From Candidatus Bathyarchaeota archaeon (GTDB lineage: Archaea; Thermoproteota; Bathyarchaeia; Bathyarchaeales; Bathycorpusculaceae), in contig CAVRFW010000009.1 in NCBI GenBank assembly GCA_963720565.1, positions 352,001 to 416,000 on the forward strand: a stretch of DNA of 64,000 nt. Reading direction: 5' to 3'. Within the stretch, counting starts at the first letter, position 1, and each line of letters opens with the position of its first letter. Below the pieces are notes generated by a model. The model was not told where the DNA came from. It did no database searches and saw only the letters and a program-made list of their open reading frames with translations. The position numbers and the translations under genes were made by a program. Positions 1 to 64,000 of this stretch are shown piece by piece.

Positions 1-15
1 CTGAACCATTCTGAA

Positions 16-568
16 CTACAGAATGCCCTGGTCCGCTTGTTTTGTTTTTTCTCTATACAATTCTATGGCGTAGTTCACGATTTCCTTAGCTTCAGCCGCG
101 TTTTTCCACCCTTTCGTTTTGGCCCACTTGTGTGGTTCAAGTCTTTTGTATGTTTCAAAGAACTCTTGGATTTCTCTCAGCTGGTGTTCGTGCACATCGG
201 TTATGTCGTTGTAGCCTTCGAATCTTGCGTCGTTCGCGAGGACAGAGAGGATTTTTGCGTCATATCCTTCCTCATCCTCAATTATCAAAGCTCCTATAAC
301 CCTGACTTTTGCCACGGCGCCGACTTCAAGTGGTTCAAAGCTTAAAGCCATGATGTCCAATGGGTCTCCGTCGTCAAACCAAGTTTGCGGGACAAACCCA
401 TACTCAACTGGGAACACCACAGATGACGGAATTACTCTATCCAAAACCAGAGACTTCCCATTCAATGTTGTATTCGTACTTGTCTCTGGAGTTGCTCATG
501 ACCTCTATGACCATGTTGAGCAGTTCCGGAGGTTTTTCTCCTGATGGGATGTCCTTCCAAAAATTCAT
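16..568 (-). CDS. ppa: Inorganic pyrophosphatase (family I), frameshift near 450
   Basis: N-terminus MNFWKDIPSG...VIEV...KYEY from ATG 568 is in a different frame from LDRV...YGFVPQT..DDGDPLD...IQEFFETYKRLE. Confidence 0.9.
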
Positions 569-852
569 GGCCTATTTGCACCTTCGAAAGGCAAAATGCA
601 ACTCGCTGATTTAAGCTTTCTGAGAGCAGTTGTCGCGTCTAAGACTCTTTTTCAACTCGAGAAGACTCCAGGCGTTTTCCAAAATAAGATTGGATGGTGC
701 AAGGTATTTCTTAATGGAGAATTCAGGAAAAATGTGGACTTGCGAGTTTGGTTTGATTAAAATTCCATTTGGTGTAATAGTTAAAAAGCCATCGTTTGTT
801 TATAGTAGTCATTTCGCAGAGGCTAGAAGCAGGATAGGCTCGAGGCTGTTCG

Positions 853-2198
853 ATGCTAAAGACGTCGTGATTTTCTCAAGAGGAAGAAGAGAACTGATGA
901 CAGTTCAGACCAGGAGATTCCGCTTGCACGTGCTTTGGGCTTAGTTCAGACTGTTTTTCTAGGCGTTGGCACGGCAATTGGAGGTGTATTGTTCGCTGTC
1001 ATGGGCACAGCTGCGAATGCAGCTGGGCCAAGCGTTGTCATAACTTTTTTAATTGGAGCTGTCTTCGCTTTTTTCATGGGTGTCTGCTATGCTGAGCTCG
1101 GGGCATCGGTGCCTGCAGGATCAGGCGGAGCTGTGAGTTTTGCCAGGCGAGCTTTTGGAGACGGTTCACTCGCTTTCACGTGCGGGCTGGTTTAGCTGGA
1201 TTGGAAGCATAACCGACTGCGCCATTGGCTCGTTAGTTTTCGCCTTTTCAGTTCAGTACTTCTTCGATTGGGTTGAACCTTTTACTCTTGGCAACTTTAA
1301 CATTGGTGTTTTTTGCTTTGCGTAAATTTCCGAGGCACCAAGGCAATGAGTGCTATCCAGTTTGTAGTAACTGCTATTCTGGTGGTAACGCTGTTGTTAT
1401 TTATGACTGGTTCTTTGACAACGTTCGAAATCTCGAGGTTCGATCCCATGTTCCCGAACGGTTTTCTGACGACCTTGTTTATGGTGAGCTATATATTCCC
1501 AACTTATGCTGGTTATGAAACTATTACTCAGCTTTCAGAGGAAGTGAAAGACGGCTGGGAAGACGATTCCAAGGGCTCTCTTTCTCACGTTGGCTCTCAT
1601 AACGATACTTTTTACGGGCTCAGCTCTGGCTCTGGTCGGGGGGGCCCCGACTGAAGTATACGCAAATTCGACTACACCTCTGCAGGATGCAGCTGCCTAT
1701 TTCCTTGGACCTGTTGGAGGAATTGTTGTTTCGATAAGCAGCATAGTTGCGACTTTGTCGACCATAAACGGAAGCATGGCGGGCGGCACACGCATAGCTT
1801 TTGCTCTGGGTCGTAGCAGAATTGCTTCCATCGGTTTTCGACAAGGTTCACCCCAAATATCGTTCCCCTTACACTGCTCTAGCCCTTACATCCATGATTG
1901 CGGTCTTCTTCATTTGGACGCGTTCTGTCGATTTCATTGTCTACGCCATAACATTGGGTTACACGGTTTCTGCAATAATTGTGGCTTTGTCACTAATACG
2001 CTTGCGAAAGACTGAGCCTCACCTTTATCGTCCATTCAAGGTTCCATCTATATCCTCTAACGCCCATCATAGCGATCGGTTTTCTATGCTTTCTGCTTCT
2101 TGACGCTGAGTTTAGGCTCTATGGTTCTCGGTTTGGCGTTAGGTCTTGTTGGATTGGGATTATTCATGTTTTCCAAGGCGGAGAAATCGGAAAAATGA
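853..2198 (+). CDS. APC-family amino acid permease with multiple frameshifts; start approximate
   Basis: Consecutive fragments GVGTAIGGVLF..AGPS..YAELG, YAGYETITQLSEEVK, RIAFALGR, VHPKYRSPY, RPFKVP in different frames. Confidence 0.85.
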
Positions 2199-2274
2199 AT
2201 CTGTTCAAAGCACTTAGACTTGAACAAAACTTTTAAGGCATGATAGCTAAGCTTACCCACTGCGGAGATTTACT

Positions 2275-2943
2275 GTGCGCATAATTGTGATAGGTGCTGG
2301 CGACATCGGCATGTCTGTTATTCATTGCCTATCTCAAAGGGGCAATATACTTACAGTTATTGAAGAGGACGAAATGAAGTGCAAGCATATCTCTGACCAC
2401 GCTGACGCTGCAATTTTTAATGGTAGCGGCACCGATTTGAATATCTGGAACAGCATCGAAGCCGACAAAACTGATGTGCTTTTTGTATTGACTAACAATG
2501 ATACTGCAAACATCAGAGCTTGTGATATTGGGAAAAAACAGTTTGGCATTCCATTTGTAATAGCAAGAGCGCATCAGCCTGAGAACATCGAAAAAATCAA
2601 GGAAACTGGGGCTGATGAGGTAATTTGTCCTTCGTTGGAAACAAGACGCCTGTTTCTTAACCCTTTGGAAAGCCGATCGATAGAGACTCTATATGAAAAA
2701 GACGAGGCGGACTACCGGATGGTCATCGTGACTGTGCCTCCTAACGGTAGCGTTATTGGGAAAACAGTTGAGAGAATTGATCTTTCTGAGAAATGCCGAG
2801 TCGCTACAGTTTTCCGTAATGGCGGCTTTGAATTTCCAACCCGGTCTTTTGTCCTTAAGGGTGGAGATCGTGTGCTCGTTCTGGGAACAGTCAAAGATGT
2901 CGAGAAAGCCACGGAAAAACTAACAGGCGTTGAAATAACCTAG
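2275..2943 (+). CDS. trkA: TrkA-family RCK (NAD-binding plus TrkA-C) regulatory protein
   Basis: N-terminal IIVIGAGDIG, GADEVICP, C-terminal VIGK...LKGGDRVLVLG. Confidence 0.85.
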   Translation: MRIIVIGAGDIGMSVIHCLSQRGNILTVIEEDEMKCKHISDHADAAIFNGSGTDLNIWNSIEADKTDVLFVLTNNDTANIRACDIGKKQFGIPFVIARAHQPENIEKIKETGADEVICPSLETRRLFLNPLESRSIETLYEKDEADYRMVIVTVPPNGSVIGKTVERIDLSEKCRVATVFRNGGFEFPTRSFVLKGGDRVLVLGTVKDVEKATEKLTGVEIT

Positions 2944-2955
2944 GAGGTTGGCAGA

Positions 2956-3753
2956 TTGACTTTTCTGGCGAAAACCCTTTTACAGTTAAGCTTTGCATTG
3001 ATTGATATTACTGTCTTGACAGATTTTCTGCTGAAGCTTGTTTTTTTCGGTCTAATAGTGCTTGTTACCTTCGTTGTTGCCAGGGTATCTGGAATTCTCG
3101 TTTCTAAGGCTTCTGGGAAAGCCAGTCCGATCCTTGCTCGTCAAGCTCGACGGTTCACAATTTTGCTTATCTGGTTAATTGGCATCTTGGTGGGTTTGGG
3201 TCAACTTGGTCTGGATTTGACTGTTCTACTCGTCATAGTTGCAGTAGGCGGAGTGCTGCTGTTGTTTGCGGTTAGAGATATACTGTCAAATTGGGCGTCG
3301 TATGAGACTATTTCCATTTACAAACCGTTCAAGATTGGGGATTGGATTCAAATTGGCAAGTCTTTCGGAAGAGTTGTCGACATAACCTACATGGACACCG
3401 TTCTGTTGACACCCGACAACGAATCGGTCTATGTGCCAAACCGCAAGATCAGTCAAAGCACTGTAATTAACCGAACCACTCTTGGAGGAATCCGCATATC
3501 GGTGCCTCTCACTGTGAAAGCTGACCTGAACCTTTCAAAGGTTGAAGAGGCATTGATTTCGATAGGCAATGATCTACTTGAGGAATTGGCGTCTGACTCT
3601 AAGCCTGAAGTGCGTGTCCTAAACTTGAACGAAAGATATGTTAAGCTTGCTCTGCTGTTGAGGATAAACAATCCGGCAAAAGCTAAATTGCTTTCGTCAG
3701 AGGTTCGGAAAAAAGCAAAGGAGCGTTTAGATCAGTTAGGACAAGCCAGCTGA
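2956..3753 (+). CDS. mscS: Small-conductance mechanosensitive channel (MscS family)
   Basis: Three TM helices followed by KPFKIGDWIQIG...GRVVDI...TPDNESVYVPN. Confidence 0.85.
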   Translation: MTFLAKTLLQLSFALIDITVLTDFLLKLVFFGLIVLVTFVVARVSGILVSKASGKASPILARQARRFTILLIWLIGILVGLGQLGLDLTVLLVIVAVGGVLLLFAVRDILSNWASYETISIYKPFKIGDWIQIGKSFGRVVDITYMDTVLLTPDNESVYVPNRKISQSTVINRTTLGGIRISVPLTVKADLNLSKVEEALISIGNDLLEELASDSKPEVRVLNLNERYVKLALLLRINNPAKAKLLSSEVRKKAKERLDQLGQAS

Positions 3754-3809
3754 AAGGCTCCCTTTACTTAATGCGCTGTATTGGAAAAGTTGTCTGACTG
3801 TAGCATTTT

Positions 3810-4598
3810 TTATTGCGTGCTGTTGAAGAATGTTTCAAGTTTTGTTGTTTCCGCTTTCTTTAACACTTCTGCACACTTCGCTGGGTCCAACGCTTTGAAC
3901 TCGAGGCCCATTGTAACCAGCAGTCTTTGTACGTCTTTGGAGAGGCTTGGCGCTGCAAGCACACCTCGGAGTTCCCGGTTTGCTTTAGTCTTGATAGATT
4001 CTATGTACCTGGAAAGTTGGAGGACAGCTTCTTTTCCAGCGGTTTTACGTTTAACCTCAACTACCACAAGCTTTCCGTTCCTGTCAACTCCATAGACATC
4101 TACAAACCCCGGCTCGACTTTTTTCTCGTAGCTGATGGGTTTGAATCCCTCTTCCAACAGTGAAGGTTTTAGCAGAATAGCCTTGTGCATATCTACTTCG
4201 GTGGCGTGAAGCAGAAACTCTCCTGAGTCTGTGAGGCTTAAAGAGGAAAGCATCAAAATGTTGCTGAAGACAATTCTTACGCTCTCGCGGGGTTTCTGTC
4301 TGATGGCATGTATCTCCAAAGAGTCAGGTTTTGTTTGAACGTGAAATACGCTTCCTGCTGGTTGCCAGTTGACGGGTTCATAGCCGACAGGTCGATGCAC
4401 AAGCACCGAACCATCTCCTTTTATGATTAGTAACCGTTCACCCGTCTCTAGTGTCGATTGGGCTCTTCCTTTGTAGTGTACGTTGCACTCGCCTGCCACG
4501 ATTAGTGTTCTTCTTTGCACGAAGGCTTTCTCTATAATGACTGCTGCTTCTGCGAGTTTCGGGTGAAGGGCAACTGTTAGCTTGTTTTGGTTTTGCAT
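3810..4598 (-). CDS. nucS: Endonuclease NucS/EndoMS
   Basis: C.VHY.GRA.STL..GERLLIIKGDGSVLVH...PVNWQP; G.VD..G.D....VVVEVKR....AV.QL.RY. Confidence 0.92.
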   Translation of the reverse strand: MQNQNKLTVALHPKLAEAAVIIEKAFVQRRTLIVAGECNVHYKGRAQSTLETGERLLIIKGDGSVLVHRPVGYEPVNWQPAGSVFHVQTKPDSLEIHAIRQKPRESVRIVFSNILMLSSLSLTDSGEFLLHATEVDMHKAILLKPSLLEEGFKPISYEKKVEPGFVDVYGVDRNGKLVVVEVKRKTAGKEAVLQLSRYIESIKTKANRELRGVLAAPSLSKDVQRLLVTMGLEFKALDPAKCAEVLKKAETTKLETFFNSTQ

Positions 4599-4662
4599 TT
4601 TCGTTTTCAGCCAAGTATTTTAGATGGTTCCATTGTAGATAAGATTTCTGAAGGTTCAACCG

Positions 4663-5223
4663 GTGAACAAGTGGGACCAGAAGCGAAGGGTGATGCGACG
4701 CTACGATGTTACTTCCAGATCGTATGACTCGCAATACAGCGAGGAGCAGTACGCAAAATACAACATGGCTCTGGAAAATGCGGTAATACCCTCGGGTAGC
4801 ATTGTTTTAGATGCTGGATGCGGTACAGGTCTCCTTTTCAGTCGAATTGCCCCTATTGCCAAAACAGTCGTAGGAATGGATCTTTCTCATGAACTGCTAC
4901 TGAGAGCGAAGGAAAAGACCAGTAAACTCGGCAATGTACACTTGGTAAAGGCCGATGCTGACTGTCTGCCGTTTAGAAATAGCTGTTTCGACTTGGTTTT
5001 TGCCTTCACAATGCTCCAGAACATGCCGAGACCATTGGACACGCTGAAAGCGTTTGGAAAGACAGCGAAGGAGGAGGCAACGATTATTGTAACGGGTTTG
5101 AAGAAGCACTTTTCAATGGAAGCTTTTGCCAATTTGTTGAAGAACGCTGGTTTCAACATGGTTTCCATTATAACTGATGATGCTTTGAAATGTTACGTAG
5201 CTATTGTTAAGCAAAACTGCTGA
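4663..5223 (+). CDS. Class I SAM-dependent methyltransferase
   Basis: VLDAGCGTG motif I; ADADCLPF...FDLV. Confidence 0.85.
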   Translation: MNKWDQKRRVMRRYDVTSRSYDSQYSEEQYAKYNMALENAVIPSGSIVLDAGCGTGLLFSRIAPIAKTVVGMDLSHELLLRAKEKTSKLGNVHLVKADADCLPFRNSCFDLVFAFTMLQNMPRPLDTLKAFGKTAKEEATIIVTGLKKHFSMEAFANLLKNAGFNMVSIITDDALKCYVAIVKQNC

Positions 5224-5372
5224 ACTTGTTTTAGGCTGAATCTATGGATCGATGCCATGGTTTTTCCAAGCAATATTTATATCGAAAGCGTTGTATTGAA
5301 ACATTCTATAAGCCTATTGAGCGTTGGACATTCTGTGTCGACGCGTAAACAATCTCTTGGTGGTGGGATGAA

Positions 5373-6308
5373 ATGCCGTTAAAAACCGTGAAGAAAGACA
5401 CGGCAGATGCGTTAACTCTTGAGTGGATTCTACACGTAAAGAACTACAAGTTGTCTCTTGACAAAAAAAAGTGTGCAGGTTGCCAAATATGCAGTTTAGC
5501 CTGTCCTAAAGAAGCAATTAAAGTTGAAAAACAGCCTAAAGTTAAGGGTGAAAAGGCAAAGAAAGCCAAGGTCGATATTGACCTTGCGAAATGCAATTTC
5601 TGCGGAATATGTGACGTAACATGTCCATACGGCGCCATTACCCTCACGCTAAACGGCAGCCACGACCTCGCAGTGCTTTCCAAAGAAAGCTATCCTCAAC
5701 TGGTCCGCGACATAAAAGTTGACACTCGCCACTGCCCCAAGGAATGCGACACATGCAAAGACGTTTGTCCTCTAGGCTTGATTTCAGTCACAAAGGTAGG
5801 TTTTGACGGAAAACCAGTTGAAAACTTCGAATCCTTAACCCAGAGTCAGAAGGAGCGCGTCCAAATCAGCCTATCAATAAAGAAAGAGAATTGTCCAACA
5901 TGCAGAGTCTGCGAGTTCAAATGCGCGCCTGGTGTTATCAAAGTGCGCAAGTTCATTGAAGGCAAAATCGCTATTGACCAGGCGAAGTGTCCTGAAGGAT
6001 GCACAGATTGCCTGGATGTCTGCCCGATAACAGGCGCGCTTCACCTTGACGATGGAAAAAAGGTTAATGTAAATGAGTTGTTCTGCGACTATTGTGGCGC
6101 CTGCAAAGTCGTTTGCCCGGTCGATGATGCGCTGACGCTTAAGCGAACGGCGGTTCTCCACACTCCTATTCATTCCGGCACATGGAACAAGGCACTAGAA
6201 CGCCTGACGTCACCTGCAGACGCGGTTAAAGAGTTGAAGGCGAAGGGCACCAATAAACTGAGACAGACAGTGCGAAAGCGGTTTGTTTTCGAGGAGGTTA
6301 TAGAATGA
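5373..6308 (+). CDS. Polyferredoxin (FwdF/MvhB-like, about six 4Fe-4S motifs)
   Basis: Repeated CxxCxxCxxxCP motifs. Confidence 0.85.
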
Positions 6309-8756
6309 GTAAGCCAGAAGAAGTTAAGAAGCCTGAAAGAGAAGAGTTGCGCATAGGCGTTTTCGTTTGTCACTGTGGTCTAAACATAGCTGGAACAGTA
6401 GATATTAAGCAAGTTGTCGAGTACGCCAAGACAATACCTGATGTTGTGTACGTTAAAGAAAACCGTTACACTTGTGCTGATCCTGGGCAAGAGGAAATCC
6501 GAAAAGGCATCAAAGAAAACAAACTAAATCGTGTTATTGTAGCGGCATGCTCACCTAGGATGCACGAGCCCACGTTCCGCAGGACGGTTTCCGAGGCTGG
6601 GTTGAACCCGTTCCTCTATGAGATGGCTAACATCCGAGAATTCAGTTCATGGTGTCACCCTAACGCTCCGCAGGAGGCGACTGAGCGAGCGAAAGATGCG
6701 GTACGCATGGCCGTGGCTAAGGCGCGATTGATGATGCCTCTGCAGACTATAGAGGTTCCAGTTACCAACAAAGCCCTGGTAGATAGGCGGCGGAATAGCT
6801 GGAATGAACGCTGCCTTGGATCTCGCTGAAATGGGTTTCAAAGTCTACATGCTTGAAAACACCGAAAGCATAGGCGGACACATGGCCGCGTTGGACAAGA
6901 CTTTCCCAACACTCGACTGCAGCATCTGCATCGAAGGACCAAAAATGGTTGACTGTGGACGACACCCAAACATTCAGATATTCGCAAATTCTGAACTCGT
7001 CAAAGTAGACGGTTACATCGGCAACTTTAAGGTGAAGATACGCAAGAACCCGAGATACGTGAAGGCTGAAAATTGCACCGGCTGCGGCGAATGCAAAGAT
7101 GCTTGCCCAATCGAGTTCCCGAACGAGTGGGACATGAACCTGGGCACGAGGAAAGCTATATCGGTGCCGTTTGATCAGGCGGTACCCCTGATTTATACGC
7201 TTAACAAAGATTACTGCATTGAATGCTTCAAGTGTGTAGACGTGTGCGGTGCTAGAAAAGCGATAGATTTTGACCAGAAACCCGAAGAAGTCGACATAGA
7301 AGTCGGTGCAATAATTGTTTCCACGGGCTTCGACGTTTACATGCCCTATGACATGCCACTATTGGGTTATGGCAAGTATCCCAACGTTATTACCAGTATG
7401 GAGTTTGAGCGTCTAATTCTCGCGGCGGGTCCGACAGGAGGCAAAGTGATCAGACAATCGGACGGCAAAAAGCCGCACACAGTAGCTTTCATACAATGTG
7501 TCGGTTCCCGTGATAAAAACAAGTATCCATACTGCAGCAACTTCTGCTGTATGTACACGCTCAAACATGTTGTTCAGCTGAAAGAGAAGTACAAGGAAGA
7601 TGTTGAAGTCTACGTTTTCTACATGGATATTCGCAGTCCGGGCAAAGGTTACGAAGAATTTTATGACCGTGCACGCGAGAAAGGCGCAAACTTCATCCAC
7701 GGCCGCGTTAGTCGCATCGACGAAGACCCTAAGACTCATAATCTGATAATTCACTCAGAAGACCAAACCTTAGGTCAGCCCATAGAGATTGAGGCTGAAA
7801 TGGTCGTGCTAGCGACTGCGTCGATACCCAAGAAGGGTTCAGACGAGATTGCACGCATCCTAAACCTTTCCCGTGGCGCCGACGGCTTTTTCATGGAGAG
7901 TCATCCCAAACTCAAGCCGATGGATGCACCCACGGACGGCGTTTTCTATGCTGGAGCCTGCCAAGGCCTTAAAGATATCCCGTTCAGCGTTTCCCAAGGC
8001 AGTGGAGCAGCTGCACGAGCGGCAACGGTAATCTCGAAGCCGAAATGGAAGATCGAGCCAATAATCTCGGTAGTGGACGAAACGCGGTGCAGAAACGTAA
8101 CCGCCAAGTGCGGGATATGCGAAGACAAGTGTCCCTACGGCGCAATAAAAATCGAACCCAACAAGGCCGCACAGATAATCACAGCCAGCTGCCACGGATG
8201 CGGAACATGCGTGGCTGAATGTCCGCAAGACGCACTTACACAGATGCACTTCACCGATGCACAGATACTGGCTCAGATACGCGCCGCCCTGGAAAAGGAT
8301 CCTGAAGACAAAATCTTGGCTATCCTCTGCAACTGGTGTAGCTACGCAGGCGCCGACTTGGCCGGCACTAGCCGATTTGAATATCCCGCCAGCGTCCGCG
8401 CGATACGGGTAATGTGCTCAGGAAGAGTGGATCGTGATTTCATACTTGAAGCCTTGAGACTCGGAGCTGGAATGGTGCTTATAGGCGCTTGTCACTTGCC
8501 TTACGATTGCCATTACATAAGCGGAAACTACAAGATGAAAGCCCGCACGGATGCGTTGAAAGGTATGCTGGAGAAACTCGGGATGAGTCCGCAAAGGTTC
8601 AGAGTCGAATACGTTTCAGCTGCTGAAGGCATACGCTACGCGGAAGTTATCAAGGAAATAGATGCCGACATGCGCGCGCTGGGCAAGGAAAAAATCAAAG
8701 CGGAAAACGCAAAGCTTCGACCGATAATCGACAACATGCTGAAGAGAAAGAAATAG
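6305..8756 (+). CDS. hdrA: HdrA-like flavoprotein fused to a C-terminal MvhD domain; frameshift near 6780
   Basis: [25 protein letters not shown], broken (I)GGGIAG FAD motif, QCVGSRD..YCS..CCMY; C-terminal [13 protein letters not shown]...RVMCSGRVD...CH...CHY is MvhD-like. Confidence 0.92.
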
Positions 8757-8954
8757 ACGACCAGATCGTCTACCTTAGTCTTTTTTCCTTCTTGTTTTTC
8801 CTATCCCAAAGAAACTCAAAAGCAATGCAGCTTTAGTGTATAATAGCCGACCAGAGTATGGTTTTTGCCTTCATTTTCAATTAGCTTTGGTGTGTCAGTT
8901 GCAGAACGAACAGTTTAAGTTGGGATATCTAAACTTAGCTTACGAGGGACGAGA

Positions 8955-9755
8955 GTGTTGAAGGAACTTGTTTTCGTCGGTTTGGGTTTGCATGATGAGA
9001 AAGGAATAAGTCTTAAGGGTATAGAGGAAACCAAGACGGCGGATCAAGTTTTCATGGAGCTCTACACAAATTTGATGTCTGGCTTTTCAACAAAAAACTT
9101 CGCTGAAATCACAGGCAGGCAAGTTTGTATCCTAACGAGGCATGACCTTGAAGAAGAAAATGGAAAGCTCGTTCTGGATGCTGCAGACAATGGCAAAGCA
9201 GTTTTCCTCGTTCCCGGTGATCCATTTATTGCCACTACGCATGTGGCTTTGCGTATTGAAGCTGAAAAGCGTGGAATCAAAACTCGCATTGTTCACGGTT
9301 CGAGCATTATTTCTGCCGTTATGGGCTTATCGGGTTTGCATAATTACAAGTTTGGAAAAACCGTTACTATTCCTTTCGCGGAAAACTTTTCGGAAACGCC
9401 CTACAGAGTCATCGCTCAAAACATGACGCTTGGGCTTCATACGCTCTGTCTTCTGGACATAGCGGCCGACCAGGAAAGGTTTCTTTGTATCAATGAAGCT
9501 CTGAGTATGCTCTTAGAGGTTGAGAAGAAGAATAAACTTGGGATTGCCACTCTAGAGTCACTTGCCGTAGGAATTGCACGGGCTGGAAGCGATACGCCAC
9601 TTCTCAGGGCAGGTTCGATAAAACAGGTTATGGCCTTTGATTTTGGAGGCCCTCCTCAGAGTCTGATTCTTCCTGGTAAACTACATTTTATGGAAGCGGA
9701 AGCGTTGATAGCGTTTGCGAAGGCGCCGGTAGCCCTGCGGAGTGCTGTCAGATGA
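8955..9755 (+). CDS. dph5: Diphthine synthase
   Basis: FVGLGL.DEKGISLKG, PGDPFIATTH, YKFGKTVTIP, LHTLCLLDI, LHFMEAEAL. Confidence 0.93.
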   Translation: MLKELVFVGLGLHDEKGISLKGIEETKTADQVFMELYTNLMSGFSTKNFAEITGRQVCILTRHDLEEENGKLVLDAADNGKAVFLVPGDPFIATTHVALRIEAEKRGIKTRIVHGSSIISAVMGLSGLHNYKFGKTVTIPFAENFSETPYRVIAQNMTLGLHTLCLLDIAADQERFLCINEALSMLLEVEKKNKLGIATLESLAVGIARAGSDTPLLRAGSIKQVMAFDFGGPPQSLILPGKLHFMEAEALIAFAKAPVALRSAVR

Positions 9756-10033
9756 ATGCTGAGGAGTTAACATCCAAGTATATTGTTTCGGCGGAGAAAG
9801 TTCTAGAGGACATGCGACAGTCCAACGCCTCAGTTACTGTGGACGAAAAATGTGCAACCGATCTCATAAGTTATGCCAAAGCATATTTGGAAGACGCAAA
9901 GTATTATAAGGCTCAGAAAAAGTTTGAGACAAGTCTAGTTTCAATCGCTTACTGCGAAGGTCTCTTGGATGCGTTGAGACTAATAGGCGCGGTGAAATTC
10001 GAATGGCCCACAAATGCAGAAGCAAAAAGATAG
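9752..10033 (+). CDS. DUF357-family protein
   Basis: AKAYLEDAKYY.....SLVSIAYCEGLLDALRLIG; typical dph5 neighbour. Confidence 0.8.
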   Translation: MNAEELTSKYIVSAEKVLEDMRQSNASVTVDEKCATDLISYAKAYLEDAKYYKAQKKFETSLVSIAYCEGLLDALRLIGAVKFEWPTNAEAKR

Positions 10034-10464
10034 TATTAGCTTCAGGCGTTTTCGACCTGCTCCATTTGGGACACGTGAGGTTTTTGGAGGAAGCTAAACG
10101 TCAAGGTGGAAAAGATGCTGAACTTCTGGTGGTTATTGCAAGAGATAATACAGTCGAGAAGATGAAGGGCAGAAAACCTGTAATGTCTGAGGATCAACGT
10201 CGTGCTCTTGTGGAATCCTTGAAGGTTGTCGATGAAGCTGTGCTTGGCTTCGAGGATTTCGACATCGGTGATGTAATCGAAAAGATTAAGCCGGATGTGA
10301 TAGCTTTGGGGTATGATCAGACAAGCATGGAGCAGCAGGTGCGAGAATACGTTAACACACACAACCTGGACATAAGAGTTCTTGGCATTAGGAAATTCGA
10401 AGAAGACGCCCTGCATAGTTCGTCAAAAATACGGCAGAAAATTGTTGCAGACTTCGAAAGGTGA
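10003..10464 (+). CDS. ribL: Archaeal FAD synthase (cytidyltransferase-like); start uncertain
   Basis: GVFDLLHLGH, VVIARD, KPDVIALGYDQ, SSSKIR. Confidence 0.85.
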   Translation: MAHKCRSKKIVLASGVFDLLHLGHVRFLEEAKRQGGKDAELLVVIARDNTVEKMKGRKPVMSEDQRRALVESLKVVDEAVLGFEDFDIGDVIEKIKPDVIALGYDQTSMEQQVREYVNTHNLDIRVLGIRKFEEDALHSSSKIRQKIVADFER

Positions 10465-10470
10465 TTTGCC

Positions 10471-11076
10471 ATGGGTAACAGCGAAAAATTCAGGATAACG
10501 TACATTTTGATCGCGGTTAACATTGCATTCTACGTTTACACTTCAGTTGTTGGTGGAGATTTCGTGGAAACTAGTAACAGCATGATTGGGCAATACGGTC
10601 AGAATACGTTCCTAGTTTTTCGTGGCGAATACTACAGGCTTATTTCGTCGATGTTTGTGCATGCTAGCATCGCGCATCTTGCAGGCAACATGCTTTTTCT
10701 CCTTGTTTTCGGATTAAGGGCAGAAGAAATGTTTTCGCTACCCGAGTACTTGCTGGTGTATTTTCTGGGAGGATTAGCTGGGAACCTGGTTTCGCTGTGG
10801 CTTCTGCCTTCCTCCTTTTCGGTTGGTGCTTCCGGAGCCATTTTTGGCATGTTCGGCGCAGTTACGGTTTTTGCAAGGCGTAGCGTTAACCAGTCCATAA
10901 TCGGGGCGTTGATATACGGTTTCTTTTTGCTTTTCATTAGTTCGGGACAAGGCGTGAACGTTTTTGCCCATTTAGGTGGCTTAGTTTGCGGCTTGATAAT
11001 CGGATATTTGTTGGCGACAAGGCGAAAACCAGAGAATAGGTATTCGTTCCAATACTCTTATTCGGCATTTCCATAA
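10471..11076 (+). CDS. Rhomboid intramembrane serine protease
   Basis: HLAGNM, GASGAIFG, AHLGG. Confidence 0.9.
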   Translation: MGNSEKFRITYILIAVNIAFYVYTSVVGGDFVETSNSMIGQYGQNTFLVFRGEYYRLISSMFVHASIAHLAGNMLFLLVFGLRAEEMFSLPEYLLVYFLGGLAGNLVSLWLLPSSFSVGASGAIFGMFGAVTVFARRSVNQSIIGALIYGFFLLFISSGQGVNVFAHLGGLVCGLIIGYLLATRRKPENRYSFQYSYSAFP

Positions 11077-11079
11077 GTT

Positions 11080-11775
11080 TCAGGGAGTAGTGAAGACTTC
11101 CACCTTCACTTTGTTGCCGTCTTTGAGGTTGAGGTGTTTTCTGAGGCATACGGGAGCAATTATCTCAACGACGGAGACGTCATAGTGACTTCGTAATGCT
11201 GTAATCAAAGCGCCTTTAACCTTATTTTCAATTATGGCAGGATAGCATTTGACCAATCCGAAAGTTCGATCCTCATTCTTGAAGCCCTGGATCTCGACAG
11301 CAGGGTACGCTTCAAGCTCTGATCTAGTCTTGAGGTCGTAGTCTGTTGTGAGTTTGAGGTTAAGGGTGCCAGGGTAAGGGTCAAAACCCAACCTTTCAAT
11401 AAACTGCTTAAGGTAGTAGTCTTTTGAAATGTAGTAGGCTCCTTCGCCTAAACCTGTGAAAACCGTTCCTTCAAGCGTCACAGAGCGTGGATAAGCTCCT
11501 TCGATCAGGATTCGCAGGTTTGAATACAGCTTCTGCAGTTGCGCCGCACCTGCATCTTCAATTTTTATTAGGCTTCCTTCCGGACTGATGTTTCTCTTAA
11601 TCCATCCAATGCGCTCAAGCTCGATGAGGTAGCGTGATGCCGTCTGCTGTGATGTCCCCATTCTCTCAGCTAGGTATTCTGTTGAGATTTTGGCTGTTCG
11701 CTTATGAGCCCCCATTTCTGCCAGCTGAAGAAGTGTTTGAAGGTGCCTCCACTCGTTCCTTTCAGTCAAATGCAT
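11080..11775 (-). CDS. ribK: CTP-dependent riboflavin kinase with N-terminal HTH
   Basis: SQQTASR HTH; GLGEGAYY, GFDPYPGTLNL, EIIAP..LR..L.LKDG. Confidence 0.9.
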   Translation of the reverse strand: MHLTERNEWRHLQTLLQLAEMGAHKRTAKISTEYLAERMGTSQQTASRYLIELERIGWIKRNISPEGSLIKIEDAGAAQLQKLYSNLRILIEGAYPRSVTLEGTVFTGLGEGAYYISKDYYLKQFIERLGFDPYPGTLNLKLTTDYDLKTRSELEAYPAVEIQGFKNEDRTFGLVKCYPAIIENKVKGALITALRSHYDVSVVEIIAPVCLRKHLNLKDGNKVKVEVFTTP

Positions 11776-11989
11776 AGTTCTCCAGTTGCGACAACAAGTA
11801 GATGTCAAGGTTGCTATTTAAGCGACTCGAATCGCATTCACAAGAGACTTCTGCCGATAATGTTCCTTGCTATTTGTTTGTTTGGGTGAGAATTTTGGGG
11901 TAGCAGGTCTATGTAGTCCAAGGAAGACTTGGCTGTTTTTCGCATAAGAAATATAAGTTGCCTCGTTAATGAAAAACGAGTGAACTGAA

Positions 11990-12949
11990 GTGGGTCTTTG
12001 GAAACTTCGTTTGTCAATGGTTGCGACTCTGGCCGTGATCTTTGGTTTGTCTACTCTTGTTTTTGCAGTTGTTATGAGCTTGGCAGGCGTTTTTAACATA
12101 GTGACACTTGGTGTTTTAGTCGTAGTTATTAACGTTGTACAATGGCTTATAGCACCTTACGTGGTTGGTGCTCTATACAAAGTGCGTGAGCTCGGAGAAA
12201 CTGAGAAACCAGAGTTGTATCAGACCGTTAAGGATCTCAGCGTGAAAAGCAACATATCTATGCCGAAGTTGATGCTGGCGCGGATTCCGCTTCCGAACGC
12301 GTTTGCGTATGGTTCCCCGCTCAGTGGCAATAGAATCGCTGTCACGGAAGGTCTCTTGAATACTTTAGATTCGGGTGAAGTTGAGGCTGTGGTGGGGCAC
12401 GAATTGGGCCACTTGAAGCACAGGGACGTGCAGGTTATGATGGTAGTTTCTTTCCTGCCAGCGTTGTTCTATTACATTGGTTATTCACTTATGCTCTCGT
12501 TCGCGGGTCAGGGTCAGCGTAGAAACGATGGGTACAGCTCTCTTGTGGGTATAGCTTTCATGGCTTTCTCCTTTGTGCTTAACTTGTTCATTCTATACCT
12601 GAGCAGGCTGCGTGAATACTTTGCTGATAGGCACAGCGTTTCTGTAGTTGACGGAGGAGCGCAGAAACTCTCCATGGGACTGGCAAAGATAGTCAGTGCG
12701 ACCCGAAAAACGAGCACTCCTCAGAAGAGTGGAACAAATCTGAATGCTTTCAAAGCATTGTTCATCTCCGACCCTGACAAGGCAAACTTGGATTCAGAAG
12801 CCATTGCCGGAATGCAATCTCAGAATAGCAGAGATTTGGTTCAAGCCATAATTTCTAAGGAACCGACTTTTGCGGACAATTTTGCTGAGGCATTTTCGAC
12901 TCACCCAAACATAATCAAACGCCTGCGAGCATTGCAACAGCTGCAATAG
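11990..12949 (+). CDS. htpX: Zinc metalloprotease HtpX (M48)
   Basis: PNAFAYG, HELGH, SRLREYFAD, STHP...RL. Confidence 0.92.
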   Translation: MGLWKLRLSMVATLAVIFGLSTLVFAVVMSLAGVFNIVTLGVLVVVINVVQWLIAPYVVGALYKVRELGETEKPELYQTVKDLSVKSNISMPKLMLARIPLPNAFAYGSPLSGNRIAVTEGLLNTLDSGEVEAVVGHELGHLKHRDVQVMMVVSFLPALFYYIGYSLMLSFAGQGQRRNDGYSSLVGIAFMAFSFVLNLFILYLSRLREYFADRHSVSVVDGGAQKLSMGLAKIVSATRKTSTPQKSGTNLNAFKALFISDPDKANLDSEAIAGMQSQNSRDLVQAIISKEPTFADNFAEAFSTHPNIIKRLRALQQLQ

Positions 12950-13044
12950 CCTTTCCGACGGCAATTTTTTTAGGAATCATGTGGTTTGGGGAAAACTTAA
13001 AGCCTCTAAGCCTGCTATCTGAGTATTCATCGGAGGATGCTGCA

Positions 13045-14271
13045 GTGCTTAATCAGAAGCTTTTTCACGAAATTGAAAAGTTGGAGGCGCAGATGGTTGA
13101 AACGCTGATGGAGCTGGTCCGGATTCCGGCAATAGGGCCTGAAAACGGGGGCGACGGAGAATCCAGGAAGGCTGAAAAACTCGAGAAAATATTAAGTGCC
13201 GCTGGTTTTGACAAGATCGACCATTTCGATGCGGAGGATTCTCGGGTTTCTTCTGGAAAACGGCCCAATCTGGTTGCCTATTCTTATGGAGACAACGACG
13301 CCGCAAGGCTTTGGATAGTTACCCACATAGACGTTGTTCCAGCGGGAGATGAAACGCTTTGGACGGTTACAAAACCTTTTGAGCCAGTTTTGAAGGAGAA
13401 TCGTGTTTACGGCAGAGGCGCCGAGGACAACGGGCAATCGCTTATTGCTTCGTTGTTTGCCCTAAAAGCTATGAAGCGGTTAGGATTGAAACCGAAAAGG
13501 ACTGTTGCTCTGGCTTTTGTTTCGGATGAAGAACAAGGAAACAAGTTAGGCATTCAGCATCTGATAAAGAAAGGGCTTTTCAGAAAAGACGATTTGATCG
13601 TGGTTCCTGACGGCGGTAGCCCAGATGGGGGCTTCATAGAAGTGGCTGAGAAGAGCATTCTATGGTTCAGGCTTCACACGTTGGGAAAACAGACTCATGC
13701 TAGCCTTCCCAATAAAGGCTTAAACGCGCACCGAGTCGGCATGCGGGTTGCCCTAGCGTTGGACACGATGCTGCATGAGAAGTACCCTATCAAGGATGAG
13801 CGGTTCGACGTGCCAGAAAGCACTTTTGAAATCACCAAGAAAGAAAACAACGTTGACGCAGTAAACGTAATCCCCGGCGAGGACACCGTGTACTTTGACT
13901 GCCGGATTCTACCCATCTATGATGTCGACAGAGTTCTCGCAGAAATCAAAAGAGTAGTGGCTGCTTACGAGAAAGAGACGGGCGCAAAAATCACTCTTGA
14001 CATTCTGCAAAAACAAGTCTCGCCAAAAACGAGAGATGACACCTCAGAGATCGCGGTTCTCCTAAAGAAAGCGGTTAAGGCGTCGAGAGGAATAGAAGCA
14101 CGAGTCGGTGGTCTTGGTGGAGGAACTTGCGCTGCTTTCTTCAGAAAAGCGGGCTTTCCCGCCGTGGTTTGGAGCACCGTAGATGAGGTAGCTCATCAAT
14201 CCAACGAGTATTCCAAAGTGGGCAATATTGTGAATGATGCTAAGGTGTTTGCGTTGCTGGCTTTGAGCTAG
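13045..14271 (+). CDS. M20-family metallohydrolase (ArgE/DapE-like)
   Basis: HIDVVP, YGRGAED, SDEE, GKQTHAS, NVIPG, AHQSNEY. Confidence 0.88.
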   Translation: MLNQKLFHEIEKLEAQMVETLMELVRIPAIGPENGGDGESRKAEKLEKILSAAGFDKIDHFDAEDSRVSSGKRPNLVAYSYGDNDAARLWIVTHIDVVPAGDETLWTVTKPFEPVLKENRVYGRGAEDNGQSLIASLFALKAMKRLGLKPKRTVALAFVSDEEQGNKLGIQHLIKKGLFRKDDLIVVPDGGSPDGGFIEVAEKSILWFRLHTLGKQTHASLPNKGLNAHRVGMRVALALDTMLHEKYPIKDERFDVPESTFEITKKENNVDAVNVIPGEDTVYFDCRILPIYDVDRVLAEIKRVVAAYEKETGAKITLDILQKQVSPKTRDDTSEIAVLLKKAVKASRGIEARVGGLGGGTCAAFFRKAGFPAVVWSTVDEVAHQSNEYSKVGNIVNDAKVFALLALS

Positions 14272-14334
14272 CATGTTTGGTAGCGTAACGATTTTAAGCC
14301 CTGACTGCTTGTCATTCTCAGCACTCCAATCGGC

Positions 14335-15039
14335 GTGATTGCATTGAGTAGAACTTCGCAGACAATTTGTCAGGCTAGACTTGAAGGTCGGAAAGCCTTG
14401 CTGGAACCAGAAGCTAACAACATCTGCATGGAATACGGTATTCCCGTTGCCGCATTTAAGCTCGCCAAAAACGAAGACGAAGCAGTCAAATCAGCGGAAC
14501 AGTTGGGTTATCCCGTGGTTTTGAAGATTGTATCTCCTGACATACTTCACAAGTCAGACGTTGGTGGCGTTATCGTTAATCTGAGAAGCATTGCTGAAGT
14601 CAGGAGTGCTTACGCCAAGATCTTAGAAAACGCCAAGAAATACAATCCTGCAGTCCAAGTCACCGGTGTTTTGGTGCAAGAGATGGCTCCCAAGTCGACC
14701 GAGGTAATAGTGGGCGCAATAAAAGACTCTCAGTTTGGACAAACCCTGATGTTTGGGCTGGGAGGAATCTTCGTTGAACTCTTGAAAGATGTCACCCTAA
14801 AAATAGCTCCCATAACGGAGGCTGAAGCCGTGGAAATGATAACTGGAGTGAAAGCCTACCCCATTCTGAAAGGCTACCGGAACACGTTACCAGTTGATGT
14901 TGATGCCATAAAGGCGATTCTGCTTAGCACTTCGAGACTTGTTATGGAGAACCCGGAAATCAAGGAACTAGACTTGAACCCGGTCATGGTTTACGAGAAA
15001 GGCGCGAAAGCTGTAGACGCGCGAATCATACTGGAATAA
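14335..15039 (+). CDS. acdB: ADP-forming acetate/acyl-CoA ligase beta subunit (ATP-grasp)
   Basis: GYPVVLKIVSPDILHKSDVGGV, MFGLGGIFVE, ELDLNP, AVDARI. Confidence 0.9.
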   Translation: MIALSRTSQTICQARLEGRKALLEPEANNICMEYGIPVAAFKLAKNEDEAVKSAEQLGYPVVLKIVSPDILHKSDVGGVIVNLRSIAEVRSAYAKILENAKKYNPAVQVTGVLVQEMAPKSTEVIVGAIKDSQFGQTLMFGLGGIFVELLKDVTLKIAPITEAEAVEMITGVKAYPILKGYRNTLPVDVDAIKAILLSTSRLVMENPEIKELDLNPVMVYEKGAKAVDARIILE

Positions 15040-15140
15040 ACAACGCAATAGCCTGTAAAATATGCCTCCTCATGGGACAAAAGCAGAAGCACAGCGTTAA
15101 AATTATATCTTAATGTATTTACTATTCAAGTCTCTGTTGA

Positions 15141-15215
15141 GGGTCCGTGGCGCAGTACGGATAGCGCGTCAGCCTTCTAAGCTGAAAGTCATGGGTTCAA
15201 ATCCCATCGGACCCG
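15141..15215 (+). tRNA. tRNA-Arg(TCT), no intron, CCA not encoded
   Basis: Acceptor stem GGGTCCG/CGGACCC; anticodon arm TCAGC-CTTCTAA-GCTGA; T arm ATGGG-TTCAAAT-CCCAT. Confidence 0.96.
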
Positions 15216-15217
15216 CT

Positions 15218-15478
15218 TCAAATCTCAAATTCTGACTTGAATTGGGGAGTTTCTGGGTCAATAACTTTGCTTGTAGATGATTGACCTTGGTCAAGCTTGC
15301 TTAATTCCCCAAGTTTCTCCTTGACATATTCAATTGATTGTTTGTGGTAGTGGAATCCTTGTTTGTTCTTGTGTCTGGCTCTAGCGTAGCCTACGCTTCC
15401 ATCTTTACGGTAGAAAACTTGGATTGAACTGGGTTCTCCACATTCTGAGCATTCAAACCTGTAACATTTGATTTTCAA
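15218..15478 (-). mobile_element. Small CxxC ORF reading into the tRNA antisense strand; probable N-terminal fragment of a split (SSV-type) integrase
   Basis: Abuts the tRNA 3' end. A nearby frame continues FEAGPMGFEPMTFSLEG through the tRNA antisense, the geometry expected for att-split int genes. Confidence 0.55.
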
Positions 15479-15498
15479 TCTTTACAACTCCAAATATT

Positions 15499-15541
15499 TG
15501 GTTCCCTGGAGTGGTCAATTCTGCTTATAAGGACCATTAAA
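15499..15541. repeat. 43-bp repeat, copy 1 (upstream region of the int(N)-like ORF)
   Basis: TGGTTCCCTGGAGTGGTCAATTCTGCTTATAAGGACCATTAAA; 41/43 identical to 35106-35148. Confidence 0.9.
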
Positions 15542-15608
15542 GAACAATTTTGGAGCCTAAATGAGCTGAAGCTAAACCTAATTAGATGCTTCCAATGAAT
15601 AGGAAATT

Positions 15609-15914
15609 ATGCACAAGATGGTCCAGTATGCAATAACAGTTAACATCATATTGGCTTTGGCATTTGTTTATGGTAACTTTTCACTCTGGAGTTTTGTAAA
15701 TGCTGAGTACCCACTTCTGATTGCTAGCCATTGGAGTCCATTCCTAATTACTGCTCCACATTATTATTATAGTAACGGCGACCTTTCAATAGCTACAACA
15801 CTCTTCTTGGCATTCAATACACCATTTTGGATTTTCTGGATTATGTTAGCAGTAAACTTGGGCTTTATCATCTTGCTTGGAAGAAACAAAGAGGCAAAAC
15901 AAAACACAACATAG
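15609..15914 (+). CDS. Small two-TM membrane protein, cassette family A
   Basis: VN..L...F....LW...WSP.....N.PF..F......NL.FI..LGRNKEAKQNTT. Confidence 0.75.
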   Translation: MHKMVQYAITVNIILALAFVYGNFSLWSFVNAEYPLLIASHWSPFLITAPHYYYSNGDLSIATTLFLAFNTPFWIFWIMLAVNLGFIILLGRNKEAKQNTT

Positions 15915-16200
15915 AGTGCATCATTTTTTAGTGCGATCTAAAACAGTTTGACTGGTTGGGAAAAATGTGCGAATCTATGGTTACGTTAAGAGAACTTGTG
16001 AAGCTTCTTTATTGCATTCTCCAACCAACCCCAAGGGTTGCCTTCTAACCAAATCGGACTCTTGGGTTCTTCTGTCTGTTTGAAGAACTCTTTTAATCGC
16101 TTGACAAGTTTGTCAAGCCAAAGCCACGGATTGTCAAACCATGTACTTCAGGCATTTTCTCATCAACTAAAGCATATAACTCATGCCATACTCTTTTTGG

Positions 16201-16222
16201 TGCGTAGAGAAAACTTTACGGA
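16201..16222. repeat. Cassette site S1
   Basis: TGCGTAGAG-AAAA-CTTTACGGA, preceded by T-tract and GG. Confidence 0.9.
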
Positions 16223-16257
16223 AAATCTTAAAAGCCAATAGCCTTAAAGTTGTAGCC

Positions 16258-16517
16258 ATGTCAAAGCAATTGATGTTGATGGTTTTGTTTAATGCGTTGA
16301 TATGTCTGCTCTATGTGTTTTTCCATGTTTACCTTTCTACACAATCTAGCTATGTAGCGATGGAGGCTTTTTGCTTGGATGCACATGGAGCTGACCCAGC
16401 CTTTTGGACCACGCATTCGGAACTACTTTACTTGGCTATTCGTATTATCAACTTTGGCAAACCTGTACTTCATCATCAAGCTGGGAAGAGGCAGAGAGTG
16501 CAAAACAAAGCGCATAG
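16258..16517 (+). pseudogene. Family A membrane protein, frameshifted
   Basis: MSKQLMLMVLFNALICLLYVF, then NYFTWLFVLSTLANLYFIIKLGR in another frame. Confidence 0.65.
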
Positions 16518-16537
16518 AGTTCCTTATTCTTTTTTGT

Positions 16538-16559
16538 TGCGTAAAGAAAACTTTACTGA
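16538..16559. repeat. Cassette site S2
   Basis: TGCGTAAAG-AAAA-CTTTACTGA (perfect GTAAAG/CTTTAC dyad). Confidence 0.9.
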
Positions 16560-16596
16560 AAATCTTAAATCTGCAAAAAGTAGAAATAATCTAAAC

Positions 16597-16793
16597 ATGG
16601 GCTATAAGGGCTTACTGAGTTTTGCGTTGGTGGAGTCTTCCTTAACATTGCACTAAATATCATGTTATCTAGTTTTTTGGAAATGATGTTGCATTGATGG
16701 CTGTTCTGGTATGGTGTGCAGCATTGAGTTTTGTTGGTTTTCTGTTGTTGGGCTATGGACTAAATCAGAGAGGCAAAACAAAACACAACATAG
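16597..16793 (+). pseudogene. Small hydrophobic ORF, frameshifted, ending in the shared EAKQNTT* tail
   Basis: MGYKGLLSFALV start; 3' end AGAGGCAAAACAAAACACAACATAGAGTG identical to the end of the 15609-15914 gene. Confidence 0.5.
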
Positions 16794-16806
16794 AGTGTAC
16801 AGTTCA

Positions 16807-16828
16807 CTGGTAGAGAAAACTTTGCACA
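16807..16828. repeat. Cassette site S3
   Basis: CTGGTAGAG-AAAA-CTTTGCACA. Confidence 0.8.
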
Positions 16829-16871
16829 AAAACTAAATCTCAAAACATCTTCTATTACTCTGGGTGAGTAC

Positions 16872-17274
16872 ATGTCTAAGTGGCATGTGTTTGTTGCAAT
16901 AGTGTTAGTTTTCAATGTGTTAGCGGGAGTAGGTTTTGTTTTGCAAACAATATGTTGTGGGACTACCTGAATAAGCAAATTAATGAAGTAGGAGGTAACA
17001 AAGGGGAAGGTAATTTTGTGATACCGTTCATTTTGGATTCTGGTCTTCATGTGACTGTGGGTCATGAGTTTTGGTTTGAGAATGGGACTCTTGTTAACCT
17101 TGGACCTCTTCCAATAGGAGTTCCTAATTATTCCTTTCATTGTTTTCTGGGTTTACGCGGTGGGTAACTTGGGTTTCATAGCGTGTGCACGAGTTTTCAT
17201 GAAACAGGATTGAGCAGATTGCTAAGAAGAATGGAGACAGGATTGAGCAGATTGCTAAAAAGAATGGAGAATAG
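16872..17274 (+). pseudogene. Family A-like membrane protein, frameshifted, with C-terminal 11-aa duplication
   Basis: MSKWHVFVAIVLVFNVLAGVGF / NNMLWDYL / PNY / GNLGFI in shifting frames. Confidence 0.55.
17204..17269. repeat. 33-bp tandem duplication (2 copies, 1 mismatch)
   Basis: ACAGGATTGAGCAGATTGCTAA(G/A)AAGAATGGAG x2. Confidence 0.9.
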
Positions 17275-17313
17275 AACAGCGAAATAGAGAAACATCATAA
17301 TTCAAGCTTTTGG

Positions 17314-17335
17314 TGCGTAGAGAAAACTTTACTGT
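17314..17335. repeat. Cassette site S4, start of a ~90-bp block similar to 19276-19365
   Basis: TGCGTAGAG-AAAA-CTTTACTGT followed by GTATTCATAAAAA. Confidence 0.9.
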
Positions 17336-17403
17336 GTATTCATAAAAACCAAATATCCACAAATTTAACAGTTGAATGCTTAAGCCCTGCAGGAAGTCTA
17401 GCG

Positions 17404-17742
17404 TTGAAACATCCTAAACTTGTTTATGGAATCGTTGCAGTTTTGGGATTGTTCCTTCTGATTACACTTTTTTCTGTGGCTTTTCGGAATTCAATCAATT
17501 ATGGTTCAGGAGAGAATGTAATACTACCTCTTGATTTTATCTGGTTTTCGTTAATAGGTGGAACAATTTTCTTTACAGTTGGAACTTGCGGAGTTGGAAG
17601 GCAATACCTTAGGAACAGTCAAAACCCATTTACACGCAGGTCCGCAGACTCATATACGGTGCTTGCTGCAATTCTAATTCTGTCAATTGTATCTGTCCTG
17701 TTTCTGTATTTTTGGATGGGCAGCCTAACAGTTGGATTCTAA
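17404..17742 (+). CDS. Small three-TM membrane protein, cassette family B
   Basis: MKHPKLV.G.VAVLG..LL.T.F...G..GVGRQY. Confidence 0.75.
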   Translation: MKHPKLVYGIVAVLGLFLLITLFSVAFRNSINYGSGENVILPLDFIWFSLIGGTIFFTVGTCGVGRQYLRNSQNPFTRRSADSYTVLAAILILSIVSVLFLYFWMGSLTVGF

Positions 17743-17762
17743 AATCACTATGGAGCTAAACG

Positions 17763-18077
17763 ATGAAACATCCCAAGCTTGTTAATGGTTTTGTTGCAGT
17801 TTTGGGAATTGTTCTTCTAACAATATTCTTTCTCATTCTAAGAACTCTGTTTGGAGTTCCTTTTGGGATGTTTGAACTTTGGGTTTTTAGCTCACTGTTG
17901 GTATGTTTTGTCATTAATGGAATAATTGGCACAGCTGGAATACTTGGAGTTGGAAGGCGATATTTCAAAGATAATCAGAAGTTTGTGCCTGCTGTCCTTT
18001 TGATTCAATCATCATTGACCATAATCTTGTTATATATGTCGCTGGTACTCCCTCTTTCCAGAGTATATCTCCTCTAA
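17763..18077 (+). CDS. Small three-TM membrane protein, family B tandem paralog
   Basis: MKHPKLVNGFVAVLGIVLLTIFF...GILGVGRRYF. Confidence 0.75.
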   Translation: MKHPKLVNGFVAVLGIVLLTIFFLILRTLFGVPFGMFELWVFSSLLVCFVINGIIGTAGILGVGRRYFKDNQKFVPAVLLIQSSLTIILLYMSLVLPLSRVYLL

Positions 18078-18131
18078 AAGGAAATCCATACACCATATTC
18101 AATTGTTGAAAAATCAATATGGGATAATGCG

Positions 18132-18611
18132 TTATTCTTTTTTGGTGCGTAGAGGAAACTTTGCTTTGTATAAAATCAAGATTCCACAAGCTATGGTGAC
18201 AAGTCCAGATGCTAGAAATTCTATTTGAACTAGAACAAAGTACATTATTAAGAGATTGATAGTGGGAAGAAGCAAAATGCAGCCTAATACCTGAAATCCT
18301 ACGCCCATCGCGTTGCTGGGTTGCTGTGATGTTATTGAACCGTATGTCAGCATTACTATTCCGCATGTTAGAGCAAAAAGTCCTAGTATTGCGTACGGAA
18401 AGACAACAAGGATAAAGTCTGGATAATAAATAAATCCAGAAACAACTATTTGGGAAAGTCCAGTGATGCCCCAGAACAAGGCTACTTTTCGATAGTGTGC
18501 TGGGTATCCTAGCAAGGCAACTATTCCTGCTATGATGAATGCTCCCATTAGCCATGTATAATACTGTACATAATCCCACATTGGAGGAATTGGGACAGGT
18601 GAAAATGACAT
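18132..18611 (-). CDS. Multi-TM hypothetical membrane protein, oriented opposite to the array
   Basis: Several hydrophobic helices; last codons (KFPLRTKKE*) are encoded by site S5 and its flank. Confidence 0.7.
   Translation of the reverse strand: MSFSPVPIPPMWDYVQYYTWLMGAFIIAGIVALLGYPAHYRKVALFWGITGLSQIVVSGFIYYPDFILVVFPYAILGLFALTCGIVMLTYGSITSQQPSNAMGVGFQVLGCILLLPTINLLIMYFVLVQIEFLASGLVTIACGILILYKAKFPLRTKKE
18146..18167. repeat. Cassette site S5
   Basis: TGCGTAGAG-GAAA-CTTTGCTTT. Confidence 0.85.
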
Positions 18612-18685
18612 GCTAATTGCAACTGCTCTTAGTGTTTGTTTTCTATGTGTCTTCTTATTATGATAGTTTTGCTTAAGAAATTTGG

Positions 18686-18707
18686 TGTGTAGAGATAACT
18701 TTTCAGA
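18686..18707. repeat. Cassette site S6
   Basis: TGTGTAGAG-ATAA-CTTTTCAGA. Confidence 0.8.
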
Positions 18708-18751
18708 AAAATTAAATCCCAAATGCTCTTCTATTGTATCAGGGTGGGTCC

Positions 18752-19066
18752 GTGTTTAAACAGCTGAAACTTGTTATTTTGGTTAATGTTGTGTTGGGTT
18801 TGCTTTTTGTTATTTCTGACTATTTTTTATGGAGTTTTATTCGTTGGGAGAGCTGGAGTTACAATGGTGCAGTGCCAAGTTGGTCTCCTCTATTCATAAC
18901 ACCTACTTACCAGCCACCAATTGAGCCAAGACCTTACATTTTAGCACCTACTCCAGTGCCACATCTGAATATTCCTTTTCTACTGTTCTTGGCAATGTTT
19001 GTAACAAACATGTACTTCATGGTTAAGCTTGGAAGAAACAAAGAGGCAAAACAAAACATAACCTAG
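18752..19066 (+). CDS. Family A small membrane protein
   Basis: VN..LGLLF....LWSFI...WSPLFIT...NIPFLLF...NMYFMVKLGRNKEAKQNIT. Confidence 0.75.
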   Translation: MFKQLKLVILVNVVLGLLFVISDYFLWSFIRWESWSYNGAVPSWSPLFITPTYQPPIEPRPYILAPTPVPHLNIPFLLFLAMFVTNMYFMVKLGRNKEAKQNIT

Positions 19067-19079
19067 AGTGTGATTGGAA

Positions 19080-19226
19080 ATGAGCGATTCTAAACCAGTA
19101 AGATGCCAAAAATGTGGAAGACCTGTGGGCTACATTACTGTGTTAGTTAAAGGTCTGATGGGCTTGCAGCAGCCTATACATGATTTAAAAATTTTAGCAG
19201 TTTGCATGGACTGTTCAAAAAAGTGA
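19080..19226 (+). CDS. 48-aa zinc-finger microprotein (not in the ORF track)
   Basis: MSDSKPVRCQKCGRPVGYITV...LAVCMDCSKK*, two CxxC motifs. Confidence 0.65.
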   Translation: MSDSKPVRCQKCGRPVGYITVLVKGLMGLQQPIHDLKILAVCMDCSKK

Positions 19227-19281
19227 GTGGCTCAAGCTTTCAACACAGAGCTAGCTTTCAGAAACACAAATGAAGTTTTGG

Positions 19282-19303
19282 TGCGTAGAGAAAACTTTAC
19301 TGT
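19282..19303. repeat. Cassette site S7
   Basis: TGCGTAGAG-AAAA-CTTTACTGT. Confidence 0.9.
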
Positions 19304-19441
19304 GTATTCATAAAAATCAAATATTCACAACTTTAGCCAATTGACTGCTTAAGCCTCGCAGGAAAATCGTTAAACATTTAGTGTCTGTTTGAGGTATTGG
19401 GAATTAGGAGGCAGTCTCAAAGATAATCGAGGACTATTTAC

Positions 19442-19852
19442 ATGTACTGTTCTCATAATTCCATTTTGCATCTTTGCTTATTTCATGGCAATATGGTGGG
19501 TGGTCTAACCATTGCAAAAATCAGGAAAAAGAGAAATGGATTCATGGCAGTCTTGGGAATTGTTTTTCTAATCTTTGTTGCTCTGCCTTGGAGTCTTGCT
19601 GATTGGTTTGACCTATTGGCATTTGTGCACTCCAAACAGCTTCTTGAGGATGTTTCTAGTGGTATTCGCACATTCTTGTTCTTCTTTGGCGGAATACTTT
19701 TTCTAGCTCTTGGAATATTTGGAATTGGAAAGCAATATTTCTTCAAAAACATGTCTAAAAGGTTGTTTTGGTTTCATGTTGTTTTAGTTTTATTGCTCAT
19801 CTTTAGCTTGTTTTTTTATTTTTGGAGTAAAGCACTATCCATTGGATGCTAA
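19442..19852 (+). CDS. Family B membrane protein fused to the decayed remnant of an upstream family B paralog; true start probably near 19512
   Basis: NGFMAVLGIVFL...GIFGIGKQYF...FFYFWSKALSIG; upstream MVGGLTI resembles WMGSLTV of the 17404 gene. Confidence 0.65.
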   Translation: MYCSHNSILHLCLFHGNMVGGLTIAKIRKKRNGFMAVLGIVFLIFVALPWSLADWFDLLAFVHSKQLLEDVSSGIRTFLFFFGGILFLALGIFGIGKQYFFKNMSKRLFWFHVVLVLLLIFSLFFYFWSKALSIGC

Positions 19853-19889
19853 AGCGCGCGCGGTTTCTGCATTTGGTTGTGTGTGCTTC

Positions 19890-20120
19890 TTAGGGTACAA
19901 CCAGCACGGTTTGAGTTGCACGTATGTTTGTGATTGTTCTTATTTTGTAAGTAATGATGTGTTTGAGTCTATCCATTGTTTCTGTTTTCACCTTTGCAAC
20001 AATATCATAAACTCCGTACACCATTCCAGCTTCTTCCACGCCCTCTATTGCTTTTACTTTTTTAAGAACCTCTGGCATCGCTGCTGGTTCAGTGTTTATG
20101 AAAACGAAGGCCGTTGGCAA
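19890..20120 (-). CDS. Stand-alone Lrp/AsnC ligand-binding (RAM) domain protein
   Basis: AFVFINTE.....V...VK.I.GV.EA.MVYGVYDIVAKV. Confidence 0.85.
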   Translation of the reverse strand: MPTAFVFINTEPAAMPEVLKKVKAIEGVEEAGMVYGVYDIVAKVKTETMDRLKHIITYKIRTITNIRATQTVLVVP

Positions 20121-20315
20121 AAAAATCTCCTCGAAATTATAACTATGTACGTTCTGGTATTTTTCAGTGTCGCTTGTTGGGGAATTTGGTTATTGGCTTT
20201 CGATTCGCGTGGTATAATGATTGCGTAAAATTCGAGAAAGAAAATCGGCATCGTTAATTCGCATTAAATCCTTTTATTTTGTAGAGCTGAAGTAAATTGC
20301 AGCGTGAAGACTTAG

Positions 20316-21602
20316 TTGTCAGGGGAAACAGAAACGGATACTCAAACGAAGCTGCGCCGGTCGCTTGGATTGTTTGATGCCTTTTCCATCGGCATAAATG
20401 CAATAGTCGGCGCGGGCATATTCGTCGTTATAGGAATAGCAGCTGGAGCTGCTGGACCAGCCCTCATAGTATCAGTAGCAATCGGGTTCTTCATTTCGGC
20501 TCTCACCGCCACGAGCTTCATCCAACTCAGCAAGAAGATTCCCAGAGAAGGCGGCGCGTACGCTTTCACACATGAACTGATGCCAGCTCCCATAGGGTTT
20601 ATTTCAGGCTGGTTATGGGTATTCTCAAACACGATAGCCGGCGCTGCAGTCGCGATAAGTTTCGCACAGTACCTTTCATTTCTAATCCCAGCGTTTGACC
20701 CGCGAATCTACGCGGTAATAGTGTCGATATTGTTCACCATCGTAAATTACTACAGCGCGAAAGCATCAGCCCTCATGGGTAACGCTATCAACGTTCTCAA
20801 GCTTGGAATACTCTTCTTCTTCGTGGTTCTCGGAATTTTCTTTTTCCGAATGGACAATTTCTTACCGTTTGCTCCCAACGGAGCCATCGGCGTGCTTGGC
20901 GGTACGTCGCTCATTTTTTTTGCGTTCACCGGGTTTGCCAGAATCACCACGGTTTCCGAGGAGGTAGTGGACCCTGAAAAAACAGTTCCTCGTGCAACCT
21001 TCTTGTCCTTGGTGGTTTCAGCAATTATCTATCTGCTCGTGGTGTTTGTCGCGATTGGTCTTGTCGGGGCACCCGCTATTGGGAGCTCTGGATCTCCGTT
21101 AGCAGACGCTATTGCGGTGACTGGATTACCCGTTGCAGTCTTCATCATAACGATTGGGGCGCTCGTCGCCACCTCGGGCGTATTGTTGACTTCAGTTCTA
21201 GGTGTCTCAAGAGTGATGTATGCAATGGCAAAGAACGGAGATTTACCCTCATTTCTTGGAAAAATCCACCCGAAAAGAGGCGTCCCCTACTACGCCATCA
21301 TAGTCTCGGGAGTCTTAATGACACTGTTGGCAGCTTCGAATGACCTTGCGCTCGTCGTGAATGTTAGCAACGTGAGCTCTCTGCTCTACTATGCTTTGTC
21401 AAATGCAAGCGCCACAAAACTAAAAATTAGCCACAGAATGACCGTCATATCGATTATGGGTGTCGTTTCGTGTTTAGTTCTGCTGTTTTTCCTGACACTT
21501 CAATCGCTAATCTTGACTTCTGTAATTGTAGCCTTAGGCATTGGGTACTACATGACAAGACGTGTCTGTTCACGTGAAGGCAACATTAAGCAACATTACT
21601 AA
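20316..21602 (+). CDS. APC-family amino acid permease
   Basis: LRRSLGL...GINAIVGAGIF, EGGAY, FFAFTGF...SEEV.DP, SRVMYAMAK.G.LP. Confidence 0.9.
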   Translation: MSGETETDTQTKLRRSLGLFDAFSIGINAIVGAGIFVVIGIAAGAAGPALIVSVAIGFFISALTATSFIQLSKKIPREGGAYAFTHELMPAPIGFISGWLWVFSNTIAGAAVAISFAQYLSFLIPAFDPRIYAVIVSILFTIVNYYSAKASALMGNAINVLKLGILFFFVVLGIFFFRMDNFLPFAPNGAIGVLGGTSLIFFAFTGFARITTVSEEVVDPEKTVPRATFLSLVVSAIIYLLVVFVAIGLVGAPAIGSSGSPLADAIAVTGLPVAVFIITIGALVATSGVLLTSVLGVSRVMYAMAKNGDLPSFLGKIHPKRGVPYYAIIVSGVLMTLLAASNDLALVVNVSNVSSLLYYALSNASATKLKISHRMTVISIMGVVSCLVLLFFLTLQSLILTSVIVALGIGYYMTRRVCSREGNIKQHY

Positions 21603-21806
21603 TGTTTCGAGCGCGCGGTAAAGGTAGTCTTGATGGTTTTCTCAAATTCCAAGGGTGCAATTCATACATTGTGATAATTAGTATTGGGTTCGGGTACGTT
21701 CCAAATTTGAAACGCTCGTTTCAAAGTGTTCCTCAACTGGAGGATTAACCATTACTACGCGCGCTTCAACGGTTTAATATACTCATTCAACAGGTAATTA
21801 TCTATA

Positions 21807-24359
21807 TTGATGGTAATGGGAAAGCACCAGCGGCTGCTGATTGTTTCCATTGCGTTCGTTTTGCTCCAATTTACCTGCATTTCGACAGCTTCAACTGTCA
21901 ACACAAGTTCAGTCACCGATGAATGGCCCATGTTCCGTCATGACCCAAGCCACAGTGCCTACACGACCGATGCCCGATTAGCAGATTCTATTAGGGTCTT
22001 GTGGACTTTCAAAACCTGGAAAGGAGTGATGTCTTCCCCAGCAGTGACTCATGGCTACCTCCTAGTCGGCTCCAGAGACTGGCGTGTCTACTGTCTCAAC
22101 ATCTCCAACGGAGAACAAATATGGAACTACTCTACTGGGAATGAAGTGAATTCGTCCCCAGCCATCTACGACGGCTCCGTCTACGTTGGCTCAGACGACG
22201 GCTACATTTACCGCATAGATATTCCCACAGGAACGCTTCTTTGGAAGTCCCCGGTCGGAGGGTCAGTGAAGTCTTCTCCTGCAATTGCCAGCGGTTGCGT
22301 CTACATAGGTTCCGGAGACCACGACGTGTTCTGCCTCAACACTTCAGACGGAACCACAATATGGAGATACCCAACTTCAAACCGCGTGCATTCCTCGCCT
22401 GCCATCTCAGACGGAGTAGTCTACGTTGCCACCGACGACTTTCATGTTTACGCGATTAATGCGTCCACAGGTAACGAAATGTGGCGCTCTCACACGGGAA
22501 GCGTTATCTCCTCGCCATGTGTGCACGATGGATCAGTGTTCATAGGATCAACCGACGGTTACGTTTGCGCTCTCAACGCTTCCACAGGCACTAAGATTTG
22601 GCAGTTTCAAACGGAAGGTTCAGTGTCCTCTTCTCCTGCTGCCGCTTACGGATGCGTTTACATAGGCTCTGATGACAACAACGTGTATTGCCTAAATGCC
22701 TCGGATGGCAAGAAAGTATGGATGAGTCAGACTGGATACTGGGTCCGGTCGTCCCCTGCCGTGGCGGATGCCAAAGTGTACGTGGGCTCTAAAGACTTCA
22801 GCATCTACTGTTTTGACGCTTTTACAGGAGTAAAGGACTGGAGTTATGAGGCTGGAAGCTCTGTTGATTCTTCTCCAGCAATAGCAAATGGCAGCCTTTA
22901 CGTTGGTAGCGGTGACTTTAGCGTCTACGCTTTCGCCTTGGGCGATTCTACAGCTGAATCACCGTTTTCTCAATCTGCCAACTCTTTACCGTTGGCAACG
23001 ATTGCTTTTGACGTAATTGCATTCACTGTAGCAGCTGCAACAGTTTTAGCAGTTATGCGCTACGTGCGCTCCACTAAACCAGGAAGAAGAGACGGTGAAG
23101 GTTTGAATAAATCTTGCAGAGAATCCCTATGGCTCGCGGAACACACTGACGCTCTCTTTGTTTTGGCAATTCTGGCTTTTTCATCGATATTCTTCGTTAA
23201 TCTGGGAAGTGGGCCGCTCTGGGTTGCGGACGAGCAGACATACTCTGAATGGGCATTTCACATGTTCAAGACTGGAGATTACCTGACTCCTTGGGCTTTT
23301 GGGCAACTGGAGATAGGGCTTGGCAAGCCACCGCTCTTCATGTGGTTGATGTCTCTTGCCTACCAGGTTTTCGGCGCAGACAACTTCGCTTCAAGGTTTT
23401 GGAGCCCTGTATTCGGCGCCTTGTCCCTGATTCTCGTATTCTATGTAGGCAAAAAACTCTATAATTCGTATGTCGGTTTCCTCTCGGCGGTGGTTTTGGG
23501 CACATTTGCGACCTTCTATGTGTTTGCTAGGCACGCCATGACCGATGTCACTTTCGTCTTCTTCGTTTTGGCAGGCGTCTACTTTTTGCTTCTAAGCGAA
23601 GAAACGGAGGGCTCTAGGCGGTATGTAGTTTTAAGCGGCTTGTTTTTTGGGTTGGCGTTTATGACAAAGCAGCTTCAGGCGTTATTGATTCCGCTGATCA
23701 TCATTTCCTATTTCTTTGCGACACGGAAAGGTATCAGGTTTTTCTTCTCTGGACGCTTTGCTCTTTTCTGGCGAGTTGGTCTTCTGGTTGTTTCTCCTTG
23801 GCTAATTTACATGACACTTCGTTTCGGACCGGACTTCTGGCAGTCTCATTTTCTGTTTTCAGGCGTTACCCGGACCATCAGCCCTATCGAAGGACACGTT
23901 GAAGGCTACCTTTACTATATCAGTTACTTGGTTGACTATGAAAATCTGTTCTGGGTCCTAATGTTGCCTCTTGCGGCAGGGCTCTGTGCATTCAACGCGT
24001 TTGTAAGGCGGTCGAAGGGAGACACGTTGATTCTTGCGTGGATGACAATCGTGCTTGCGGTGTTCACTTTTGCTCAGACAAAACTCTTCTGGTACATCCT
24101 GCCCGCTTTTCCAGCTTTCGCTATTGCTCTAAGCAGTTTACTATTTCAAATGGTGAAGAGAATTCCGCTTCTAATTCGTTATCTTTGTCGGAGTATAGAT
24201 CGAATAGTTGGAATGTTCAAGATTACTGCATTAATTAGAGAAAGGCTTTTGAAACTTCCAATAGTCAAGAATATCCGTTTGCGATTTTCGGGGGAATCCA
24301 AATCAGGCCAACATACAAGTCTTATTAGTGTGCTTCCTCCGACTGAGAATATGGGGTGA
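21807..24359 (+). CDS. Signal peptide plus PQQ-like beta-propeller repeats fused to an ArnT/PMT-like (GT-C) glycosyltransferase
   Basis: WPMFRHD and about eight SSPA...VYVGS.D..VYCLN...G..IW repeats; then W..DE..Y...A..M..TGDYLTP...KPPLF.WL, A.RF, RHAMTD, GLAFMTK, TKL.WYILPAFP. Confidence 0.85.
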   Translation: MMVMGKHQRLLIVSIAFVLLQFTCISTASTVNTSSVTDEWPMFRHDPSHSAYTTDARLADSIRVLWTFKTWKGVMSSPAVTHGYLLVGSRDWRVYCLNISNGEQIWNYSTGNEVNSSPAIYDGSVYVGSDDGYIYRIDIPTGTLLWKSPVGGSVKSSPAIASGCVYIGSGDHDVFCLNTSDGTTIWRYPTSNRVHSSPAISDGVVYVATDDFHVYAINASTGNEMWRSHTGSVISSPCVHDGSVFIGSTDGYVCALNASTGTKIWQFQTEGSVSSSPAAAYGCVYIGSDDNNVYCLNASDGKKVWMSQTGYWVRSSPAVADAKVYVGSKDFSIYCFDAFTGVKDWSYEAGSSVDSSPAIANGSLYVGSGDFSVYAFALGDSTAESPFSQSANSLPLATIAFDVIAFTVAAATVLAVMRYVRSTKPGRRDGEGLNKSCRESLWLAEHTDALFVLAILAFSSIFFVNLGSGPLWVADEQTYSEWAFHMFKTGDYLTPWAFGQLEIGLGKPPLFMWLMSLAYQVFGADNFASRFWSPVFGALSLILVFYVGKKLYNSYVGFLSAVVLGTFATFYVFARHAMTDVTFVFFVLAGVYFLLLSEETEGSRRYVVLSGLFFGLAFMTKQLQALLIPLIIISYFFATRKGIRFFFSGRFALFWRVGLLVVSPWLIYMTLRFGPDFWQSHFLFSGVTRTISPIEGHVEGYLYYISYLVDYENLFWVLMLPLAAGLCAFNAFVRRSKGDTLILAWMTIVLAVFTFAQTKLFWYILPAFPAFAIALSSLLFQMVKRIPLLIRYLCRSIDRIVGMFKITALIRERLLKLPIVKNIRLRFSGESKSGQHTSLISVLPPTENMG

Positions 24360-24368
24360 GGTGAGCAG

Positions 24369-25436
24369 ATGTCAGACCAGAAGAGCGAAGGCGTCCTTAT
24401 TCCTATCGATCTCATCCGCGCCGTAGCTATGGTCATGGTAATACTGCTCCACGCAGCAGGCGAGCCGCACGTGGTCATTGACATTATGGCACCAGAAGAG
24501 ATGACGCGATGGTGGGTCTCGAACTTCTACGAGTCCTTGGCTTCACCCTGCATAGCGCTGTTTGTGATGTTGGCTGGCGTTTTGCTGCTTCGACCCAGCA
24601 GACTCGATGAACCGCTCGGAGTTTTTTTCAAGAAACGGTGGCAGCGAATAGGTTTGCCCTGTATTTTTTGGGGTATAATCTATTTTGCTTGGCGCTTCTT
24701 AGTCAATGGGGAAGCAGTTACTGCGGGTTCTATCCTGCAAGGTATCTTGGGGGGACCTTACGTGCATTTCTGGTTTGTTTATCTTTTAACTGGGCTATTC
24801 CTGGTCACGCCTGTTTTGCGAGTGTTTGTGGCGCATTCTAACTGGAAAACTTTGAAGTATTTGATGCTGCTTTGGCTTGTGGGTACAATAATCACGTATA
24901 TTCTTACTTTGTTTGAGCCATTAGTTTTGAATGCTAATGTTTTCTTTCTCACGGGGTGGTTAGGTTACTTCGTCATGGGAACGGGTTTGTTGAGGGTGAG
25001 GCTGCGTCGGTTGGTTCTGTGTATTATGTTGGTCTTGGGTTATTTGTGGACGATTCTCGGCACTTACCTTTTGGTTGGCACTATGGGTGAACGTTTTTCC
25101 CGTTATTTCTACGATTCTTTCAGTTTCAACGTGATAATCGTGTCTGTCGCGTTGTTTCTGCTCCTATCGTCTTTGTCGTCCCAGAACGTCAAGAATCGTT
25201 TTCCCCGCGGCAACCGCTTGATATGTCTGATTAGCCAGAACACTCTGCCGATATACTTGCTTCACATGTTGGTGTTGGAGACGTTGCACAATGGGTACTT
25301 GGGATTCAAGGTAAGCATCACAACTATGAACCCACTGCTTGAAATCCCTTTAGTCACAGTAATCACGCTATTCATATGCTTAGGGCTGATCATCCCGCTG
25401 AAGAAGATACCTTACCTGGACAGAATCATCGGTTGA
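24369..25436 (+). CDS. Acyltransferase-3 family membrane O-acyltransferase
   Basis: IDLIRAVA...VILLH, LFVMLAG..LL, HFWFVY, IYLLH. Confidence 0.85.
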   Translation: MSDQKSEGVLIPIDLIRAVAMVMVILLHAAGEPHVVIDIMAPEEMTRWWVSNFYESLASPCIALFVMLAGVLLLRPSRLDEPLGVFFKKRWQRIGLPCIFWGIIYFAWRFLVNGEAVTAGSILQGILGGPYVHFWFVYLLTGLFLVTPVLRVFVAHSNWKTLKYLMLLWLVGTIITYILTLFEPLVLNANVFFLTGWLGYFVMGTGLLRVRLRRLVLCIMLVLGYLWTILGTYLLVGTMGERFSRYFYDSFSFNVIIVSVALFLLLSSLSSQNVKNRFPRGNRLICLISQNTLPIYLLHMLVLETLHNGYLGFKVSITTMNPLLEIPLVTVITLFICLGLIIPLKKIPYLDRIIG

Positions 25437-25667
25437 AGGCGTCGCTCTTGATCTTTCCATAATAGGTAGACTTTTGTCTGCGCGCGCGCGACTAAAATCA
25501 AAACGAACTCCTTGATAGAGAAAATCCGGCCAACCAAAGCCGTATGACAAAAGCAGTTCAATGATTCTCAGGAATGATGTTTTTCTGTTGTCAACGATTG
25601 TTGACCTATTGGTCAAGGTTGATAGAATTATATCGAGCTACCTACCCTATTTATTGTGTGAATTGGT

Positions 25668-26117
25668 ATGAGTTCGGACGAAATGTTCGAAGCAGTCTCT
25701 CATCCACTCAGAATCGATATTGTGCAGAGGTTAGCAGAGAAGCCTTTAGGTTTTGCTGATCTCAAAAGAGAACTGAAGATTAGCAGTAGCGGCTTGCTGG
25801 ATTTCCATTTGAAGAAGCTGGACGAGTTAATAACCATAAACAAGGAAGGGCGATACTCCCTAACTGAAAAAGGGTTTGCGGCATTAACAACTATCGAGGG
25901 TGCAGCTGGATACTACAGGTTGCGTTCAGCCCAAAAGAGATCCTTCTTCCTTGGTTTAGCTGTTGTTGTACTGGTTAACATTGGTACGCTTTGGGTTGTG
26001 TTTGAGACTGAAAACTACGTGTTGTGGTACGCGGTGGTGTTGCCCATTACGTTGGCTTGGATTGTATTCTACAGTTACTGGACTCTTGTCAAAAGAAGAA
26101 TACGTCTCAAAACATAG
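25668..26117 (+). CDS. ArsR-type winged HTH with two C-terminal TM helices
   Basis: FEAVSHPLRIDI...L...GFADLKREL..SSGLL.FHLKKL...Y.LTEKG. Confidence 0.8.
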   Translation: MSSDEMFEAVSHPLRIDIVQRLAEKPLGFADLKRELKISSSGLLDFHLKKLDELITINKEGRYSLTEKGFAALTTIEGAAGYYRLRSAQKRSFFLGLAVVVLVNIGTLWVVFETENYVLWYAVVLPITLAWIVFYSYWTLVKRRIRLKT

Positions 26118-26137
26118 CCGAAAGAAGGGAAAAAATA

Positions 26138-26329
26138 ATGAGGGAAGTTAAGAAGTGCCCAAAGTGCAATGGAGAAGTCGTTCAAGGTGAGTTTCTGAAA
26201 AACCTTCCGAAAGTTGTTGTTTTTCCAAAAGAGGGTAGACGGAGCTTTGATAGGGTCATTCCGACCTACTGCAAAACGTGTGGATTCTTAGAAATCTACA
26301 AGGAATTGAAGGAAGAGATTGAAATTTAA
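26138..26329 (+). CDS. Small zinc-ribbon protein
   Basis: MREVKKCPKCNGE...YCKTCGFLEIY. Confidence 0.75.
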   Translation: MREVKKCPKCNGEVVQGEFLKNLPKVVVFPKEGRRSFDRVIPTYCKTCGFLEIYKELKEEIEI

Positions 26330-26426
26330 TGCACAAAAGGTACCCACCGTCAGAAGCAGCACTAAATTCTTATCCCCAAACCCAAACCCGTCAAAACTTA
26401 AATGCTCACCACAACGATAAACAGCA

Positions 26427-27389
26427 ATGGAAGCCCCACAGATGGAATTCGCAATAGAAACCAGCAGCTTAACCAAGAAATACGGTTCACTCGCCGCAGT
26501 GAACAAACTCAACCTGAAAGTTACACGAGGGTCAATCCATGGTTTTCTAGGTCCTAACGGCGCGGGGAAAACCACCACCATAAAAATCTTAGTGGGCTTG
26601 CTCAAACCGGACGAAGGCGCTGTGTCCGTTCTCGGGAAGGAAGTCCACGGAGACCAAGCAGACACGCGGCTAAGCATTGGGTACATGCCTGAACTGCCCA
26701 AGTTTCCGAAGCATTTGAAGGGTGCTGAACTCTTGGACATTTATGGTCGAATGTACGGCATGACTGAGCAGCAACGCACGGAGCAGATACCCAAGTTGAT
26801 CGAGACGGTGGGACTTAAGGGCAGAGAGAATGACCTAATCGGCAAGTACAGCAAAGGCATGCAGCAACGCATCGGAATAGCGCAGGCGTTGCTGAACAAC
26901 CCTGAACTCGTCATTTTGGACGAACCGAGCCTCGGCTTGGACCCTATGGGCATGGTGGAAGTCCGCGAACTCGTGAAAACAATCTCCAAAGAGGGTATGA
27001 CAGTTTTCGTTTCTTCACACTTGCTGTATGAGGTGGAACAAATCTGCACCCATGTAACCATAATTGACCGTGGCACAATGCTTGTCTCCGATACGCTTCA
27101 GAACGTCTCAGGCATGCTTACGGGACCAGCGTTGATTCACGCCGAAGTCGCTAGGATGTCAGACGCGGTTTTCCAAGCGTTGAAGAACTTGCCTTTCGTG
27201 ACAAACGTGTGGCAAACGGGCAACGCATTGAGCATCCAGGTGGCAACTCATGAGGACGTGCGGATTCAAGTGTCTGAGACGATAACGAAGACTGGAGGAG
27301 TCATCGTGGGAATGAGCGTGAAAGGGTCAAACCTTGAAGACGTGTTCATGCAATTAGTCAGCAAGGACCAAGGAGGCAAAGCACAGTGA
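26427..27389 (+). CDS. ABC transporter ATP-binding subunit
   Basis: GPNGAGKT, YSKGMQQR, ILDEP, SSH. Confidence 0.92.
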   Translation: MEAPQMEFAIETSSLTKKYGSLAAVNKLNLKVTRGSIHGFLGPNGAGKTTTIKILVGLLKPDEGAVSVLGKEVHGDQADTRLSIGYMPELPKFPKHLKGAELLDIYGRMYGMTEQQRTEQIPKLIETVGLKGRENDLIGKYSKGMQQRIGIAQALLNNPELVILDEPSLGLDPMGMVEVRELVKTISKEGMTVFVSSHLLYEVEQICTHVTIIDRGTMLVSDTLQNVSGMLTGPALIHAEVARMSDAVFQALKNLPFVTNVWQTGNALSIQVATHEDVRIQVSETITKTGGVIVGMSVKGSNLEDVFMQLVSKDQGGKAQ

Positions 27390-28345
27390 CCTCAGATACG
27401 CAGAATATTCCAAAGGTGCGTCCCAGCTGGTTCAGCCGTTTCTGGGCAGTTGTAAGATACGAAATGCTCTGGAACATTCGAAAGAAGAAGTTCATAGGCA
27501 TCGTTATCCTCGGATTCGTGCTCGCCTCCCTATCCTTGTTCTTGCCGCCAATCCTCAGCAGCGTGACCGGGCAAGCGTTAACCTCAAACCCTGACTATGT
27601 GATCACATACAGCATTCCTGCTTTCAGCCTCTTTCTTTTCGCCCTTGCAACAGCCATGAACAGCATATCAAGCGAGTTTGAAAGCGGTACAATAGTGCCT
27701 TTGCTGACGAAGCCAATTTCGAGAACCATGGTTTTCCTGGGCAAACTATTTGCAGCCTTCATCATAATTCTGATAACCTACACGGTGTTTTTTGTGTACG
27801 TTGTCATCGGAGGCACTGTTGTCTACGGCACTCAGAACAGTCTTCAACTGGTACCGCTTGGACTACTGGGAAACATCATAACAACTTTCATCTGGATAGC
27901 AATAATCCTGTCTGTGGGATCACTGTCGAAGAACACGCTAATCTCTGCCCTCGCAGCCTTCGGCTTGTTCTTGGCTTTACTCATAGCCGTACCCATTGTT
28001 TCAACTTTTGCCGGTCCTTCAGTTGCCCTGAACTGTGTTCCTGGAAACGGCGCAAGCGGAGCATTTAGCACCCCACAGGGGACGGTAACAATTGGCGGTG
28101 GACCGGACAACCTCGGCGCGAACCTGATCAACTACGTTCTTTATCCTTCAGCGAACGTGAATTTCACCAAGACAAACATAGAACTGCGAGGTGCGGGGCA
28201 GCAGCCTGTGATAACCCAGATTCTGGCTTACAGGGAACCCATTTCAGTGGTGGCTTTGAGAAGTCTTGGCGTTGCGTTGACGTACATTTTCGTGTTCCTG
28301 TTCATCGGGTGGTATGCCCTCAAACGAGCACAAATACTGGAGTAG
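27386..28345 (+). CDS. ABC-2-type permease
   Basis: ISSEFESGTI..LLTKPISR..VFLGK; multiple TMs. Confidence 0.85.
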   Translation: MTSDTQNIPKVRPSWFSRFWAVVRYEMLWNIRKKKFIGIVILGFVLASLSLFLPPILSSVTGQALTSNPDYVITYSIPAFSLFLFALATAMNSISSEFESGTIVPLLTKPISRTMVFLGKLFAAFIIILITYTVFFVYVVIGGTVVYGTQNSLQLVPLGLLGNIITTFIWIAIILSVGSLSKNTLISALAAFGLFLALLIAVPIVSTFAGPSVALNCVPGNGASGAFSTPQGTVTIGGGPDNLGANLINYVLYPSANVNFTKTNIELRGAGQQPVITQILAYREPISVVALRSLGVALTYIFVFLFIGWYALKRAQILE

Positions 28346-28380
28346 ACTTGGCGAAAAAAGCTAGATTTTGGCAGATTTGC

Positions 28381-28446
28381 TTAGTCAAGGAATCTTGACT
28401 GGATAAGGGGCGTGTTTAGTCAAGAAACCTTTACAAAAACCCCTTT
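28381..28446. repeat. Paired 22-bp dyad sites T1/T2, 35 bp apart
   Basis: TTAGTCAAG-GAAT-CTTGACTGG, 13 bp, TTAGTCAAG-AAAC-CTTTACAAA; 28414-28446 identical to 32656-32688. Confidence 0.9.
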
Positions 28447-28591
28447 ATCACGCATTACAATCTGATATTATCGCGAAAAGGCATGAACAAAACTGCAGTA
28501 ATTCTGTGCGCAGACTTACCCTTAACAGCAGTTCTTCCGTCTTTGAGTGATCCTCAATCCACTAAAGGAGAGCTTTAGAGTGAGTGAAAAA

Positions 28592-30388
28592 ATGAGCAGG
28601 AGAAGAAGCGGATTACTATTGGCGTTTGCGTTGTGTGTCAGCTTTCTAGGCGCACTATCGCTTCAAGCTGCAGCTCAAACACCAGTTTACTCTGAGACTA
28701 GAATAACAAGCATCGCAATACCCTGGTATCCCGCTATTAGTGGCAACATCATAGTATGGGAAGACTACAGGAACGGCAATGGGGACATCTACGCATACGA
28801 CTTGTCAAACAAAACCGAGACTCGAATAACAACAGATATCCATGACCAGCTTCGTCCAGTAGTTAGTGGCAACAACTTAGTATGGCACGATAATAGGAAT
28901 GGCAACTGGGACATTTACGCTTACGATTTGTCCACTGGAACAGAAACACAGATAACAACAGATACCTGGGACCAGTTTTATTGTGCTGTTAGTGGCAGCA
29001 TCATAGTATGGGAAGACAATAGGAATGGCAATTGGGAAATCTACGCATATGACTTATCCACTAAGACGGAGACTCGAATAACAACAAACCCCGATAGCCA
29101 GTTCATTGCTGATGTCAGTGGCAACGTCATAGTGTGGTACGACTATAGAACTGGGGATGGCAATAATGCTGACATCTACGCTTATGACTTATCCACTAAA
29201 ACTGAAATCGAGGTGAGCACAAACCCTGCACAACAGTGGCATCCTGCCGTTAGCGGCAACGTCATATTATGGGAAGACTATAGGAATGGCAATGCTGACA
29301 TCTACGCCTATGACTTGTCTACTAAAACTGAAAGGCAAATAACAACAAACGCAATGGACCAGTTGTACCCTGAGATCAGCGGCAACACCATAGTATGGGA
29401 AGACCACAGGAACGGCAATGAGGACGTTTACGCGTATGACTTGGCAACCAGAACGGAATTTCCAATAACAACAAACACCGCAGATCAAGAAGTCCCACGT
29501 GTTAGCGGGGACATCATAGTATGGCAAGACTGGAGAAATGGCGGTCTGGATATTTACGTGCGCTCGTCAGCTCCAACTCCCGATCCAACTCCAACTCCCA
29601 CTCTCAGTCCAACCCCTGTGCCGACCCCCACACCGACTTCCAACGCTAGCTTGCCAACACCTGAACTAACAGTCACCTGCAAGAGCGCGACCTCATATTC
29701 TGCATTCAAAGTCGACATAGACGGAAAGTTAACTCATAATGGAAACGGAATCAGTGGAGCAGGCATAGTCCTATCCTACAGCATCACTGGCGGGGCCTCG
29801 TGGAACGAACTATCCTACGCGAACACAGCATCGGATGGGAGTTTCTCGGTCACGTGGATGCCTTCAGCCACTGGAAACTACTTGGTTAAGGCAACCTATG
29901 GAGGAACCGATGTTTATTCTTGGACAAGCGTTATCGTAAACCTGGCAGTGACTCAACAATATGCCCACGAAGACGTTTTTTCAGTCACGTCAAACTCGAC
30001 GGTTTCAAGTTTGGCTTTTAATTCGGAAGATAGGGAACTGAGTTTCATCGTTACTGGGCTTTCAGGCACATCAGGGTTCGCGGACGTTTGCATCGCCAAG
30101 ACTCTGGTTCAGGATCCCTCAGAAATCAGGGTTCAAATAGACGGAGCTTCCTTAGACTGTACCACAATCTCCGGGGAGGACGCCTGGCTGCTGCATCTCA
30201 CTTATGCTCATAGTACCCACAGTGTTATTGTCAGTCTGGGCGCTACTGATGCTGGCAGGAATCTTTTCGGAGACTGGGTAATTTATTTGGTAGTTGCTGT
30301 CATCGTTTCTGTAGTGGTTGCTGCAATGATTGTGGAGCATGCGCGAAGAGGAGACCGCGGGGGAGAACTAATGAATTTTTCTTCCTAG
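28592..30388 (+). CDS. Cell-surface protein: beta-propeller repeats (Methanosarcina surface-protein type), Pro/Thr linker, Ig-like domain, C-terminal TM
   Basis: About seven repeats of P.ISGN.IVW.D.RNGN.DIYAYDLST.TE..IT; PTPTP linker. Confidence 0.85.
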   Translation: MSRRRSGLLLAFALCVSFLGALSLQAAAQTPVYSETRITSIAIPWYPAISGNIIVWEDYRNGNGDIYAYDLSNKTETRITTDIHDQLRPVVSGNNLVWHDNRNGNWDIYAYDLSTGTETQITTDTWDQFYCAVSGSIIVWEDNRNGNWEIYAYDLSTKTETRITTNPDSQFIADVSGNVIVWYDYRTGDGNNADIYAYDLSTKTEIEVSTNPAQQWHPAVSGNVILWEDYRNGNADIYAYDLSTKTERQITTNAMDQLYPEISGNTIVWEDHRNGNEDVYAYDLATRTEFPITTNTADQEVPRVSGDIIVWQDWRNGGLDIYVRSSAPTPDPTPTPTLSPTPVPTPTPTSNASLPTPELTVTCKSATSYSAFKVDIDGKLTHNGNGISGAGIVLSYSITGGASWNELSYANTASDGSFSVTWMPSATGNYLVKATYGGTDVYSWTSVIVNLAVTQQYAHEDVFSVTSNSTVSSLAFNSEDRELSFIVTGLSGTSGFADVCIAKTLVQDPSEIRVQIDGASLDCTTISGEDAWLLHLTYAHSTHSVIVSLGATDAGRNLFGDWVIYLVVAVIVSVVVAAMIVEHARRGDRGGELMNFSS

Positions 30389-30484
30389 CAGAGTTGTTCT
30401 AGGAGTGTCTGCTGGTCAAAAAGAGAGGACTCTTCAATCTCAGATTCTGGAAAAGAATATTAGCCCACGGGTCGGGAAGTTATT

Positions 30485-32005
30485 ATGAAAAATACGCAAC
30501 TAACTGTCTTAATGGTTGTCCTGTTGTTTCTCCATTCCTGTGCTAGCCTCGCCTTCATCAAATATACGTACGCTGAAACAAGCCAAGGTGTCTACGTTGG
30601 AGTCGACATATCCTACGGAGATGTGGCAGAAGCAAAATCATTGATTGATCAGGTCAGTGGCTTCACCAACCTCATCGTCATAGGCACCACCAAGATAACC
30701 TGGTACCCGAATAAACTCACTGAGACATTTCAGTATGCATTCAACAGAGGCTTGTCTTTCATTAGTTTAACCCCTGCCCTTACTGAGATACCTGTCGGAG
30801 AATCTCCGAGCAGAAGCGAATGGTTTCAGTACGCCGAAGAAAACTGGGGAGACCGCTTGCTAGGTTTTTACTATTTGGATGAGCCGGGAGGGCGTCAACT
30901 AGATCGTGCTCAAGGTTGGACTTGGAACGGCTCAGCAACAATAGATAGCTACGCCGAAGCCGCCAGCCTTTACACGACCAATCTCGGCAATAGCTTAGAG
31001 TGGACTAGAACAAGTGTCCTCAACTCTTCCAAGTACCCATTGTTCACATCAGACTATGGCTTGTACTGGTTCGATTACAAAGCAGGATACGATACAATAT
31101 TTGCAGAGTTCGGGTGGAATTATAGCCGACAACTGAACGTTGCACTTTGCAGGGGAGCAGCCGAACTGCAAAACAAGGACTGGGGAGTAATGATAACCTG
31201 GACCTACACTGAACCTCCCTACATCGAATCGGGAGCGGAACTCTACAATGACCTTGTTTTAGCGTATGATAATGGAGCAAAATACATTATGGTCTTCGAT
31301 GGAAATGAAGGCTGGACTGGAGGAATCTTGGAGCAAGAGCATTTGGACGCTCTACGGCAGTTCTGGATCTATGTTCACAATAATCCGCGAAAGAGCTATC
31401 CAGTCAGCGAAAGGACAGCATTTGTGCTTCCTAACGCTTACGGTTACGGTTTCCGCGGACCAACAGACCACATCTGGGGCTTATGGGAAGCAGACGCGCT
31501 CTCCCTTAACATGAGCAAGAACGTTAAAAGCCTGCTAAACAACTATGGAGAAAAGTTGGACATCATGTATGATGACGGTTTGCAGCCTGGCAACACCTAT
31601 GGATACGATCAACTTGTCTATTGGGATTCTTACAGTCCCCTACCTCCCAAGATCTCAATTTCATCACCTGAAAACAGAACGTACACTACAAACAATGTTT
31701 CTTTAACCTTCACCTTAAACAAACCGGCAAGATGGTTAGGCTACAGCCTAGATAACCAGCCGCAGATATCCCTGGCTGGGAATACAACCCTGCTCAACCT
31801 TTCTAAGGGACCTCATAAAGTAACAGTTTATGCAAAGGACGAATTTGAAGAAGTGGGCATTTCCGAAACCATCGACTTTTTCATTGAACAGTCTTCCCCA
31901 GAACCTTTTCCAACGACTCTAGTAATAGCTTCTTCAGCGGTGGCGGCTGCAGTTGCCATTGGAATTCCAGTTTACCTCAAGAAACGCCATCGTAAGCAGA
32001 AATGA
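30485..32005 (+). CDS. Secreted membrane-anchored protein, possibly glycoside-hydrolase-like plus Ig-like, PEPFPT-TM-KK tail
   Basis: Signal peptide; LLGFYYLDEPGG; ISSPEN.TY...YSLD; EPFPTTLVIAS...VYLKKR. Confidence 0.7.
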   Translation: MKNTQLTVLMVVLLFLHSCASLAFIKYTYAETSQGVYVGVDISYGDVAEAKSLIDQVSGFTNLIVIGTTKITWYPNKLTETFQYAFNRGLSFISLTPALTEIPVGESPSRSEWFQYAEENWGDRLLGFYYLDEPGGRQLDRAQGWTWNGSATIDSYAEAASLYTTNLGNSLEWTRTSVLNSSKYPLFTSDYGLYWFDYKAGYDTIFAEFGWNYSRQLNVALCRGAAELQNKDWGVMITWTYTEPPYIESGAELYNDLVLAYDNGAKYIMVFDGNEGWTGGILEQEHLDALRQFWIYVHNNPRKSYPVSERTAFVLPNAYGYGFRGPTDHIWGLWEADALSLNMSKNVKSLLNNYGEKLDIMYDDGLQPGNTYGYDQLVYWDSYSPLPPKISISSPENRTYTTNNVSLTFTLNKPARWLGYSLDNQPQISLAGNTTLLNLSKGPHKVTVYAKDEFEEVGISETIDFFIEQSSPEPFPTTLVIASSAVAAAVAIGIPVYLKKRHRKQK

Positions 32006-32027
32006 TTAGTCAAGAAACCTTTATTGC
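32006..32027. repeat. Dyad site T3 directly after a stop codon
   Basis: TGA-TTAGTCAAG-AAAC-CTTTATTGC. Confidence 0.85.
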
Positions 32028-32113
32028 TTGTTGTTCTTGAAGAGGAACAATCTGTTCCTTCGGGAGAGTATTAAGGCAGTTAGCTCTATTCTTGCAGAAG
32101 AGAACATAGTCAG

Positions 32114-32598
32114 ATGATTAGGATGAACAAAGGAAGTCAGATAACTCTTGGTTGCTGTTTTGCTTCTTCTAACAACAATTATTCTCTGCGCTGTCTATTC
32201 AATAAGTCTTAATCAGGAATTGGTTCAAAAAGACTCAAAAATAAATGAGCTAACTAGATTTAAATATTGAACTTCAAAATCAATTGGTAAATCAGCAGAA
32301 ACCATACTTGGTTACTTCTCTTGGTGTTTCAATAGAGCCTAGAAATGTTACGTATCCTCATCCTCACTTTACAGTAGAAGGCGTAGTTTTCAATGTTGGG
32401 AACAGAATTGCATACAATGCCAGACTGGACATAAGCGCTTATTACAAGAATGGGCTTTCAGCTTTTAACATGTCATTGCCGTTAGGAGATCTAGGAAGAT
32501 GGCAGGTAGCACAAGTGAGCAAGATAGTGGCTACTTCTGACTGGATAGGCAATTACACTATTACACCCGTGTGGGATGACTGCTCCGTAGACAAGTAA
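32114..32598 (+). pseudogene. Frameshifted small exported protein (TM, coiled coil, Ig-like); start approximate
   Basis: Hydrophobic N-terminal fragment out of frame with VEGVVFNVG...AYNARL.I.AY. Confidence 0.55.
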
Positions 32599-32622
32599 AG
32601 TCTATAGCTTGTATTCAAATCC

Positions 32623-32688
32623 TTATTCAAAAAACTTTGACTAATCAGCAGGCAAGTTTAGTCAAGAAACCTTTACAAAAACCCCTTT
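32623..32688. repeat. Paired dyad sites T4/T5, 35 bp apart
   Basis: TTATTCAAA-AAAC-TTTGACTAA, 13 bp, TTAGTCAAG-AAAC-CTTTACAAA. Confidence 0.9.
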
Positions 32689-32723
32689 TAGCATGTAGCA
32701 ACCCATTAATGGTTGGGGTTGCT

Positions 32724-33887
32724 GTGAAGAAAACAGCAATAGCAATAGCAATCACCTTTGCGCTGCTATTTAGTCTACTGATTGAAGAGGATGTTGCTAG
32801 AGTAGTCAAAGCTAATCCTTACCAGGGAGCAGATCATACAACATGGAGATTCTTCTCTCCCAAAAACCAAACAACCTACAACACTAACAGCCTAAATTTT
32901 AATTTTACTTGCACAACCAATGATGTATGGAATGAATACTACCATCACATAGACTTAGAGTACATCTTAGACGGTCCAGATTATTACAATGGCAGCACAT
33001 ACGAAATGCCTTATGCGGATGATAGAATATTCATCGAAGCACCTTTGGTTTCAGAAGCACTCTCTGGAATGGGTAATGTTTCCCGAAAAGTCTTTGAGTA
33101 CAGCGCTCAATTGAGCAATTTAGGTGATGGACAACATACCTTAACTATTTATAAAGAGTTTAATACGTGGGGTCCTGGAACACCTTTTGTTTCAACAGAG
33201 CATGTAACAATCTTCTTTAACATTGAAACAAGCACGCTTGAACCTGAACCGCAATTTGACCTTAAAATGATGCAAGCTCACCTATATGGAAACTCTTGCA
33301 GCCTCACATATAACATAACAAATTCTTTAGGAAAATCTAGCTCTAATAAGACGGTAATTGAAGTTTATTCCATAGAGCTTTTTTCAAACGGAAACCTATT
33401 AGGCAGTAAAGGTCAAGGATTCTTTGTTGGCGACAATTTTGATTCTGAGACTCTATTTGCTTTGACAAGCCATATTCCATATGCCAGTTCTGGAATTTCA
33501 AGCATAAACTATAACGGGTCAAAATTAAAGACAGATTCACTTCAACTTTCACATTCACTTAATTCTCAGGACCTTTCCGGAACTGTTTTGATAAGAGTTG
33601 AAAGGCTTGGTTTAATCATTGTTGAGGACGAATCTGTTGATGATAACTTGTCAAGTGGAGAACTGTTTGATGAAATAGTGCTTGAAAGGCATGGAGATGG
33701 ATTTGTGTATGATGCTTTGCCTGAGCCAACTCCAACAATGCCAAATATGGGTCCAACACAGCCACCACCCTACTTTGATCTTCATCCTGAGTTTGTTTAT
33801 TTGATAATTATGCTGCTGGTTGTGATTGCAGTTGGATTTGGGTTCTGGCTATACTTCAAGAAAAGTGGTGGGCATAAGAGTCCATGA
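32724..33887 (+). CDS. Secreted surface protein, MKKT signal and TM-YFKK tail
   Basis: (M)KKTAIAIAITFALL; SPKNQTTY; Pro-rich linker; GFWLYFKK. Confidence 0.75.
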   Translation: MKKTAIAIAITFALLFSLLIEEDVARVVKANPYQGADHTTWRFFSPKNQTTYNTNSLNFNFTCTTNDVWNEYYHHIDLEYILDGPDYYNGSTYEMPYADDRIFIEAPLVSEALSGMGNVSRKVFEYSAQLSNLGDGQHTLTIYKEFNTWGPGTPFVSTEHVTIFFNIETSTLEPEPQFDLKMMQAHLYGNSCSLTYNITNSLGKSSSNKTVIEVYSIELFSNGNLLGSKGQGFFVGDNFDSETLFALTSHIPYASSGISSINYNGSKLKTDSLQLSHSLNSQDLSGTVLIRVERLGLIIVEDESVDDNLSSGELFDEIVLERHGDGFVYDALPEPTPTMPNMGPTQPPPYFDLHPEFVYLIIMLLVVIAVGFGFWLYFKKSGGHKSP

Positions 33888-34798
33888 AAAGAACAGCATT
33901 AGCACTAATCTTACTGTTTCTAATCTCTGGGACTATGGGAGAAGCTTTAGCTCAAACAACACTCACCACATCTGTTTCGGCTCCTGCCATTGAATGGCAA
34001 GAAGACTACGGACATCCTGGTCCATATGATGATACCAATGTTCAATCAGCATCCAATCTGATTCAGACAAGTGATGGCGGGTATGCCTTTATGGATTTGG
34101 GTTGGGGTTACCAGTTTACTTTTGTTCCTTCAACAATTTATAGGGTTGATTCTTCGGGAAGTCTACAATGGACCAAGACCATTGATTTCTTAGCAGCGTC
34201 AAAAATTATCCAAACGAACGATGAGGGATACGAAGTAACAGGACACTGGACTACGTATGGCACAACCTACGAGTATACCCCTACACTCATCAAAACTGAC
34301 CCTCAAGGAAACATACAATGGGCTGCAAATTATTCGAGCATACCAGACTTGGGCATTTCCTCAACCGAGATTAAAACCAGTGATGGCGGGTTTGCTTATT
34401 GGAAAGATGGAAGCATTACCAAAACCGATTCTGAAAATAACACGCAATGGGTAAAAATTCTCACCTATACGGGTGCCGACGGTACTGCTCCTCTTAAGTT
34501 ATCTTCGGTTATTGAAACATCTGATGGAGCATTTGCTGCATTGGGTGTTGGATACAGTTTGTTTGATAATCCTCGCACGGGCAGAGTCTACTTGATTAAG
34601 ACAGAAGCGTTCTTGCCTTTGCCTTCACAGACTCCATTGCCAACGCCTATGCCAACACCAACGCCAGAACCCATCTCAACAGGATTAGTCATAGCCATCG
34701 TGATACTGGTTGCAATAAGCACCATAGCCCTAGTAGTTGTCACAGGCGCGGGCTTGCTGGTTTACTTCAAGAAACAACGTAGGAATGAGATTCCATGA
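33884..34798 (+). CDS. Secreted surface protein with QTSDGG propeller-like repeats and TM-YFKK tail
   Basis: MKRTALAL; IQTSDGGY repeats; PTPEP; GLLVYFKK. Confidence 0.8.
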   Translation: MKRTALALILLFLISGTMGEALAQTTLTTSVSAPAIEWQEDYGHPGPYDDTNVQSASNLIQTSDGGYAFMDLGWGYQFTFVPSTIYRVDSSGSLQWTKTIDFLAASKIIQTNDEGYEVTGHWTTYGTTYEYTPTLIKTDPQGNIQWAANYSSIPDLGISSTEIKTSDGGFAYWKDGSITKTDSENNTQWVKILTYTGADGTAPLKLSSVIETSDGAFAALGVGYSLFDNPRTGRVYLIKTEAFLPLPSQTPLPTPMPTPTPEPISTGLVIAIVILVAISTIALVVVTGAGLLVYFKKQRRNEIP

Positions 34799-35094
34799 AG
34801 AAAACAGCATTAGCACTAGCATTTGCATCGTTGCTGTTAGCCATTCAATAATGGCTGGAATGTAACCTTTTGATGTGGCAGAAGCAGACTATTATCCCCC
34901 GCCATCCTTCGAAGTTTTTTCTCTATTCCCTCCACCTGTGGTGTATTCAAATGTCTCTGTCCTGCTCTAAGTTCGTTTCAACGTTTTGCCAAGTGAACCC
35001 GACATCACTGTCATCCGTTACAGTCTGGATGGAAAAGCCAACATCACACTTGGTAATTTAACAAAAGAAGGCAAAGTATGGTATTGGACTAACA
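34795..35094 (+). pseudogene. Truncated, frameshifted MKKTALAL-type surface protein ending at a (GC)4 tract
   Basis: MKKTALALAFASLLL; IRYSLDGKANITL; breaks at GCGCGCGC 35095-35102. Confidence 0.7.
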
Positions 35095-35105
35095 GCGCGC
35101 GCTTG

Positions 35106-35148
35106 TGGTTCCTTGGAGTGGTCAGTTCTGCTTATAAGGACCATTAAA
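35106..35148. repeat. 43-bp repeat, copy 2
   Basis: 41/43 identical to 15499-15541. Confidence 0.9.
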
Positions 35149-35208
35149 ACTAAATCAGGGAGCAGTCTAGAATGAGATGGATAACTTCAGAATCTGTGGG
35201 GACGTAAA

Positions 35209-35574
35209 ATGGAACCCAAGAAGTCGTTCAAAACTATAGATGAATACATCTTAAGTTTTCCAAAGAATGTGCAAAATATTTTGCAGGAACTGAGGCAAGT
35301 CATAAGAGAGACTGCACCTGAAGCTGAAGAGGCAATTAGCTATCAGATGCCTGCTTTCAGATTGAATGGCATCTTGGTGTATTTTGCAGCTTTTAAGAAT
35401 CATATTAGTTTTTTCCCTACTTCTTCAGCCATTGAGGAGTTCAAAGAGAAATTGTCTCCTTATGAAATAAGCAAGGGCACAGTTAGGTTTCCCATGAATG
35501 AGCCGATTCCATTTGACTTGATAAAGGAAATGTTGAGGTTTAGAGTTAAGGAAAACTTGAGTAAGAAGAAATAA
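35209..35574 (+). CDS. DUF1801/YdhG-like protein
   Basis: TIDEYI...L..LR..I...APEAEE.ISYQMPAF...YFAAFKNHI.F.P...SKGTVRFP. Confidence 0.88.
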   Translation: MEPKKSFKTIDEYILSFPKNVQNILQELRQVIRETAPEAEEAISYQMPAFRLNGILVYFAAFKNHISFFPTSSAIEEFKEKLSPYEISKGTVRFPMNEPIPFDLIKEMLRFRVKENLSKKK

Positions 35575-35609
35575 CGGAAGCACATGCAATAAAACATATT
35601 TCAATTTGG

Positions 35610-35631
35610 AGCATAGAGAAAACTTTGCTGC
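35610..35631. repeat. Cassette site S8
   Basis: AGCATAGAG-AAAA-CTTTGCTGC followed by GTATTCATAAA as in S4 and S7. Confidence 0.85.
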
Positions 35632-35674
35632 GTATTCATAAAGGAAGAATCTCAATAATCAGAATAGTGACAAA

Positions 35675-35878
35675 ATGAGTCCAATGGACTTCATGGTGTT
35701 TACTCTACTTGGACTGTTAGCACTAGTTGGAGCTAATGCAATACTTTGGTCAATAGCAAAAAAAGCAGAACATGCTGAGAAGAAAGAAACTCAGACCTTA
35801 ATCGTTAGCGTTATTGCCTATGCTATTTGCATGGCCTTTTTGGCTCTGTTCTATTCTTACGGCACTCCAATAGCATGA
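35675..35878 (+). CDS. Small two-TM protein (cassette)
   Basis: 67 aa, two hydrophobic helices, between S8 and S9. Confidence 0.65.
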   Translation: MSPMDFMVFTLLGLLALVGANAILWSIAKKAEHAEKKETQTLIVSVIAYAICMAFLALFYSYGTPIA

Positions 35879-35905
35879 CCAACTCTGTAATACTCTCTTT
35901 CTTGG

Positions 35906-35927
35906 TGCGTAGAGAAAACTTTGCAGA
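35906..35927. repeat. Cassette site S9
   Basis: TGCGTAGAG-AAAA-CTTTGCAGA. Confidence 0.9.
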
Positions 35928-35981
35928 ACAAACCTAAACTCTTTAATCTAAAAATACTATAATAACTAGTAGGGAATACAT

Positions 35982-36377
35982 TTGAAGAGGCTATTGTATT
36001 GGGTTCTCTTCATTGTTCTACTGCTTGTGCCTATTGTGATTAACTTTGTCTTTATAGTTGATATTCTTCTTTTCGCCCAGAGAGCCTTTGCATATTATAG
36101 GTATGTTACGCCAGATGTTCTTTTGAGGGATATTCTATTCGCAGAGGGAGCTGTGCTTCTTGTTTTTGGAGCTCTTGTTGGCGGAGTCACTCTGTATAAT
36201 GCTTGGGTTCCAACAGATGTTAGAAAGGCACAATTCACAGAGTATATTTGGAACTGGAAGAAGATAAGGGAAGAACGCAATTTTCCAACTGGATTGATGG
36301 TTGGATTGGCACTCATAGCTTTTGGAATTATCTATGTTTTGGTGGCAATATTCTTTCCAGGTTTTCCAGTGCAGTAG
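35982..36377 (+). CDS. Three-TM hypothetical protein (cassette)
   Basis: Hydrophobic 131-aa ORF between S9 and S10. Confidence 0.7.
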   Translation: MKRLLYWVLFIVLLLVPIVINFVFIVDILLFAQRAFAYYRYVTPDVLLRDILFAEGAVLLVFGALVGGVTLYNAWVPTDVRKAQFTEYIWNWKKIREERNFPTGLMVGLALIAFGIIYVLVAIFFPGFPVQ

Positions 36378-36394
36378 GAATCATTTGGTTTGTG

Positions 36395-36407
36395 AGCGTA
36401 GAGAAAA
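36395..36407. repeat. Half site S10
   Basis: AGCGTAGAG-AAAA with no right arm. Confidence 0.65.
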
Positions 36408-36461
36408 ATCTAAAATCAAAGGTAGACCAAATGTAACAAAAGACTCTACAAAGTGATAGTC

Positions 36462-36737
36462 ATGTCTAACAAGTTTAAATTAATGGTTTTGGTTAACATC
36501 TTGTTGGGTGTGTTTTTCGTTGCTCTCAATTTTTTGTGTAGCTCTCTTGCTACTGGTGACCATCGTGCTCTATGGAGTCCTCTATAGTTAACGTTTTACA
36601 ACATTTATGCTTTAGGAGACATTGGTGCTGCATTTCCTAACTTTGCTTTCTACTTCTTTTGGGTCTCAACAATAGTCAATCTATATTTCATAATCATGCT
36701 TGGAAGAAGCAAAGAGACAAAACATAACCCAACCTAA
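36462..36737 (+). pseudogene. Family A membrane protein with in-frame TAG at 36585-36587
   Basis: MSNKFKLMVLVNILLG...LWSPL*LTF...PNFAFYFFWVSTIVNLYFIIMLGRSKETKHNPT*. Confidence 0.8.
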
Positions 36738-36763
36738 AATGCGTTTATTCTTTTTGGTGCGTG
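36738..36763. repeat. Left flank and partial site S11
   Basis: AATGCGTTTATTCTTTTTGGTGCGTG, near-identical to 18126-18150. Confidence 0.75.
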
Positions 36764-36850
36764 GACACAACTCCCAAATATTTTTTTTGATTTGGATTTA
36801 GCGATAATGCTTTTACATTCAATAAGAATCATTATTAGCTAGGATCACAG

Positions 36851-37264
36851 GTGAAAGAGAAAACAATAGCAATTCTTCTAATCGCCATTATTGCTTTTTC
36901 CATTGCTGGTTGGGCTGTTTACAGTCAATTCACTCAAGAATCTCCAGACTCAACTATAAGGGTAGAAATCTCAGAGTTTAGTTGGAGAAGTGGCGTTGAC
37001 TCTGCCCCTGGTTGGGAGGGTATAATTCTTAGAAACATGGTTAACATAACAATCCAAAACAGTGGTTCAAAGAATGTTAGTGGATTAACTTTAACGGTTA
37101 AAGTAGTGTATGATGGAAATGAAGTTATACATTCAGAAGGTTTCTCTAAAAATATTGATGTGCTTCATGCTGGAGAAAGCCTAAAGATTTCAGAATATGT
37201 TTATTCTTATGTGAGCTTTCAGACCAGAAGGAGCAGAATGTGTCAGCACACTGCTTCAAGGTAA
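36851..37264 (+). CDS. Small exported Ig/CARDB-like protein, probable 3' frameshift
   Basis: N-terminal TM; VNITIQNSG..NVSGLTL.V...L.AGES. Confidence 0.65.
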   Translation: MKEKTIAILLIAIIAFSIAGWAVYSQFTQESPDSTIRVEISEFSWRSGVDSAPGWEGIILRNMVNITIQNSGSKNVSGLTLTVKVVYDGNEVIHSEGFSKNIDVLHAGESLKISEYVYSYVSFQTRRSRMCQHTASR

Positions 37265-37737
37265 TACTGTTTTGGATAATAGAACAGACCCAATAACTTG
37301 GGATTGAGAAACGCACATGAAACAAAGATGCTTTAAAACATCTTATTTCATCAAAAACTGGCCTGAAAACACTCTATAAGAGCCACAGAATGCCTGGTTC
37401 AATACACTTTCTTCTTGGACTTATGATTTTCTTGTATGGAGGAAAAACTGTCTAAGATGCTCATGCAAGTGTGAATCTATCCATGCTAAAACAGAATAAT
37501 CTAACATTGATCCATGGAAATTGAGCTAAATCAACATTGACCTGGAGCTTAGTCCTTCATCAGCCTTTCCGCCTGTGTAGATGAACTACTATACCATGGT
37601 GAAGCTCTATGGATAAAATACCGTTGTTACCGTTGATCCGCAAAGAGTGTGCTAGGGCATTGGCAAGAAGATTTGAGCTGAATAGAATGCTGAGCCAATT
37701 TCCCATGAATGGCTTCAAGGGATATCAGTCCTGAATT

Positions 37738-38490
37738 CTTGAAATGTTTGAAGTGAAAAAACAGAAATCTGGTGTCTAAGTAGTTTCAGTTTTGCTTTTG
37801 ACAGGACTTTATGCATTCTACAAGAGATTCGAGGTTTTCTACGTCTTCATTTAAGGTGACGAAATTGCCAACTAGGCTGACTATTTTTGTGGGAATAATT
37901 ATTACTACCTTGCTTAAGAAAGGTCTCTTGAATCCAAGTTCTGTCGCAGCATTATCCGTCAAACCGACCTCTAAGCCTGTAACTTGCCAGTTGCTGAGTT
38001 CTACGTCAAATCCTTCAATTTCCCCAATAGCCTTGCCTTTGGCACCAACTACTTTCTTGCCTTTGAGTTCAACGGAGCTAACCAAAGTTTCTCTTTCTGC
38101 AATATCTTCAAGATTTCTAATTGGCTCTCTAAGGGTTATTATGTCGCCAACAGTTTTTACAAGCTGGGTTGGTAAACATACTGTTATTTTGCTTAGGAAT
38201 GGTTTTTTGAATCCGAGTTCTGCGGTAGCCTCATCACTCAAGTTGACATTGAAAGTGTTGGCTTGCCAAGTGTTTGAATTGATGTTTACGCCATCCACTT
38301 CTCCCAGTATGTAACCTTCAGACCCGACTACTTTCTTACCCTCTAAAACAGTAGGATTCACTGTAAATCACCCATTTTGATAATAGTGCTTGCTTATCTA
38401 AATAAATATGCTAAACTAACATCAGGTTTGCAAAAAAACTAAAATCTTTTGATTGTTTATGGAAGCCCTTGAAATGTTTGAAGTGAAAAA
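37738..38490. repeat. 23-bp direct repeats flanking the PRC-barrel gene
   Basis: CTTGAAATGTTTGAAGTGAAAAA at 37738-37760 and 38468-38490. Confidence 0.85.
37786..38361 (-). CDS. Tandem PRC-barrel protein
   Basis: Two copies of L.GKKVVG..G...GE..G......WQ.....V.L.D.AA.ELGFK.PFLSK. Confidence 0.85.
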   Translation of the reverse strand: MNPTVLEGKKVVGSEGYILGEVDGVNINSNTWQANTFNVNLSDEATAELGFKKPFLSKITVCLPTQLVKTVGDIITLREPIRNLEDIAERETLVSSVELKGKKVVGAKGKAIGEIEGFDVELSNWQVTGLEVGLTDNAATELGFKRPFLSKVVIIIPTKIVSLVGNFVTLNEDVENLESLVECIKSCQKQN

Positions 38491-38560
38491 GACGACCGTA
38501 ATTGCTCAGGCTTTTAATGTTTATTAGAGCATGTCTTTACTTAGTGGTTTAGTGAGCCAA

Positions 38561-38941
38561 ATGGTTGACCACACGATTGTGCATTTTGAAATTCCTGCAG
38601 ATGATGTGGAAAAGCTGAGCAAATTCTATTCGAAGCTGTTTGGTTGGAAGATAGTTAGGATGCCTGGTGAAACTGAGTACTGGGGAATCCAGACTGTTCC
38701 TGTTGACGAAAAAGGAATGCTTCTCAGAAATGGCGTCAATGGTGGGATTATGAAGCGGCAAAACCCTGAGCACAAACCAGTGAATTACATTGCTGTTGAA
38801 TCCGTGGATGAATACGTCAAGAAGATTGAGGAATTAGGCGGCAAAGTATTGGTTCCCAAAATGGAGGTTCCTGGTGTGGGTTGGTGGGCTATGGCGCTGG
38901 ACCCAGATGGAAATCAGTTTGCCATTATTCAAGGCATGTAA
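38561..38941 (+). CDS. VOC/glyoxalase superfamily protein
   Basis: IVHFEIPADD...FY..LFGW; NYIAVESVD....I..LGGK; DPDGN. Confidence 0.9.
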   Translation: MVDHTIVHFEIPADDVEKLSKFYSKLFGWKIVRMPGETEYWGIQTVPVDEKGMLLRNGVNGGIMKRQNPEHKPVNYIAVESVDEYVKKIEELGGKVLVPKMEVPGVGWWAMALDPDGNQFAIIQGM

Positions 38942-39032
38942 ATCTTAGTGGCCAAAATTCCCGATCTTTTTTCTTAAATAATTAGCTTCTTAACTGTTTG
39001 TGAAGCAAAAATAGATTGGACCGTTTCTAATG

Positions 39033-39773
39033 TTAATAGTGCAATTTACGAAGGAGTCTTTTCTGTTCTATTTCAGTTATCTTTCCACTCCTAAGTTCCC
39101 ATTCTGTAAAATTTCTGAATTTTGATGGTCTAGTGAAGATTACATAGTTATGTTGATCCAAGAGTTTAGCTAAAGTGTGCCCTCTGCATGATTGTTCAAT
39201 TTGTTTTTTTGCTTCAGCATAAGAGAGGTTCTTTTCTTCCATGCAGCTTGCTATTGCCTCTTTCGCTTCTTTTTGCATTTTTGGCAGAAATTCCCAAACA
39301 TAAGCTGTTCCATAATCTTTGTTAACGTTTTTCAATATCCCTGCTCTAATTTTTCTATCCCACATAACCATTAATTTAGGCAAAATTGTATGAAGTGCTT
39401 TTGAAGCGTCTGTTGATTGGTGCTTGTCGCTCAAGTTTTTGGCAGTCTTATCAAATATGTGGATGATAGATTTCTCAACTTGCTTGTTGTCAAGGTTGAT
39501 GTTATCTATACTTTCATTCTTTAAGAGCTGGATATGAGGCGCTATTTCACTATAGAGACGCTGAAAAGTCTCAGGTTTTCCAACAAAGAAAGGGTCCCAT
39601 GACCTGATAAATCTCAATAGTTTTTTCGCTTCGCCATTGTTGACAGTTTCTGTCCATTGCTTAACATCTTTTTGCCTCATGTAGTCGTCGTAAAGTTCTC
39701 CCATTGGTTCAATTTCATAATAGGCTTTGTGAGTGATCTCAAGGTCACGATAATGCATTTCATAGTCTCCCAA
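39033..39773 (-). CDS. Hypothetical protein, AT-rich, possibly HhH-glycosylase-like
   Basis: ASKALH...P....WDR.IR motif; LAKLLD. Confidence 0.55.
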   Translation of the reverse strand: MGDYEMHYRDLEITHKAYYEIEPMGELYDDYMRQKDVKQWTETVNNGEAKKLLRFIRSWDPFFVGKPETFQRLYSEIAPHIQLLKNESIDNINLDNKQVEKSIIHIFDKTAKNLSDKHQSTDASKALHTILPKLMVMWDRKIRAGILKNVNKDYGTAYVWEFLPKMQKEAKEAIASCMEEKNLSYAEAKKQIEQSCRGHTLAKLLDQHNYVIFTRPSKFRNFTEWELRSGKITEIEQKRLLRKLHY

Positions 39774-40117
39774 ACGGTCTTTCTTCTAGTTGGCAAAATT
39801 ATATTTTACTGAGTTGAGGGAAAAACTTTGTGCAGCTGCAACTTTGCAGACTATCACCCAAGGTCTTGCCGCTCAATGTCTGTTCATGATGTTTTTTCGA
39901 CTTCGACCCAACCAAACCATTCTGTTAGTGTAACCTGAGTTTTGAGTCTTAATTAGGTTCCTATGATTTAAAATGAAGGTACACAGATTATCTTAGTCAA
40001 GACACTAGCAGGAATCATCTATGTCTGCACTAAGTATCAGAGAAATATCAGGGAAAACTTATAGCGCTGATGTATTTTTAGTTTAAGAACGAGTTAATGG
40101 TCTAGGGTTGGCAGAGA

Positions 40118-40399
40118 ATGTCTCCAAAGAAAGAAGCTTTCAGAGTTCTTCCTTCCAGTCAAAAAATCAAAATTTTTCAAAGAGAAGCTAAGCAGCTGAT
40201 TAATGGTCCCTATGACTGCCCTAAATGTGGCAAGACTCTATTGCAGATTGTGATATCGACCAAGAAAAATGAAGTACATGCTGTTTGCGTTTGTGGGATA
40301 GATGAACATTTGACGTATGCTCCAGTCTTTCAAGGTGTAGATTACTACAGCAAGTTTTTAGATAAATGGAAAAGAGAAAATAGGAGAAGGTTGTATTGA
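40118..40399 (+). CDS. Elf1-like zinc-ribbon transcription elongation factor homolog
   Basis: CPKCG...C.CG...VDYYSKFLD resembles Elf1 CxxC...CxxC...VDVY..FID. Confidence 0.65.
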   Translation: MSPKKEAFRVLPSSQKIKIFQREAKQLINGPYDCPKCGKTLLQIVISTKKNEVHAVCVCGIDEHLTYAPVFQGVDYYSKFLDKWKRENRRRLY

Positions 40400-41117
40400 G
40401 TTGTGCTTCCTGTATTTTATTAGGTACTGGGTTTTGGGGATTGGAATCTTGTTCCAACACCGCGCGTGTTTATGGAACTAGCCCCGATTGCCTAGTTCGG
40501 CTCTAAGGTTTTTCCGTTAAGTCCTTTCAGCATTTGCAGTCGAAAGAAGAAAGAACGAATACTATGTTGAAAGAATATGGAAAGACAGATATCCGGCTCT
40601 GCATATATTATCTGTGGAGAAGGTTTTTTGAGCAAACGCAGGTTTTTTGATGCAACAGAGTGTGGGGGCTGCATCTACAAAGGCGGCAGTTACTGTTGGG
40701 GTCAATGCTCTTTGAACATCTGGAAAAGAGACAGAGAATACTAATCCTTTTTAGATTGTGCAGAGTGAAGGCGGAAAGAGAAGAAAAGAGTTCTGATAGA
40801 ACATTTCTTGTGAGAAAAAGAGGGAGAGGGAAAGAGTCTATTTTGAAGTTGTTGGTTCCCTCTTTACTGGTGTGTTTGATAGCAAAGTACTCAATGCTAT
40901 TTGCGTAAGTTTAATCTCTGTTTCTTTAGCTTCGTTTTCAAGAATCTTCGTGTTGTTGAAGCTTTGAGTTTTCCGGGATAGGCTTTGGCTCTTTCCCTCA
41001 AATAATATTAGGCTATGAAAATATATAAGAATTGCGTACTGCGGATACAGCCAGGCTTCAAGCCATTAATTAGTATGTTTGAAGCGAAAGGAATGAGGGT
41101 TCTATCTCGAGAAGCGG

Positions 41118-41498
41118 TTATGGTTGATTGCTGAACATTGGGCTGGAAATCACCAAGTCTGCTGTTGCCCTGTTACAGGCTGTTGGTATATTGTATAGTA
41201 CTGCCATTCTGAGAAGAGCTTTAACATCGACATCATGAGGTAGAGATCCTAGGGGATCCCAGAAGAATATCAAATAATCCAGTTTCTTGTTGGCAATCAT
41301 GGCTCCAATCTCCATGTCTCCTCCATGTGCACCATCTTTTAGCAGCTTGATCTGCAAAGATGTTTTTTCAATGATCTTCTTTCCTGTGCCACCAGTTGCA
41401 TACAGTGTATAATGAGATAACGTTCCTTTGTTGAAGTCGCACCATTCAATCAAATCTTTCTTCTTGTTGTCATGTGCCACAAGAGCAATATCTTTCAT
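41118..41498 (-). CDS. mgsA: Methylglyoxal synthase
   Basis: IALVAHDNKK.DL, YATG.TG, GGD.EIGA, FFWDPL...PHD.DVKALLR, P.ACNRATAD. Confidence 0.93.
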   Translation of the reverse strand: MKDIALVAHDNKKKDLIEWCDFNKGTLSHYTLYATGGTGKKIIEKTSLQIKLLKDGAHGGDMEIGAMIANKKLDYLIFFWDPLGSLPHDVDVKALLRMAVLYNIPTACNRATADLVISSPMFSNQP

Positions 41499-41904
41499 GC
41501 ATTCACCACCCAGTTAATGTTTGAAATAATTCTCCTAAATAACTAACCGACTATCAGATAAAAACAATACTTGCTATTTTGAACGTTTGTTAGGGAAAAA
41601 ACTAGAAGAGCAATAGAGAAAATAATCACAGTAGGAGTGTGCTTGGCGTGTTATTTCTTTCTTCTTGTCAGATAGGTAATATTCATCACTATGGAAAGCC
41701 CAACAGGAACTCCTTCCGAAAAATCTGTAATTGAGAAACCTGAATAACTAAAACGTAAGAAACGGCCAGTCAAAATACCGCGCGCGTCATTTGTTTTGAA
41801 GCCGCTTGTCTTCGCTAGTGACAAAACAAAACAGCTATCGTACGCTTCTTGGAATGTCTAAAGGGAAAAGGAACCGAACCAGTTTTCTATAATGAACCGA
41901 AATA

Positions 41905-42138
41905 CTAAGCTATCTCTTGAAGGAGAGAAAACCCGGTTAAGTGAATGTGGCTTCCGCAACTGTTGCAGAGAATAACAACTTCTTCCAAGCCGCCGCTATT
42001 GATTTTTGGTTCTAAGAGCGAGTACTTCTTTTCTGTGGAGTCTTCAGGAGAGATCACGATTCCGCATCTGGGGCATGGGAAATCTCCATCTCCATCTATC
42101 TTGGTTAAATCCAGTCTGTGTACATTCGCTTGTTTCAT
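41905..42138 (-). CDS. Small zinc-ribbon protein
   Basis: DLTKIDGDGDFPCPRCG...ISP.D...CNSCGS.IHL.GF. Confidence 0.75.
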   Translation of the reverse strand: MKQANVHRLDLTKIDGDGDFPCPRCGIVISPEDSTEKKYSLLEPKINSGGLEEVVILCNSCGSHIHLTGFSLLQEIA

Positions 42139-42589
42139 TCATCTCGCCTCTTGTTTTGGGTTCAGTTTTCTATTTTCTTCTGTCTTTTAAAGATTATTTT
42201 TGTTTTTTAGGTTTTTGCTCAAATCAATGCCGAATTTGCTGGTTACCCAGAAAAATGCGCCGTGAAGTGTTTATGACTAAATGACAAAGGCTAGCCTCCG
42301 AAGCATTATTTGGAAGGCAGAACTCCCTCTTGAACTAATATTCACTGCGAAATCCTGCGTATGGCAAACACGGGATTTTTGATTTGCTACATTTATTTCC
42401 TTGAAGACGTTACGGCTCAATAACGCGCGATCCAGGGCAATTTTTCCTTTTGACGTTTCTGTCAAAATTCACTCAGGAAATGAATAGAACAACAAACTGA
42501 AAAGACTGAGATAAACCAAGAAGCGCACTTAAATTGGCATATGAAGCGTGTGCGCTGGGAGTTTGGCCGGTCTCCATTCTCCTCATATC

Positions 42590-43378
42590 CTATCCGTCAA
42601 GTTTCTTGTTGCATGATGGGCACGTTGCGTCTTTTGCTTGAACTGGGCTGTTACAGTAGGGGCATATTCGCTTCTTTCTTATCAGGTGTCGGCCAGGTTT
42701 TTCCTTGGCTATCTTTCCATCACGTAGGAGAAGGAGTCTTTCTGTGTGAGATGCTACGTGTGCGTCGTGTGTGACCATGACTATTGTGGTTCCTCGGTTA
42801 AGATTGAGGTTTGCGAGTAACTCAACAATTTCGCGTTTGTTTTTGCCATCCAAGTTTCCTGTTGGCTCGTCTGCCAAGATTATGGCTGGATCGTTAGCTA
42901 AAGCCCGTGCAATAGCTACTCTCTGTTGTTCCCCAGCGCTGAGGCGTTGAGGTCTGTGCTCTTCTCTTCCCGAGAGGCCAACCATGTTTAGGAGTTCACT
43001 TGCTCTTTGTCTTCTTTCGATTTTGGATTTTTTCGTGTTTTCCATAGGCAGTTCCACGTTTTCTCTGGCGTTTAAGTAAGGAAGTAGATTGAAGGTTTGG
43101 AATACAAAGCCAATTTTGTCTCGTCGTATCTTGTAAAGCTCTCCTTCCGGCAGGTTTGCTACATCAACCCCGTCCAAGAACACTTGTCCGCTTGTGGGCT
43201 TGTCTATACATCCTAGAACATTTAGAAGAGTTGTTTTTCCGGAGCCTGAAGGTCCCATGATTGATACAAACTCGCCTGCGTTGACTTGGAGGTCTAGGTT
43301 TGAGAGTGCATGGACTTTGCGTTTGCCAAGCATGTATTCTTTTGACAGATTCTCTATTCTTAGTACTGCTTCACTCAT
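42590..43378 (-). CDS. MacB/LolD-type ABC ATPase with C-terminal zinc ribbon
   Basis: GPSGSGKT, LSAGEQQRVAIARA, LADEPTGNLD, VTHD; CPYC...CPSC. Confidence 0.9.
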   Translation of the reverse strand: MSEAVLRIENLSKEYMLGKRKVHALSNLDLQVNAGEFVSIMGPSGSGKTTLLNVLGCIDKPTSGQVFLDGVDVANLPEGELYKIRRDKIGFVFQTFNLLPYLNARENVELPMENTKKSKIERRQRASELLNMVGLSGREEHRPQRLSAGEQQRVAIARALANDPAIILADEPTGNLDGKNKREIVELLANLNLNRGTTIVMVTHDAHVASHTERLLLLRDGKIAKEKPGRHLIRKKRICPYCNSPVQAKDATCPSCNKKLDG

Positions 43379-44097
43379 ATCGCATCGCCTCAGCTGGTCT
43401 TGTTCTGGATGCTCGCCAAGCAGGATACAGACTTCCCAGAGTCCCCAGCAGTACGGATGCTCCAAGCGCAGTCAGCATGAGCTCTGGAGTTACGATTATG
43501 GTTGCGGTCGACGTCGTGTTGAGTGACCCGAAAACGCTTGTCCCTCCAAATTGCGTTACTGTTGGGAGCAGCAGTCCTGAAAGCGCTGGGGCAGCCACGC
43601 TGCCTATTGTAATTCCCACAACTCCTGCGATTAGACTTAGCAGCACACCTTCTAGCATGAACTGACGCATGACGGTCCAGTTGCTGAATCCAATGGCTTT
43701 GAGCGTGCCGATTTCTTTGGTCCTCTCACGCACGGTGTATAACATTACGAACAAAACGATTAGGCTAGTTGCAGCGACGGCGACGACGATTTCCCCAAAA
43801 GCGGTTGTTTGCATTTGACTTACAGAAGCTTCCGCATTTTCGAGCGCAGTAGTGTAGCTTGACTGTAGCGCTTGAAGCTCTTCTAATCGTTCTTGGGCTG
43901 TGCTGACGGAGAGTTCGGGGTGCAAGGCACTTATGGAGCTTGCTACATCAGTTACTGCTTCGCTGTCTTCGGCGAACACGTGAAGGGTTGTTATGTATCC
44001 AGTGTTGTCTGTTAAGGCTTGCGCGTCGGAAAGGTTCATGTAGAGTGTTGTTCGGTCCTCTACTCCTGACGACCCGTGAACACCAATCACTTCAAAG
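43371..44097 (-). pseudogene. FtsX/MacB-type permease, 5' part missing
   Basis: ERTKEIGTLKAIG, YPAWRASR.RPAEAMRYE; reading frame begins mid-domain (FEVIG) after AT-rich DNA, no first TM. Confidence 0.7.
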
Positions 44098-44178
44098 GTA
44101 AATTAACTTATCAGAAATAGTTAATTTCCATTAACAAGCCTTAAATAAAGTTGACAGACCATACTTTTTTGAAGATGC

Positions 44179-44430
44179 ATGCTTGAAGAATTTAGTGTTT
44201 TAAACTTTTTCATTATCTTTTTTGTTTTCTGCGCTATCATAATTCCTATTGTTTTAGTAGCTTCAGTTTTTCTAGCACGAGCAAAAAACCATGCTTCTAA
44301 TCAAACTGAAAAAATCATAGAAAAAGAGACTATCAAAGAGATAGTAATGGTGCCTTGCATTTATTGCGGTTCACTGATGCCTCAAACTGCTTTGTTCTGT
44401 AACAATTGTGGGGCTGGAAGAAAAACCTGA
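44179..44430 (+). CDS. Small TM plus double-CxxC zinc-ribbon protein
   Basis: TM, then CIYCG...FCNNCGA. Confidence 0.75.
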   Translation: MLEEFSVLNFFIIFFVFCAIIIPIVLVASVFLARAKNHASNQTEKIIEKETIKEIVMVPCIYCGSLMPQTALFCNNCGAGRKT

Positions 44431-44598
44431 ATGGGATTCCCATGGTCGAAAACTGACGCTATTTTCGTCCCTTTTCTCGATAGATAAACAAGCAAAGTAT
44501 TGATAGATTCTTCTTCCTCCTTTGATAGAACACTGCTCCATAATTCATAAAAAGCCCGTATGTGTCATACAATGCACTTAAGAAAGAGGTTAAAATGT

Positions 44599-45129
44599 AT
44601 GCAAATTCTCGGATTGATTTTAGCTCTCATCAGCATCGGTGCCGTCGCTGGGCCGGTGGCTGGAGTGGTACTAATTTACCAAAACAATCCAGTTGAAATG
44701 ATTGTTCCCTCGGAAATTGAAGATTTGATTGCTGGTTCCTTTGGTGCAGATGAACCATTCGAACTTCCGCAATACGTAAGTTCCTCTTTTGACCCCTCAA
44801 CTCAAACCTTGACCGCGACTTTCAGTTTCGCCAATCCATTCGAATTGGACCTAAGAGTCAACTCTCTATCCGCAGACGTTAAATGCGCAATTCATGCTTT
44901 CAACCTTGGAAACGCAGAACTCGTCGATCCAGTGCCTATAGACGCAGGCGACACAGCCCTGATTCCGGTGGTTTTCAAATGGACTCAAGCTGCCGAAGAT
45001 CACTTTCTAACCGCGCACTCGGGAGCAACAAGCATTGATATAGAACTCGTAAACCTCGGGGTAGATGTTAGCGGAATAACTATTGAAACGCCAGAAAGTG
45101 TTAGCGTTAACGTTCCTCTACCGCAGTGA
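44599..45129 (+). CDS. Membrane-anchored hypothetical protein (LEA_2-like)
   Basis: N-terminal TM; F.NPF..DL.V..L.ADV. Confidence 0.65.
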   Translation: MQILGLILALISIGAVAGPVAGVVLIYQNNPVEMIVPSEIEDLIAGSFGADEPFELPQYVSSSFDPSTQTLTATFSFANPFELDLRVNSLSADVKCAIHAFNLGNAELVDPVPIDAGDTALIPVVFKWTQAAEDHFLTAHSGATSIDIELVNLGVDVSGITIETPESVSVNVPLPQ

Positions 45130-45139
45130 AGGTGAAACA

Positions 45140-45700
45140 TTGCAGGCAAAGATAAACTGGTTTGGTATTGCAGGCGGCATTGCAGTATTATTGCTGATTT
45201 GCCTCTCTGCTTACTTTCCTTGGTGGCAGCTAGTAGTGGGCGAAAACTTGGTGAAGGCCAACGTTTCACCAATTTACACAAACTTTGACTTCATAGGTAA
45301 CTCATTCACTATTCCTTTGTTGTTAGCCCTCAACATTAGCAGCGTAATTCTCATGACTGTAGGCGGCATAGCTTTACTCATCTATTCATTCAAACCACTA
45401 GCGTCCTATTCCAGGCGGTTGCTCAGCTTCGGCTACAAAAAGCCACTGTACTCGCTGATTCTGTTCGTAGTATGCTTAGTAGCGATAACATTAGTAGTCA
45501 AATCCGTTTGGGATTTGAATGTTCCCCTGATGGGTTCAGCACAAACCACCTTGCCCTCGGAAATGACTCAGGGCGCCACAGTCAGTGTTCTCATGGTCGC
45601 TAGCTTCCAATGGCCATTCTTGCTGGCCATAGCCGCTGCAGGGTTATGTATCGCAGCTAGGTTCTACGACAAGAAAATAGCGACAGCTCAACCCGCTTAA
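45140..45700 (+). CDS. Four-TM hypothetical membrane protein
   Basis: FPWW after first TM; hydrophobic helices. Confidence 0.7.
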   Translation: MQAKINWFGIAGGIAVLLLICLSAYFPWWQLVVGENLVKANVSPIYTNFDFIGNSFTIPLLLALNISSVILMTVGGIALLIYSFKPLASYSRRLLSFGYKKPLYSLILFVVCLVAITLVVKSVWDLNVPLMGSAQTTLPSEMTQGATVSVLMVASFQWPFLLAIAAAGLCIAARFYDKKIATAQPA

Positions 45701-45725
45701 CATCAAAATTAATACTCTTCGGAGC

Positions 45726-46835
45726 CTATGTTCTCCAGTTTGGCGCTTCTTTTCTTCTAAATGCTAAGACTTGAATGTAGCCGACTATTATGATTGCCAC
45801 CCACAGGACTGAGTAGAAGAAGTAGTAAACGAAAAGTTCATGCAGCTTAATTTCAAAATCTAGCTTTCTCGAAAAAACATAGAAGGTTGTTGCTGTAATG
45901 ACGAAACTGCCAAGCATGATGAGAAGCGTCTTTAGCAGGTCGGCAGTGAAAAGTGACACAAGAAAAATTGGCAGGGCGAGGTTAAGCTTCACGGAAAGAA
46001 ACAGAGAAAACACCAGAATTGAATCGTACATCCACATACTCGGAACTAGCGCGCTAAGGAAGAAAACGGCAATAGATGGATAAAGAAAGAACAAGCCGGG
46101 GAGAAAAACCTGTGGTTTCTTCAAACATTTCTTCGCCAAATCCTTGTACCAATCCTTCAACCACAAGGCTTGGCCGATGCCCCATCTTTTCCTCTGTGTG
46201 AACCAGCTTCGCCAACTCGAGTAAACAACGTTTCCTACTTCAACGTTTTTTGAGTACGCAAAGCTATGGTTTTGCAGGAAAGCCCTTGTCGCGATGTCAA
46301 TGTCTTCAGCCACGACCTTCCTAAAGCCTCCGATTGAATCAAATGTTTCCCGCTTGATGGCAAACGCGGCGCCATTGACAGCAGGACACTTCTTTAAGTA
46401 CTTGGAAGCAAGCCAGGCGCTCACGTTGAAAGTGAAATACTCGTAATACGCCATCTTTGATAGAAACGAATTCTTGCCCGTTACTTTCTTTTTTATGTCA
46501 AGAACGTCAGTATGCTGCATCTCCATTACTACCTTTTTCAAGAAGTCGGGATCATCCGGTAACTGTATGTCAGCATCCAAGAAAAGCAGAACTTTCCCTG
46601 TTGAAGACTTGACGGAGTCGTTCAGAGCATTTGCCTTTCCAACCCGTTCCCGATTAACAATGACTCTTACGTCGCTGAACTGCTTCATTTCTTCCAGAAA
46701 GCTTTCTTCGGGCTCATCGACGGTAACGACAATTTGTTTGTCAACGTCTTGACTGCTTAGCTTATCTAGCATTGCGGGCAGTTGCTCTGACTCTCTGAAG
46801 ACTGGAATGAAGATACTGATGTCTGTCAAAGTCAA
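45726..46835 (-). CDS. GT2 glycosyltransferase with TM tail (processive type)
   Basis: GKANALN, FLDAD, AED, QRKRW. Confidence 0.88.
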   Translation of the reverse strand: MTLTDISIFIPVFRESEQLPAMLDKLSSQDVDKQIVVTVDEPEESFLEEMKQFSDVRVIVNRERVGKANALNDSVKSSTGKVLLFLDADIQLPDDPDFLKKVVMEMQHTDVLDIKKKVTGKNSFLSKMAYYEYFTFNVSAWLASKYLKKCPAVNGAAFAIKRETFDSIGGFRKVVAEDIDIATRAFLQNHSFAYSKNVEVGNVVYSSWRSWFTQRKRWGIGQALWLKDWYKDLAKKCLKKPQVFLPGLFFLYPSIAVFFLSALVPSMWMYDSILVFSLFLSVKLNLALPIFLVSLFTADLLKTLLIMLGSFVITATTFYVFSRKLDFEIKLHELFVYYFFYSVLWVAIIIVGYIQVLAFRRKEAPNWRT

Positions 46836-46995
46836 CCATCTTAGCCTTTAGCTTCTCCAACTCCAACATTTGTCGTATGGGTTTATCAATTTTTCTGAAG
46901 AAAGCACCCTTTATGCCTCCTAAAACCCTGGTTTTTTGTCCCAATCCGTCTATCAGATAGATTCATATTCAGACGAGGACAAGGCTAATGTCATC

Positions 46996-47991
46996 ATGAC
47001 TCGCGTAAAAGCCTTAAGTCTGTTTTCTGGCGGTTTGGATAGCATACTCGCCACCAGACTGATTCTCGACCAAGACATTGAAGTTGTAGCATTGAACTTC
47101 ACGAGCCAATTCAATCCAATTGAAAAAGGCAAAAACAAAGTGGCTGAAGCCGCCAATCAACTGGGCGTTCGGCTCCAACTCATCAATCTTGAAAGCGATT
47201 ATGTGCAGCTAATACGGAATCCCAAGCACGGCTATGGAAAGAACATTAACCCTTGCATCGACTGCAGAATTTTCATGCTAAAGAAAGCCAAGCAATATGC
47301 CCGAAAAATCGGCGCCGCCTTCATTTTCACTGGCGAAGTCCTCGACGAAAGACCGCTATCCCAGCGCTTCAACGCCCTAAAAATCGTCGAAAAAGAATCT
47401 GGCCTAGAAGGAAAACTGTTGAGACCCCTCTCCGCCAAACTTCTACCTAAAACCATGGCAGAGAAAAAAGGCTTGGTTGACACAGAGAAACTGGCGGGAA
47501 TACGCGGAAGATCGAGGAAACCACAGATAGAGTTAGCCAAGGAATACGGAATTGACTACTATCCTAGCCCTGCAGGTGGCTGTTTGCTTACCTGCGAGGA
47601 TTACGCTCACAAGCTTCGGGATCTTTTCAAGCACAAGAAACGTGTCTCAATGAGAGATGTTGACCTGCTAAGGGTGGGCAGGCACTTCAGACTTGGTCCC
47701 AACAAGATAATTGTGGGAAGAAACAAAGAAGAGAATCAAACCTTAACCAACAAGAAAGCTTCAAATGATTACTATTTTGAAGTCGCAACTGTTCCGGGTC
47801 CAACAAGTATTCTTCAAGGAACAAAGAGCAGGAAAGCCATCAAGACAGCAGCCGCATTGACAGCATACTATTCTGACTCAAAAGATATTGAGGTCACAAT
47901 AAACTATGGAAAAGAGCAGCTTGACAAGTTTATTACAGTTTCAGCCCCAAACGACGCCGACATCAAAGTTCTCAGAGTCAGCGAAAATTAA
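46996..47991 (+). CDS. ThiI/MnmA-like PP-loop tRNA thiolation protein
   Basis: SGGLDS, NPCIDCR, TGEVL..RP.SQ, LLRPLSAK, PAGGCLLT, GRHFR. Confidence 0.8.
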   Translation: MTRVKALSLFSGGLDSILATRLILDQDIEVVALNFTSQFNPIEKGKNKVAEAANQLGVRLQLINLESDYVQLIRNPKHGYGKNINPCIDCRIFMLKKAKQYARKIGAAFIFTGEVLDERPLSQRFNALKIVEKESGLEGKLLRPLSAKLLPKTMAEKKGLVDTEKLAGIRGRSRKPQIELAKEYGIDYYPSPAGGCLLTCEDYAHKLRDLFKHKKRVSMRDVDLLRVGRHFRLGPNKIIVGRNKEENQTLTNKKASNDYYFEVATVPGPTSILQGTKSRKAIKTAAALTAYYSDSKDIEVTINYGKEQLDKFITVSAPNDADIKVLRVSEN

Positions 47992-48188
47992 AGGCTCAAT
48001 AATAGCTTGGATTCTATGTAGCTTGTAGCTAAATGGGCTCATTAGGTTTTTTTCCTGTATCGAACTATACTGGAAAAGCAACATCCTAGTTCCGCTGGAC
48101 TAACAGTGATAGAAGTATTCAAAGCCAACTTGAAATCGGTTCGAAGACAATCCTTGGCGACTCTAAATAGACTGTTGAATCTCGGTTC

Positions 48189-48320
48189 TCACTTTCCATC
48201 TACTAAGTGGGCAGTTCCATCCGGACAGTAAATTACAGTGCCTTTCTCAACGATGTTGTAGCGTATGCCGCATGCTTTCATCTGAGAGCATCCATCACAA
48301 TCTCTTGATAACAGTTTCAG
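48189..48320 (-). CDS. 43-aa Cys-rich microprotein with possible CTG start
   Basis: GGAGG upstream; LKLLSRDCDGCSQMKACGIRY...YCPDGTAHLVDGK*. Confidence 0.45.
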   Translation of the reverse strand: MKLLSRDCDGCSQMKACGIRYNIVEKGTVIYCPDGTAHLVDGK

Positions 48321-48517
48321 TCGCCTCCCTCTGTTTTTCCTTCAAGGCAACAGCACCATTGTGTCAGTTGGCTAATTATGCTAAGTGGCACAAGTGCCTG
48401 AAGCCTTGATAGAGTCTCATGCAAATGGTTACGTCTCTTTTAAACATTCCTTACTCACAATTTCCAGGAAGCGCGCGAGAGCAAAAGTCTTAAGCTTATC
48501 ATGCATTTTCACTCTTG

Positions 48518-48786
48518 GATGATGAGCTCTAGAGTCGTGAGCCCTAAGGCTGTGATAATGACTCGACGGGCGAACTGACACCTGAAACTCAATGCACTGT
48601 CACAGCCAGTGACGCTGAAAAGGAAGTAATGAAGAAGAAGCGTTCAGGATAACAACTGTACCTGTGCAGTAGCACAACGCCGTGGTCATTTGTTGAAACA
48701 AGTTAATGTGTAGACTTTTTCTGCTTAAGCAACAAGAAGGACACTTTGGGGTAGCAGTGCTTTCAACACAACCTGACCGACATGGC
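48518..48786 (+). ncRNA. Candidate C/D-box RNA with 3' hairpin extensions
   Basis: AAAAGTCTTAAG promoter-like motif ~25 bp upstream; ATGATGA (48519), GTGA-GCC/GGC-TGTGAT, CTGA (48575); stems CCTGAA/TTCAGG and TGTTGAAA/TTTCAACA. Confidence 0.55.
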
Positions 48787-48848
48787 AACTCTGGTCTCAA
48801 CGTTTTTTAGGTGGAAACCAGCACAACTTGAACTGAGAAGAATCAAGA

Positions 48849-49274
48849 ATGGGTTTAAGCCGGTTCGATACTGTAAAACATCTAATTGTGCGCGTTGAAC
48901 ACGATTCAGACTTGATCACATTCATTACTTCGCTTGCAAAAAACAATGGCTTAAAGGCCGCGACCTTTACCGCAATTGGCGCTTTGAAACATGCAAAGAT
49001 TGGATTTTATGATCAGGAGAAACACGAATATCTGGAGACTCGACTTTCAGCCCCTCAAGAAATAGCCAGCTGCATCGGGAACATCTCCATTAAGAAAGGG
49101 GTCCCTTTTGTTCATGCTCACGCCGTACTAGCTGACCAGAAGGGCGACGTGAAAGCTGGGCATCTGCTTGAAGGAAAGGTTTTTGCTGCCGAAGTTCACA
49201 TAATGGAGTTTGCGGAAAACAAGCTTGTTCGAAAAAATGATGCGGTAACTGGGCTTTCTCTTTGGGACCTTTAG
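48849..49274 (+). CDS. PPC/DUF296 domain protein
   Basis: AIGAL, EI.S..GNIS, FVHAH, GHL. Confidence 0.88.
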   Translation: MGLSRFDTVKHLIVRVEHDSDLITFITSLAKNNGLKAATFTAIGALKHAKIGFYDQEKHEYLETRLSAPQEIASCIGNISIKKGVPFVHAHAVLADQKGDVKAGHLLEGKVFAAEVHIMEFAENKLVRKNDAVTGLSLWDL

Positions 49275-49448
49275 CTGGCAATCAGCCCGTTACTTTGCGA
49301 GCGCCCAGAACATGACTGGTTGGCGGGAAAATCAAGATTTTTCGGATGAGTTGACGCGAGTAGCCACGGAAAACTTAATCAGTAAAGTAGTTGTGAAGAG
49401 CACATGGAGACGCCATTTCCAGAGCGACTGTATAGCGAGGTGAATGAT

Positions 49449-49733
49449 ATGTCTGAGATAATGATTGATGCTTCCGAATTGAAAGGAGAAGGAAGCGAAG
49501 TACTTCAAGCTCTTGCAACTTTCCTAAAGGAAAAAACTAGTGCTGACGTGAAAACGGAAGGAAAAAAATTGACAGTGAAGGGTGTAGGAGAAACTGTTAA
49601 CAAGAAATACCTGCGTGTGCTATTGAAAAAGTTTCTTCACAAAAGGGAACTTAAAGAAAGCTTCCGCATCATAAGCGACGAAGAGGAAAACACGCTCAAA
49701 GTGAAAGAAAGGAAATTGTACGAAGAGGAATAG
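49449..49733 (+). CDS. rpl22e: Ribosomal protein eL22 (L22e) homolog
   Basis: ID.S....L..FLKEK; KKYLRVLLKKFLHKRELKESFRIIS resembles eukaryotic KRYLKYLTKKYLKK..LRDWLRVVA; acidic C-terminus. Confidence 0.75.
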   Translation: MSEIMIDASELKGEGSEVLQALATFLKEKTSADVKTEGKKLTVKGVGETVNKKYLRVLLKKFLHKRELKESFRIISDEEENTLKVKERKLYEEE

Positions 49734-49938
49734 TCAAAAGTTCCAAGAAGAATCTAACCTTTTTTCTTAAGAGGCAAGAGCCTCTTTTGAATTTTGAGTA
49801 GACTGTCGGACCCATTATCAGGCTACAGGTAACTAGACGCCATTATTCTAATTTCTCATGATTCCAGGTACGGGTAAATCCGAACATCGTTTCCTTAACG
49901 CTTTAGGGTATGCCCTATGATTGGGAAAGGGTGAGACT

Positions 49939-50175
49939 TTATTGTTTTTTCGGTTTTCTTTTTTTAGCTTTGAGCATTGACTTTGCTGAGGGGTCTCTTT
50001 CTTTAATTTCTCCTTTCTCCACAAGGTTGTTGTAGTGTATTCGGCATGTTTCTAAAGAGACTCCGTGTCTCGAGCAGAATTTGGCTAGAACTTTTTCAAC
50101 CGGTTCCCTGGGTTTTTTCTCTAATACCATTTCTTTTAGTTCTTGAACGTGTTCTTTGTCCATTTTCTCGGTCAT
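49939..50175 (-). CDS. Small basic hypothetical protein
   Basis: GAGG upstream; EPVEKVLAKFC.RHGVS..TCR..Y..LV..GE. Confidence 0.65.
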   Translation of the reverse strand: MTEKMDKEHVQELKEMVLEKKPREPVEKVLAKFCSRHGVSLETCRIHYNNLVEKGEIKERDPSAKSMLKAKKRKPKKQ

Positions 50176-50333
50176 TTTTTATGGTCTTCCTCGGTGTTTA
50201 TGTATCTTGTATTGATATTATTTTTGGTTTCTCTAAAAACTTGCGCTTCTTTTGCTGGGTCAGTTTGTGCCGTCTTAACCGTTATACGGAATCTTATTAT
50301 ACAAGATTCACTTTATTAGTAGCTAGAAGAGGT

Positions 50334-51027
50334 ATGTTCAACTCTCCAAATTCTGGAGCGCACACTCTCCAGTGTCCTTATTGCAGAAGTTATTCAAAAC
50401 AACAATGGTACAATGTTGCAAAAGGAGTAATGTCCAAAAAAGGATTGGACTACTACGAAGGTTTCATCCCAGAATTACATCTAAGCGTCTGCCCGCAATG
50501 TAATAGATACTCGTTGTGGCTTAGACGACAAAATGATACATCCTCGAGTGTCCATTGCCCCCTGGCCTTCAGAGAGAATGCCCCTAAACATAAAGGAAGA
50601 CTTTATTGAAGCCAGAACTGTTGTAGGAACTTCCCCCAAAGCAGCCTGTGCCCTGCTAAGGTTGTGCCTGCAAAAACTAATGATTTACTTAGGTGAGAAA
50701 GGCAAGAATATCGAACTTGACATAGCCAACTTGACAAGAAAGGGCTTGCCTCACAATTTCATATCCACTATGTTGGATGCAAGAGTCATAGGACCTATGA
50801 CTGTGCCACCTGGGAAAATCAGCCCCAGCGACGACATCGAAACCGCAATGACACTTTTCAATCTAATCAACATGATGATTGAGTCAACGATACCACGTCA
50901 GAGGGAAATAAGCCAACTGTACCCCGAGAGTGCGAAGAAAAGAAAAGTCAAAAAGAATCCGATTCCAAAAAAGAATCCGATCAAGAAAAGAGAGATAATA
51001 CCTACGCCCACAATTCTTTACCGGTAA
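50334..51027 (+). CDS. Zn-ribbon plus DUF4145 (HEPN-like) protein, frameshift near 50525
   Basis: CPYC...CPQC; MP.NIKEDF.EAR....SPKAACALLRLCLQKL. Confidence 0.75.
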
Positions 51028-51155
51028 CAGAATATTCAGCATATTGCTCTATTTGGCTCGACCGCGTGCTCTTAGGACTAAGTTGTGAACAAAATCACTT
51101 TTGTCTGCAAAAAGGGTTTTAAGTCTTAATCTTTCTTTGTATATAGAGATGAAAA

Positions 51156-51443
51156 ATGGCTATTCATATTCGACGTGTTTTAATTGAGGCTTTGAAGGCT
51201 CGCGATACTTCTTTGGTTGATTTGTCTCAGGCAATTTGTTCTGTAGTCGGGGTTGAAGAGTGCGATATTGTAGTCACCGATGTTGACGCTAAAACTGAAA
51301 CTGTAAAGCTCACCGTTAGGGGCGCTGATATTGAATACAGCGGGATTCTGAGGGTGCTGCAGGAGAATGGTGTTTCAGTTAAAGGCATAGACGAGGTCAA
51401 CGTGTCAAAGGTGAAGCAGCCTTTGCAACGGACGCCGCCTTGA
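51156..51443 (+). CDS. DUF211-family protein
   Basis: IRRV....LK...GVE...I.VT.VD..TET.KLTV.G.DI....G......IDEV. Confidence 0.8.
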   Translation: MAIHIRRVLIEALKARDTSLVDLSQAICSVVGVEECDIVVTDVDAKTETVKLTVRGADIEYSGILRVLQENGVSVKGIDEVNVSKVKQPLQRTPP

Positions 51444-51450
51444 CTGCTTG

Positions 51451-52030
51451 CTAGATGAGCAGGTCTAAGAGAAAGCCGACGGCAAAGGCCAACACTCCGA
51501 AGGCCACCATTCTTACTCCTTTTTTGTAGGGGTTTGTTTTCCCGATTCGTCCCATATAGACTCCTGCGGCGAATAATGTGCTTAAGTGCTAGAGCAACAG
51601 AGATCCATGCGGCAGTGTCAATGCGTAGTAGGCCTGTGGCGGCGACGAGAAAGGGTGTGATTGTTATGGCGCACGAAAATAGGGGAGTTGCGAAGTTTAT
51701 CAGTGTGGCGAGCAGCACCGTTTTTCTTGCGGTTTTTTGGATGTTAGTGTCATCTAGATCTGTGAAGAGCGCTTTTTCAAGGTCTGAGATTTTTCGTTCC
51801 TGCTCAAGGCTTTCGGCCTCGTAAACGCTTACCCCTGTCGAGATGCCCAGGGCAAAGCTGGTTGTTAACATGGTAACTGTGATAACGGTCAATCCTGCGT
51901 CGGCGGCGAATGCTGAGCCTACGATTATGCCCAGCAGAATGAAGGTTGAGTCAAACAGCGTGTTAATGAAGAACCTGCGGATTATGGGACCGACGCTTTC
52001 GCGTTCAAGCGTTTCTCGCAGACCATTCAT
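51451..52030 (-). CDS. VIT1/CCC1-like membrane protein, frameshift near 51585
   Basis: RRFFIN..FD....LGI..G; A.GIS...SVYEAE..E. Confidence 0.75.
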
Positions 52031-52200
52031 GACGCTGTCCCCTTCTTTAGTAGAATCAACATTGATGTGGCTATGATTATTCTCGTTTATTTTTGTTTCC
52101 CTTATGCTTCGCTCTCAGATAAAGCGTGCGCTTAGAAATGCCGCCGCAAAAAAATTGCAAGCTGTCCATATGTATTGCTTTCCCAGTGCAAATTCTATAG

Positions 52201-52275
52201 CGGGCCCGACGGGAATTGAACCCGCGACCCCCGGATTAAAAGTCCGGTGCTCTAGCCTGACTGAGCTACGGGCCC
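52201..52275 (-). tRNA. tRNA-Lys(TTT)
   Basis: Reverse complement: GGGCCCG...CCGGA-CTTTTAA-TCCGG...GCGGG-TTCAATT-CCCGT-CGGGCCC-G. Confidence 0.96.
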
Positions 52276-52668
52276 TTGTATGCGTTTTGTGCTTATAAGA
52301 AAAGCAAGGAAGGGGTTTTTTAGCGTTTCTATTCGATAACCTAGAATAGAAGAGTTAAGGGGGCAACTCCCTCGCCTTTCGAGAGAATGAAACTACATTG
52401 TTGCCCTCGGGTTTCTTGTGCTTGTGTTTCACAGAAAACTATTGCAAAACAAGCCACATATTGTTTTTGCCTGAATCGATTTTCGGAGGAATATGTTTGG
52501 AAAAATTTCAACATTTAGTTATATAATTAATTCGAGATGGATAGGATTTTAAACGCATTGTTTCGATTTTCATGGTGTCTGCAGCTGTTTCTACTATTCA
52601 GCGATATATGTGCATGTTAACAAACGTTATTTCTTCTTTTATGATTAAAAAAAGCCACGGTGCCATAA

Positions 52669-53898
52669 TTGATTTCGTGGAAATACTCCTTTAAACGTTT
52701 AAACGAAGAATATGAAATAGCAAAGAAAAAGAAGCGAGCCTTGGACAGCTTATTCGAAACAGGCAGGATTTCACAGACTACGCGTGACTCATTTGATAGT
52801 GACCTGACTAGTGCCATTGCTGAAATTGAAAAACAACAAAAAGATCTCGTTGTTAAAATGCAAGGTAAAGTTCATGAGCTTGAGAATCAAGTTAAAACGT
52901 TGGAGACTCTTCTTGCCAATTACGAAATACAGCATGTGGTTGGCGAGATTGAAGAGGAAGTCTACCAGCGTGAAATAAGCCTTCTCACTAATGGACTTGA
53001 CACTGCAAAACATGAACTGGAAAACATAAAAGATGCTACAAAACAGCTGTGCTCCCCTGTGGAAACCCCTGTAATAGCTTCTCCTCCTGTTGCAGTTCAA
53101 GAAATCGAACCTGTGATAGCGGAAAACCCAGTGGAAGTAAAAGCTGAAAACATTGCTGAAGCAGCCCAGGAAATCGTTTCAGATGCTCCAACCGATGTCA
53201 TCGTCACACCCGAACCTGCTGCAGTTGAGCTTTGTCCTCCTGAACCAGTGATAGCTGAAGAAGCAGTATCGCCCGTACCGATAATTGCAGAACAAGAAGT
53301 AATAGTACCCCCAATTGCACTATCTGAGGAAACTGTTCCAGAAGTGCCAGTAGAAGTGCCAGTAGAAGTGCCAGTAGAAGTGCCAGTAGAAGTGCCAGTA
53401 GAAGTGCCAGTAGAAGTGCCAGTAGAAGTGCCAGTAGAAGTGCCAGTAGAAGTGCCAGTAGAAGTGCCAGTAGAAGTGCCAGTAGAAGTGCCAGTAGAAG
53501 TGCCAGTAGAAGTGCCAGTAGAAGTGCCAGTAGAAGAGTTTTCGCCAGATATGGAGGCTGAAATGCCCTCAACCGAAGAGACAACTGTGGAATCAGAAGT
53601 AGCATCACCTTTGGAAGACGCACAGGAAACTGTTGATGACCAGGTTCAAGATCTTGAGATATCACCCCAAATCGTGGAAGCGAGCTACACAGAAGATCTG
53701 TCGCCAGTGGTGGAGATAACAGAAACAGATGAAATAGTTACAGCTGTAGAGGCGGGTGAAGAGGCCCACCCTCAGGTAGCGCCCAAGGAGGCGCAACCAG
53801 AAGCAATCGTAGAACTTGGAACGGACGAGGAAAACAGGGCAGAAGAAACGACCGCAACCGAAGAAACAAGCACAGAAAACGCTGAAAACTCAGCCTAA
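52669..53898 (+). CDS. CdvA-like coiled-coil protein with long acidic, Pro-rich tail
   Basis: KKRALD.L.E.GRIS..T...F...L; LE.LLA..E..H..GEI.EE.Y resembles the CdvA helical region. Confidence 0.7.
   Translation: MISWKYSFKRLNEEYEIAKKKKRALDSLFETGRISQTTRDSFDSDLTSAIAEIEKQQKDLVVKMQGKVHELENQVKTLETLLANYEIQHVVGEIEEEVYQREISLLTNGLDTAKHELENIKDATKQLCSPVETPVIASPPVAVQEIEPVIAENPVEVKAENIAEAAQEIVSDAPTDVIVTPEPAAVELCPPEPVIAEEAVSPVPIIAEQEVIVPPIALSEETVPEVPVEVPVEVPVEVPVEVPVEVPVEVPVEVPVEVPVEVPVEVPVEVPVEVPVEVPVEVPVEVPVEEFSPDMEAEMPSTEETTVESEVASPLEDAQETVDDQVQDLEISPQIVEASYTEDLSPVVEITETDEIVTAVEAGEEAHPQVAPKEAQPEAIVELGTDEENRAEETTATEETSTENAENSA
53341..53532 (+). repeat. Perfect 12-bp tandem repeat x16 encoding (EVPV)16
   Basis: GAAGTGCCAGTA x16. 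Confidence 0.97.
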
Positions 53899-54040
53899 AC
53901 CTAGAAAGTAATATTCTTCCTTTTTTCTTTGTAGAACCAAAATCTGTTTTCAATTGTTATTTGGGCACAACACTACTTTGGATCCTATACAAAACCAAGG
54001 TTTAGAGCCCTGACTGGTTACCATCCAGATAGTTCTGCAG

Positions 54041-54457
54041 TTACATGTGCCTTCTTATGTTCATTGCGACCTGCTGAAGCTTTTCCCTGTTTACGTTGGG
54101 TCTCTCCGAAAATCGTCCCATCCTCTGACCCTCATATCTTGGAACTACGTGAATATGAAAATGAAGAATTTCCTGATCAGCTGCCTTTCCATTTTGCTGG
54201 AATATGCTGATTCCATCTGCTTTCGTAGTTTCTTTGACGGCGATAGCGATTCGCTTAGAAATGCTGTGTAGATAAGCGAGAAGTTCCGCCGGGATTTCAA
54301 AGATGTCTTTATGGTGCTCCTTGGGGATAACAAGTGTATGACCTTCGTTGAGTGGGTTTATGTCAAGAAATGCCATAGCAGTCTCGTCTTCGTAGACAAT
54401 GTTTCCAGGTGATTGTTTTTGGACTATTCTGCAAAAAATGCATGAGTCATCGTTCAT
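54041..54457 (-). CDS. HIT-family nucleotide hydrolase
   Basis: CIFC.I, AFLDINP...GHTLVIPK.H, HFHIHVVPR. Confidence 0.92.
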   Translation of the reverse strand: MNDDSCIFCRIVQKQSPGNIVYEDETAMAFLDINPLNEGHTLVIPKEHHKDIFEIPAELLAYLHSISKRIAIAVKETTKADGISIFQQNGKAADQEILHFHIHVVPRYEGQRMGRFSERPNVNREKLQQVAMNIRRHM

Positions 54458-54771
54458 GAAGGTCACCGCTACACAATTATCAATTGGCACTCTTAGATAT
54501 TACGCCATACTTGCCTCGACAGTTCATCTATAGTGCGCGCGTTTGTCGGCTGCAGCGACTTGTCGCATAATTTTGTCCATTTGATGGTTCCGATCACGTT
54601 GACTATGGGTTTGTTTCAACAGAATAGCAGATTTCAGAGTCGTGATTCATGTTCATAGGTGGTACTTGTTGACTCTGAAATTGAAACAGTGAATATGAAT
54701 CTTAACTAAAGCCATATCATTCAACGAATGCACACTAGGCTTAAATATAGTTCAAGTTCCTTAGTGAATCC

Positions 54772-55560
54772 GTGGTGCCTTTGGCAAGAGACGGTAACGA
54801 GGCTGTTGAGCTTAGAGGTGTGGTGAAACGATACCACGAGATTTTGGCTGTGAATCAACTTGATTTGAGTATTCAAGCAGGCGAAATCTTTGGCCTTCTT
54901 GGACCGAACGGTTCAGGCAAGTCAACAACTCTGAAAATGATTCTAGGTCTAGTAACGCCCGACTCGGGGTCAATCAATGTTCTTGGGATTGACGTGCAAA
55001 AAGACGCCGTCGCCGTGAAGCAACAAGTCGGCTACGTTCCCGAATCTCCACGATTATATGAATTCTTGACTGGAATAGAATATTTGGATTTTATCGGAGA
55101 CATCTATGGGATGCAGGTCGAGGAGAAGAAGAATCGAATTACTGAATACCTTAGAGCTCTCCAACTTGAAGGTCGAGAAGGCGATATGATTACCAGTTAC
55201 TCTGATGGGATGAAACAGAAGATTGCCTTAATCTCAGCGTTTCTGCACAAGCCCAAACTCTTAATTCTAGACGAACCATTGAGTGCCTTAGACCCACGAT
55301 CCGCAAGGATAGTAAAGGATTTCTTGCAGGAACTAAAGGCGCAAGGCGTAACCACCGTTATGTCAACACATGTGCTTGAGATAGCTCAAGCTATATGCGA
55401 CCGAATAGGGATTATGTACCAAGGAAGACTCTTAGCACTAGGTAATATGAAGGAGTTAAGGGAGATGTCAAAGCTTCCAGATTCGGGTCTTGAAGATATT
55501 TTCTTGAAGCTAACGGGGACGGGAGATACCCGAGCTATCGTCGAGGAACTCCTGAAATGA
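54772..55560 (+). CDS. ABC transporter ATP-binding subunit
   Basis: GPNGSGKS, YSDGMKQK, LDEP, STH. Confidence 0.92.
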   Translation: MVPLARDGNEAVELRGVVKRYHEILAVNQLDLSIQAGEIFGLLGPNGSGKSTTLKMILGLVTPDSGSINVLGIDVQKDAVAVKQQVGYVPESPRLYEFLTGIEYLDFIGDIYGMQVEEKKNRITEYLRALQLEGREGDMITSYSDGMKQKIALISAFLHKPKLLILDEPLSALDPRSARIVKDFLQELKAQGVTTVMSTHVLEIAQAICDRIGIMYQGRLLALGNMKELREMSKLPDSGLEDIFLKLTGTGDTRAIVEELLK

Positions 55561-57251
55561 ATTGGAAGAACGTGCTTAGCCTAATTCGAGTTGACAGAAA
55601 ATCTGGCAGACTCATTAGAGGGCAGAAGCTGACACGATACCGCGAGAACTTCTTTTTTGCATACTGGCCTTACTGGGTTGCTCTAGGTGTGGGGCTTGCT
55701 GTCGGCTTGCTGGTCGGTGTCGTTTACAACTCTGTCGCCGCGTCTGACCTGAGTGTTGCAAACGAGTTTCACCAGTATGCACAGAGTTTTTTCTTTTCTT
55801 TGCCAACCTTGGTGCTGGTTTACAGTCTAGTTTTCACGTTGTTGCAGCAAATTCAAAAAAGCGGGGTCAAGGTCTCTTCTCAGGTGCCGTACTGGCTACC
55901 TGTAACATGGCAAGAACACACTCTAGCTTCCATCTTAGCTAGTCTCTTAGGTTTTCCACTTGCCTCGGTTGTATTCATTGCATCAGCAATCATAGTCTTC
56001 TCCTTCTTCATTGGGTTATTAATCCCTGCGCTTGCAGCTTCATTGGCAGTATGTGCATCGGCTTTCATAGCCAGTGCTATTACCGAAATTCTTAGAATAC
56101 TGCAGGTGCGATTTATCGGCGCAGTCTACAAGTCCACAGGGCGTGCGGCAGTGTGGGTTCGGTTTGTTGGCTCATTACTTTTTTTTGTTGTTTTCTATGT
56201 TCTCTATTTCTACGTAGTTTCTGGGTCTGGAGCAATTACATTCATTCAAACTGTGGCTTCAACCCAGAATGCAATCTGGTTTGTGCCTTTTGTATGGCTG
56301 GGACTGACACTCTATTCCTTCGCAATCGGGATGCTTCTTCAAGGACTCGTTTTTCTGGTTCTGTCTCTGGTATTTATCTTAGCCTTGTTTCTCCTTGCGT
56401 TTTATTTAAACCGCAAATTCGGGCTTTATGAGCAACCTGCAATAACGGTTTCCCGCGGAGTCTATGCTCCCAAAACCGGCTTGTTGGGCAAGCTGGGCTT
56501 CTCCTTGACAGAAGCAGCAATTGTCCGGAAAGATTTGAAAGCTTTCACGCGGCGTCGAGAGTTAATGACCATTTTCATTATTCCAATTGTACTCATACTC
56601 GTACCCATAATGCAGACGATGGGTCAAACCTCAGAACCTATGCCTCAACAGGTTTCTATTTTCCTAACCGCTATGACAATCCTTATGCCCGCATCTGTTA
56701 TGGCTATGAGCTTAGGCACATTCATGATAGGCGAGGAAGGACAAGCCGTTTGGCGAATATATTCCTCGCCATTATCAGCACGGGGCTTGGTGAAGAGCAA
56801 GTATTTCCTCACCATTTTCTTCGCGCTCATCGTGCTCCTGATCACCGGAATCTTCGGAATAGTATTCTACAATCCGTCATTTAGGGCTACTGCAATAGCG
56901 TTTTCCGAAGCTGTTTTCTTAGTCTTCACTCTGGGAGCAATTTCTCTGTCGAACGGCATAAGCGGCGCTGATTTTACGGAAACACCCAGACCTAAGCTGA
57001 TTCGTCAGTCAACCAGCTTACTTAACCTAGTCGAATGTCTCTTAGCTGGCGTTGCCGTATTGGCACCCTTCATTCCGTACATAATATCCTCCACAATTTC
57101 AGCCTTCATGCCTAGCCTAAACTTCGGTGCTGTCTTGGATCCTACCTTAGCAGCTATCATAAGCGGGGTTATCTCCGTTGTTCTGACAGCGTTTTTCTAT
57201 CGCGTTTCTCTCAGAAAGGCAAGGAAACTCTTATCAAAAGCAGAAATCTAA
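55557..57251 (+). CDS. ABC transporter permease
   Basis: Many TMs; KDL..F.R; EG...W.....P......KSK; overlaps the ATPase stop. Confidence 0.8.
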   Translation: MNWKNVLSLIRVDRKSGRLIRGQKLTRYRENFFFAYWPYWVALGVGLAVGLLVGVVYNSVAASDLSVANEFHQYAQSFFFSLPTLVLVYSLVFTLLQQIQKSGVKVSSQVPYWLPVTWQEHTLASILASLLGFPLASVVFIASAIIVFSFFIGLLIPALAASLAVCASAFIASAITEILRILQVRFIGAVYKSTGRAAVWVRFVGSLLFFVVFYVLYFYVVSGSGAITFIQTVASTQNAIWFVPFVWLGLTLYSFAIGMLLQGLVFLVLSLVFILALFLLAFYLNRKFGLYEQPAITVSRGVYAPKTGLLGKLGFSLTEAAIVRKDLKAFTRRRELMTIFIIPIVLILVPIMQTMGQTSEPMPQQVSIFLTAMTILMPASVMAMSLGTFMIGEEGQAVWRIYSSPLSARGLVKSKYFLTIFFALIVLLITGIFGIVFYNPSFRATAIAFSEAVFLVFTLGAISLSNGISGADFTETPRPKLIRQSTSLLNLVECLLAGVAVLAPFIPYIISSTISAFMPSLNFGAVLDPTLAAIISGVISVVLTAFFYRVSLRKARKLLSKAEI

Positions 57252-57338
57252 ATATAAATAAAAATCGGAAACTATCTTAAATTGACACCTTATCGACGAG
57301 AGATCGTTTAGATAAGCGGGCAGAATGTCCTGCCCATG

Positions 57339-58088
57339 CTAATGTCGCCTTTTCCGTATTGCAGAGCGCTTCTTGTAAACAATCAATGCTAACAACGCTG
57401 CAACAATTAATATCGGTATGACAAGTGCAACTATCGGGAATTCCGGAACATCCCAGGCGTTTGAGTCTATTATTTTCCAGGTAATCGTCTCTGAGTATTC
57501 TGGATTAGTGTACGTTTTGTAGTCATAGAGTTCGACCAGCATTCCCGTTTGCTTGTCAAAATGAACGGTCATGTAATCACTGTAAGTTCTATTGGTGTTG
57601 TCGGTGCTTGCGAATTCCCCGGTAACCAAGTATCGATTCGTTTCTCTTTTGTTATCTCCAAAATCTCTCGTAGAGGAAGCATTAACCTTTATCATGTCCG
57701 GGCCGTAGGGGTGAATTTTGTCTCCAACGTTTAGGTTTGTAGGGAAGACCGCCCAGAACCAGTACGTGTACATTCCTGTGCCTACATCGATTTCACTGTC
57801 AGTTTCAGATACAGTTCCATTTGTGAAACGCCAAACAATATGCATAGAAACGTCTGCATCAAGGACCTTGGTAATATTCACTTGCACGTACTCAGTTGAA
57901 TTCAAATCAAGAATGCTGTCCGAAATAACTGCGGTCGCATTGCTAGAACTCCAAAATCCTTTTACCTCGTATGTAAATGTGTTCCCAACGCGTACTCCAG
58001 GCTGCGCAATTTGAGCTAGTGTTGCTTCACCCATCACGAAGCATAGGAGTGCCAAGAGCAAGACCACAATTGCCATTTTCTTAGTCAT
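57339..58088 (-). CDS. Secreted protein with PEF-CTERM-like sorting signal
   Basis: Signal peptide; GV.VG.TFTY; D..TG.L; VPEFP-TM-YKKR. Confidence 0.8.
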   Translation of the reverse strand: MTKKMAIVVLLLALLCFVMGEATLAQIAQPGVRVGNTFTYEVKGFWSSSNATAVISDSILDLNSTEYVQVNITKVLDADVSMHIVWRFTNGTVSETDSEIDVGTGMYTYWFWAVFPTNLNVGDKIHPYGPDMIKVNASSTRDFGDNKRETNRYLVTGEFASTDNTNRTYSDYMTVHFDKQTGMLVELYDYKTYTNPEYSETITWKIIDSNAWDVPEFPIVALVIPILIVAALLALIVYKKRSAIRKRRH

Positions 58089-58251
58089 TCTGCATCGTTG
58101 CAGTATGCAACACACTTGGTTTTTATACTTTTTGGGAAAACCAAAAAGATTCGAAGTCGTCAAGCCATGTGGACTCTCACTGCAGGTGCTCGAGTTTTCT
58201 CCTAAAGAAAATCGTCACAGAGTGTTGGGGCTGTGTAGCGTTTTGTCTTTT

Positions 58252-59499
58252 CTATTGGCCATATACGCCTGTCTTGATTTTTTCAACAAGCAGTTCCACA
58301 TATTCTATAGGCCAAACATCATCGCACACGTCGTCTGTCAGTATGTTGCGCTGATGATAGAATGGAATCAGATCATTCTTAAGCAGCAATATCAGGAGGA
58401 ACTCCTGCCCATAAGTTCGTTTGAAAAGAGAGTATTTGGAAGATTGTTTTCTGGACATCTCATAGTGAGGTTCCAAAATGATCTTTCTACCCTGTATAGA
58501 CTTGTCAAGGATGAAATCAGGAGTGTATATGTCGCCGGGTAATGGAAAACTGATTGTTTCGTAACCGTAAGGGATTCTCATTTTTGAAAGCGTAATCGCT
58601 GTTTTTTTCTCCCATCCGCTCTTGTAACGGCTTAATTTCTGGTAATAGGCATGTGGCTGTCCAGTTACTTCGTGCATATGGTCGAAGAATTTCAGTGCAT
58701 CCTTCAAAGTATTTCTGTTCAGGTTTTTTTGTTTTAGCCATCTTCCTAGCAGAAAAAACGGGTAATCAACCTTCGCAGGGTCTTGAGGAAAGAGTTGTTT
58801 AGCAAAGCTCGTGATAGTCTCACAAGCCTTCATCGCGCTGTACTCGTCTCTCCAGAGAAATGGCGAAGCTGAGTTTATCAGGCCTAAACTGGTCGCCACA
58901 CTCGCGTTCTCTCTTGTAAGCGGAACGTAGAGGTCCTGAGGCGAAAAGTGATTGAAAATTCCCAGGTCAGGTTCAGGACGCACCATCCACCTCATGTAGA
59001 TCCACGCTTTCTCTTTGTATGGCCCGCTCATTTTCTCAATGTTGCGGGCGATGTCTTCGACAAATTCTTTGGGTTTCGTGAATTTGTGGGATTGTTTTAT
59101 TAGGTCTTTTTCTGTTGTGTTTCTAACATACTCGTTGACAGAAGTCAAGATTTCAGGTATTTTTTCCCTTAAGCGCCCCAAATCACGGTAAAACTCGCAT
59201 TTAATAATTTCTTCTTGAAACATGTGAGGTTTGCGAATCTCGAGGAGTCGATTATCATATTTCTGGTGAAGATGTACTAGGATTCTTCTTGCATTTTCAG
59301 AGAATCCTATGGTGTTGTCGTCAAGCATTGACGCTGCGAGCAGGAAATAGTGTGCTGCTTTCTTCCTTTCTTCGTAGTCATTGGAGTATGGGTTTAGGAG
59401 TAGCTTTGGGCTCATTCGGCGGTCCCATTGGACGTCAACGACGTTGGAATTCATGTTTACAAATTTCAATAATAATGATAGCAATTCGTCGTTTGCCAT
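58252..59499 (-). CDS. DUF2400-like (HhH-related) domain fused to a PD-(D/E)XK nuclease domain
   Basis: YMRWMVR...DLGI......L.VPL......A..LGL......IT........DP.K.DY..F.LG; C-terminal YKSGWE...A..L....I.Y.YE......YTPDF....ILE. Confidence 0.65.
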   Translation of the reverse strand: MANDELLSLLLKFVNMNSNVVDVQWDRRMSPKLLLNPYSNDYEERKKAAHYFLLAASMLDDNTIGFSENARRILVHLHQKYDNRLLEIRKPHMFQEEIIKCEFYRDLGRLREKIPEILTSVNEYVRNTTEKDLIKQSHKFTKPKEFVEDIARNIEKMSGPYKEKAWIYMRWMVRPEPDLGIFNHFSPQDLYVPLTRENASVATSLGLINSASPFLWRDEYSAMKACETITSFAKQLFPQDPAKVDYPFFLLGRWLKQKNLNRNTLKDALKFFDHMHEVTGQPHAYYQKLSRYKSGWEKKTAITLSKMRIPYGYETISFPLPGDIYTPDFILDKSIQGRKIILEPHYEMSRKQSSKYSLFKRTYGQEFLLILLLKNDLIPFYHQRNILTDDVCDDVWPIEYVELLVEKIKTGVYGQ

Positions 59500-59641
59500 G
59501 CCTTCACTCCTCTTGCTATAATGTGCGAAATGGCTTAATAACAAATACGTATGCCTAGCCCAACTTCCCGTTAAAACCAAATTGAAAACGGAATGTATAG
59601 CTTGATATAGCAGAAGAATCAAGAAAAGGAAATGCAGAGTA

Positions 59642-62546
59642 TTATTTCTGTTTCTCCTTGTCTTCCCAAAATTCTTTTGTGCGCAAATATTGAATTTTGG
59701 CTTTGATTAAGTCAAGATAAAAATCATCTTGGTTTGGGTGCATCTTACCTAGAATTCTTGAGGCCGTCTCGGGTCCGACACCTTTGACCTGTAAGGCTCT
59801 CAAGGCCTGTTTCCCGTAACTCAGCAGCAAATCCGCTTTGCGTCTTGCCTGCGTGAGTTCTTTAAGCTCTTCGGGGTTCAGCTGTTTGTTTTCACGTCTC
59901 CTGAGCAGGAATTCTTTCAGACGGTTTTCGTCTTGGCCGTGATATGTCACTGTTAAGAGATTTGAACCGCACTTTCCACAAGCTGGCTTTTCAGGCAGGT
60001 CTTTGACTCTAAACTGGCTTGTCCACTCAGCGCAGTTCATGCATAACAACGTAACCATTCGTGCTTCGATGGAGTTTCTCATTTTGTCAATATTGCTCAG
60101 AATCACACGTTCGGGCGCCATCAACTCGGAAATATCCGCGTATTGGGATAGAATATGGTACGCCAGCGGAGTTGGCTTCTCGGACCTGACCACAGTGTTG
60201 ACAACAATCTTTCCCTCCTTCACGTTATGCAATATCTGTTTAACTTTTGGCAAGTCAGCCTTCTCAAGCATCGCTTCGCGTAACGTTTCATCGTAAATCG
60301 GAGTACCCTCAAACGCAGCTTTCAACGTTGCCAGTCGTTCGTAACTCATGGTTTTCCCTCGTGGCAGCGCGCCGAACCTTTCAGCCACAAACTTCATCTT
60401 GTACGCGAAAGGAAACTTGGCTTTCACAGTATTTTCCGAAGGCAGCATCTGCTTCTTCATCCGTAAGATTGAAAAGCCATCCAACCATGTTCCCAATTTC
60501 ATACTTTGATATTTTTCTGGGAGTCTCTACAAGGATGCGGTAGCCATCTGCCCACCAGCCCGTAATAACTTCTCTCTCTGAGAGGACTGAGTCGATGATT
60601 CCTCCCAGAGTCTTGTTGACTATCTCACCGAAACATGCGTGAACAATCAAGTATTTATCGAATGCTTCAACAAGTATCCGACCGTCCGTGGGCAAAGGTA
60701 CGCCTTCCTTCAAGTGTTCTTCGATTTCTTTCACGGTTTCCATGAGTGTTGCTTTGTCAGTTTTTAGTTCTTCAGAAATTTCTTCGGCAACTTGCTCCGA
60801 GCTCTTGTTCTTCCCTAGCATTTTGCCTATTCTATCGCGGGAAGAGCCAGTTTGCTGTGCCAACTCGAATGGTACTGGCAGTATTTCTCCGTCCCAACCT
60901 GGAATTGCAGCGAAAGGATCTTCAGCGGGAAGAACGTGAACGGTTCCTGTTTCTTCTTCGATTTGTATTATTCGCCAGACTTTTCCTCGCATAATGAAGT
61001 GGAGACCTATGCGCGCGTCGAGCGCCATGAATTCATCGCCCAAAGAGCCGATTTTTCTATCCGATAACACGTTTATGACTGGATAGCGCCTCTCGTCGGG
61101 AATCATGCTCAAATTTCCATAGTAGTACTCCCGTGTTCTCCCTGTTCTCCTCAAAACTTTGCCTTCTGGATCCAAACGCAATTTGTTTAGATTTTCTAGA
61201 AAGTCTATTACGTTGTGCAGCTTCCTGCTGGGAAACCTTCGGTAAGGATAAGCCCTACGTACAATTGCAGTCAGCTCTTTCAGCGTTATGCTTTGATTGT
61301 CGAGCAGGATTCCCGCGATCTGATGAGCTAAAACATCCAATGCGTTCTCGTGAAACAATACTGGCTCAATCCGATTTTCAACTGCATTGTTCACAGCGGC
61401 AATAGACTCCAAAGTGTCATCAGAGTAAACCGTGACTATCACGCCTTCGGAAAGTCTTTCCAGACTGTGACCGCTTCTTCCTACTCTTTGGATTAAGCTG
61501 TTGACTTGTCTGGGCGACATGTACTGGATAACCAAGTCCACATTGCCGATGTCTATGCCGAGCTCTAAAGTGCTTGTGCAGATGATTGCTTTTAGCAATC
61601 CAGCCTTGAACTGGTCTTCGATACTCACCCGTTCTTCCTTCGAGAGGGAACCGTGATGAACTGCTATGTCTTGACGGTTTAGCTGACTGAACTTGTGTCC
61701 AAGCATTTCAGCGAGGGTGCGGCTGTTAACAAATACAAGAGTTGAATTGTGGCTGTCTATGAGCTCAGTTAATCGTCTTATTCGGGCGGCAGCTTCTGGA
61801 CTGGTTTCCAGTTTTCCTGCTGTTTCATAATCAGCTTCTGTGGGTGCAGGGCTCTCTATACGGTACTCATATTTCTTGGATAGAACAGATTGGATGATGT
61901 CTACAGCTCTTTTTGTTCCACAGATAAATTTAGCTACTTCTTCCGGGTTGCCAACTGTAGCGGACAAGCCAATTCTCTGAAACTCGTGCTGCGTGACTTC
62001 CTTTAAGCGTTCAAGCGCTATGGTTAATTGGATGCCGCGCTTGCTCTCAGCAAGCTCGTGCACCTCATCGATAATAACGTATCGGACGTTGGCCAGATGT
62101 TTGCGAAACTGTGATCCTGGAAGAACCGCTTGCAGCGTTTCTGGCGTTGTAACAAGAATTTGTGGTGGTTGGCGAGCTTGTTTTCTACGTGTTTTTGTTT
62201 CGGTGTCCCCATGCCTGACTTCAACTTTTATTTCTAGTTGCTCTGACCAGAACTTTAAGCGTTTGAGCATGTCCCGGTTTAATGCTCTTAGCGGCGTGAT
62301 ATAGATGACCTGTATGCCATTTTTTGTTTTTTCTGGATGTTCGCATAGCTCTGAAAAAATTGGAAGAAGAACAGCTTCGGTCTTCCCAGTACCAGTTGGT
62401 GCGATAAGCAGCACGTTCTTGCCCTTTAAAATGGAGGGAAAAGCCATGCTTTGAGGCAGTGTGGGCTTCGAAAACCCAAGTTCAGCCAACACCTTGCGGA
62501 CGGGCTTTGCAAGTAAATCGAAGGCAGAACTGTCATCCTTAAGCAT
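59642..62546 (-). CDS. lhr: Lhr-type SF2 helicase with C-terminal Zn ribbon, frameshift near 60415
   Basis: APTGTGKT, RHGDT, TTPE, DEVH, GLSATV, HHGSLS, TSTLELGIDIG, QRVGRSGH, LDVLAHQ; CMNC...CGKC; GVGPETA. Confidence 0.9.
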
Positions 62547-62849
62547 AGTTACACGTGCCAAGACAACTACTGACTATGTACGTTTTATCTTTTTATCTAT
62601 GTTTCAGACGCGGCAAAGATCGAAAACCATTCCCTCAACCACCTCCACCGCTATAGATCCGAGAAAAGACTCCGACTTCCGCCCTACCGTACTATGAGAT
62701 CGCCAATCAGGCTAACCAGCGCTTGCTACAGTTTCGTAGTGCCCGCATCTTCGTCTTAAGTCTGCTGGATTTACTGCTCTAAGATTAGCGTTGTTGCCCC
62801 TGTGTCGGAACTCTTCTCGGCAGATTTTTCCAAAAGCTGGAATTTCGCG

Positions 62850-63665
62850 TTAAGAAAAGAGAAGAAGACCTAGTGATGGCAACAAACTTAGTGCTGTGGG
62901 AATAGGAAGTCCTGGAAAGCGAGACTGTTTTGCAGCTACTTTCATCGTGATGTAAGAGCCTATCAGAACAAGCACGAGCGATAGGATTCCTGGGTAGATT
63001 CCGAAGTATATTGAGGTGTTTGCAGTAATAATTGAGTAGCAAATTAGGTCTCCTATTCCGATACCCCACTCTGTGGTTGAGAAGGTCAATTGCTGAAGTA
63101 TTTCCTCATATTTCAATTCGCCGAATGATTTCTGAATTGATTTGTTTAAGACTAGAATCGTGTCGGCAATTGAAAACGCAATTAGAACTCCCAAAACTAG
63201 TGAAGTCGGCATTATGACTCCTATGAGTGCTCCAAAAGCTCCGCTGGAAATTACAAATAGTCTATTTCTCTCTCTCACCGGGAGATTGCCAATGAAAACA
63301 AGAAATGCGCCAAACATGCCGACGAAAGTCGCTGCCGCCGGAACCAGTAGCAGAAGCTGAGAATCTGATCCCGTCATGATGAACACAAGCCTCGACACAA
63401 GCAGTATGGAGTAACATCCTGCCAGAATGTAAAAAGACGCCAATACTCTCACGGCAATCTCTTTGCCTGTTTTGACCGCGCGAAGAAAAAGGTACAAGAT
63501 AACAACTGTCGAAACTGCCATTATGAATAGGTTGACTGGCGAGAAAACTTCAAAGTTGAAAAGTGAGAGCAAAGAGTCTTTATTGTAGGGTTGCGAAACC
63601 AGCACTAACTGCGAAAAAACTATAGCTATAAGAATCGTGAAGAAAATTGGAAGTGCAAAACTCAT
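62850..63665 (-). CDS. Presenilin/SPP-like GxGD intramembrane aspartyl protease
   Basis: Multi-TM; SIAD, GIGIGD, PGLP. Confidence 0.75.
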   Translation of the reverse strand: MSFALPIFFTILIAIVFSQLVLVSQPYNKDSLLSLFNFEVFSPVNLFIMAVSTVVILYLFLRAVKTGKEIAVRVLASFYILAGCYSILLVSRLVFIMTGSDSQLLLLVPAAATFVGMFGAFLVFIGNLPVRERNRLFVISSGAFGALIGVIMPTSLVLGVLIAFSIADTILVLNKSIQKSFGELKYEEILQQLTFSTTEWGIGIGDLICYSIITANTSIYFGIYPGILSLVLVLIGSYITMKVAAKQSRFPGLPIPTALSLLPSLGLLLFS

Positions 63666-63898
63666 TTTGCCTGTCTTGTAGGAGCAGAACGATTTGGAAA
63701 AACTAAATTCTGCCACACAAATCTGCCCACAAATACTTCTTTGTGGATTGTCATTAACTTTTCTATTAATCAGGACATCCAAAGCTACCTGCGGTTTTCT
63801 TCGAGCACAAGCACGGCAGGAGAGGTTTCAAGAGAGCTCTGAAAAAGCTAATTTAAGAGTGGTCGAGATAGTGAGGCTTATTCCCGGCTGATTTGCCC

Positions 63899-64000
63899 AT
63901 GAAGAGAATACTGCTAGTAACCTTTCTGAATTTCTTCGTTTCGGGAGGACTAACATTAGCGATTCCATTATTGCTTCTAGAACAAAACGTCGACTTGATA
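63899..64000 (+). CDS. 5' end of a membrane protein, probably MFS, truncated by the window
   Basis: MKRILLVTFLNFFVSGGLTLAIPLLLLEQNVDLI. Confidence 0.5.
   Translation, partial: MKRILLVTFLNFFVSGGLTLAIPLLLLEQNVDLI

Follow-up and report, generated by a model that had tools for sequence, protein, structure and literature searches.

The textbook case of programmed gene-cassette shuffling is the integron, and in Xer/dif modules, such as those at the pdif sites of Acinetobacter, small gene modules lie between short dyad sites. Archaeal integrons, which use IntI and attC, and CALINs are described in the accessible text of Ghaly et al. (bioRxiv 10.1101/2022.02.06.479319). The accessible parts of PMC6563490 describe cryptic integrated elements of Thaumarchaeota, one of them with a split SSV1-like integrase, and list integron counterparts as possibly still to be discovered. 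Here we describe a cassette array in a stretch of 64,000 nucleotides (the window) of a Candidatus Bathyarchaeota archaeon genome (contig CAVRFW010000009.1). It appears to work like an integron without being one.

The initial annotation had anchored the array at tRNA-Arg, and ARAGORN identified a tRNA-Arg(TCT) gene at that place (Table 1). The platform had been overlooked: it is an element of SSV type with a split integrase, whose int(N) is the small ORF behind the tRNA. Aligned over 87 columns with the N-terminal part of L129, an intact integrase of 402 aa, this ORF is 32% identical (E 2e-10), and a structure model shows a CxxC motif, four strands and a helix. Homologues of int(N) continue in frame into various tRNAs, the intact forms contain a tRNA-derived stretch, and the catalytic motifs R...LR...QGR...Y were present in most of 26 frames. 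Against the archaeal phage integrase domain PF16795, integrase L131 scored 39 bits (cut-off 27) and L129 25.9 bits. When long forms of the small ORF were sought with a word index, only tRNA read-through was recovered; the fused forms came from a profile search. No fold search with int(N) found a clear counterpart: the best Z was 4.5, and PSV ORF131 was only weakly similar. The Atlas offered nothing at or above 0.9, and PHROGs nothing convincing. A designed repeat protein, the sole match of the full integrase in a PDB sequence search, was rejected. Viral contigs contained neither site matches (0) nor an integrase relative. Judged by similarity, the ORF encodes the N-terminal half of a tyrosine integrase of the split ("suicidal") SSV type.

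At the same tRNA-Arg in a sister species (G002), an orthologous element ends with an int(C) piece and a copy of the tRNA 3' half (attR), and int(C) was also found in G493 and G388. In the window's own genome (G000, 88.8% complete) no attR was found and int(C) is absent from the window locus; across this genome there are two int(N) halves and a single, broken int(C) stub, and no intact copy. As far as sequence comparison goes, the window island is an integrated SSV-type element that has kept int(N) and lost int(C) and attR at this locus.

Table 1. Features of the array in the window (coordinates are those of the window).
Feature	Position	Strand	Basis or remark
tRNA-Arg(TCT), integration target (attL)	15141..15216	+	ARAGORN; orthologous element in G002
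int(N), 86-aa ORF, N-terminal half of SSV-type split tyrosine integrase	15218..15478	-	similarity to L129
Conserved leader with TATA-like box (15524-15530), probable integrase promoter	15500..15538	-	kept in leaders of related elements
Leader site (attI-like position), left arm intact, right arm decayed	15539..15572	+	
Small membrane protein, cassette gene	15609..15914	+	ORF list; 3' tail common to paralogues
Degenerate site, unit U7 begins	15930..15950	+	U7 also at C3
Site S1	16199..16219	+	S1-S2 unit missing from C3 array
Site S2, unit U1 begins	16536..16556	+	U1 in three different contexts
Site S3, right part only	16805..16825	+	
Site S4	17312..17332	+	unit: paralogous membrane-protein genes 17404-17742 and 17763-18077
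Site S5, between convergent genes, unit U2 begins	18144..18164	+	U2 in four contexts
Site S6	18684..18704	+	unit: small genes ~18754-19066 and ~19080-19226
Site S7, last unit	19280..19300	+	unit end is the GCGCGCGC run at 19854-19861
Second, orphan array	35106..36776	+	leader fragment without int(N)

All seven repeat copies previously reported were found, in the one orientation claimed, although the coordinates given earlier sit 2 nt inside the leading GG. Successive spacings were 337, 269, 507, 832, 540 and 596 bp. The list was incomplete, since further degenerate copies were present at 15552 and 15930 (degenerate sites were entered by hand). Six of the seven copies had at most two mismatches to the repeat, while S3 retained positions 6-21 only. 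A scan of the window gave eight matches, including extra ones at 35608 and 35904, against 0.51 expected, and none of 100 shuffles reached eight or more. The orphan array has sites at 35159, 35608, 35904, 36393 and 36756; its unit U9 is common to C5 and its unit U0 to metagenome contigs. The GC content of the cassette stretch is 37-39%, against about 45% genome-wide.

A repeat with a dyad is indeed present, but the 22 bp first assigned to it were too few: the 21-bp repeat is the right-hand part of a site that spans about 36 bp as read in other genera, and the dyad covers the right half only. About as good a fit is given by a second dyad axis with its centre at site position 6; it forms 5.8 of 11 pairs against 2.9 of 6 for the axis first proposed among family sites, and 4.7 of 11 against 3.1 of 6 in the window's lineage. 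The ~36-bp site can be read as two putative, imperfect 13-bp arms around a 7-bp asymmetric spacer. Internal sites in the window's lineage have a left arm that is mostly worn down to a T-tract (5-10 of 13). The leader site scores 21.6 bits on the family matrix, with 13/13 matches in the left arm and 4/9 in the right. Forward cassettes have a TATA-like run about 7-9 nt past the site. A second dyad family, GTCAAG-N4-CTTGAC, precedes surface-protein genes and likewise has a TATA-like run behind it. Several window cassette ORFs are frame-broken; some of these breaks may be assembly errors, since single-base differences between near-identical contigs occur at 16143, 16418, 16625 and 16672.

The layout seen in the window, where 79 nt separate the leader site from the int start, was found again elsewhere. 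For 20 of 23 int(N) starts the site was 66-93 nt upstream, pointing away every time, and among loci retrieved by protein rather than by motif it preceded int(N) in 8 of 11. Of 24 further sites, 23 were on the leader's strand, and the remaining one is itself a second element's leader. In G332 and G522, sites adjoin intact integrases that carry the R...LR...QGR...Y motifs. The integrase family was present in 155 of 301 family genomes, and the integrase-site layout recurs across several genera of the family. The strict window variant of the site is rare (2 of 61 relatives); a looser pattern was found in 11 of 401 class genomes, mostly as chance matches within genes. A scan of genome contigs gave three matches, all bacterial and unrelated, which were discarded. 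There were 21 metagenome matches, from which four unrelated ones were left out (L022, L027, L039, L041), and the sample includes near-duplicate contigs (L028/L031, L035/L037, L038/L042).

We compared the units between loci. The 68 units fell into 39 classes, and 11 of the 17 multi-copy classes occurred in differing contexts with their ends kept, four of these 11 at two loci of the window's genome. U1 was found in the window, in C3 and in L035/L037. The window and C3 differ in order as A-B-C and A-C, B being the S1-S2 unit. U2 is a reverse-strand membrane-protein gene whose end crosses S5; this overlap with a convergent gene's 3' end had been noted before and was confirmed, and homologues of the gene were present at three other loci. 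Homology between U2 and its C5 copy begins exactly at 18144 and extends over 668 bp at 91%. U7 is a small reverse-strand gene, frame-broken in the window copy, U4 carries along 18-33 bp of leader, and in genus g66 (G531) a homologue of the S3 gene also follows a site (N-termini compared by eye). Different first units come after leader sites, and unrelated genes upstream of sites have common 3' tails.

Among 71 distinct junction types, 13 left classes joined at least two right classes and 11 right classes joined at least two left ones. Of 486 cases, 152 had the homology block beginning at the site, where 6.3% would be expected; no inverted block was among the 544. Identity switched from left-linked to right-linked at about site positions 0 to +9. 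The exchange point is a zone: spacer variants track the left flank at some junctions and the right flank at others. Neighbours changed in 34 of 45 pairs at sites against 3 of 5 at junctions without a detected site. In this gene-level comparison, which has 13 further mixed pairs, the site does not stand out. Both flanks were called at 53 junctions, eight of which separate convergent genes; of the eight sites between convergent genes, five scored at least 30 (median 34). Internal sites were slightly closer to their own leader than to others (p=0.003, with kin that are not independent). The earlier proposal of recombination sites for cassette shuffling holds in part: the sites are cassette borders, across which units with both ends kept switch neighbours, and putative points of cleavage by a recombinase. 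The pattern named beforehand as speaking against that proposal, sites mostly alone ahead of core genes, was not seen, since the sites keep to islands. On these comparisons, the small gene units that reach from one site to the next move whole among related archaea. An operator or activator role of the site may coexist with its role as a border.

Several known systems resemble this one in part. As in integrons described in the sources available to us, a tyrosine recombinase gene and an adjoining site head an array of sites in one orientation whose intervening units, mostly with one gene each, are reordered, and orphan arrays occur in both. Unlike those integrons, the window system has no attC ends or hairpin, and its integrase belongs to the SSV type, not to IntI, and insertion into a tRNA usually splits it; one motif serves as both leader and internal site, and units apparently carry their own promoters, often facing backward. 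The claim that the sites are not attC stood: of nine window sites, only one had both attC words (RYYYAAC and GTTRRRY) within 60-80 nt, in a layout that did not span the site. Fold z-scores near these nine ranged from -2.2 to +1.6, and no conserved hairpin or known RNA was found at the site. L129 and L131 gave no match at E<=1 to the integron-integrase models in NCBIfam. Because attC ends and IntI were not found, the system would be integron-like in operation and something other than an integron. CRISPR had rightly been set aside, with intervals of 269-832 bp that hold genes and no match to Rfam CRISPR families at 14500-20500.

Likewise, in the accessible accounts of SSV1/SSV2, pTN3 and pT26-2 the att site lies inside the integrase gene (PMC8371274, PMC7253208, PMC5495485), as it does here, and SSV-type elements share the PF16795 domain and the placement of int(N) and int(C) at opposite ends of an element in a tRNA gene, seen here at the orthologous locus of G002. 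Compared with the SSV-type elements described there, the elements mapped here showed no viral or replication genes, their N-terminal CxxC domain shows only the weak likeness to PSV ORF131, and their cargo is divided into units by a repeated site. The Thaumarchaeota cryptic elements are also small and tRNA-linked, with the integrase as the only common gene; site-bounded cassette arrays are described here and not in the accessible text of PMC6563490. Xer/dif modules have in common with our array the short dyad sites that bound small gene modules. They differ in that our exchange-point site is not of 11-6-11 form and all its copies are direct repeats (layout as given in the part of PMC8371274 available), and in that the copies here are tied to an element-borne integrase. 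No comparable cassette system was found in the literature searched, which included few subscription papers and the text of Ghaly et al. without its supplementary tables, where this group may be listed.

How might the units move? The element, which has a self-splitting SSV-type integrase, sits at a tRNA with int(N) left behind tRNA-Arg, and the ~36-bp site adjoins the probable integrase promoter and is oriented away from it. Uniformly oriented copies delimit small gene units that face either way and probably have their own promoters. Comparison of loci shows that units are lost, gained and reordered through two-site exchange, both within loci and between them. As the most likely catalyst, the integrase would cut out a unit that lies between two direct sites and place it at a further site, acting in trans from an intact copy on an incoming circle or from one rebuilt at a tandem insertion. 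New internal sites would probably be leader relics, left as elements stack and the intervening integrase gene decays, a step partly shown. The outcome would be a changing repertoire of small membrane and surface proteins. From the sequence pattern, we consider the chances evenly balanced that cassettes are exchanged at the site by the element's own integrase, in trans. The site arms are unlike the tRNA att arms of the linked integrase, which counts against it as catalyst; the mapped elements of G493 and G388 showed no second recombinase among ORF starts, as read by eye rather than by family scan. A little short of even, in our view, is the broader proposal of an independently evolved archaeal gene-capture system, in which an SSV-type integrase would use a tRNA att for the platform and an unrelated dsDNA dyad for the cassettes, with shuffling switched on solely once an intact copy has come in or been reassembled.

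The site could instead be a regulator box between the divergent promoters of integrase and first cargo, perhaps bound by Int(N), that persisted as elements stacked at the tRNA and the intervening integrase genes were deleted, while homology drove the shuffling, with no site-specific cleavage. We regard this as a serious possibility, if the less probable one, and give the same weight to its corollary that the boxes, as the commonest short repeat, became exchange points for host or low-specificity recombination. Leader-type sequence does lie upstream of 10 of 22 internal family sites, in G185 an int(N) stub or a broken integrase comes after each of the four sites, and the TATA-like run past the site recalls the second dyad family. 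The crossover position varies, and junctions without a site rearrange too. TFB-recruiting activators are known at weak promoters, according to the accessible part of PMC5937170. IntpTN3 catalyses homology-like recombination, though the homology reported in the available text (PMC5495485) is about 100 bp or more, against 21-36 bp among our sites. This reading also fits poorly with the identical T-tract at which independent junctions behind one left unit stop, and with sites that are intact without a promoter in either neighbour, some of which coding overlap or recent origin could explain. Finally, in the Thermococcales no tandem insertion of suicidal elements was observed, according to the accessible text of PMC7253208.

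It is improbable that the exchange, while truly site-specific, is the work of another recombinase, such as a Xer-type enzyme of the host or a classical integrase from a helper provirus. A decayed provirus whose 478-aa tyrosine recombinase is intact does contain one array, the orphan array at 35.1-36.8 kb has no int(N), and the TATAA-N6-TTAAA core of the leader recalls the 11-6-11 dif layout (as outlined in the accessible part of PMC8371274). The position of the site is nevertheless fixed at the SSV-type integrase gene, exchange occurs at the GG site, away from the dif-like core, and no full-length XerA scored above cut-off in the 88.8% complete G000. Nor were IS5/IS4, IS6, serine or Y1 enzymes found in that genome, whose only IS110 is broken and lacks an adjacent site; these results, and the lack of an inverted partner site, led us to reject the sites as IS ends. 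A plain regulon, with an activator box ahead of paralogous genes and no part in rearrangement, is very improbable: the TATA spacing in forward genes and the likeness to the second dyad family would suit it, but all 19 strong sites fall within four island arrays and none singly ahead of a core gene, they keep one orientation regardless of gene direction and are intact between convergent genes, and the clustering of breakpoints at the site and the relocated units largely refute it as sole explanation.

What sets these cassettes apart from those of IntI and attC is the site at which they move and the integrase lineage to which that site is tied. If the integrase is the catalyst, this would be a second origin of the integron principle and a new activity for suicidal integrases, and possibly a compact recombination tool. 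Enzyme and substrate form a defined pair that can be tested in vitro, and culture of the host is unnecessary. Even if the integrase is not the catalyst, the site-bounded units would account for the assembly and variation of islands of small membrane and surface proteins in these uncultured archaea.

All seven site copies reported in the initial annotation (S1-S7) were found as placed, and at up to three mismatches the window holds eight matches against 0.51 expected; two degenerate copies extend the array. A matrix built from the seven copies was scanned over the source genome (G000) and gave 19 strong sites (at least 23.7 bits; next best 18.9), all in four clusters, each with a single site orientation and each overlapped by low-GC stretches. 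The motif derived from 47 copies is conserved from -16 to +19 (+1 being the first G) and reads CATTAAAGAACA(A/G)TTTT GGAGCGT(CT/AG)AG AAAACTTT. It matched 48 times in 306 kb of family loci and once in a shuffle, with 23 of 24 non-leader matches on the strand of the leader, the stretch upstream of the integrase start; the longer pattern occurs in 15 of 301 family genomes. In the relative G531, ten same-strand sites lie around a nearly intact integrase. Tyrosine-recombinase sites usually consist of arms around a spacer, and the full motif would fit this layout if imperfect 13-bp arms are taken to flank a 7-bp asymmetric spacer. The dyad axis proposed initially fits this lineage about equally well, although it gives no account of the conserved left arm.

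A metagenome scan yielded 21 contigs, 17 with such arrays and several of them near-duplicates. From these 17, the four G000 loci and a sister-species genome (G002), we assembled 92 site instances, with degenerate ones added by hand. Sorted by left and right flank, they give 71 different junction types: 13 of the left classes are each followed by two or more right classes, and 11 of the right classes are each preceded by two or more left ones. The 68 site-to-site units fall into 39 classes, 17 of which have at least two copies. Eleven of these 17 were found between different neighbours, in agreement with the proposal that the sites are cassette borders. Unit classes U1, U2, U7 and U9 change neighbours inside G000 itself, the order being U7, S1 unit, U1 in the window and U7, U1 on contig C3. 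Homology blocks started at -30 to +25 of a site in 152 of 486 cases (6.3% expected), and none of 544 was inverted. In G002, other cassettes occupy the locus that shares its upstream genes with the window. In a per-position linkage statistic that two large classes dominate, variants follow the left flank before about 0/+1 and the right flank after it, except for some at +3 and +5 that are still left-linked. Assembled contigs from four public runs, which stem from related strains and were compared at 88% likeness, weakly support exchange at sites: they contain joints that coincide with sites or lie close to them (15554>16539, 16796>17308, 19264>16534), the shorter sides measuring 25-38 nt.

A tail encoding REAKQ(N/S)TT is common to the ends of different cassette genes, and a surface-protein C-terminus has left a relic at the ends of unrelated units, suggesting gene replacement between fixed ends as the origin of new cassettes. 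The gene of the S3 unit has a direct duplication at its 3' end.

The 86-aa ORF behind tRNA-Arg had no Pfam match. Its homologues continue in frame into many tRNAs, and in profile searches longer forms pass the tRNA-derived stretch into a tyrosine-recombinase core. Intact genes were found at loci L129 (402 aa) and L131; they match PF16795, keep the catalytic motifs and align at their N-terminus with the window ORF. Judged from sequence, the window platform belongs to the SSV-type class and has the split, 'suicidal' design given as a feature of such integrases in the accessible text of PMC8371274. This integrase family is present in 155 of the 301 genomes of the archaeal family. G000 has two N-terminal halves, int(N), and one distant broken C-terminal stub, int(C), which is adjoined by a broken IS110 transposase. 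No attR for the window's tRNA-Arg was found in G000; in G002, both attR and a piece of int(C) survive at the same tRNA. Some intact integrases (L129, G332:C56; L131, G531:C8) have a sense-direction 5' half of tRNA-Arg, whereas the int(N) of the window is directed towards the 3' end of its tRNA; a single N-terminal domain serves both att geometries.

The motif lies 66-93 nt upstream of the int(N) start in 20 of 23 loci (12 fetched by motif, 11 by protein), pointing away every time; it was present in 8 of the 11 protein-fetched loci, three of these 8 belonging to the motif training set. The leaders hold a TATAA/TTTAA-N6-TTAAA core, which resembles a dif-type layout and also a TATA box. As compared here, the loci show an SSV-type platform with its one leader site repeated through the cargo and whole units exchanged at that site.

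We rate the chance that the integrase catalyses this exchange as even; it would act on leader-type sites and exchange site-bounded units. This is suggested by the site's fixed position in the integrase leader, by sites that are strictly direct whatever the gene direction and intact between convergent genes (5 of 8 scoring at least 30), and by a shared length that is short against the ~100 bp reported, in the part of PMC5495485 available, for low-specificity recombination by IntpTN3. Several observations speak against it: the sites show no likeness to tRNA att arms, their left arms are decayed in this lineage, and the crossover point varies. Of 22 internal family sites, 10 retain relics of a leader, and in the relative G185 each of the four sites is followed by an int stub. 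Nor is rearrangement confined to detected sites: 34 of 45 pairs rearranged at sites and 3 of 5 at junctions where none was detected, a further 13 pairs being mixed. TATA-like runs also follow the site at fixed spacing, as in a second, operator-like dyad family. That the site is an operator relic, with exchange driven by homology, is a serious though less probable explanation. Searches of G000 found no other suitable enzyme for unit exchange, which favours the integrase; the work of another recombinase is improbable. A plain regulon, set beside units that recur with new neighbours, is very hard to credit.

The second dyad family, GTCAAG-N4-CTTGAC (29 copies at up to one mismatch; 8 of 61 relatives), precedes surface-protein genes, is often paired about 35 bp apart, is followed after about 9 nt by a TATA-like run and resembles an operator for a transcription factor. 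One unit stands behind this dyad in the window and behind a cassette site in L028. A membrane-anchored winged-helix (DUF7347/ArsR-like) regulator is a candidate for binding either dyad family. Just past the array end lies a stand-alone Lrp/AsnC ligand-binding domain, and L129 has a similar gene among its cargo. GCGCGC runs recur at edges of islands and small modules and are modestly enriched genome-wide (468 versus 360 expected). The decayed provirus-like element at tRNA-Trp, for which no attR was found, carries a cassette array besides an intact classical tyrosine recombinase of 478 aa and ORFs that resemble primase and tail genes, and is a possible vehicle for array spread.

Positions of sites and neighbouring features in the window and in G000
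Feature	Location	Basis
Site starts, S1-S7	window 16199, 16536, 16805, 17312, 18144, 18684, 19280	
Degenerate site copies	window 15552, 15930	
Site cluster 1	window island holding S1-S7	matrix scan of G000
Site cluster 2	window 35.6-35.9 kb	matrix scan of G000
Site cluster 3	G000 C3, behind tRNA-Arg(CCT)	matrix scan of G000
Site cluster 4	G000 C5, inside decayed provirus at tRNA-Trp	matrix scan of G000
86-aa ORF	window 15218-15478	
Leader core	window 15524-15541	
Shared cassette ends (REAKQ(N/S)TT tail or surface-protein relic)	window 15853-15918, 16458-16518, 16763-16797, 19005-19070	
33-bp direct duplication	window 17201-17266	
GTCAAG-N4-CTTGAC copies	window 28379-28434, 32008, 32656; G000 C7 54-91 kb, C10, C12, C13	
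GCGCGC runs	window 19854, 21610, 21760, 35100, 40466; G000 C5 16779, C9 331908 and 334429	
Winged-helix regulator	window 25668-26117	
Lrp/AsnC domain	window 19890-20120	
Provirus-like element	G000 C5 about 9.3-29.3 kb (L002, L005)	
IS110 transposase and int(C) stub	G000 C9 332.2-333.8 kb (L182, L186), outside window	

The array functions like an integron, as first described, but is not a member of that class: the sites are indeed not attC, lacking attC ends and hairpin, and the linked integrases gave no IntI match. In the accessible text of Ghaly et al., attC and IntI define archaeal integrons, whereas this system has neither. Site-bounded cassettes are not described in the available portions of the accounts of SSV-type elements, thaumarchaeal cryptic elements or Asgard elements, and no published description of such a system was found in the literature covered, mostly outside subscription papers. 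The cassette system is genuine and family-wide and is borne by an integrative platform of known type, with a putative catalyst; action of the integrase on the site would make it categorically new.
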